Of a stretch of DNA of 32,000 nt, positions 1 through 32,000 are shown in pieces. The DNA lies in assembly GCF_900168135.1 (NCBI RefSeq), contig NZ_FUZD01000012.1:11834-43833 (forward strand), written 5' to 3'. How positions within the stretch are numbered: position 1 is the first letter of the stretch; each line of letters begins with the position of its first letter. This DNA comes from Arthrobacter sp. 49Tsu3.1M3. Its GTDB lineage: Bacteria; Actinomycetota; Actinomycetes; Actinomycetales; Micrococcaceae. The notes under the pieces were generated by a model. The model saw only the letters and a program-made list of their open reading frames with translations, was not told the DNA's origin and did no database searches. A program made the position numbers and the translations under genes.

Positions 1-10
1 AGGACTAGCC

Positions 11-781
11 ATGGACCGCATCGAACAGCTCATGAGGGATGCAAAACCTCGGGTGGGAGCGCCGGGAGCAGAGCCCGGAAGCGACTCTGCCCGCTCAATC
101 GTATTTTCCACGGATCCGAATGTCGTCCTTTTGGCAGGGCGCACTCCTGCACGACGCAAGGGCGTGCGGGCTGCGGCCGCGACTGTACTGGCCGCTGCAG
201 CCGTCGTTGGCGCGGTGGTTGTCGGCGGCAATCTGATGCCGCAACCAGCACCCGGGCCGGCCCAGACGGGCATCCCGGCCCCGACTGTCTCCGCCAGCCC
301 ATCGCCGTCATCCCCAACCCCGTCCACTGCCGCCCCGTCCCCCACAGCGAGTGCCGCAGCCGCAGCCTTGAGCACCGGCGGCGTCGCATGCACCATGGCG
401 AACGTCGACCAGCAGCGCAATGACCAGCAGCGGGCAATCCAACCGATTCCCGCCGCCGAGCAGGCCTACCACACGGTGCTGGGCTGTGCCGATGGCTGGC
501 TCGCGTACTCCACCTCCGATGAAGGGGTCCGGGCGCTCCAGCTCGACGGCGGCAATGCGTGGTATCACATTGCCAAATTGCAGAACGGGCGCTTCCTGTG
601 CGACTTCCGGCAGGAATGGTCCAGCGTCTTCACCTGGAAGTTCCAGGCTCTGAACAATGATGTCTCGCAAAACGGGCAGCAACTCACCCCGCAGCAGGCC
701 ATGGACAAAGAATTCGCGGACAAGGGGATTCCAGTCGAACTGAGGCCGCAGCTTGTCGGCGACGGCCCGGCCGCCGGATAG
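11..781 (+). CDS. hypothetical membrane-anchored protein (short N-terminal segment, one TM helix, Pro/Ala/Ser-rich linker, C-terminal globular domain)
   Basis: Full ORF with ATG at 11. It has a hydrophobic stretch AAATVLAAAAVVGAVVVGG, then a low-complexity PAPGPAQTGIPAPTVSASPSPSSPTPSTAAPSPTASAAAA linker and a C-terminal domain of normal composition. No recognisable catalytic motif. Confidence 0.6.
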   Translation: MDRIEQLMRDAKPRVGAPGAEPGSDSARSIVFSTDPNVVLLAGRTPARRKGVRAAAATVLAAAAVVGAVVVGGNLMPQPAPGPAQTGIPAPTVSASPSPSSPTPSTAAPSPTASAAAAALSTGGVACTMANVDQQRNDQQRAIQPIPAAEQAYHTVLGCADGWLAYSTSDEGVRALQLDGGNAWYHIAKLQNGRFLCDFRQEWSSVFTWKFQALNNDVSQNGQQLTPQQAMDKEFADKGIPVELRPQLVGDGPAAG

Positions 782-816
782 CGCCGGCAGCCTGCGGCGG
801 CTATAGGGTTGAACAC

Positions 817-1299
817 ATGAAGCTCACGCCAGTCACTCTCTGCTTCCCGCTCCGTGACGCGGAGACCGGCACCGAGGTGCTGCTGGGTATGAAAAGGACC
901 GGCTTTGGCATCGGGAAAATCGTGGGAATCGGCGGCCACGTGGAGCCGGGGGAGAGCGACGCCGAGGCCGTGGTCCGCGAGGTCTGGGAAGAAGCCGGCA
1001 TCATAGTGCTCCAAGAGGACCTGGCCCACGCCGGCATTGTCGAGTTCATCTTTCCGGCCCGGCCCGACTGGAACATGTCGTGCCGGCTCTTCACCACCCG
1101 GCGATGGCACGGCGAACCCGCCGAGAGCCCGGAAATCACGCCCGAGTGGTTCGACTCCGCGTCGTTGCCGCTCGAGCGGATGTGGCAGGATGCGGGGCAC
1201 TGGCTGCCCCCGGCGCTGGCAGGCGAAACGATCGACGTCGTCGTGGTCCTCAACGAGGACAACGAGACCGTCGCGTCGGTCCGGATCCCGCGGCGCTGA
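817..1299 (+). CDS. NUDIX (MutT-like) hydrolase
   Basis: Perfect Nudix box GX5EX7REUXEEXGU read in GGHVEPGESDAEAVVREVWEEAGI. At 160 aa the size is typical. Confidence 0.85.
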   Translation: MKLTPVTLCFPLRDAETGTEVLLGMKRTGFGIGKIVGIGGHVEPGESDAEAVVREVWEEAGIIVLQEDLAHAGIVEFIFPARPDWNMSCRLFTTRRWHGEPAESPEITPEWFDSASLPLERMWQDAGHWLPPALAGETIDVVVVLNEDNETVASVRIPRR

Positions 1300-1319
1300 A
1301 GTCCGCGGGCAAACAGCGC

Positions 1320-1351
1320 GGGCCAGCCACCTGTTGACAGGTGGCCGGCCC
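1320..1351. terminator. candidate bidirectional stem-loop terminator between convergent NUDIX and prpC genes
   Basis: Inverted repeat gGGCCAGCCACCTG-TTGA-CAGGTGGCCGGCCc, a 13-14 bp stem with one mismatch and a 4-nt loop, in the 93-bp convergent gap. No clear U-tract, which is common in actinobacteria. Confidence 0.5.
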
Positions 1352-1392
1352 GTGCCGGCTGTCCGGTCCCGTGCGTCCCGCAGGAAGCCCTG

Positions 1393-2532
1393 CTACGCCA
1401 GGTGCCGTTCCTCGACGCCGTTGTACTCGCTTAAGGGGCGGATCAGGGAGTTCGAATCCAGCTGCTCCATGATGTGCGCAGTCCAGCCGGTGATGCGGCT
1501 GGCGACGAACAGCGGGGTGAACGTGGCGGTGTCGAAGCCCATGAGGTGGTACGTGGGTCCGGTCGGGTAGTCGAGGTTCGGCTTGATCCCCTTGGCCTCG
1601 TCCATCGCCGTCTCGAGCCCGTTGTAGAGGCCCAGCAGCTCCGGCCGGCCATAGTGCGCGATCATCTTGTCCAGCGCCGACTTCATGGTGGGCACCCGGG
1701 AGTCGCCGTGCTTGTAGACGCGGTGGCCGAAGCCCATGACCTTCTTCTTGTGGGCCAGGGCGTCCTCCATCCAGGCCTTGGCCCGGACGTGGGCGTCCTC
1801 CAGGGACTCCTCCGGCCGGATGCCGATCTCGTCAAAGGTGTGCATGACGGCCTCGTTGGCACCGCCGTGCAGCGAGCCCTTGAGGGCCCCGATGGCGCCG
1901 GTCACGGCTGAATGCAGGTCCGAGAGCGTGGAGGTGATTACCCGGGCCGTGAAGGTCGAGGCATTGAAGGAGTGCTCGGCGTACAAAATCATGGAGACAT
2001 TGAACGCGTCGACTACTTCGGGGACGGCTTCCTCGCCAAACGTCATCCAGAGGAAGTTGGCGTCGTAGCCCAGATCCTCGCGGGGTTCCACCACGTCCTG
2101 GCCGTGCCGGCGCCGCTGGTCGTAGGCCACCACGGCCGGCATCGCGGCGAACAGATCAATGGCCTTGGCCAGGTTGGCTTCGCGCGAGGCGTCCTCGGCG
2201 AGCGGGTGCCGGGCCCCCAACACCGACGTGGCAGTCCGGCAGACATCCATGGGGTGCGCGGTGGTGGGCAGCGCGTCTATCACCTGTTTGACGACCGGAT
2301 CCAGGGCACGCCCGGCGCGTTCCCGGGCGGTGAACTCCGCCAGCTGCTCCGCGTCGGGCAGCTCGCCGTTCCAAAGCAGGTACGCGACTTCCTCGAAGCT
2401 GCACTTGGCGGCCAGTTCCTGCACAGGGTAGCCGCGGTACAGCAGTGAGTTCGTGTCCGGGTTGACCTTGGAGACCGCAGTGTAGTCCACCACGACGCCG
2501 GCGAGGCCCTTTTTAATGTCCTGTTCAGCCAT
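1393..2532 (-). CDS. prpC: 2-methylcitrate synthase (citrate synthase family)
   Basis: 379-aa citrate-synthase-family protein (…LLYRGYPVQELA…, GFGHRVYK motif). It is the last gene of the prpD-prpB-prpC cluster. AAAGGAG lies upstream of the ATG at 2532. Confidence 0.85.
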   Translation of the reverse strand: MAEQDIKKGLAGVVVDYTAVSKVNPDTNSLLYRGYPVQELAAKCSFEEVAYLLWNGELPDAEQLAEFTARERAGRALDPVVKQVIDALPTTAHPMDVCRTATSVLGARHPLAEDASREANLAKAIDLFAAMPAVVAYDQRRRHGQDVVEPREDLGYDANFLWMTFGEEAVPEVVDAFNVSMILYAEHSFNASTFTARVITSTLSDLHSAVTGAIGALKGSLHGGANEAVMHTFDEIGIRPEESLEDAHVRAKAWMEDALAHKKKVMGFGHRVYKHGDSRVPTMKSALDKMIAHYGRPELLGLYNGLETAMDEAKGIKPNLDYPTGPTYHLMGFDTATFTPLFVASRITGWTAHIMEQLDSNSLIRPLSEYNGVEERHLA

Positions 2533-2558
2533 GCTGAAACTCCTTTGTTCCTAACGCC

Positions 2559-2578
2559 TGTATACCGGCACGTGCCGG
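2559..2578. promoter_or_regulatory. TGTATAC half-site abutting a perfect 14-bp palindrome CCGGCACGTGCCGG in the prpB-prpC intercistronic gap
   Basis: Read directly: TGTATAC at 2559-2565 and CCGGCACGTGCCGG at 2565-2578. Confidence 0.3.
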
Positions 2579-2594
2579 AGGTTCTATGCGGGGC

Positions 2595-3497
2595 TTACTT
2601 ACCGGGGATCTGGAAATTAAAGACTCCGGTATCGAAACGGTTGTAAGCCTCGTAATCAACGAGATCGTACAAACGCGCACGGGTCAGCATGCTTCCAACC
2701 TGTGCCTCCTGGGTTCCGTCGGCCTTAATCGATTCCAGAGTACGCTCCGCAGCGCCCATGGCACTACGGAGCAGCGTCACCGGATAAATGACCATATTGA
2801 CCCCGACGCCGGCCAGCTCCTCCACGGTGAACAAGGCACTCTGGCCGAATTCGGTCATGTTGGCCAGGATCGGAACGTCGACGGCGTCGCGGATGGCCTG
2901 GAATTCGGCCAGATCCTTCATCGCCTCCGGGAAAATCGCGTCCGCGCCGGCCTCCACGAGCGCTTTGGCGCGCTCCTGGGCGGCCTCGAGCCCGTCCGTG
3001 GCGCGGATGTCGGTCCGGGCCATGATCAGGAAGTTCGGGTCGCGGCGGGCGTCGGCCGCGGCCCGGATCCGCTTGGTGGCGGTCTCCAGGTCCACGACGT
3101 TCTTCCCGTCGAGGTGGCCGCAGCGCTTGGGGTTGAACTGGTCCTCGATGTGGCAGCCGGCCAGGCCGGCGTTCTCGAGCTCCTGGACGGACCGGGCCAC
3201 GTTCATGGGCTCGCCGAAGCCGGTATCGGCGTCGACAATTGCCGGCAGGTCCGTCATCCGGGCGATCTGCCCGGCGCGGGTGGCCACCTCCGTGAGGGTG
3301 GTCAGCCCGATGTCCGGCAGGCCCAGGTCATTGGCGAGGACGGCGCCGGAAATGTACACCCCGGCGAAGCCCTTCTCCTCGATCAGCCGCGCCGAGAGCG
3401 GGTTGAACGCGCCGGGGAACTGGGCGATGGTGCCGGAGGCGAGGATTTCGCGGAACCGGATCCGCTTCTGCTCCGGTGTGACCTTCGAATACAACAT
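2595..3497 (-). CDS. prpB: methylisocitrate lyase
   Basis: 300-aa isocitrate lyase/PEP mutase family protein with a typical PrpB N-terminus (…FREILASGTIAQFPGAFNPLSARLIEEKGF…) and a KRCGH motif. Its start ATG overlaps the prpD stop (TAATG). Confidence 0.9.
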   Translation of the reverse strand: MLYSKVTPEQKRIRFREILASGTIAQFPGAFNPLSARLIEEKGFAGVYISGAVLANDLGLPDIGLTTLTEVATRAGQIARMTDLPAIVDADTGFGEPMNVARSVQELENAGLAGCHIEDQFNPKRCGHLDGKNVVDLETATKRIRAAADARRDPNFLIMARTDIRATDGLEAAQERAKALVEAGADAIFPEAMKDLAEFQAIRDAVDVPILANMTEFGQSALFTVEELAGVGVNMVIYPVTLLRSAMGAAERTLESIKADGTQEAQVGSMLTRARLYDLVDYEAYNRFDTGVFNFQIPGK

Positions 3498-5017
3498 TAG
3501 AAGAGTCCCTTCGGGGCGCCGGCGAGGTCGATCACGCCGTCGGCGGCCTGGATGTTCAGCTGGTCCAGCTCGCCGGCGGCGAGCTCGGGGAGCCGCGCGG
3601 CGGCGGCGAGGAAGCGCTCGATCTCCTCGTCGGCCACCAGGCCGGCGGCGAGGGTGCGGAACTTGTTGACGTACTGCTCCCGGGCGAACGGCCGGGCGCC
3701 CAGCGGGTGGGCATCGGCAACGGCGATGTCATCGGTGATGACCGTGCCGTCCTTGAGCGTGATTTCCACGGTGCCGCCGAAGGCCTTCTCGGCGATGTCC
3801 AGGGAGTGGTAGCGGCGGGTCCATTCCGGGTCCTCGACCGTGGTGACCTTGTGCCAGAGTTCCACGGTGTCCGGGCGGGCGGCGCGTTCCGGGGCGTAGG
3901 AGTCCACGTGGTGCCAGGTCCCGTCCTGCAGCGCGACCGTGAAAATGTACGGGATCGAGTGGTCCAGCGTCTCGCGGCTGGCCGTGGGATCGTACTTCTG
4001 CGGGTCGTTGGCGCCCGAGCCGATCACGTAGTGGGTGTGGTGGCTGGTCTTGATCAGCACGGACTCGACGTTGGCCGGGTCCGTGACCTCGGGATGTTCG
4101 CCGTTGAGCCTGCGCGCGAGGTCGATCCACGCCTGGGCCTGGTATTCGGCCGAGTGTTCCTTGGTGTAGGTGTCCATGATGGCCCGCTTGGCCTCGCCGG
4201 CCTCAGGCAGCGGCACGGTGTAGGAGGCGTCCGGGCCATCCAGCATCCAGGCGATCACGCCGTCTTCGCCCTCGTAGATCGGCACGGGGGAGGTCTGGCC
4301 GCGCATCGCACGGTCCGCGGATTCGACGGCCATCTTGCCGGCGAACGCGGGGGCGTGTGCCTTCCAGGTGGAGATTTCGCCCTTACGGGACTGCCGGGTG
4401 GCGGTGGTGGTGTGCAGCGCCTGGCCGACCGACTGGAAGATGGTCTCGACGTCGAGGCCCAGCAGGGTCCCGATGCCGGCGGCGGCGGACGGGCCGAGGT
4501 GGGCCACGTGGTCGATCTTGTGCTTGTGCAGGCAGATGGCCTTGACCAGGTTGACCTGGATCTCGTAGCCGGTGGCGATGCCGCGGACCAGGTCCCGGCC
4601 GCTGGAACCGACGTGCTGGGCGACGGCCAGGATCGGGGGGATGTTGTCACCCGGGTGCGAGTAGTCCGCGGCCAGGAAGGTGTCGTGGTAGTCGAGTTCA
4701 CGGACTGCGACGCCGTTGGCCCAGGCGGCCCATTCGGGGGAGACGCGTTCCTCGATGCCGAAGACCTTGGCGCCCTTGCCGCCGGTGCTGGGGCCGTGGG
4801 TGAGGGCCTGGGCCCGGGCCGCGACGATCGGGGCTCGGTTCAGCGAGGCGACCGCCACCGAGGCGTTGTCGATAATCCGGTTGATCACCATGTCGGTGAC
4901 CTCATCGGTGACTTCCGCCGGATCCGCGGCGACCTTGGCGATCTTGTAGGCAAGCTGGTCCTCGCGGCCCAGGTTTTCCTCGCTCTTGTATACGCGGACG
5001 TGGTGTTCCTTAACCAT
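3497..5017 (-). CDS. prpD: 2-methylcitrate dehydratase
   Basis: MmgE/PrpD-family sequence starting at [16 protein letters not shown] (506 aa). The ATG at 5017 was chosen over the 588-aa ORF because the upstream 82 codons are Pro/Arg/Ser-rich and lie inside the gntR gene in another frame. Confidence 0.9.
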
Positions 5018-5669
5018 GGTGCTCCCTTTGCTGAGGTGTATGCGTGGCTTTGACGTGCGAAAGACTGCGGTGCAGGTGAAGCGTGGTGGCGGCCTCGGCC
5101 AGGTGCGGGTTGCCGGCGGCGATCGCCTCGGCGATGGCCGCGTGCTCGGCGGCCGCGGCAGTGAGCCGTGCGGCGTCGTCGGCGGCCAGGCGGCGGACGC
5201 GCACGAGGTGGACGCGCAGGCTGCGCATGGCCTGGACGAGGTACGCGTTGGAGATGGCGGCATCGATGGCCGCGTCCAGCCGTCCGACCAGTCCGTAGTA
5301 GTCGTGCAGGGCCGGATCCTGTCCGCCGATCAGTTCCGGGGCCCGGAGCAGTTCGCGCCGCAACGCATCGAAGGTTGCGGGGTCGCCGCGTTCGGCGGCC
5401 AGGGCGGCGGCCCGGCCCTCGAGGGTCTCGCGCAGTTCGAACAGTTCGTCGATGTCGTCCAGGGAAATGTCGGTGACGACGACGCCGCGCCCGCCCGCCG
5501 TCGTCGTCAGCCCTTCGGCCGTGAGCCGGCTCAGGGCCTCCCGCAGCGGGGTGCGGGAGATGCCGAGGCGCGCCGACTGTTCCACCTCCGCAAGCACGGT
5601 TCCGGGCAGGAGGCGCCATTCGATGATGTCGTCGCGCAGGGCCGCGTAGGCCTTGTCGCTGGCGCGCAT
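5010..5669 (-). CDS. GntR-family (FadR/FCD-like) transcriptional regulator, first cistron of the prp operon
   Basis: The N-terminal winged-helix signature (…[35 protein letters not shown]…) is followed by an all-helical C-terminal domain. The ATG at 5669 is preceded by AAGGAGG. Its 3' end overlaps the prpD start by 8 nt. Confidence 0.85.
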
Positions 5670-5713
5670 CCTGCCTCCTTCGGCGATGGCTTTGTCGGGA
5701 TGAAACATCATCA

Positions 5714-5723
5714 GTGTATACAC
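5714..5723. promoter_or_regulatory. candidate GntR-type operator 1 (perfect palindrome GTGTATACAC)
   Basis: Perfect 10-bp palindrome in the gntR/prpE divergent region, 45 nt upstream of the gntR ATG. It fits the GntR-family core GT-Nx-AC. Confidence 0.5.
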
Positions 5724-5731
5724 GCATCGGT

Positions 5732-5748
5732 CATTTGCCCAGCAAATG
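5732..5748. promoter_or_regulatory. inverted repeat CATTTGC-CCA-GCAAATG between the two operator candidates
   Basis: Perfect 7-bp arms with a 3-nt spacer, read directly. Confidence 0.35.
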
Positions 5749-5776
5749 CCACCTGAAGTGCATAAATGGCCGAGTT

Positions 5777-5786
5777 GTGTATACAT
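5777..5786. promoter_or_regulatory. candidate GntR-type operator 2 (GTGTATACAT; core TGTATACA palindromic)
   Basis: Matches operator 1 at 9 of 10 positions. The centres are 63 bp apart. It lies 71 nt upstream of the preferred prpE start. Confidence 0.5.
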
Positions 5787-5856
5787 GGCCCTTGTACCGC
5801 CGGTCCGCCCCGGCTTACCATGGCAGCATCACAACGTCGTGGACAGGATGTACGTC

Positions 5857-7767
5857 ATGGTCACCAAGAGCTACCAGGCCGCCTACGAACGGAGCCTGGA
5901 ACATCCCGCAGAGTTCTGGCTGGAGGCCGCGGAAGGGATCTCGTGGCAGACGCCACCGCGGCAGGCCCTCGATGCGGGCCGGGCGCCCCTCTATGACTGG
6001 TTTCCGGACGGGGTCCTGAACACGTCGTACAACGCCCTCGACCGGCACGTCGCGCAAGGCAGGAGTGAGCAGGACGCCCTGGTCTACGACTCCGCGATGT
6101 TGGGCATCCGGCAGAGCTATACCTACGCGGAACTGACGGACCTCGTGGCCCGGTTCGCCGGTGTCCTGCGCCGCAGCGGCGTCGGCAAGGGCGACCGTGT
6201 GGTGATTTACATGCCGATGATCCCCGAGGCTGCGATTGCGATGCTGGCCACCGCACGGCTCGGCGCCGTGCACTCGGTCGTCTTCGGCGGGTTTGCGCCC
6301 AAGGAACTTGCCGCCCGCATCCGCGACGCAGCCCCCGCGGCGGTGGTGACGGCGTCCGGCGGCATCGAGCCGTCGCGCCGGATTGAGTACCTGCCCGCCG
6401 TCGACGAGGCCCTCAGCATCGCCGGCGCCGCCGAAACCCCGGTGCTGGTCAAGGCCAGGGACGGCTTCGCCTCGACGGTGGCCTCCATGGCGGCCGAGCA
6501 CCCCGGATGGCTCGACTGGGACACCCAGATGGCCTCCGCCGAGGCGGCCGCGCCGGTGGACGTCAAGGCGACGGACCCGCTGTACATCCTCTACACCTCG
6601 GGCACCACCGGCTCGCCCAAGGGCGTGGTGCGGGACAACGGCGGCCACGCCGTGGCCCTGAAATGGACCATGGAAAACCTCTACGACGTCGGTCCCGGCG
6701 ACGTCATGTGGACCGCCTCGGATGTCGGCTGGGTTGTGGGCCACTCCTACATCGTCTACGGGCCGCTGCTGGCCGGCGCCACCACGGTGCTCTACGAAGG
6801 CAAGCCGGTGGGGACGCCCGACGCCGGCGCGTTCTGGCGGGTCATCCAGGACCACAAAGTCAACGTGCTGTTCACCGCGCCCACCGCGCTGCGGGCCATC
6901 CGCAAGGCCGACCCAGAGGGCCGGTTCCTGGACAAGTACGACATTGCCAGCCTGCGGACCCTGTTCGCGGCCGGCGAGCGGCTGGACACCGATACCTTCC
7001 ACTGGGCCTCCCGGGTGCTCGGTGTTCCGGTGGTCGACCACTGGTGGCAGACGGAGACGGGCTGGGCCATCTGCGCCAACCCCCGCGGCTTCGGCGGGCT
7101 GCCGATCAAGGCCGGCTCGCCGAGCGTCCCGATGCCCGGCTTCCGGCTCAACGTCGTCGACGGCGCGGGCGGGGACGTCGAGGCTGGCACGGAAGGCAAC
7201 ATCGTCCTGGGCCTGCCGCTGCCGCCGGGCACCCTGACCACGCTCTGGCGCAACGACGACCGCTACATTTCCTCCTACCTGCAGGCGTTTGAGGGCTACT
7301 ACGCCACCGGCGACTCGGGCTACCGGGACGAGGACGGCTACGTCTTCGTCATGGGCCGCACGGATGACATCATCAACGTCGCCGGACACCGGCTCTCCAC
7401 CGGCGCGATGGAACAGGTGATCGGCCAGCACCCGGCAGTTGCCGAATGCGCCGTGATCGGCCTCGCCGACGCGCTCAAGGGCCAGCGGCCCAGCGGCTAC
7501 GTGGTCCTCAAATCCGGGGTGGACGTGCCGGAGGACGTCCTGGTCAAGGACCTGATCGCCCTGGTCCGGCGCGACATCGGGGCCGTGGCGGACTTCAAGC
7601 ACGTCACCGTGGTGGACGCCCTGCCGAAGACCCGTTCGGGAAAGATCCTGCGCAAGACCATGCGCCAGATCGCCGACGGCGAGACCTACGTGGTGCCCTC
7701 CACGATCGAGGACGCCGGCGTGATCGACGCGCTGCTCGAAACCCTGCGCCCCTCCGCTACGGAGTGA
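5857..7767 (+). CDS. prpE: propionate--CoA ligase (acyl/acetyl-CoA synthetase family)
   Basis: AMP-forming acyl-CoA synthetase motifs: YTSGTTGSPKG, YATGD, and a PKTRSGKILR C-terminal motif. The N-terminus SYQAAYERSLEHPAEFW is PrpE/Acs-like. It is divergent from the prp operon. The start is uncertain (ATG at 5857 or 5848); the 5746 start of the track ORF is unlikely. Confidence 0.85.
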   Translation: MVTKSYQAAYERSLEHPAEFWLEAAEGISWQTPPRQALDAGRAPLYDWFPDGVLNTSYNALDRHVAQGRSEQDALVYDSAMLGIRQSYTYAELTDLVARFAGVLRRSGVGKGDRVVIYMPMIPEAAIAMLATARLGAVHSVVFGGFAPKELAARIRDAAPAAVVTASGGIEPSRRIEYLPAVDEALSIAGAAETPVLVKARDGFASTVASMAAEHPGWLDWDTQMASAEAAAPVDVKATDPLYILYTSGTTGSPKGVVRDNGGHAVALKWTMENLYDVGPGDVMWTASDVGWVVGHSYIVYGPLLAGATTVLYEGKPVGTPDAGAFWRVIQDHKVNVLFTAPTALRAIRKADPEGRFLDKYDIASLRTLFAAGERLDTDTFHWASRVLGVPVVDHWWQTETGWAICANPRGFGGLPIKAGSPSVPMPGFRLNVVDGAGGDVEAGTEGNIVLGLPLPPGTLTTLWRNDDRYISSYLQAFEGYYATGDSGYRDEDGYVFVMGRTDDIINVAGHRLSTGAMEQVIGQHPAVAECAVIGLADALKGQRPSGYVVLKSGVDVPEDVLVKDLIALVRRDIGAVADFKHVTVVDALPKTRSGKILRKTMRQIADGETYVVPSTIEDAGVIDALLETLRPSATE

Positions 7768-7785
7768 CCGGGGCGGCCTTGGGCC

Positions 7786-8727
7786 CTAGTGATAGTCGCC
7801 GGCCCGCTCGCGGGCGATTTCCAGCAGGGTGGAGTGGAAGGCCACCTCGGCCGGGGCGTAAACCTTGTCCTCCCGCTGCGCCAGCAGAATCCTCCGCAGC
7901 GGGGCGGCGGAACCCAGGCTCAGCACCTTCACGTCGGGATGCTGAAGCGCCACGGCGGTCTTGGGAACCATGGCCACGCCCATTCCCACGCTGACCATGG
8001 CCTGGGCCTCCTGGTAGTCGTTGGCCAGGAAGGCAATCTCCGGTTCGAAGCCGGCGTCGTGAGCGGAACGCTGCAGCACCTCCACGACGGGGTGGGCCTC
8101 GGCGCGCACGATCCAGGACTCGTTGCGCAGGTCCTCCATACTTACCTGCTCCCGCCCAGCGAGTGGGTGGCTGCGGGCCACCAGGATAACGGTGCTCTCC
8201 CGGAACACCTCGGTTACGCGGATGGAATCGTCCCGGAACGGATTCCAGGGGTAATCCCACAGCAGGCACAGACCCGTGACCCCGGACTGCAGATCTGCGA
8301 CGAGTTCATCGAAGCGGGCGCTGCGCAACGAGAGGTTGATGGCCGGGTAGCGCTTTTTGAAGGTCCGGATGACGATGGGCAGGAAGGATCCGGCCAGGGT
8401 TGGGAATGTACCCACGCTCAGGGACCCGCGTCTGAGGCCGGCAATCTGGCCCAGGTCGGACCGGGCTGCCTGCATCTGCCAGACGATCTTGCGGGCGTGG
8501 CCGGCCAGAACCTGGCCCGCCTCGGTGGGCACCACCCCGCGGGAGCGACGGGTGAGCAGAGGCTGCCCCACCTCCTGTTCGAGCTTGCGCAGCTGCTGGG
8601 AGACGGCCGAGGGCGTATACATCATCAACTCGGCCGCCGCGGTGATGGACCCCTGCTCTACCACTTCCAGCAGAAGCGCCAGCCGCCTTATGTCGAACAG
8701 ATCCTGGCCTTCGTCGTTAAGCAACAC
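7786..8727 (-). CDS. LysR-family transcriptional regulator
   Basis: LysR HTH read in DIRRLALLLEVVEQGSITAAAELMMYTPSAVSQQLRKLEQEVGQPLLTRRSRGVVPTEAG, plus a substrate-binding domain. A GTG start at 8727 is preferred because the upstream codons have low third-position GC, but the ATG at 8838 cannot be excluded. Confidence 0.8.
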   Translation of the reverse strand: MLLNDEGQDLFDIRRLALLLEVVEQGSITAAAELMMYTPSAVSQQLRKLEQEVGQPLLTRRSRGVVPTEAGQVLAGHARKIVWQMQAARSDLGQIAGLRRGSLSVGTFPTLAGSFLPIVIRTFKKRYPAINLSLRSARFDELVADLQSGVTGLCLLWDYPWNPFRDDSIRVTEVFRESTVILVARSHPLAGREQVSMEDLRNESWIVRAEAHPVVEVLQRSAHDAGFEPEIAFLANDYQEAQAMVSVGMGVAMVPKTAVALQHPDVKVLSLGSAAPLRRILLAQREDKVYAPAEVAFHSTLLEIARERAGDYH

Positions 8728-8868
8728 TTCACCCTTCTTCGCCTTTGGTTCATTCCCTGCCGGGACGGGGCCTCCATTGGGAACTTCGCGCCCTATTCCT
8801 GGCAACGGACGCTGAGGAGCTGCGGTACAACCCCCCATCGCTCTATGAGTTAAGCAATTCTACATCCC

Positions 8869-8923
8869 CCTGAAAAAATCCAACATTGTCTAAAATTGTG
8901 ATCTGGCTCAATCTCTTTTCAGG
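8869..8923. promoter_or_regulatory. distal inverted repeat CCTGAAAA ... TTTTCAGG in an AT-rich LysR/PrpF-family divergent region
   Basis: CCTGAAAA at 8869-8876 and TTTTCAGG at 8916-8923. ATTGT direct repeats lie between them (acATTGTctaaaATTGTga). The region is conspicuously AT-rich for this genome. Confidence 0.3.
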
Positions 8924-8965
8924 TCCTCATTCACGTCTGAGGCACGAGGAGAAGCGGGAATCACC

Positions 8966-10084
8966 ATGAAGATCGAAGCCCAATGGATGCGCGGAGGCAC
9001 CAGCAAGTGCTGGGTGTTCGAAGCGGAGCATCTCCAGGCGGGAGGCACCAGCCTCGATGTGCTGCTGCCGCGGCTGTTCGGCAGCCCGGACCCGCGCCAG
9101 ATCGACGGCGTCGGCGGCGCCACCTCGACCACCAGCAAGGCCGTGATCCTGCACCGGCCCGTCAGTGGCGACGTCGACGTTGAGTACACCTTTGCCCAAG
9201 TGGGTGTCGAAGAGGCCGCGGTGGACTGGGGCAGCAACTGCGGGAACGGCTCGGCGGTGGTGGGTCTGTACGCCATCGAGAAGGGCTGGGTGCTCCCAAA
9301 CGGAGACGTCACCAGGATCGTCACCCGCAACACCAACACCAACCAAATCATCGTCCAGCGTGTGGCAACCCCTGCCGGAGCCCTGGCCTCCATTCCGGAC
9401 GCCCGGATGCCAGGCGTACCCTTCCCCGGCTACGCTGTGGGGCTCGGCTTCCAGGACCCTGCCGGCAAGACCACCGGTGCGCTGCTGCCCACCGGAGCGG
9501 CCACCGACACCCTCACCGCCGGCGGAACCCGATGGACTGTATCGATGGTCGACGCCGGAGCGCCCGTGGTGATCGTCAACGCCGAAGAGCTGGGCCTGGA
9601 CCCGGCCAGGTACGACGGCTGGCGCGCCGGAGTGGAGCTGCAGCTGGATACCCTGGAGCAGATCCGGCGGCAGGCGGCGGTGCGGATGGGGCTGGTCCGC
9701 ACGACAGCCGAAGCGGCCCGGGCCATCCCCAAGCTCGCCGTTGTCGCCGCGCCCGCCCAGGCCGACCCCGCCTGCGACGCCAACGTCATGATGCTGTCCA
9801 TGGGCAAGCCCCACCCGGCCCTGGCCATCACCGGCAGCATCGCCCTGACCCTGGCCGCCCGCACCCCCGGCACCGTGCTGCACACCATCACGGGCGAGTC
9901 CCTGGGGAGCACGCTCCGGCTCCGCACCCCCGCCGGGGTCATCGAGACCTGGAGCGAGGAGCACGACGGGACGCTCCTCGTAGGCGTCGACCGCACGGCC
10001 CGCACGATCGCCACAACCACCATCCATCTCCCCGAGGTCCCTGGCAGCGCCGTCGCTGCCTCCCTCGCGGGAGCCACCTGCTGA
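8966..10084 (+). CDS. PrpF-family isomerase (methylaconitate/aconitate isomerase, 4-oxalomesaconate tautomerase, 3-methylitaconate isomerase family); substrate unassigned
   Basis: The N-terminal MRGGTSK motif, TSTTSKAVIL (catalytic-Lys-type motif) and WGSNCGNGS (Cys motif) are characteristic of PrpF/DUF453-type proteins. 372 aa. Confidence 0.8.
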   Translation: MKIEAQWMRGGTSKCWVFEAEHLQAGGTSLDVLLPRLFGSPDPRQIDGVGGATSTTSKAVILHRPVSGDVDVEYTFAQVGVEEAAVDWGSNCGNGSAVVGLYAIEKGWVLPNGDVTRIVTRNTNTNQIIVQRVATPAGALASIPDARMPGVPFPGYAVGLGFQDPAGKTTGALLPTGAATDTLTAGGTRWTVSMVDAGAPVVIVNAEELGLDPARYDGWRAGVELQLDTLEQIRRQAAVRMGLVRTTAEAARAIPKLAVVAAPAQADPACDANVMMLSMGKPHPALAITGSIALTLAARTPGTVLHTITGESLGSTLRLRTPAGVIETWSEEHDGTLLVGVDRTARTIATTTIHLPEVPGSAVAASLAGATC

Positions 10085-10094
10085 GGAGACCATC

Positions 10095-11543
10095 ATGACC
10101 GAGACTGAGCACCGCACCGCTGTCGCTGCGGACGAGACCCGGGACAACGATGCCCCGCGGCCAACCCGCCGCCGCCGCCGAATCCTACTGGCGGCGGCCG
10201 CCGGGTTCGCTTTCCTGGCTTTGGTTGCGCTCGTGCTGGGGGGTGGTATCTTCAACCCTTCGGCCACCCCGCAACCGGAGCATCCCATGACCGCTGTCCA
10301 AATCATCCCGCTCGTCATCCTCGTCATAATGTTCATCGTCGCCACGAAATGGCCGCTGAACATCGGCGTGATGGGGTTGGTTGCCTCCTTCGGCGTGGGC
10401 TATTTCATGCTCGGAATGACGGACAAGCAGATCCTCGAAGAGTTCCCCGCGAGCATCGTCGTGACGATCATCGGAGTCACCTATTTCTTCAGCATGGCCC
10501 AGCGGAACGGCACCATCGACATCATCGTCCAGACCTGCGTGCGCCTCGTCAGGGGCAAGACCATGCTGCTTCCCTGGGTGTTCTTCCTGATCGCTGCTGC
10601 GCTCACGTCACTGGGCACCTTCTCACCGGCGGCCGTTGCGCTGCTGGCGCCGGCGGCCATTGGATTCGCCTACGAGTCCCGGATCCATCCCGTGCTGATG
10701 GGCGCATTCATCATCAACGGAGCCCACGCCGGCGGCTTTTCCCCGCTGTCTGTCGCCGGTGTGCTGGTGCACGATATCGCCCTAAAGAACGGATTTCCCG
10801 TCTCCCCGGGCGCACTCTTCATTGCAAGCTTCGCTCTTAATCTCATTCTCTCCGTGCTCACTATCGTGCTGTTCGCCCTCCTGGGCAAGCTGCGGGACGG
10901 CGACGGCGGCCAGCATGCCGACGTCGACACCGCCCTGACCAGCCGTCCTCACGGGCAACAGATCCTCACGCTGGCACTGATCGCGGTGATGCTCGTGTGC
11001 ACCCTGGGGTTCCACCTGCCGATCGGCTTCGTGGCCCTCTCCGCCGGACTCCTGCTGGCGCTGGTCAACATCAGGGAACACCAAACGTTTATCGGCGGCG
11101 TCTCCTGGTCCACCGTCCTGCTGGTAGCCGGCATGATCACCTATGTCTCCCTGCTCCAGCATGTTGGCGTCATCGATACCCTCGCCGAGCAGGCTCTGGC
11201 ACTGGGCGCCCCGCTGCTGGTGGCGCTCGTCCTCTGTTACGTCATTGGCGTCGGCTCAGCCTTCGCCTCCTCCACGGCGTTGTTGACCGCGTTCATTCCC
11301 TTGGCCGGCCCGCTTCTGGCTACCAGCTCGCTGAGCGCCTCAGGAACGGTCGCGGCGCTGGCAATCGCTGCCACGGTGGTGGATGTCTCGCCCTTCTCCA
11401 CCGACGGGGCGCTGGTCGTCGCCAACGCCCGCGACAACGACAGGCAGCGGGTCTACCGGCAGCTGATGGCCTATGCCGGGGGAGTGGTGCTCGTAGCCCC
11501 GGCCCTCGCCTGGGTCCTGCTGGTTCCCACCGGCATCATGTAA
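10095..11543 (+). CDS. ion-transporter-superfamily anion permease (SLC13/CitMHS/MatC-like), probable carboxylate transporter
   Basis: Polytopic membrane protein of 482 aa with at least 10 hydrophobic segments. GGAG sits 6 nt before the ATG, 10 nt after the isomerase stop. An N-terminal Arg-rich segment and an extra TM precede the conserved core that starts near MTAVQIIPLVILV. Confidence 0.75.
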   Translation: MTETEHRTAVAADETRDNDAPRPTRRRRRILLAAAAGFAFLALVALVLGGGIFNPSATPQPEHPMTAVQIIPLVILVIMFIVATKWPLNIGVMGLVASFGVGYFMLGMTDKQILEEFPASIVVTIIGVTYFFSMAQRNGTIDIIVQTCVRLVRGKTMLLPWVFFLIAAALTSLGTFSPAAVALLAPAAIGFAYESRIHPVLMGAFIINGAHAGGFSPLSVAGVLVHDIALKNGFPVSPGALFIASFALNLILSVLTIVLFALLGKLRDGDGGQHADVDTALTSRPHGQQILTLALIAVMLVCTLGFHLPIGFVALSAGLLLALVNIREHQTFIGGVSWSTVLLVAGMITYVSLLQHVGVIDTLAEQALALGAPLLVALVLCYVIGVGSAFASSTALLTAFIPLAGPLLATSSLSASGTVAALAIAATVVDVSPFSTDGALVVANARDNDRQRVYRQLMAYAGGVVLVAPALAWVLLVPTGIM

Positions 11544-11667
11544 CCCCACGGCCACCGGCGACGCGGCTACCTCTGGCCAGGACGACCCCGCCGCATTGAA
11601 TCAAGTCGTCGGTTGCGGCAAGCAACCACGAAGAAGGCCCGGACACAGCGTCCGCCGGCACCAGACC

Positions 11668-11733
11668 GCAGTGGGGCGGCGAATGATGATCACCCGGATC
11701 ATCGCCTAATCGCAACGCGCGCCGCCCCAGTGC
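11668..11733. other. nested inverted repeats (structured element) in a 338-bp non-coding gap
   Basis: Outer arms are GCAGTGGGGCGGCG (11668-11681) and CGCCGCCCCAGTGC (11720-11733), with one mismatch. The inner hairpin GATGATC-ACCCG-GATCATC (11685-11703) is perfect. Confidence 0.4.
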
Positions 11734-11881
11734 CCTGACACTTCAACAGCGGCCGCATGGCACTAAGCGTTTGCGATCATCCCGCCGCACGGAAACCGCC
11801 GGGACGACATTTCGTGGCAGTGTTTCCCGGAATGACCGGCAAGTGCCCCCCATGGACGGGAACGGGGGAGCGCGAGGAGGC

Positions 11882-12601
11882 CTAGGTCCGCGGCCGGTTC
11901 CAGCGGTACTCGTTCTCCGGCCGGCCGGGGGCGCCGTAGCGGGCGGCGCGGGTGACCGTTCCGGCGTCGGCGAGGTATTCGAGGTAGCGCCGGGCGGTGA
12001 CCCGGGACATCCCGAGCGCCTCCATGACCTCGCTGGCAGACACCGCCTCGGCCTGCTGCTTGATGTAGTCCTTGACCGATTCCAGCGTGGACACGGCCAG
12101 GCCCTTGGGCAGCGACAGCTCGGACGGGGCACGGAGGCTGGCGAAGGCCTGGTCCACATCGCTTTGGGACGCCCGGGCCCCGGCCTCCCCGGCCAGGGGC
12201 GCTGCCAGCTGCTCGCGGAACAGCCGGTAGCTGGCGAGCTTGTCCGCAAAGGTTGCATAGGTGAACGGCTTGATCAGGTACTGGACCACGCCGGTGGCCA
12301 CCGCGCTGCGGACAATGTTCAGTTCCCGCACCGCGGTGATGGCGATGATGTCCGCGAACAGTCCGGCCGCCCGCATCCGGCGTGCAATGTCCAGCCCGTG
12401 CAGGTCCGGGAGGTTCATGTCCAGCAGGACCAGCTCCACCGGATTGCCTGCCGCGGAGAATTCGGTGAGCAGGCGCAGAGCGGACTGGCCGTCGGGCGCG
12501 GAGCCTGCCAGGGTGAAACCGTCCAGCCTCTCGATGTAGGCGGCGTGCGCTGCGGCAGCGATGGGCTCGTCCTCGACGACGAGCACCCGGATCTCGCTCA
12601 T
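11882..12601 (-). CDS. two-component response regulator, CitB/DcuR family
   Basis: Receiver domain (MSEIRVLVVEDEP…LVLLDMNLPD) followed by a C-terminal HTH of the CitB/DcuR type. Its ATG overlaps the kinase stop (ATGA). Confidence 0.9.
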   Translation of the reverse strand: MSEIRVLVVEDEPIAAAAHAAYIERLDGFTLAGSAPDGQSALRLLTEFSAAGNPVELVLLDMNLPDLHGLDIARRMRAAGLFADIIAITAVRELNIVRSAVATGVVQYLIKPFTYATFADKLASYRLFREQLAAPLAGEAGARASQSDVDQAFASLRAPSELSLPKGLAVSTLESVKDYIKQQAEAVSASEVMEALGMSRVTARRYLEYLADAGTVTRAARYGAPGRPENEYRWNRPRT

Positions 12602-14316
12602 GGTTGTCCCTCTGTAGTGACCGGCTGCGTAGTGACCGGCGGTGTTGTGACGGGCAGAGTGACGCGGAACAGCGCCCCGGCCGGGCTGGTGATTGTCATG
12701 GTACCGCCCAGCCGCTGCACCGCCTGGCGCACCAGGGCCAGTCCAAGGCCGCGTCCGAACGGTCCCGGGGCCTTGGTGCTGAAACCGTGCCGGAAGACGT
12801 CCTCCACGGCCGCGGGATCGATCCCGGGGCCGCTGTCCTCCACGGTAATCTCCAGGGCGGAGCCGGTGGTCTCGACGGTCAGCTCCACGAGCCTGGGTGC
12901 CGGCGCCTCGGCCGCGGCGTCGATGGCATTGTCCAGCAGGTTCCCCAGGATGGCCACGAGGTCCTGCACGGCCAGTCCGGTCACGGCGGTCGAACCGCTG
13001 GTATTGAGGGTCAGTTCGACGCCGCGTTCGTGTGCCTCGGCTGCCTTGCCCATGATCAGGGCGCCGAGCACGGGTTCCTCGATGGAGCTCACAATGTCAT
13101 CCGTGAGCCGCTGGCTCAGTTCCAGGTCCTTGGTGGCGAAGTCCAGCGCCTCGGGGCCCCGGCCCAGTTCCATGAGCGAGACGATCGTGTGGAGCCGGTT
13201 GGCGTGCTCGTGGGTCTGGGCGCGGAGCGCGTCCGAGAGCGTGCGCATGGTTTCGAGTTCACTGCCCAGGGATTCGATCTCGGTACGGTCCCGGATGGTG
13301 GCGACCGTGCCATAAACAGGAGTGCCAGCGGCGGCGACGGACTCCGCTCCACGCTGGCGGGCGCCGGCAGATTCGGGTCCCACCGCGGGGCCCTGGTTGA
13401 CTACCAGGATCCGCGAGCCGGTCAGGTGGATCTCATCCAGGGCGGTCCGCCCCGATTCGAAGAGCTCCTTGAGGCTGGGGGCCAGCGGCAACTCCGCGAG
13501 GGAGGGAGCCGCCTGGCGGCCGCCCCCCGCACCGCCGTCAGCGCCGGAGGTGGGGCCGCCGTCGGCGGACTGTTTCCTCAGCCCGAGCAGTTCGGCGGCC
13601 TGGTCGTTGTACATGACCACTTTGCCCTTGGGGTCGATGAGGATCACGCCCTCGCGCACCGAATGCAGCACCGATTCGTAGTACGCGAAGAGCTGGCCCA
13701 GCTCTTCCGGACCCCAGCCTCGGGTCACCCGGCGCAGGTACCGTCCCAGGAGCCAGGCCGCCGCCGACCCGCCGGCCAGCAGCGCCAGGCTGATGGCCAG
13801 CAGCGCCGGCAACCGGCCGGAGAGTGCGACGTCCACCGTCCGGACCGTCACGCCCGCCGCCACGAGCGCCCGGACCTTGCCGTCGGCATCCTTGACGGGG
13901 GCGATGGTGCGCACTGACGGGCCGAGGGTGCCGGCCATGACTTCGGTGAACACCTGGCCATGGAGGGCCGCGTCGATGGAACCGATGTACGGTTTGCCCA
14001 GTTCCTCATCGCGCGGGTGGGTCCAGCGCGTGCGGTCCGGGGCCATGATCGTGATGAAATCCGCGTCGGCGTCGTTCATGATCTTCAGGGCATACGGCTG
14101 CAGCAGGGCCGTGGGGTTGGCCGAGTCCGCCGCCGCCAGGACGAAGGGGGCGTCGGCGACGGTGGTGGCGATGCCTGCCATCCGGCGTCCGGCCTCGTCG
14201 TAGGCGTGATCGCGCGCGTCCACGAACACGGCCGTGCCAACGATGGCCGTCAGGGCCACCACGAACAGCAGGTTGGCCGCAAAGAGCCTGCGGGCGATGC
14301 TCCAGCGCCGGATCAT
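12598..14316 (-). CDS. sensor histidine kinase, CitA/DcuS family
   Basis: Two TM segments flank an extracytoplasmic sensor domain, followed by a cytoplasmic PAS-like region, an H-box (EHANRLHT) and an ATPase domain (N, G boxes: LLDNAIDA, DSGPGI, GRGLGL). The start at 14316 is preferred (GGAAGG SD) over 14346. Confidence 0.85.
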   Translation of the reverse strand: MIRRWSIARRLFAANLLFVVALTAIVGTAVFVDARDHAYDEAGRRMAGIATTVADAPFVLAAADSANPTALLQPYALKIMNDADADFITIMAPDRTRWTHPRDEELGKPYIGSIDAALHGQVFTEVMAGTLGPSVRTIAPVKDADGKVRALVAAGVTVRTVDVALSGRLPALLAISLALLAGGSAAAWLLGRYLRRVTRGWGPEELGQLFAYYESVLHSVREGVILIDPKGKVVMYNDQAAELLGLRKQSADGGPTSGADGGAGGGRQAAPSLAELPLAPSLKELFESGRTALDEIHLTGSRILVVNQGPAVGPESAGARQRGAESVAAAGTPVYGTVATIRDRTEIESLGSELETMRTLSDALRAQTHEHANRLHTIVSLMELGRGPEALDFATKDLELSQRLTDDIVSSIEEPVLGALIMGKAAEAHERGVELTLNTSGSTAVTGLAVQDLVAILGNLLDNAIDAAAEAPAPRLVELTVETTGSALEITVEDSGPGIDPAAVEDVFRHGFSTKAPGPFGRGLGLALVRQAVQRLGGTMTITSPAGALFRVTLPVTTPPVTTQPVTTEGQP

Positions 14317-14453
14317 CAACACCTTCCATGACCAATATGAACGCAAGGGTGATGCGCGTCACCTTCTCATCAATGATGGGGTTACACGCAAGAAGGACAA
14401 GAGCGGACCACAGCCAGGACCGCACCAAGTCCAGCCTATCCAAGGAGAACACC

Positions 14454-15827
14454 ATGGCCTCTCAACGAGGAGAGTCAGCAGCACCGGCCGCCGCTCCGGC
14501 CAAGAAGCGCAAGGGACTGGACAAGTCCCACTACCTCTACATCGCAGTCATCGTCGCCGTGATTGCGGGTGCCGTCATTGGCCTGCTGTTCCCCGAGGTC
14601 GGCAAATCCCTCAAGCCGCTCGGCGACGGCTTCATCAAACTCATCAAGATGATGATTGCGCCCGTGATCTTCTGCACGATCGTGCTCGGCATCGGCTCCA
14701 TCGCCAAGGCCGCCACGGTCGGCAAGGTCGGCGGCCTGGCGCTCGCCTACTTTGTGGTCATGTCCACTTTCGCCCTGGCGATCGGCCTCGTGGTCGGCAA
14801 CCTGATCCACCCGGGCGAGGGCCTCAAGCTCGCACCCTATGATCCGAACAAGAAGGCGGCTGTGGACAGCACCGTTGACTTCCTGCTGGGCATCATCCCG
14901 GGCGACATTCCCGTGTTGCCGACTCTCCTCGCCGCGATCCTGGTCGGCTTCGCGCTGCAGAAGATGGGCCCGCAGGGAGCCCCGATCCTCAAGGCCGTCG
15001 GCTACGGCCAGGCCCTCGTCTTCCGCATCCTCATCATGATCATGTGGCTGGCTCCGGTCGGAGCCTTCGGCGCGATCGCCGCGGTGGTCGGTGCCACCGG
15101 CTTCCAGGCCATCATCAGCATGGCGACCCTCATGGGCGCCTTCTACATCACCTGCGCCCTGTTCATCGTCGTGGTCCTCGGCGGTTTGCTCAAGGCGGTC
15201 GCGGGCGTCAGCATCTTCCGGCTCATGAAGTACCTTGGCCGCGAATACCTGCTGATCTTCTCCACGTCCTCCTCCGAAGCCGCGCTGCCCCGTTTGATCG
15301 CGAAGATGGAACACCTCGGCGTGTCCAAGCCCGTCGTCGGCGTCACGGTCCCTACCGGGTACTCCTTCAACCTGGACGGGACCGCCATCTACCTGACTAT
15401 GGCCGCACTGTTCGTCGCCAACGCCATGGGCACGCCGCTGGACCTTGGCGCGCAGGTTTCCCTGCTGGTCTTCATGATCATCGCCTCCAAGGGTGCCGCC
15501 GGCGTCACCGGCGCCGGCCTGGCCACGCTGGCCGCCGGACTCCAGGCGCACGCACCCCAACTGCTGGGCGGCGTGGGCATGATCGTCGGCATCGACCGGT
15601 TCATGTCCGAGGCGCGGGCCCTGACCAACTTCACCGGCAACGCCGTCGCCACGGTGCTGATCGGCACCTGGGTCAAGGAGATCGACGGCGAACGCGTGGA
15701 CCGCGTCCTGGCCGGTGCCGAGCCGTTCAACGAAGAGACGATGCTGGCCGGCCACTCCGGCGCACAGGATGCCGAACAGCCGGTACAGCCCGCACAGCCG
15801 GCACAGCCGGTCCTGGCACACGCCTGA
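14454..15827 (+). CDS. dctA: C4-dicarboxylate:cation symporter
   Basis: DAACS-family sequence (…FIKLIKMMIAPVIFCTIVLGI…, SSSEAALP motif). The ATG at 14454 is preceded by AAGGAG. It is divergent from the DcuS/DcuR-like pair. Confidence 0.9.
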   Translation: MASQRGESAAPAAAPAKKRKGLDKSHYLYIAVIVAVIAGAVIGLLFPEVGKSLKPLGDGFIKLIKMMIAPVIFCTIVLGIGSIAKAATVGKVGGLALAYFVVMSTFALAIGLVVGNLIHPGEGLKLAPYDPNKKAAVDSTVDFLLGIIPGDIPVLPTLLAAILVGFALQKMGPQGAPILKAVGYGQALVFRILIMIMWLAPVGAFGAIAAVVGATGFQAIISMATLMGAFYITCALFIVVVLGGLLKAVAGVSIFRLMKYLGREYLLIFSTSSSEAALPRLIAKMEHLGVSKPVVGVTVPTGYSFNLDGTAIYLTMAALFVANAMGTPLDLGAQVSLLVFMIIASKGAAGVTGAGLATLAAGLQAHAPQLLGGVGMIVGIDRFMSEARALTNFTGNAVATVLIGTWVKEIDGERVDRVLAGAEPFNEETMLAGHSGAQDAEQPVQPAQPAQPVLAHA

Positions 15828-15842
15828 ACCCACGCCTGAACC
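15819..15842 (+). repeat. 12-bp tandem duplication CACGCCTGAACC x2 straddling the dctA stop codon
   Basis: Read directly. The TGA at 15825-15827 lies inside copy 1. Confidence 0.9.
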
Positions 15843-15884
15843 GGCCCGGCCGCGGCCGGACCGGACGCACTACCGCTCGATGAC

Positions 15885-15921
15885 CCCAAGCGCCCGGCAG
15901 CCCAGCTGCCGGGCGCTTGGG
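15885..15921. terminator. bidirectional stem-loop terminator between dctA and the ABC ATPase gene
   Basis: Perfect 17-bp stem CCCAAGCGCCCGGCAGC / GCTGCCGGGCGCTTGGG with a 3-nt loop (CCA) in the convergent gap. Confidence 0.7.
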
Positions 15922-15929
15922 CGTTCGGT

Positions 15930-16679
15930 TCAGACCTTGTCGGCGCCGAAGGGGGTGACCACCGTGCGGCGGGGCGTCCCGGCGTCGTCGTAGTTCAGGG
16001 TGCTGACGCGGACGCCGTACAGCGCCGAAAGCTGCGCATCGGCGAGGAGCGGCCCGGCAGGCCCGGTCACCACACCCTCGGCGCCCATCAGGACCACCGA
16101 GTCCGCAAGGAACAGGGCGTGGTCCGGGTGATGGGTGCTGACGAGCAGGGACATCCCGGTCCGCACGAGTTCCCTCAGCAGCTGCAGGACCCGGACCTGG
16201 TTCTTCAGGTCCAGCCCGGTGGACGGCTCATCCAGGACGAGGAGCCGCGAACCGCCTGCAATAGCCCGTGCAATGAGGACCAGCTGCTGCTCGCCCCCGC
16301 TCAGCGTCGGAAACAGCCGGTCGGCCAGGGCGGCGATCCCCACCCGGTCCATGGCGTGGAGCGCGGCGGCCCTGTCCCGGCTGCCGGGGGAGCGGAAGAC
16401 GCCGATGTGGCGGGCACGGCCCATGACCACCATGTCCAGGGCCGGGTAGCCGAACGTGCTGCCGCGCGCCTGGGGAACATAGCCCGCCGTCTCGGACCTG
16501 CGCACCGCGCCCTCCCGCACGGCCAGCATGCCGGCCGCGCAGCGCACCAGGGTAGTTTTGCCGCTGCCGTTGGGCCCCAGGACCGCGGTTACGGTGCCCG
16601 GCGGCACCGAGAAGCTGAGATCCTTGAACACCCAATTCTGCGGTGAATAGCCGAAGCCGGCCCCGCGCAGCTCAAGCAC
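15930..16679 (-). CDS. ABC transporter ATP-binding protein (FepC/FecE/BtuD-like)
   Basis: Walker A GPNGSGKTT, signature LSGGEQQ, Walker B LLVLDEP and an H-loop (STHH). It overlaps the permease gene by 8 nt. Confidence 0.9.
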   Translation of the reverse strand: MLELRGAGFGYSPQNWVFKDLSFSVPPGTVTAVLGPNGSGKTTLVRCAAGMLAVREGAVRRSETAGYVPQARGSTFGYPALDMVVMGRARHIGVFRSPGSRDRAAALHAMDRVGIAALADRLFPTLSGGEQQLVLIARAIAGGSRLLVLDEPSTGLDLKNQVRVLQLLRELVRTGMSLLVSTHHPDHALFLADSVVLMGAEGVVTGPAGPLLADAQLSALYGVRVSTLNYDDAGTPRRTVVTPFGADKV

Positions 16680-17745
16680 CGTCCCAGATCCTCTCCCGGT
16701 TCCGGCGCAAGAGCACGAAGAAGACCGGTGCGCCGATCAGGGCGGTCAGGACGCCCAACGGGATTTCCCCGGCCGTGGCGGTGCGCGCGATGGTGTCGAT
16801 GGCGATCAGGTAGGCCCCGCCCAGCAGGAAGGAGACCGGCAGCAGCACCCGGTGGTCCGGTCCCACCCACATGCGTGCGAGGTGCGGGATGACCAGCCCC
16901 ACCCAGCTGATGACGCCGCTGACGGCGACGGCCCCGGCGACCATGAGGGCCACGGCGGCGAGGACCGCCCAGCGCAGGGGGCGCGGCCGGAGCCCCAGGG
17001 CGGTGGCGTCGTCGTCGCCGAGCGAGAGCACATTGATCCGCCACCGCAGGGCCAGCAGGACGACGCCGCCGGCAGCGATCGGAATGAGGGCCACCAGCAC
17101 TTTTGCCCAGGTGGCAGTGGAGACACTGCCAAGCAGCCAGAAAACGATGGCAGGCAAGGTGGTGAACGGGTCCGCCAGGTACGTCACCAGGGCCACCAGG
17201 GCGGAGAAGAACGAGGCCGTGACGATTCCTCCGAGGACCACCATGAGGATGTGGGCGCCGCCCCGTCCGGACGTGATGAGGAAGACGATTCCCAGTGCCA
17301 GCAGCCCGAAGCCGAACGATCCGCCCACGAGGGCGACGGGGCCCAGGCCCAGCAGCAGGGCCAGGGCGCCGCCGAAGGAGGCCCCCGAGGAGACACCGAT
17401 GACCTCCGGGCTGACCAGGGGGTTGCGGAACACGGCCTGCAGGGCCGCGCCACCGATGGCGAGGGCGCCACCGACCAGCAGGGCAAGCAGGACCCTGGGC
17501 AACCTGACCAGCAGCACCACGTTCTCCTCGGCCGCGGGAAGGCCCGGGCCGAAGGGAACTATTCGGGACGCCAGGATCTGCACGACATGGTCCAGGGACA
17601 CGCTGTAGCGGCCGCTGGCGAGTGCAACCGCCGACACGGCCGCCAGGACTGCTCCGGAGAGCAGGCATGGACCGATGACCTGGCGCAGCCGCGATCCCCG
17701 GCCGCCCGGGGGTCCCGTGGTCAGAGGCTGGGCCTCACGAAGCAT
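16672..17745 (-). CDS. FecCD-family ABC permease (iron-chelate/cobalamin type)
   Basis: 357-aa polytopic protein with typical FecCD/BtuC features (…RLPRVLLALLVGGALAIGGAALQAVFRNPLVSPEVIGVSSGA…). It overlaps the binding-protein gene by 11 nt. Confidence 0.9.
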   Translation of the reverse strand: MLREAQPLTTGPPGGRGSRLRQVIGPCLLSGAVLAAVSAVALASGRYSVSLDHVVQILASRIVPFGPGLPAAEENVVLLVRLPRVLLALLVGGALAIGGAALQAVFRNPLVSPEVIGVSSGASFGGALALLLGLGPVALVGGSFGFGLLALGIVFLITSGRGGAHILMVVLGGIVTASFFSALVALVTYLADPFTTLPAIVFWLLGSVSTATWAKVLVALIPIAAGGVVLLALRWRINVLSLGDDDATALGLRPRPLRWAVLAAVALMVAGAVAVSGVISWVGLVIPHLARMWVGPDHRVLLPVSFLLGGAYLIAIDTIARTATAGEIPLGVLTALIGAPVFFVLLRRNRERIWDGA

Positions 17746-18898
17746 CGAACTGCCGGTAGTTGGCCGAGGTGCCGTTGGCTTTGGTCCAGAGGATCTTGTC
17801 CAGCTCCGGCGCCGATGGCCGGTAGCGGTACAGGAAATCGAAGTAGTCGTTTGTCTCCTCCCTCAGCGTGGAGCGGTTGCCGGAGGGGAAACTGACATCT
17901 GTAAGCCAGCGCCACATCAGCGGCGATTCCTGGCCGGGGGGATCCCAGCGGTAGCCGCCCAGGGGGACCTTGTAGACGCGGCGGGAGCGCACGGCGGAAA
18001 CGCTTTGCCACACCGGGTTGGCGTAGACGTCGGCGGGCATCGCGTCATCGAAGTTCCCGAGCAGGATGATTTCCGGATCCCAGGCCAGGACCTGTTCGAC
18101 GTCCACGCCCACCATGCCCTTGCCCTGAAGGCCCTGCGGGCCGGTGGCGGGGTTGTGTGCCCCGATGAGCTTGATGTAGAAGTCGTTGTAGCTGCCGTTT
18201 CCGGCCACCTTGAGGCCGCCGTTGAATCTGTTGAAGTAGATGATGCCCGGCCCGCCTGTGCCGCGGGCGGCGGCCTCGGCCTGGATGGCCTTCTGCTGAC
18301 CGTCGCTGCGCGCCTTCATCTGCACGGCCCGGTCCGGGCGGCCCAGCATCGTAGCGAAAAGCGCGGTCCACGTGTCCACATCCTGCTGCGTACCGGTGTT
18401 CGTGATGCCAAGGACCTTCATCCCGGCCTGTTCCAGCGGTGCCGTCAGTTGCGCATCGCTCCACTGGACCACGACGTCGGGGTTCAGCGCCCGGATGCTT
18501 TCGACATTGGGTGTGAAGTCCGTCGTGGCAATGTCGTGCGGGATGTTCAGGGCCTCCGGGTACATGGTGCCCATGGCGCCGTCGCGCATGGCGACCCAGG
18601 AGGCGTTGTGCATCCCGGCGAGATGGCTGGCGCCCTGGTCGACGGCGGCCAGCAGGGAGGCGGCGGGCATGGGAATGGTCACCACCCGGGTGACCGGGCT
18701 GTCGAAACTCAGGACGGTCCCGCGCTGGTCCGTGACCTGGATCCCGGCCGCGCCGGAGGCGGAACCCGGGGGCGCAGTACCGCCAGTCCCTGCCGGCGGC
18801 GACGTGCCGGCCGGGGCGCAGGAAGCCAGGAACAGCGCCCCTCCGCCGTAGAGGGCCGCTGCCAGTACAGATCGTCGGTTGGCTTCGGGGATGCTCAT
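17735..18898 (-). CDS. ABC substrate-binding lipoprotein (periplasmic binding protein, FecB/BtuF class), probable Tat-exported
   Basis: The ATG at 18898 is preceded by GGGAGG. The N-terminus MSIPEANRRSVLAAALYGGGALFLASC has a twin-Arg and a lipobox (LASC), followed by a Gly/Pro/Thr/Ser linker. The 27 upstream codons of the track ORF were rejected. Confidence 0.85.
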   Translation of the reverse strand: MSIPEANRRSVLAAALYGGGALFLASCAPAGTSPPAGTGGTAPPGSASGAAGIQVTDQRGTVLSFDSPVTRVVTIPMPAASLLAAVDQGASHLAGMHNASWVAMRDGAMGTMYPEALNIPHDIATTDFTPNVESIRALNPDVVVQWSDAQLTAPLEQAGMKVLGITNTGTQQDVDTWTALFATMLGRPDRAVQMKARSDGQQKAIQAEAAARGTGGPGIIYFNRFNGGLKVAGNGSYNDFYIKLIGAHNPATGPQGLQGKGMVGVDVEQVLAWDPEIILLGNFDDAMPADVYANPVWQSVSAVRSRRVYKVPLGGYRWDPPGQESPLMWRWLTDVSFPSGNRSTLREETNDYFDFLYRYRPSAPELDKILWTKANGTSANYRQFDAS

Positions 18899-19093
18899 CG
18901 GCCTACCTCCCGGGAAGGACCGCGCGCAACGGCCATTCGCTCCGCGCCGGCAACGACAAGGATTCCGGCACGGCACTTCCTCACAGCATCTGCCGAATGC
19001 GCAGGGGTGTCAATGCCGATCACGCCGGGCATTGTTCGCCGACGGGCGCCGGTGCTAGCCTCGCTGATATCCCCTGTGAAACGAGGCCACGGG

Positions 19094-19864
19094 ATGGAAA
19101 TCAACGGCGCCCAACTGTTTGTCCGCTACGCATATCCACCAAATTCGCGGGGCAGCTGCGGGCCGCCTGACAGCGACGCGCTGCTGCACTATGGCCAGTC
19201 CGGGGTGACCGATGCGGGCCTGCGCGAACTGGCGAAGGGGTTCGCCGGCGCCTGGCCCTACCTGGAGCTCATCGCCGGTGCCACCGGCAACCCGGACCCA
19301 CTGGACTACGCGGTGGTGGAGGCCTACTGGGTGGGAAACACGCTGCTGGACTCCGTGGGTGTGCGCAGCATCGGCAATTCCATGGAGGACCGGTTCCGCG
19401 CACGGACCGGGCATCAGTTCCCGCACCTGATGGAAGGGGTCCTGGCCGGCGGCGTCCCGCATCACAGCTTCCACGTCCTGGAAATCTATCCGTGGACGGG
19501 ACTCTTGCGCGATGACCGGCGCTCATCCACGGCCCTGAACGTCCTTGACCAATGCCGCATCCGGTGGGGCGAGGTGGTGGCCGTCGAAGGGGACAGCGCA
19601 CTCGTGCGCTCGCGGCCCCTGGCGTGGGACGGCATGGCGCTGTCGCTGGGGGAACCGGTGATCGAGACGGCCCAGTACGCCGTGGCCGGGTCCGGCTTCA
19701 TCGCTGACCTCACGCCCGGGGACATGGTGTCCCTCCACTGGGACTGGGTGTGCGACCGGCTCGCGCCAGCCCAGCTCCACCGGCTCCAGCACTACTTTGC
19801 GCGCCACCTCAAGATCGCGAATTCCGGCGTGGAGCACCGCGGCGCCGCGATCGCCCTCGAATAG
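19094..19864 (+). CDS. conserved hypothetical protein, 256 aa (I vaguely associate the N-terminal motif FVRYAYPPN..G.CGP with a DUF family; unverified)
   Basis: Only the C-terminal 256 codons of the 729-aa track ORF have protein-like composition. They start MEINGAQLFVRYAYPPNSRGSCGPPDS. The upstream part is antisense to the ABC genes. Confidence 0.7.
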   Translation: MEINGAQLFVRYAYPPNSRGSCGPPDSDALLHYGQSGVTDAGLRELAKGFAGAWPYLELIAGATGNPDPLDYAVVEAYWVGNTLLDSVGVRSIGNSMEDRFRARTGHQFPHLMEGVLAGGVPHHSFHVLEIYPWTGLLRDDRRSSTALNVLDQCRIRWGEVVAVEGDSALVRSRPLAWDGMALSLGEPVIETAQYAVAGSGFIADLTPGDMVSLHWDWVCDRLAPAQLHRLQHYFARHLKIANSGVEHRGAAIALE

Positions 19865-19880
19865 CGGACGCCTCCAGTTC

Positions 19881-19919
19881 GTTCAGTGCGAGAGTTCAGT
19901 GCGAGAGTTCAGTGCGAGA
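19881..19919. repeat. 13-bp tandem repeat GTTCAGTGCGAGA x3 (plus partial flanking copies) in the convergent gap
   Basis: Three perfect copies read directly at 19881-19893, 19894-19906 and 19907-19919. Partial copies are cagttc (19875-19880) and gttcac (19920-19925). Confidence 0.95.
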
Positions 19920-19943
19920 GTTCACCCAGTGGGGGAGTGAAGG

Positions 19944-20201
19944 CTACGGCGAGGTGTCGGTGGGGTCCTGGCCCCGTCCCATGAGCTCAAGTCCCGTCAT
20001 CGCACGGTCCGCACCATCCTGGTCCACGCGTTCCAGGGCGAAGCCCATGTGGATCAGGACCCACGTGCCGCTCTCCACGGGGCCGTCGTCGAGGAGGCCA
20101 ATGTTGATTTTGCGCTCCACTCCGGCCACATCCACGAGGGCGAGTTGCCCGTTGTAGCCATCGATCACTTCGATGATCCGGCCCGGTATTCCCAGACACA
20201 T
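19944..20201 (-). CDS. hypC: HypC/HupF-family hydrogenase assembly chaperone
   Basis: The canonical N-terminus MCLGIPGRIIEV (85 aa) is preceded by AAGGAGG. The longer 155-aa ORF was rejected. Confidence 0.9.
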   Translation of the reverse strand: MCLGIPGRIIEVIDGYNGQLALVDVAGVERKINIGLLDDGPVESGTWVLIHMGFALERVDQDGADRAMTGLELMGRGQDPTDTSP

Positions 20202-20214
20202 CCGTGGTTCCTCC

Positions 20215-20799
20215 TTAGCCTGCTTCATCCGGAGTCGCGCTCGCGGGCGCTGCGTCTGCGTTCGTGCTGCGGGCTGTGACCAGGGTGCGGACGGCTTCCA
20301 CGGCTGCCGGAACGGCGCGGGACACGTCCTCGGACAGTCCCATGCCCTCGTCCGTTCGCCCCGCGATGCAGCCGACCAGATAGGTCTCCGGCAGCGATCC
20401 GCCCAAAACACGCAGGCGGCGGAGGACAGCCAGCGGATCCATGCCGTGCGGATCGAAGGCCGGATTGGCCCGAAGCCCGGCCGGAGTCAGCGGACCGCCG
20501 CTTTCCAGGTCCTCCACCCGGATCTTCAGGATCCGGAGCGTTCCGGCGCTTGTGCTTCCGTCCGCCGGGGCCGGGAGCACATCCACGAGCACCAGCGCAT
20601 CCACTCCGTCCAGCAGGTCGTAGGCGAGGTGCAGCCCGCGGATCCCGTAGTCCCGCACCTGGACCTCCTCCGGCGCCCAGCCGGGCAGGCCGGACACCTC
20701 CTCGGCCAGCCGGCGGGCGACGGCCGGTCCAAATCCGTCGTCGCGGAGGAACACGTTCCCCACGCCCGCCACGAGAACCCCGCTCACACCGGGCCTCAC
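20215..20799 (-). CDS. hupD: [NiFe]-hydrogenase maturation endopeptidase (HupD/HyaD/HybD family)
   Basis: GVGNVFLRDDGFGPAV motif and a downstream HGMDP motif. The GTG start at 20799 overlaps the stop of the 39-aa ORF (ATGTGA). An alternative GTG lies 9 nt downstream. Confidence 0.8.
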   Translation of the reverse strand: MRPGVSGVLVAGVGNVFLRDDGFGPAVARRLAEEVSGLPGWAPEEVQVRDYGIRGLHLAYDLLDGVDALVLVDVLPAPADGSTSAGTLRILKIRVEDLESGGPLTPAGLRANPAFDPHGMDPLAVLRRLRVLGGSLPETYLVGCIAGRTDEGMGLSEDVSRAVPAAVEAVRTLVTARSTNADAAPASATPDEAG

Positions 20800-20915
20800 A
20801 TGCTCCGCATTCGCACGTAGCGCTTGATGTCCGGAATTGAACGCAGGCCGACGACGGCTGCTGCCAGGCCCGCGGCCAGCAAGAGCACGACTGTCATGAT
20901 GCCCAGAGCTTTCAT
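20796..20915 (-). CDS. 39-aa single-pass membrane peptide (MKALGIMTVVLLLAAGLAAAVVGLRSIPDIKRYVRMRSM)
   Basis: The start ATG overlaps the stop of the 517-aa ORF (ATGA) and its stop overlaps the protease GTG. One hydrophobic helix is followed by a basic tail. I recall a DUF-type small-protein family in such clusters; unverified. Confidence 0.6.
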   Translation of the reverse strand: MKALGIMTVVLLLAAGLAAAVVGLRSIPDIKRYVRMRSM

Positions 20916-22465
20916 GGTGATGGTTCCTTTCCGTTGTCCGGGGCCGGCGCCGCGGTGAGCGGCACGAGTTCCTCGGGGGCGAAATACAGATACCGTCCGT
21001 ACCACTCCTGCAGCTCGGCGGCGGGGTCGGCCTCGAGGACCACCGCGACGTGCGTTCCGCCGTCGACGTCGAAGTGGACTCCGGTGACACGCCCGGACTT
21101 GCCGGCGAAGAAGAGGTCCTGGGCGTCGGCGCGGCGCAGCGGGACAACCCGCACCCGGCTGCCGCGTGAGATCGGGACGCCGTCAATGAAGACGGTGTCC
21201 GATCCCGGATCGACGGCGGCGTCCCGGGCCGGATCCCACCACGGCGTGCCGGCACCGGTACCCGCCCCGGTACCTGATTCGGCGTCACCTGATTCGGCGT
21301 CGCCCGGAACTGAGAACTCCGGAACTGAAAACTCCGGATAGGCCGGGCCCGCGGGGCCGGGGAAGCCGTCGCCTCCGATGCTCCCGGGGCCGCGGGGCTC
21401 CGCCAGTTGCACGGCATCGTGCGGGTTCCGCAGGATGCCGTGCAACTGCTGGAGCTCCTCCGCCGTCATGTTTTCGCAGCGTTCGATGATCGCCGCGGCC
21501 CGGGCATCGGTTGACCGGGCCTCCGCCTTTTCCGCATCGGTCAGGGTGAGCACCCGCAGGGTCAGGATTTCATCGATCTCCGTGGCGTCGAACAGTTCCA
21601 CGGTGCTTTCCGGTGCCACCGCCGGATGGTCATAGAGGATGATCGGGGACAGGAGCAGGACATCGCGCTGCCCCTCGGGGCCGGCAAGGACGGGCCAGCA
21701 GCGGTGCTGGCTGCACGAGGCCGCCGCCGCTGCTGCCCATCCCGGGGGATCGATCACCGACAGGAAATCGGCGTCGTGGACGGCGAGCAGGACATGGGCC
21801 CCGATGAACGAGTACTCGATGGCGGAACGCGCGTCGGTGGTCGCTGCCGCCGCGTTCTCCACCGTGACCCTGAGCCGCCACAGCGGGCCGTGGGCCGGCC
21901 CGGCGGCGGCAGCGGCTTGGACCGCCGGCCCCGGCGGCGCCACTTGCGTCGCCATCAGGCGCACCTCGCCGCGAAGCTGCCGGCGCCGGCGCACAAGCCG
22001 GCCGGCGGTGGCGCCTGCGGAGTCCAGCACGGGCTCGATGTCCTCGTTCGCCGGTACGTTGACCGGCGCGCGCACGCCCGCGGCAAGCTGGCCGAGGCTG
22101 TATGGCCCGAGAGTGATCTCCTGATCCGTTGCCTCGTCCCAGCTAAGCCACCGGGAAGCGCCGACGGTGAGTTCGTCGACTGGGGCGAAACCGCCGTCAT
22201 CCGCGCGTTCGGCGGACCGTCTCTGGAGGTGCAGGAAGCGCAGATGCACGTCGACCCGGGCTGCGGGTCCCGGCTCGAGGAGGCAATCCGCTGCCATGTC
22301 CGGCGCTTCGCCGGCACCGGACTCATCCGCGCCCGGCGGCCCGAGCACCCCGAACTGCCAGCGGGCCTGGTTCTTGGCGGACGACGCGCGGTAGGGGTAC
22401 AGGAGGTACCCCTCGTAGAGGACGGCGTCGGCGACGGCGCGGGCCAGGCTGAGTCCGGTGTTCAC
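20912..22465 (-). CDS. conserved hypothetical protein, 517 aa, hydrogenase-operon encoded
   Basis: The GTG start at 22465 overlaps the upstream stop (GTGA). Composition is protein-like throughout (N-terminus …VLYEGYLLYPYRASSAKNQARWQFGVLGP…). An acidic/Gly linker precedes a C-terminal domain of about 90 aa. Confidence 0.8.
   Translation of the reverse strand: MNTGLSLARAVADAVLYEGYLLYPYRASSAKNQARWQFGVLGPPGADESGAGEAPDMAADCLLEPGPAARVDVHLRFLHLQRRSAERADDGGFAPVDELTVGASRWLSWDEATDQEITLGPYSLGQLAAGVRAPVNVPANEDIEPVLDSAGATAGRLVRRRRQLRGEVRLMATQVAPPGPAVQAAAAAGPAHGPLWRLRVTVENAAAATTDARSAIEYSFIGAHVLLAVHDADFLSVIDPPGWAAAAAASCSQHRCWPVLAGPEGQRDVLLLSPIILYDHPAVAPESTVELFDATEIDEILTLRVLTLTDAEKAEARSTDARAAAIIERCENMTAEELQQLHGILRNPHDAVQLAEPRGPGSIGGDGFPGPAGPAYPEFSVPEFSVPGDAESGDAESGTGAGTGAGTPWWDPARDAAVDPGSDTVFIDGVPISRGSRVRVVPLRRADAQDLFFAGKSGRVTGVHFDVDGGTHVAVVLEADPAAELQEWYGRYLYFAPEELVPLTAAPAPDNGKEPSP
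21251..21338 (-). repeat. three adjacent in-frame tandem duplications (12, 15, 15 bp) inside the 517-aa ORF linker
   Basis: ggcaccggtacc/cgccccggtacc; tgattcggcgtcacc/tgattcggcgtcgcc; cggaactgagaactc/cggaactgaaaactc. The encoded peptide is EFSVPEFSVPGDAESGDAESGTGAGTGAGT. Confidence 0.9.
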
Positions 22466-23103
22466 GGCACCGGGTCACCCGCCCCGGCCAGCAGCCCCTC
22501 GATGGCGGCCTCCCAGGAAATCAAGCCGTGGACCGCCTTGTACCTGGCCAGGGCCGCGAGGACGTCACGGTCGAGGCGGATCCATCCCTGGTTCGGGAAG
22601 AAGGCGTCCATCAGCGAGCGCCAGGCCGCCACGGGAAGGGCGTACCGCGTTTCCCGGTCCCAGGGAATCTGCTCGACGCCGAAGCCCGCCGCGCCACGCG
22701 TGAAGACCGTCCCGGAGAAGAGGAACTCCAGCGGGACCGTCCCGTCCCGCAGGGAGTTCAGGTATTTTGCCGCCGCGACCTCGAAGTCGAACGTGCAGGG
22801 CAGCGGCAGGTCAATGTCGACACTGTCCGCAAATCCCTGGACCAGGACGCCGCTGTGCATCCAGATGAAGGGCTTGAGCGTGGTGGGCCACCGTCCGCGG
22901 GTGCCGAAGAGTTCCAGCAGCCCGGCTTCCTCGTCGGCGTCGTAGCCGCGGCGCTGGGCCAGGATCCGCACCTGGCACCGCAGGGCCATGGCATGGACGG
23001 CGGTGCCGCTTTTCTCCTGGATCCGCAGGCGCGCGGTCAGCTGGGGTGCGGCGGCGTAGGCTTCCGGGGCGATGTCCAGCACACTGAATTCGAGCTCAAC
23101 CAT
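22462..23103 (-). CDS. conserved hypothetical protein, 213 aa, hydrogenase-operon encoded
   Basis: The ATG at 23103 is preceded by GGAGGG, and the protein starts MVELEFSVLDIAPEAY. It overlaps the upstream gene by 8 nt and the downstream gene by 4 nt. I recall a DUF6084-type annotation for such genes; unverified. Confidence 0.8.
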   Translation of the reverse strand: MVELEFSVLDIAPEAYAAAPQLTARLRIQEKSGTAVHAMALRCQVRILAQRRGYDADEEAGLLELFGTRGRWPTTLKPFIWMHSGVLVQGFADSVDIDLPLPCTFDFEVAAAKYLNSLRDGTVPLEFLFSGTVFTRGAAGFGVEQIPWDRETRYALPVAAWRSLMDAFFPNQGWIRLDRDVLAALARYKAVHGLISWEAAIEGLLAGAGDPVP

Positions 23104-23833
23104 GGCGTCCCTCCAGATCTGCCGCGGCGGCGCCCGGCCTGCTGCGGCGGCTGATCCGGTCGAAGAATCCCGCGAGCTCCTGGCGGGACTCCTGGCCGCC
23201 GTCGAAGCCCTTCCATACCCGCCGCAGGCGGCCCACCAGCTCATAGCACGCATCGATGGGGACCAGATGGCAGTCCGCCCGGTCCCGGTCGGGACCGGGG
23301 GCGCGGATCAGCAGGGCTTCCGTGTCGGGGGCGAGCACGGTGATGGCCGGGTTGGCCGCCTGGACCGACGCCCAGGCAGCAAGGGGAAGCTCGGACTCCG
23401 TGGCGCCCGCGGGGCTCGGGTAGAAAGCGGCCGTCCGGCCAAGGGCCGAGTTGAAGAAGAAGAATGCCAGCCCCACCGGGATTTCCAGCTCGTCCCACTG
23501 GGCCTGGCCGAGCTCGAAGGGCTCGAACGAGAGGTAGCGGTCCGGGACGGAGCGGTAGCGCAGATGGGCCGACGAGTCCGTGAACAGCAGATAGCAGGGG
23601 CGGCACGTGCACAGCAGGGAGCGGCTCTCCAGATCCACCACGTGCTGGTGGGCGTCCGGGATCGGCTCCGCGCACATCTCGCAGCGCTCGCCGGCAGGCT
23701 GGGCCGGGCGGGCGGAAGCTATCCGGCGGAGCACGGCGAGGGCCGACGCGCTGTTTCCGGCCCTGTTGTTTCCGGCCCTGATGTTTCCGGCGCTGCCGGC
23801 CGGCTGACTCCCGGTTCCCGACGGCGCCGTCAT
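23096..23833 (-). CDS. conserved hypothetical Cys-cluster protein, 245 aa, hydrogenase-operon encoded
   Basis: The ATG at 23833 gives MTAPSGTG…. It has a low-complexity N-terminus, then C51-x2-C54 … C75-x-C77-x2-C80 (RCEMCAEPIPDAHQHVVDLESRSLLCTCRPCYLLF). I recall a DUF5947-type annotation; unverified. Confidence 0.8.
   Translation of the reverse strand: MTAPSGTGSQPAGSAGNIRAGNNRAGNSASALAVLRRIASARPAQPAGERCEMCAEPIPDAHQHVVDLESRSLLCTCRPCYLLFTDSSAHLRYRSVPDRYLSFEPFELGQAQWDELEIPVGLAFFFFNSALGRTAAFYPSPAGATESELPLAAWASVQAANPAITVLAPDTEALLIRAPGPDRDRADCHLVPIDACYELVGRLRRVWKGFDGGQESRQELAGFFDRISRRSRPGAAAADLEGRHG
23753..23797 (-). repeat. 15-bp in-frame tandem repeat x3 (GTTTCCGGCCCTGTT-like) in the N-terminal region of the Cys-cluster protein
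   Basis: Units at 23753-23767, 23768-23782 and 23783-23797. They encode AGNIRAGNNRAGNS. Confidence 0.9.
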
Positions 23834-23876
23834 GCCCTGCTCCGTTCCCGTGCCGCGGCGTTCATGTGCCGGCACC

Positions 23877-24851
23877 TCACAGCGGGTCCGCGGTGGTGGG
23901 GACGGCCACGGAGGGAACACCGTCGCGGAGCAGCAGCGGGAGGGGATCAAGATGCAGCGCCTTGTCCTCGAGGCAGGCCCCGGCCTTCCGGACATCGAAG
24001 TGGCTGCGGCAGTGCGGGCAGCGCAACAGGCCGCCCCCCACAGGGGCAGCCAGCGCCCGCTGCAGCGAGGCGCCCGGCATGGAGTGGGTGCACCGCGGGC
24101 AGCGGTCCACAAACGCGTAGACGTCCGGGCCGATCCGGCACGTGAGCACCTCCACGCCCGCCACCAGGAAGCCCGCCACGGCTCCGGACTCCAGCTCAGC
24201 GAGGGCCGGGACCGCCTGCCACGTGCCTGAGGCAGGCGTGCCGGAGTCGGGGACGGCCCAGCCCGGCGCCGCACTGCGGGTGCCGCCGTCCGGCGGGGCG
24301 CCCAGCCCGTCCAGCCGCGAGCGCAGGGCTCCGACCGGGATGAGGGCCGGAACGGCGGCGGGAGCCGCCTCCTCCACTTCGATGCCGGTCACCTCGGGCG
24401 CCGCAGATTCGATCGCGTCCTCGACGGCGAGCTTCAGCGTCACTGACGACGACGGACAGCCCTGGCAGCTGCCCAGCAGCCGCAGCCGGACGACGCCTTC
24501 TTCGCTGATGCCGAGCAGTTCCACATCCCCGCCATGCGAGCCAAGGTAGGGCCGGACGGAGTCCAGGGCGCCGGCGACCCTGCCGGACAGGTCCACGGGG
24601 TGCAGCCCGTGGATCAGGAGCAGGCCTGACACCAACGGGTCGGACGTGAGGGCGGACACCGTTCCGGGCCCGAGCGCACCTTGCGAATCGAGCACGTGCA
24701 GGATCCGTTCCAGCCCGGCACCGTACAGCTCCGTCACCTGCCGGACCAGTTCCTCGGCCCGGTCCCGGGCCACCGGACCGCCGGAGCCCAGCACGTCCAG
24801 GAGGGAACTGATCCGTTCACCGGCCGAGCCCAACAGATTCTCCCGGTCCAT
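23877..24851 (-). CDS. hhyE: NifU-like / Rieske-type fusion iron-sulfur protein (HhyE-like putative electron-transfer partner)
   Basis: A NifU C-terminal-type motif LLGSCQGCPSSSVTLK sits in the N-terminal half. The C-terminal half carries CPRCTH (CxH) and CPHCRSH (CxxH), i.e. Rieske-type 2Fe-2S ligands. It lies 6 nt downstream of hhyL. Confidence 0.8.
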   Translation of the reverse strand: MDRENLLGSAGERISSLLDVLGSGGPVARDRAEELVRQVTELYGAGLERILHVLDSQGALGPGTVSALTSDPLVSGLLLIHGLHPVDLSGRVAGALDSVRPYLGSHGGDVELLGISEEGVVRLRLLGSCQGCPSSSVTLKLAVEDAIESAAPEVTGIEVEEAAPAAVPALIPVGALRSRLDGLGAPPDGGTRSAAPGWAVPDSGTPASGTWQAVPALAELESGAVAGFLVAGVEVLTCRIGPDVYAFVDRCPRCTHSMPGASLQRALAAPVGGGLLRCPHCRSHFDVRKAGACLEDKALHLDPLPLLLRDGVPSVAVPTTADPL

Positions 24852-24857
24852 GGCGGG

Positions 24858-26651
24858 CTACTCACCGGTGAGCGACTGCGTGGGGGAGTGCAGCAAGTCC
24901 AGCGTCTGCCCGTCGCCGAGGTACATGTGGACTCCGCACGGCAGGCAGGGGTCGAAGCTGCGGACGGTGCGCATGATGTCGATGCCCTTGAAATGATCGC
25001 GGTCGTTCTCCTCGAAGATGGGCTGGCCCTGCACGGCGTCCTCATACGGGCCCGGTGTTCCCTCGGAGTCGCGCGGGCTGGCGTTCCACGGCGTCGGCGG
25101 ATAGGGATGGTAGTTGGCGATCTTGCCGTCACGGATCACCATGTGGTGCGAGAGCACGCCGCGGACGGCTTCGGTGAAGCCGCAGCTGATGGCTTCCTCC
25201 GGCACCTCGAAGGACTCCCACGTCTTGGTGCGGCCGGCCCGGATCTCCTCGAGCGCCTTTTCGGCGAAGTGCAGTGCGGCGGCCGCCGCGTAGGCCTGGA
25301 AATAGGTCCGGGCGCGGTTCCGCTCCAGCGTGTTGCTCCACTGCGGGATCTTCCATTCCAGGGTCACCGGCCCCTTCAGCGCAGTCTTGGGGAGCTCGAT
25401 CTGGACGCTGCTGCCCGTTGACTTGAGGTAGCCGGTGTCCACGAAGCCGGCAAGGGCAGTCGACCAGAGCCGGGCCAGCGGGCCGCCGCCGGTATCCAGC
25501 GCCAGGTTGCTTTCGCCGTCATTCCACCGTGGGGACATCACCCAGCTGTACTTGTCCTCGAGGTCGCGCTTCTGCGGCCGCGGGTTGGTGTGCTGGTTCC
25601 AGGGGTGCCGGCGGTCCACCGGGTTGCCCAGCGGGTCGCGGGTGACGAACATTTCCTGGTCGCCCCAGTCCTCGTAGTAGGACGAGCCCAGCATGATCCG
25701 GATGCCCAGGTTGATGCGCACCAGGTCCGTGGTCACGAGTTTGCCGTCCACCACGACGCCGGGGGTGACGAACATCTTCCGGCCCCACTCCGTCATGTCC
25801 TTGTAGGCGAAATTGCAGAACTCCGGGTCCTGGAAAGACCCCCAGCAGCCCAGCAGGGTGCGCCGCAGCCCCACCTGCTCGTACCCGGGCAGGGCCGCAT
25901 AGAAGAAGTCGAAGAGGTCATCGTGCATCGGCACGACCTTCTTCATGAACTCCACGTACCGCATGAGCCGGGTGATGTAGTCCGTCATCAGCTGGATCGT
26001 CGCCACGGTGCCCACGCCGCCGGGGTAAAGCGTGGAGGGATGGACATGCCGGCCCTCCATCAGGCAGAACATTTCCCGGGTCATCCGGCTCACCTGCAGC
26101 GCCTCGCGGTAGAACTCCCCGGTAAACGGGTTCAGCGAGCGCATGATGTCCGCGATGGTGCGGTAGCCGTGCTCGGCGGCGTGCGGGGCCGGCGTGTTCT
26201 CGGCTTTGGCCAGTACCGACGGGTTGGTTTCGGAGACCATCTTCTCGCAATAGTCCACGCCGACGAGGTTCTCCTGGAAGATGTTGTGGTCGAACATGTA
26301 CTCGGCAGCCTCGCCCAGGTTGACGATCCATTCGCCGAGGTGGGGCGGCTTCACGCCGTAGGCCATGTTCTGCGCGTAACAGGAACACGTGGCGTGGTTG
26401 TCGCCGCAGATTCCGCAGATCCGGCTCGTGATGAAGTGCGCGTCCCGGGGGTCCTTGCCGCGCATGAAGATGGAATAGCCGCGGAAAATCGAGGACGTGC
26501 TGTGGCATTCCACCACTTGGTTGTTCTTGAAATCGACCTTGGTGTAGATGCCGAGGCTGCCGACGATCCGTGTGATCGGGTCCCAGGCCATCTCCACCAG
26601 GTTCTCGCCCGCGGTACCGTCCGCCGGGGGCATCGGAATCGTCGAAGTCAT
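24858..26651 (-). CDS. hhyL: [NiFe]-hydrogenase large subunit, group 1h (group 5) type
   Basis: L1 motif TSRICGICGDNH and L2 motif SFDPCLPCGVH. A 22-aa C-terminal extension (MYLGDGQTLDLLHSPTQSLTGE) would be removed by the endopeptidase. 597 aa. Confidence 0.95.
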   Translation of the reverse strand: MTSTIPMPPADGTAGENLVEMAWDPITRIVGSLGIYTKVDFKNNQVVECHSTSSIFRGYSIFMRGKDPRDAHFITSRICGICGDNHATCSCYAQNMAYGVKPPHLGEWIVNLGEAAEYMFDHNIFQENLVGVDYCEKMVSETNPSVLAKAENTPAPHAAEHGYRTIADIMRSLNPFTGEFYREALQVSRMTREMFCLMEGRHVHPSTLYPGGVGTVATIQLMTDYITRLMRYVEFMKKVVPMHDDLFDFFYAALPGYEQVGLRRTLLGCWGSFQDPEFCNFAYKDMTEWGRKMFVTPGVVVDGKLVTTDLVRINLGIRIMLGSSYYEDWGDQEMFVTRDPLGNPVDRRHPWNQHTNPRPQKRDLEDKYSWVMSPRWNDGESNLALDTGGGPLARLWSTALAGFVDTGYLKSTGSSVQIELPKTALKGPVTLEWKIPQWSNTLERNRARTYFQAYAAAAALHFAEKALEEIRAGRTKTWESFEVPEEAISCGFTEAVRGVLSHHMVIRDGKIANYHPYPPTPWNASPRDSEGTPGPYEDAVQGQPIFEENDRDHFKGIDIMRTVRSFDPCLPCGVHMYLGDGQTLDLLHSPTQSLTGE

Positions 26652-26676
26652 TGCATTGCCTCTCTGCCTAGCGTCC

Positions 26677-27735
26677 CTACCAGGTCCGCTTGGCGCCGGT
26701 CAGCAGATCATTACCGGGTTTGCGCCAGCGTGGTTCCTGGTCCAGCGTGTGCTTCGTGATGTTCCGCAGTGTCCTGATGGTCTTGCCGTACGGCATGACC
26801 GACGCAGTCGACAACTTGCCGCCGGGAGGTTCGTCCATGAACGGCATGAATTTGTCCGGGAAGCCCGGCATCGTGCAGCCGATGCAGATGCCGCCCACGT
26901 TGGGGCAGCCGCCGATTCCGTTCATCCAGCCGCGCTTGGGCACGTTGCACTTAACCACCGGTCCCCAGCAGCCGAGCTTGACGATGCACTTCGGGGACCC
27001 GTATTCGGTGGCGAAATCGCCCTGTTCGTAGTACCCCGCCCGGTCGCATCCCTCGTGCACCGTCTGGCCAAACAGCCAGGTCGGCCGGAGCGCCTCATCC
27101 AGGGGAATCATGGGGGCCTGTCCGGTGGCCTGGTACAGCAGATACGTCATGGTTTCGGACAGGTTGTCGGGCTGGATGGGGCAGCCCGGGACGCACACGA
27201 TCGGGATCCCGGCTTTGGAGCGCCAGTCATACCCGAGATAGTCGGGCACCCCCATGGCGCCGGTGGGGTTACCGGCCATGGCATGGATGCCGCCGTAGGT
27301 CGCACAGGTCCCGGCGGCGATGATCGCCGTCGCCTTGGGCGCCAGCCGGTCCAGCCACTCGCTGGTGGTGATCGGCTGTCCGGTGTCGAGGTTGTTGCCG
27401 AAGGCCGCCCAGTAGCCGCCCGCGGCGTGCAGCTTTTCATTCGGGATGGACCCCTCCACTACCAGCACAAACGGCTCCAGTTCGCCGCGGTCCGCCTTGC
27501 GGAACCACTCGAGGAAGTCGTCGGCGCCTTGCTGCGGGCCGCATTCGAAGTCGATCAGCGGCCAGTGCATGGCAATCTTGGGTAGTCCGGGGAGCGCCCC
27601 AAGGGCTATCTCCTCGACGCTGGGCTGGGTTGCCGCCGTCAGGGCCACGGAATCACCGTCGCAACTGAGTCCGGCGTTGATCCACAGCACGTGGATCAAG
27701 GTTTCTTCCGCTTTCAATGCAGTAGCTGTAGGCAT
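26677..27735 (-). CDS. hhyS: [NiFe]-hydrogenase small subunit, group 1h type
   Basis: Small-subunit Fe-S ligand pattern (…GLSCDGDS…, GTCATYGG, CPNVGGICIGCTMPGFPD). There is no twin-arginine signal peptide. 352 aa. Confidence 0.95.
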   Translation of the reverse strand: MPTATALKAEETLIHVLWINAGLSCDGDSVALTAATQPSVEEIALGALPGLPKIAMHWPLIDFECGPQQGADDFLEWFRKADRGELEPFVLVVEGSIPNEKLHAAGGYWAAFGNNLDTGQPITTSEWLDRLAPKATAIIAAGTCATYGGIHAMAGNPTGAMGVPDYLGYDWRSKAGIPIVCVPGCPIQPDNLSETMTYLLYQATGQAPMIPLDEALRPTWLFGQTVHEGCDRAGYYEQGDFATEYGSPKCIVKLGCWGPVVKCNVPKRGWMNGIGGCPNVGGICIGCTMPGFPDKFMPFMDEPPGGKLSTASVMPYGKTIRTLRNITKHTLDQEPRWRKPGNDLLTGAKRTW

Positions 27736-27791
27736 CGTTGCCTCCTTCGGAGCCCGCCCTGTGGCCGCGGCTCGAATGTTGCGTCAGCAGG

Positions 27792-28766
27792 TCAAACGCG
27801 TAGTCCGCCGGAGCGCGGCGCACTCCCGGCGGCAGCCGCCGCCAGGTGGGGATTCTTCCGGATCCACTCCAGCCAGCCGTCCATGCCGTCGCCGGTGGTA
27901 GCTGACAGGGTCAGGACGTCGACGCCGGGATTCAGCAGGCGCGCCTGGCGCACGCAACGCTCGACGTCGAACTCCACATAGGGGAGCAGGTCTGCTTTGT
28001 TGATGATCACCAGGTCGGCAGCCAGGAACATGTGGGGGTATTTCTGCGGTTTGTCATCGCCCTCCGTAACTGAGATCACAACGACCCGGGCCGATTCGCC
28101 GAGGTCGAACAATGCCGGGCACACCAGGTTGCCCACGTTTTCGATGAAGAGTGTCGATCCGGGGACCGGATCCAGCGCGCCCAGCGCCCGCTGCAGCATC
28201 CCGGCATCCAGGTGGCAGCCTGCTCCGGTGTTGATCTGGATCACCGGCCGCCCGGTGGACCGGATCCTGTCGGCGTCCAGCGAGGTCTCCTGGTCCCCTT
28301 CGATCACACCAATGTCCAGCTCACCGGCAAGTTCCCTGATGGTCCGGACCAGGAGCGTGGTCTTGCCGGCCCCCGGGGAACTCATGACATTGAAGGCCTG
28401 GATGCCGCGGCCTTCCAGCCAACCCCGGTTCCGTGCGGCCAGGAGGTCGTTCTTGGCGAGAAGGTTCTCTTCCAGGGAGATGAGGGTCCGTCCGTCAGCC
28501 GCGGGGCTGGGCCCGGCGTCGGCTGTCCCGGGGGATTGGGGATGCTGATGGCCGTGCTCGTGCCCGTGCCCGTGATCGTGCTCGTGATCGTGCCCGTGAT
28601 CGTGATCGTGATTGTGATTGTGATTGTGCGGATGCCCGTGCTCGTGATCGTGATCGTGCGAATGTTCGTGCGGGGCCGCAGCGGCGGGCACGGTATCGTG
28701 CACAGTCCCGTCGAGGTCCGAAACCCTGGTGCCGGCGTCGTCGCCGCATCCGCACGTCGCACACAT
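27792..28766 (-). CDS. hypB: hydrogenase nickel-incorporation GTPase HypB with His-rich tract
   Basis: N-terminal MCATCGC (CxxCGC Ni site), Walker A SSPGAGKTTLL, and an ENVGNLVCP motif. Confidence 0.95.
   Translation of the reverse strand: MCATCGCGDDAGTRVSDLDGTVHDTVPAAAAPHEHSHDHDHEHGHPHNHNHNHDHDHGHDHEHDHGHGHEHGHQHPQSPGTADAGPSPAADGRTLISLEENLLAKNDLLAARNRGWLEGRGIQAFNVMSSPGAGKTTLLVRTIRELAGELDIGVIEGDQETSLDADRIRSTGRPVIQINTGAGCHLDAGMLQRALGALDPVPGSTLFIENVGNLVCPALFDLGESARVVVISVTEGDDKPQKYPHMFLAADLVIINKADLLPYVEFDVERCVRQARLLNPGVDVLTLSATTGDGMDGWLEWIRKNPHLAAAAAGSAPRSGGLRV
28542..28670 (-). repeat. strictly alternating His-X tract (22 His in 43 residues) in HypB; DNA is a degenerate 6-bp repeat
   Basis: HEHSHDHDHEHGHPHNHNHNHDHDHGHDHEHDHGHGHEHGHQH, read from the translation. 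Confidence 0.9.
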
Positions 28767-28768
28767 GT

Positions 28769-29098
28769 CTACGCAACCTCCACCGAGGTGACCAGGAGTT
28801 CCCGGCCACTGACGACTTCGACATCGGCACTGCCGCAGGGGCAGAGCAGAAACATGTCCTCAAGGACGAACTCGTCGTGGCAGCTGCGGCATCTGGCCCG
28901 GCCCTCGGATTCATCGATCGTCAGGGTTGCCCCGGCCAGCGGCGTGTCAGCTGAAACGACTTCGAAGCAAAAGCGCACGGCATCCGGGAGGACGCCGCTC
29001 AAGGGTCCGATCCGCAGGTTGACGCCCGTCACGGAGCGGCCACCGGTCCGGTCCAGGACCGCCTCCACAAGACTTTGCGTGATCGAAAGTTCGTGCAT
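28769..29098 (-). CDS. hypA: hydrogenase nickel insertion protein HypA
   Basis: N-terminal MHE Ni-binding motif and a zinc site CRSC…CPC. 109 aa. GAGGTGG lies 9 nt upstream of the ATG, and the gene ends 2 nt before hypB. Confidence 0.9.
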   Translation of the reverse strand: MHELSITQSLVEAVLDRTGGRSVTGVNLRIGPLSGVLPDAVRFCFEVVSADTPLAGATLTIDESEGRARCRSCHDEFVLEDMFLLCPCGSADVEVVSGRELLVTSVEVA

Positions 29099-29122
29099 GA
29101 GCCGCTGCCACCTCGTCGTTTC

Positions 29123-29151
29123 AATGTAGGCCTGCGGGGTACAAACTTCAA
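29123..29151 (-). promoter_or_regulatory. candidate sigma-70-type promoter of the hypA-…-hypC operon: TTGAAG-N17-TACATT
   Basis: On the minus strand, TTGAAG (29151-29146), a 17-nt spacer, then TACATT (29128-29123), which fits TAnnnT. The -10 lies 24 nt upstream of the hypA ATG. Pattern match only. Confidence 0.4.
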
Positions 29152-29246
29152 TATGTCCGGAGCCCTGGGAGCGCTGGCCCGGCTGCCGGCTTCAGCCGCT
29201 CGCTTCGCGCCTGCGGGCGTCCGTCCCTGCGTCCCCCGGGCGTCCC

Positions 29247-29274
29247 CCCGGGCGTGCCTGCCGGCACGCCCGGG
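29247..29274. other. very GC-rich perfect hairpin (12-bp stem CCCGGGCGTGCC / GGCACGCCCGGG, loop TGCC) in the hypA/parA divergent region
   Basis: Read directly. It is preceded by the direct repeat CCCCCGGGCGT x2. Confidence 0.5.
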
Positions 29275-29454
29275 CCGCCGTGGCCGCCCGGCGGCAACCT
29301 TCGACTTCAACCCGAACGTCAAGGCACAGCCTCCGGCGCAGTGTCAAGGTCCGCCGAATACCGTGTCGGGCGCTGTAACCTTGGGAGGAACGCGCTGGGC
29401 TCCGGGAGCCTGGACGCGGCACAATGAAGCACGACAATCACCGTCATCGAAAGT

Positions 29455-30366
29455 GTGGATAGATACGTGAGCAGCGAGCAGGGTTCAGCAACTCTGGAAG
29501 GCACCGAACTCGATCTGGAAGACGCCGTCATGGGCCCCACCGGGCGGCCCCAACGCGACTTTCCGGAGCCCGCGCCGCTGTCCTCCCACGGTCCCGCGCG
29601 GGTCATCGCCATGGTGAACCAGAAGGGCGGGGTGGGCAAAACCACGTCCACTATCAACCTCGCCGCCGCCCTGGCCGAATACGGCCGCCGCGTGCTCCTG
29701 GTCGACTTCGATCCGCAGGGCGCGCTGTCTGCCGGCCTGGGCACCAACCCGCACGAGCTCGACCTCACCGTGTACAACGTGCTGATGGACCGCAAGGTGG
29801 ACATCCGCGACGCCATCCAGAAGACCGGCGTCGAAAACGTGGACCTGCTCCCGGCCAACATCGACCTCTCCGCCGCCGAGGTGCAGCTGGTCAACGAAGT
29901 GGCCCGCGAACAGGTGCTGGACCGGGCCCTGAAGAAGGTCGAGGACGACTACGACGTCGTCCTGATCGATTGCCAGCCCTCGCTCGGCCTGCTCACCGTC
30001 AACGCGCTGACCGCCGCCCACGGCGTCATCATTCCGCTGATCTGTGAATTCTTCGCGCTGCGCGCCGTGGCGCTGCTCGTCGAAACCATCGACAAGGTCC
30101 AGGACCGCCTCAATCCGCGCCTGCAGGTCGACGGCGTGCTCGCCACGATGTACGACGCCCGGACCCTGCACGGCCGCGAGGTGATCGCCCGCCTGGTGGA
30201 GGCCTTTGGCGACAAGGTCTTCGAAACGGTCATCAAGCGCTCGATCAAATTTGCCGACGCCACGGTCGCGGCCGAGCCCATCACGACCTACGCGGGCAAC
30301 CACGTCGGTGCCGACGCCTACCGCCGCCTCGCCAAAGAGCTGATCTCGCGCGGCGGCGCGCCCTAG
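29455..30366 (+). CDS. ParA/Soj-family ATPase (the parA-like gene preceding scpA-scpB)
   Basis: Deviant Walker A NQKGGVGKTTSTINLA. 303 aa from the GTG at 29455; an alternative GTG lies at 29467. Confidence 0.9.
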   Translation: MDRYVSSEQGSATLEGTELDLEDAVMGPTGRPQRDFPEPAPLSSHGPARVIAMVNQKGGVGKTTSTINLAAALAEYGRRVLLVDFDPQGALSAGLGTNPHELDLTVYNVLMDRKVDIRDAIQKTGVENVDLLPANIDLSAAEVQLVNEVAREQVLDRALKKVEDDYDVVLIDCQPSLGLLTVNALTAAHGVIIPLICEFFALRAVALLVETIDKVQDRLNPRLQVDGVLATMYDARTLHGREVIARLVEAFGDKVFETVIKRSIKFADATVAAEPITTYAGNHVGADAYRRLAKELISRGGAP

Positions 30367-30374
30367 CCAGGGTC

Positions 30375-31289
30375 GTGGCAGGCGCCTTTTCTCCGCCGGT
30401 GAATCTTGACATGACTGCGGAGCTCGATACACGTGCGGAATCCGCGCGGGCCGCGGGGCCGGAGCACCCGGCAGAGCCGGGCGTCAAAAAGCCCGGATTC
30501 GAAGTGCGGCTGGCCAACTTCACCGGCCCGTTCGATCTCCTGCTCGGCCTGATCTCCAAGCACCAGCTGGACATCACCGAGGTGGCGCTGTCCACGGTCA
30601 CTGACGAATTCATTAAATACATCAGGGGGCTGCAGCAGCTGGGGGAGGAATGGGCGCTGGATGAGGCCAGCGAATTCCTGGTGATTGCGGCCACCCTCCT
30701 GGACCTCAAAGCGGCCCGGCTGCTGCCCGCGGGCGAGGTTGAGGACGATGAGGACATTGCCCTCCTGGAGGCCCGGGACCTCCTGTTCGCCCGGCTGCTG
30801 CAGTACAAGGCCTTCAAGCAGGTGGCCGGCATGATCGGCTCCACGCTCGAGCTCGAGGCGCGGCGCTATCCCCGGCAGGTTGCCCTGGAGGGACACTTCG
30901 CTGCCCTGCTTCCGGAACTGCTGTGGCGGCACACCCCTGCCCAGTTCGCTTCCCTGGCCGAGGCGGCCCTCAAACCCAAGGAGGCAGCCCCCACCGAAGT
31001 GGGCCTCGCGCACCTGCACGGCGCGCCCGTCAGCGTCAAGGAACAGGCCGAGCTGCTGGGGAACCGGCTGCGGCTGGGCACGCCGCTGAGCTTCCGGGCC
31101 CTGATCGCCGACGCCGAATCGACGCTGGTGGTGGTGGCACGGTTCCTGGCGCTGCTGGAGCTGTTCCGTGACCGGGCGGTGGGCTTTGACCAGCTGCTGC
31201 CGCTGGGGGACCTGACGGTGCACTGGACGGCCGATACCCAGGGGTGGAGCAGCGAAAACCTGAGTGAAGAATACGAGGACCAACCGTGA
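30375..31289 (+). CDS. scpA: segregation and condensation protein A (kleisin)
   Basis: ScpA N-terminal motif FEVRLANFTGPFDLLLGLISKHQLDITEVALSTVTDEF. The start is GTG at 30375 or ATG at 30411. Confidence 0.85.
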   Translation: MAGAFSPPVNLDMTAELDTRAESARAAGPEHPAEPGVKKPGFEVRLANFTGPFDLLLGLISKHQLDITEVALSTVTDEFIKYIRGLQQLGEEWALDEASEFLVIAATLLDLKAARLLPAGEVEDDEDIALLEARDLLFARLLQYKAFKQVAGMIGSTLELEARRYPRQVALEGHFAALLPELLWRHTPAQFASLAEAALKPKEAAPTEVGLAHLHGAPVSVKEQAELLGNRLRLGTPLSFRALIADAESTLVVVARFLALLELFRDRAVGFDQLLPLGDLTVHWTADTQGWSSENLSEEYEDQP

Positions 31290-31984
31290 ACGAACGACTC
31301 CCTGACGCTGCCGGCGAGGCCGGGCCCGACGCCGGGCCGGACGTCGCGAGCCTGCCGGGGGGCGCCCGCGCGGCCCTCGAGGCCGTCCTGATGGTGGTCG
31401 ACGAACCGGCCACCGCCCCGGCCCTGGCTGCCGGGCTGAAACTGACGGTCGACGTCGTCGAGACCCTGCTGGCTGAACTGCAGCGGGAGTATAACGGCTA
31501 TACTGTTAATGCCCCGGATGCGGACGTCGCCAGCCAGAGCCGTAACAACAACGGCAACACGGACGGCAACAGAGCCGCCCCCCGGGGTTTTGAATTGCGG
31601 AATATCGCCGGAGGCTGGCGGATCTATTCCCGCGCGGAGTTCGCTGAGATCGTTGGCGGATTCGTGTTGGAAGGCCAAACAGCCAGGCTGACGCAGGCGG
31701 CGCTCGAAACGCTCGCCGTCATCGCATACCGCCAGCCCGTATCAAGGGCGCGGGTGTCTGCAATTCGAGGAGTCAACGTTGACTCTGTCGTGCGGACGCT
31801 GACGCAGCGGGGGCTGATTGAGGATTCGGGAACAGATCCCGAATCCGGAGCAATCCTGTACCGCACGACATCGTATTTCCTTGAGCGGATGGGAATCGGC
31901 TCTGTGGCTGAATTGCCGCAGCTTTCCCCCCACCTTCCTGGACTGGAAGGCATCGAGGATTTTTACGATGCAGCAAGAATGTAG
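31286..31984 (+). CDS. scpB: segregation and condensation protein B
   Basis: The GTG start overlaps the scpA stop (GTGA). ScpB winged-helix motifs are present ([11 protein letters not shown]…, [44 protein letters not shown]). An Asn/Gly-rich insertion lies between the two winged helices. Confidence 0.85.
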   Translation: [232 protein letters not shown]

Positions 31985-32000
31985 GCAGTACTTAAGCAGA

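Follow-up and report, generated by a model that had tools for sequence, protein, structure and literature searches.

Conserved accessory genes of a group 1h [NiFe]-hydrogenase operon in Arthrobacter: overlapping frames, natural fusions and a possible role in enzyme assembly

Four ORFs (A-D) flanked by hhyE and a maturation endopeptidase gene were analysed in a 32,000-nucleotide stretch of Arthrobacter sp. 49Tsu3.1M3 DNA (the window; contig NZ_FUZD01000012.1). The block is, with near certainty, the Arthrobacter copy of a set of accessory genes particular to the hydrogen-scavenging hydrogenases of group 1h, and the assignment of A to DUF5947 (PHG067), B to DUF6084 (PHG068), C to the PHG069 family and D to DUF6893 (PHG071) is equally firm, the numbers PHG067, PHG068 and PHG069 being taken from gene order. 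Tentatively, the four products are read as an assembly/maturation platform peculiar to 1h enzymes, with D as its probable membrane anchor. The sequence-only reading had put the block forward as undescribed biology. This could not be maintained, since A, B and D are already Pfam DUFs and A-D are orthologues of Cupriavidus necator PHG067, PHG068, PHG069 and PHG071. The names HhaA/B/C presumably refer to three of these families. Passages of PMC5900883, PMC6883350 and PMC4377017 give the function of the accessory proteins as unknown. The synteny, the distribution of D, the Cys/His set of A, the domain layout of C, the natural fusions and the lack of A-C homologues in the PDB are new to this study.

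The gene string and its overlapping frames

The operon was confirmed as an Arthrobacter-type group 1h hydrogenase operon (Table 1). HhyL contains the L1/L2 signatures TSRICGICGDNH and SFDPCLPCGVH, signatures that are quoted in PMC5364354, and its sole strong PDB match is HofG (5AA5). HhyS is without a twin-arginine leader. In the hhyE product the NifU domain was matched in Pfam with E=4.4e-22, and the Rieske match was sub-threshold.

Table 1. Positions of the hydrogenase genes and of the segments of ORFs A-D in the window
Feature	Position	Strand	Description
hypA	28769-29098	-	Pfam HypA; head of gene string
hypB	27792-28766	-	Pfam cobW/HypB; head of gene string
hhyS	26677-27735	-	group 1h [NiFe]-hydrogenase subunit (Pfam, NCBIfam)
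hhyL	24858-26651	-	group 1h [NiFe]-hydrogenase subunit (Pfam, NCBIfam)
hhyE	23877-24851	-	NifU-like domain and Rieske-like C-terminal part; directly upstream of ORF A
ORF A	23096-23833	-	245 aa; possible alternative start 23863; DUF5947; PHG067 homologue
ORF A, Cys/His cluster	23594-23683	-	C51-x2-C54-x7-H62-x-H64-x10-C75-x-C77-x2-C80
ORF B	22462-23103	-	213 aa; DUF6084; PHG068 homologue
ORF C	20912-22465	-	517 aa; GTG start; PHG069 homologue
ORF C, residues 1-45	22331-22465	-	near-invariant N-terminal segment …EGYLLYPYRAS..KNQ.RWQFG.LGP
ORF C, residues ~50-260	21686-22318	-	predicted β-rich (sandwich-like) core domain, mostly strands
ORF C, residues 261-348	21422-21685	-	top-conserved segment SPIILYDHPAVAPES…TEIDEILTLRVLTLTDEEKAEAR.TD…LHG.LR.P; predicted helical
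ORF C, residues 349-408	21242-21421	-	variable low-complexity Pro/Gly/Glu-rich linker
ORF C, residues 409-505	20951-21241	-	predicted small SH3-like β-barrel domain
ORF D	20796-20915	-	39 aa; DUF6893 small protein; PHG071 homologue
ORF D, hydrophobic helix	20844-20906	-	residues 4-24
ORF D, basic tail	20799-20843	-	RSIPDIKRYVRMRSM
Maturation endopeptidase	20215-20799	-	HupD/HycI type; TIGR00072 E=2.1e-27; Pfam HycI
hypC	19944-20201	-	Pfam HupF_HypC E=1e-21; closes gene string

The coordinates were re-read and agree with the earlier placement of four overlapping ORFs between hhyE and the endopeptidase gene. A and B overlap by 8 nt (ATGGTTGA, 23096-23103), GTGA at 22462-22465 is common to B and C, and ATGA at 20912-20915 to C and D. 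At the fourth proposed junction, ATGTGA (20796-20801), the ATG is no start but the final codon (Met39) of ORF D. The endopeptidase could begin at GTG 20797-20799, with a 4-nt GTGA overlap with ORF D, or at the next in-frame GTG (20785-20787), 8 nt after ORF D; comparison of homologues (MSGVLVAGVGN here, MSGILVAGIGN in C. necator) suggests the latter. The start of ORF A is uncertain, an in-frame ATG lying at 23863 and conservation beginning only at about residue 30 in an alignment of 61 homologues.

Start/stop overlaps by themselves are frequent in high-GC operons, and the weight of the coupling comes from conservation of the overlaps across phyla. An A/B overlap of 4 or 8 nt was found at 51 of 61 relatives' loci and a 4-nt B/C overlap at 65 of 81, which bears out the tight coupling claimed from the sequence alone. 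ORF D is translationally coupled to ORF C or to the protease gene in every lineage examined. GC3 in ORFs A-C is 0.83-0.88, the level that genuine genes of this genome should show.

Distribution, conservation and predicted folds

The suspected co-occurrence with group 1h operons was borne out, the block being specific to them and present in almost all of them. Each of the 80 actinobacterial loci retrieved keeps the order hypB-hhyS-hhyL-hhyE-A-B-C-D-protease-hypC as far as its contig extends. The A-B-C succession recurs in Proteobacteria, and A-B-C-protease-D was read on pHG1 of C. necator, in Methylocystis and on contigs from metagenomes. Of 13 plasmid records, the same 11 hold A, B and C, and all 13 hold A with C. 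At the S. cattleyicolor pSCAT locus A adjoins hhyE, C lies elsewhere within the locus, and B and D were not detected. Profile comparison of A, B and C revealed no mutual homology, and none of the three has a homologue among PDB chains. The sole group 1h structure is 5AA5, and its source organism has genes for A, B, C and D alike.

As the sequence-only reading had stated, no motif of a known Hyp factor was matched in Pfam or NCBIfam; ORF A does carry a near-invariant Cys/His cluster. This ORF matches Pfam PF19372 (DUF5947, E=3.7e-73) and is 44% identical to the DUF5947 gene product of pHG1; a passage of PMC6883350 reports MSMEG_2717 as homologous to PHG067. Together with C196 the cluster provides eight candidate metal ligands, each at least 97% conserved among 61 homologues, including those of Alpha- and Betaproteobacteria. 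No known Fe-S or rubredoxin family was matched in Pfam or NCBIfam. The AF2 model (mean pLDDT 74.5) gave no match against the PDB (best E 0.1), apart from a weak hint of a ZZ zinc finger (2fc7, prob 0.33) in the fold search. ORF B matches Pfam PF19562 (DUF6084, E=1.6e-90) with 41% identity to the pHG1 product, and a sequence search of the PDB returned no relative of it.

The Pfam search assigned no family to ORF C. Its homologues at E<=1e-5 number at least 7,975, every one named 'hypothetical', and a search at E<=1e-3 gave 3,785 or more cluster representatives. Its identity to the pHG1 product is 33-34% across ~96% of its length. The AF2 model is of moderate quality (pLDDT 64), as is that of A. 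Residues 1-45 include invariant alignment columns and have low AF2 confidence; this low confidence of the monomer model in the most conserved segments fits partner-dependent folding. The core is modelled mostly at pLDDT 82-96 (62 in block 181-190, 68-84 in the last 20 residues), and its matches to PDB folds are weak or of low TM (DrmA, E=3e-4, TM 0.18). Within the predicted helical segment, 16 of 22 homologues gave a sub-threshold match to Pfam Phage_TAC_7 at residues 293-342 (best 20 bits, cut-off 25). The linker has a column identity of 0.05, a highly variable alignment length and pLDDT below 50. With the predicted SH3-like domain, Foldseek retrieved PetP of cytochrome b6f (2n5u, 7r0w_V; prob 1.0, target TM 0.66-0.77); many small phage β-barrel proteins match as well, and phmmer gave a weak match to CarS.

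ORF D matches Pfam PF21833 (DUF6893, E=3e-14), and NCBI names PHG071 'DUF6893 family small protein'. With a Kyte-Doolittle 19-residue maximum of 2.6 and a pI of 11.6, it is probably a single-pass membrane protein. Hydrophobic D-like ORFs of 33-39 aa, readily overlooked by gene callers, are present at 85 of 86 loci and share an invariant D..RY and a C-terminal Met.

Natural fusions and the role of the block

Full-length C is fused end-to-end with a HycI-type endopeptidase in seven representatives that are less than 50% identical to each other, four of which recur, unchanged in length, in a second sequence or contig. B and C are joined, with B N-terminal, in a 765-aa protein (90%-identity cluster, n=28, at least 12 of 765 aa). 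A 375-aa protein with 22 members joins an HhyE-like domain to DUF5947; its N-terminus is 33% identical to the N-terminal part of HhyE (E=1e-14). HupD is an established maturation enzyme of the large subunit. HhyE contains a NifU domain, an Fe-S carrier domain, and according to a passage of PMC6883350 it is needed for Hhy activity. Of the three roles proposed earlier, namely assembly, tethering and electron relay, assembly is best supported, owing to the fusions of C with the endopeptidase and of A with NifU-like HhyE; tethering and relay retain the probable membrane helix of D and the candidate metal-binding motif of A.

In the platform that we tentatively favour, HhyE, A, B, C and the HupD endopeptidase would act as a single unit serving a Tat-less enzyme. 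Synthesis of A, B and C in fixed order from coupled frames would lead to a complex. A would place a Cys/His-ligated metal site beside NifU-like HhyE, for Fe-S loading of HhyS or its protection in air. C may be the multi-domain scaffold on which the endopeptidase meets the nickel-loaded HhyL precursor and from which the processed subunits are passed on. The hydrophobic helix and conserved basic tail of D would keep the assembly on the inner membrane face, and the platform would depart from finished HhySL or bind it only loosely. This reading is supported by the conserved order and coupling, the fusions, the known roles of the partners, the absence of A-C from solved structures, the conservation of the eight potential metal-binding residues of A, the low monomer confidence in the most conserved segments of C and the coupling of D to C or to the protease gene. 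Against it, a fusion of overlapping neighbours signals a functional link, not which function, and a membrane helix has no obvious need in maturation.

The main rival, which we hold to be possible but doubtful, is that A-B-C-D form a stable tether or electron-relay module that stays on mature HhySL/HhyE. D would anchor in the membrane, C might conceivably be a flexible adaptor whose linker and SH3-like domain allow PetP-like docking at the membrane face, and the Cys/His site of A could, with similar doubt, be an Fe-S or rubredoxin-like centre passing electrons towards menaquinone. The strongly hydrophobic helix and conserved basic tail of D, the Cys/His cluster of A and the PetP-like C-terminal domain of C are in keeping with this. 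The M. smegmatis Hhy is tightly bound, occurs solely in the membrane fraction and withstands 5% cholate, although neither HhyS nor HhyL contains a TM segment (bioRxiv 769216); a stable anchor would directly account for this, which counts against the platform. Thermomicrobium roseum also counts against the platform and for the module, its 'hhaABC' being reported on the structural operon, co-induced with the structural genes and separate from the maturation operon (bioRxiv 457697). Methylacidiphilum fumariolicum SolV is reported to be without these homologues, with two membrane proteins in the operon instead, yet has an active 1h enzyme (PMC7174314); the proteins are thus not universally required for maturation. 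A passage of PMC6883350 cites a proposal that PHG067 accepts the electrons of the C. necator enzyme, and HucM, a small operon-encoded scaffold that anchors Huc at the membrane (PMC10017518), offers a precedent. Fusion of C to the endopeptidase in seven diverged lineages is, however, hard to square with a permanent subunit. A passage of PMC4377017 calls the C. necator enzyme cytoplasmic, although this organism encodes the complete set A-D, and the sole solved 1h structure is without homologues of A-C. A also falls outside the known Fe-S and rubredoxin families of Pfam and NCBIfam, its only fold hint being the weak zinc-finger match.

A division of labour is unlikely: A with HhyE would be a redox/metal partner (electron transfer or Fe-S/Ni handling), and, with no better prospects, B-C-D with the protease would be a separate chaperone/anchoring unit, the two merely co-travelling. 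The fusions do fall into two groups (HhyE-A; B-C and C-protease), pSCAT keeps A beside hhyE and C elsewhere, and A, B and C lack mutual homology in profile comparison; but the A/B junction is overlapped as tightly and widely as B/C, and the plasmid records hold the three genes together. DNA of 68-72% GC often has long spurious ORFs, and one of 39 aa can easily arise randomly. That A-D are chance ORFs, or hitch-hiking genes unrelated to hydrogenase biology, is nevertheless wholly improbable, being refuted by the strong Pfam matches, the thousands of homologues, the invariant synteny with hhySL across phyla, the fusions with hydrogenase proteins and the retention of D.

Comparison with known systems

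The operon proteins of group 1h/5 enzymes ('HhaA/B/C', PHG067-PHG069 with PHG071, MSMEG_2717 and the genes downstream) belong to the same families in the same gene order; there is no substantive difference, and A-D are the Arthrobacter orthologue set. Actinobacteria have D ahead of the protease and a Rieske-like extension on HhyE, whereas in Proteobacteria D follows the protease and HhyE has the NifU domain only.

HoxL/O/Q/R/T/V of R. eutropha and HyaE/HyaF of E. coli, encoded between structural and hyp genes, are isoenzyme-specific helpers that work on the subunit precursors and are no longer present once the enzyme is purified. These helpers of O2-tolerant membrane-bound hydrogenases resemble A-D in being operon-encoded and in including a Cys-rich metal protein, the rubredoxin-like HoxR. 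No similarity of A-D to them was found in Pfam/NCBIfam, and Foldseek of A and C against the PDB gave no Hyp, Hox or Hya structure. Chaperones of the HoxO/Q type would lack a binding site on the 1h small subunit, which has no Tat leader.

HucM, the scaffold and membrane stalk of group 2a Huc, is likewise small, additional and encoded alongside the structural genes; it explains how Huc, with catalytic subunits that lack TM segments, is associated with the membrane (PMC10017518). HucM co-purifies with Huc as an amphipathic coiled-coil tube and is non-homologous to A-D; D, in contrast, is a single hydrophobic helix, and A-C are missing from the solved structure of the 1h enzyme. In cyanobacterial cytochrome b6f, PetP is a peripheral subunit of SH3 fold, a small β-barrel that docks on a membrane complex from the cytoplasmic side. 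Its fold matches the C-terminal domain of C over only ~70 residues, with 21-22% identity; such a fold is generic, many small phage proteins match equally well, and homology is not claimed. CydX of cytochrome bd is a single-helix microprotein of a respiratory complex. Microproteins of this type have no sequence relation to D, and the hydrophobic stretch of proteobacterial D is merely ~16-18 residues; they are like D (33-39 aa) in size, in having one hydrophobic helix and in being encoded inside the operon of a respiratory enzyme.

The ORF A-D block in the group 1h hydrogenase operon

The genes from hypA to hypC form a single minus-strand string, in which ORF A (245 aa), ORF B (213 aa), ORF C (517 aa) and ORF D (39 aa) lie between hhyE and the endopeptidase gene. 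The G+C content of the window is 63-72% and its nearest relatives are Arthrobacter, the ORF C product sharing 91% identity with one from Arthrobacter sp. 131MFCol6.1. The L1/L2 large-subunit signatures TSRICGICGDNH and SFDPCLPCGVH (compared with those quoted in PMC5364354) were found in HhyL, and the small subunit HhyS is devoid of a Tat (RR) leader. HofG, the large subunit of C. necator (5AA5_C, 1064 bits), was the sole strong solved relative in the PDB sequence search. On these grounds the enzyme of the window is assigned by sequence to group 1h.

Coordinates of the features in the window and at comparison loci L081-L088 (plasmid loci and metagenome contigs)
Feature	Sequence	Position	Strand
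hypA	window	28769-29098	-
hypB	window	27792-28766	-
hhyS	window	26677-27735	-
hhyL	window	24858-26651	-
hhyE	window	23877-24851	-
ORF A	window	23096-23833	-
ORF B	window	22462-23103	-
ORF C	window	20912-22465	-
ORF D	window	20796-20915	-
endopeptidase	window	20215-20799	-
hypC	window	19944-20201	-
DUF6390 gene	window	19094-19864	+
ABC transporter	window	15930-18976	-
hhyE (size comparison)	L081	7112-7690
hhyE (size comparison)	L082	7180-7704
hhyE (size comparison)	L085	3721-4278
DUF6893 gene	L084	9335-9454
DUF6893 gene	L086	9929-10030
YceI-like gene	L085	8710-9279
YceI-like gene	L087	9044-9565
YceI-like gene	L088	10084-10596
PadR-YceI gene	L087	11641-12690
PadR-YceI gene	L088	1576-2772

The sequence-only reading had described the four ORFs as chained by start/stop overlaps. 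The 8-nt overlap of A and B ATGGTTGA, the GTGA of B/C and the ATGA of C/D were confirmed in the sequence; the ATGTGA junction does not hold as described, its ATG being the last codon of D. The protease start is either the GTG embedded in ATGTGA, with a 4-nt overlap, or the next in-frame GTG (20785-20787), which is closer to the homologues. ORF A may alternatively start at an in-frame ATG at 23863. No non-coding features were found in the window by Rfam search, and the promoter and terminator scan performed no better than chance level. HypB has a long His/Asp-rich N-terminal stretch, HEHSHDHDHEHGHPHNHNHNHDHDHGHDHEHDHGHGHEHGH, presumably a nickel store; a terminator-like pattern match at 28582-28611 is due to the repetitive DNA that encodes it.

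Three of the ORFs belong to Pfam families: A is DUF5947 (PF19372; 245.4 bits where the cut-off is 25, covering positions 1-176 of the 177 in the model), B is DUF6084 (PF19562; 302.7 bits against 25, 1-209 of 213) and D is DUF6893 (PF21833; 53.2 bits against 24.6), the members of the D cluster being named 'DUF6893 family small protein' by NCBI. The Pfam search yielded no family for C, which belongs with PHG069 of C. necator (residues 10-503 are 33-34% identical, with E=2e-41 to 9e-64). At least 7,975 homologues of C were obtained in one search, and its family comprises 3,785 cluster representatives at 50% identity. As three ORFs score far above the Pfam thresholds, C has homologues in such numbers and the GC3 of A-C is 0.83-0.88, the four ORFs are genuine genes, as had been read, and not chance frames.

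The same arrangement is present on pHG1 of C. necator H16, where the order hofK-hofG-NifU-DUF5947-DUF6084-(C homologue)-protease and the overlaps (A/B 8 nt, B/C 4 nt) match the window, and the counterpart of D is the annotated 33-aa PHG071. A C-type gene directly follows the DUF6084 gene in pHG1 and in 80 genomes, as in the window. Genes named hhaABC have been described in T. roseum (bioRxiv 457697), and we infer these to be A, B and C. The claim of undescribed biology thus gives way to rediscovery of a known unknown, since A-D are catalogued conserved hypotheticals (three Pfam DUFs and the PHG069 family). The statement that none of the four carries a known Hyp-factor motif agrees with the Pfam and NCBIfam results: zero matches to HypA-F, HupH/HyaF, HyaE or the rubredoxin HoxR were obtained for A-D in Pfam, NCBIfam and PDB sequence searches, and Foldseek against the PDB matched no canonical Hyp/Hup/Hox structure with A or C. 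The literature search by DUF names returned nothing relevant, and a cryo-EM paper on Hhy was not found. What is added here is the chain of fusions, the near-universal D with its shift in position between phyla, the Cys/His set of A and the domain architecture of C. With these additions experiments can be better targeted; they do not settle the mechanism.

Conservation of the block and natural gene fusions

A scan of one genome per species gave 590 relatives of C, of which the best 80 were examined; nearly all of these are labelled Actinomycetota and one MAG is labelled Sericytochromatia. The order hypB-hhyS-hhyL-hhyE-A-B-C-protease-hypC is kept in all 80 genome loci, as far as the contig reaches. 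Of 61 loci, 51 have an A/B overlap of 4 or 8 nt, and a B/C overlap of 4 nt is seen in 65 of 81. The association with group 1h genes implied by the sequence-only reading was borne out, as hhySL accompanied the block in the 80 genome loci (contig permitting), in three inspected plasmid loci (C. necator, Methylocystis and M. intracellulare, from 13 matching plasmid records) and in four metagenome contigs. The converse would not hold in M. fumariolicum SolV, which is reported to be without homologues of A-C despite having a 1h enzyme (PMC7174314). A rearranged 1h locus was seen on S. cattleyicolor pSCAT (NC_016113.1, 555000-578000), with the order protease-hypB-C-hhyS-hhyL-short hhyE-A followed by cytochrome oxidase genes. 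A and C are kept there and B and D were looked for and not detected. This locus is a natural test case for dispensable members of the block. HhyE also varies: in Actinobacteria it is 324 aa long, with a NifU and a Rieske-like part, but the proteins of Proteobacteria and some metagenome lineages have just the NifU domain and measure about 175-190 aa.

Gene fusions are the most informative of the new results; they were found when the long members among the 150 best C-family representatives (of 3,785) were scanned against Pfam. In the alignments, full-length C is joined end-to-end to a HycI-type endopeptidase in seven representatives of 606-682 aa that are mutually less than 50% identical. For four of the seven, including one from an Acidimicrobiaceae MAG, a second sequence or contig shows a fusion of equal length; the remaining three (cluster representatives P0408, P0456 and P0467) are unconfirmed singletons. 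A DUF6084-C fusion was found as one protein of 765 aa, and the B-C fusion cluster (90% identity) holds 28 sequences drawn from four sources; of the 15 listed, at least 12 are 765 aa long. The gene orders on two metagenome contigs agree with these proteins. Contig L087 reads hhyS-hhyL-HhyE-like-DUF5947-DUF6084-(C-HycI fusion)-DUF6893 and a separate protease gene is absent from it; contig L088 reads hhyS-hhyL-(375-aa protein)-(DUF6084-C fusion)-HycI-DUF6893. The 375-aa protein is itself a fusion, in which DUF5947 comes after a domain that shares 33% identity (E=1e-14) with the NifU-like N-terminal part of the window HhyE, and its cluster has 22 members. In the L088 fusion the NifU CxxC is apparently lost.

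The possibility that the fusions are artefacts of choosing the longest sequence as representative, or of sequencing, was mostly rejected, given the same lengths on independent contigs and sources and the lack of a separate protease on L087. Three pairs have thus been fused in nature: HhyE and A, B and C, and C and the endopeptidase. Through these fusions the block is linked to two proteins of understood role, the endopeptidase and HhyE, and each pair is a concrete, testable partnership.

Features of the individual proteins

In A, the eight residues C51, C54, H62, H64, C75, C77, C80 and C196 each reach at least 97% conservation across 61 sequences, among them proteobacterial ones; as candidate ligands they would suffice for a single cluster or a pair of tetrahedral metal sites. 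The AF2 model of A has a pLDDT of 74.5, rising to 83-95 over most of residues 100-240 in the C-terminal α/β part. The fold search of A against the PDB gave no significant neighbour (best E 0.1), and Foldseek matched the Cys region weakly to a ZZ zinc-finger (prob 0.33). PDB sequence searches gave no relative of B. Hhalign profile comparison detected no relationship among A, B and C; a paralogous origin of B and the β-domain of C was rejected, each pair among the three scoring a probability below 2%.

From its N-terminus, C (AF2 pLDDT 64) is made up of a segment that hardly varies, a β-rich core modelled with confidence (residues ~50-260), a likewise near-invariant helical segment modelled at low confidence (261-348), a hypervariable Pro/Gly/Glu linker after residue 348 and a small C-terminal β-barrel. 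The barrel matches PetP of cytochrome b6f in Foldseek (prob 1.0) and also many small phage barrels; the search against BFVD gave generic small β-barrels only. Against the PDB, a DrmA match (E=3e-4) was not interpreted in view of a TM of 0.18 and rmsd of 20 Å, and lectin and viral glycoprotein matches had negligible probability. Resemblance of the helical segment to Phage_TAC_7 (PF10109; 20 bits, below the cut-off of 25) is a lead only; it recurs in 16 of 22 C homologues, matches that are not independent as the segment is near-invariant.

A 39-aa ORF lies between C and the protease in 78 of 79 loci, with the pattern M..(V/I/L)G, a hydrophobic stretch and (R)S(I/L/V)PD..RY(L)(K)(I/M)R.M. The version found in Proteobacteria and several metagenome lineages, of 32-34 aa, is placed just after the protease, as in Methylocystis and L085-L088, and a D-like ORF is present in 85 of 86 loci overall. 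Loss of D where the enzyme is soluble, as in C. necator, was rejected, since on pHG1 PHG071 sits downstream of the protease gene. D-like ORFs were searched for by the D..RY motif, whose invariance is therefore not independent. The terminal Met, not demanded by the search, is present in all 84 regex-found D sequences whatever the following gene or its distance; this residue (20799-20801 in the window) is under a protein-level constraint. With a hydropathy peaking at 2.6 (Kyte-Doolittle) and a pI of 11.6 (A-C are acidic), D fits a predicted single membrane helix with a cytoplasmic basic tail, and its hydropathy, charge distribution and conservation make it a candidate membrane anchor. DUF6893 genes seem to be often missed by gene callers, as the PLSDB gene table for the M. 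intracellulare plasmid (L084), which is known to be incomplete, omits one, and another is uncalled on a Casimicrobiaceae MAG contig (L086).

At non-actinobacterial 1h loci, a YceI-like gene follows the DUF6893 gene directly or one gene later. The YceI family binds polyisoprenoids, and this neighbour is a lead for quinone handling beside D. The label comes from a precomputed table; a Pfam re-scan of the L088 copy gave zero matches at E<=0.1, and a YceI-like gene was not seen among the scanned window ORFs.

Possible roles of the block and neighbouring genes

Uptake of atmospheric H2 by soil proceeds to a major extent through group 1h hydrogenases, and the block may bear on two questions: how such an O2-insensitive enzyme, cytosolic and Tat-less, is put together in air, and how it is wired to the membrane. 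A-D are the obvious unexplored candidates, and the family is very large. For contact with the membrane, D is the specific candidate. Identifying the helpers would also be relevant to making 1h enzymes heterologously as H2 catalysts that are stable in air.

The endopeptidase processes the nickel-loaded large subunit, and HhyE holds a NifU Fe-S carrier domain by Pfam. The precursor of HhyL carries a C-terminal extension of 23 residues. Together with A, B and C, HhyE and HupD would form a 1h-specific assembly/maturation platform, which D would hold at the membrane. This reading is favoured tentatively, at a little below even likelihood, by the fusions to the endopeptidase and HhyE and by PDB sequence searches in which no chain homologous to A, B or C was found. 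In the PDB, 5AA5 was the single 1h entry found, and A-C are absent from it as stable subunits of the mature enzyme, its source C. necator encoding all three; the membrane-extracted enzyme is not among the solved structures. Hhy activity requires HhyE (PMC6883350). By analogy only, such a platform would do for a Tat-less enzyme what the Hox/Hya helpers, each specific to an isoenzyme, do for Tat-exported hydrogenases; no homology of A-D to those helpers was found in Pfam and NCBIfam, or of A and C by Foldseek.

A stable tether or electron relay formed by A-D is a credible, though less likely, alternative. It would account for M. smegmatis Hhy being strictly membrane-bound and cholate-resistant with no TM segment of its own (bioRxiv 769216), D is plausible as an anchor and A has a redox-capable ligand set. 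The T. roseum hhaABC genes go with the structural genes (bioRxiv 457697), HucM is a precedent for an operon-encoded tether (PMC10017518), and PHG067, the C. necator counterpart of A, is cited as a proposed electron acceptor in PMC6883350. M. fumariolicum reportedly has two membrane proteins instead of the set and its enzyme is still active (PMC7174314), which argues against an indispensable maturation role. In a fuller and rather unlikely version, A-D would be the missing membrane/quinone coupling device of the 1h hydrogenase: D would anchor a complex scaffolded by C, a new type of Cys/His redox centre in A, whose fold has no solved relative, would relay electrons from HhyS/HhyE to menaquinone, and the fused endopeptidase would reflect assembly on the same scaffold. 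A-D would then correspond to HucM in Huc. Split roles, with A and HhyE acting apart from B, C, D and the protease, seem quite improbable. A chance origin of the block, or mere hitch-hiking, is excluded.

The hydrogenase cluster adjoins an ABC transporter made up of an ABC-type ATPase and a permease, both judged by sequence alone, and a Peripla_BP_2 binding protein (Pfam) of the iron-siderophore/cobalamin type; it may supply metal. Convergent with hypC lies a DUF6390 gene (Pfam E=4.9e-90). In 62 loci a homologue occurs in the sequence retrieved downstream of the hhy genes, and most of the listed ones share the strand of the operon; its product is a fifth hydrogenase-linked protein without known function, outside the original four-ORF finding.
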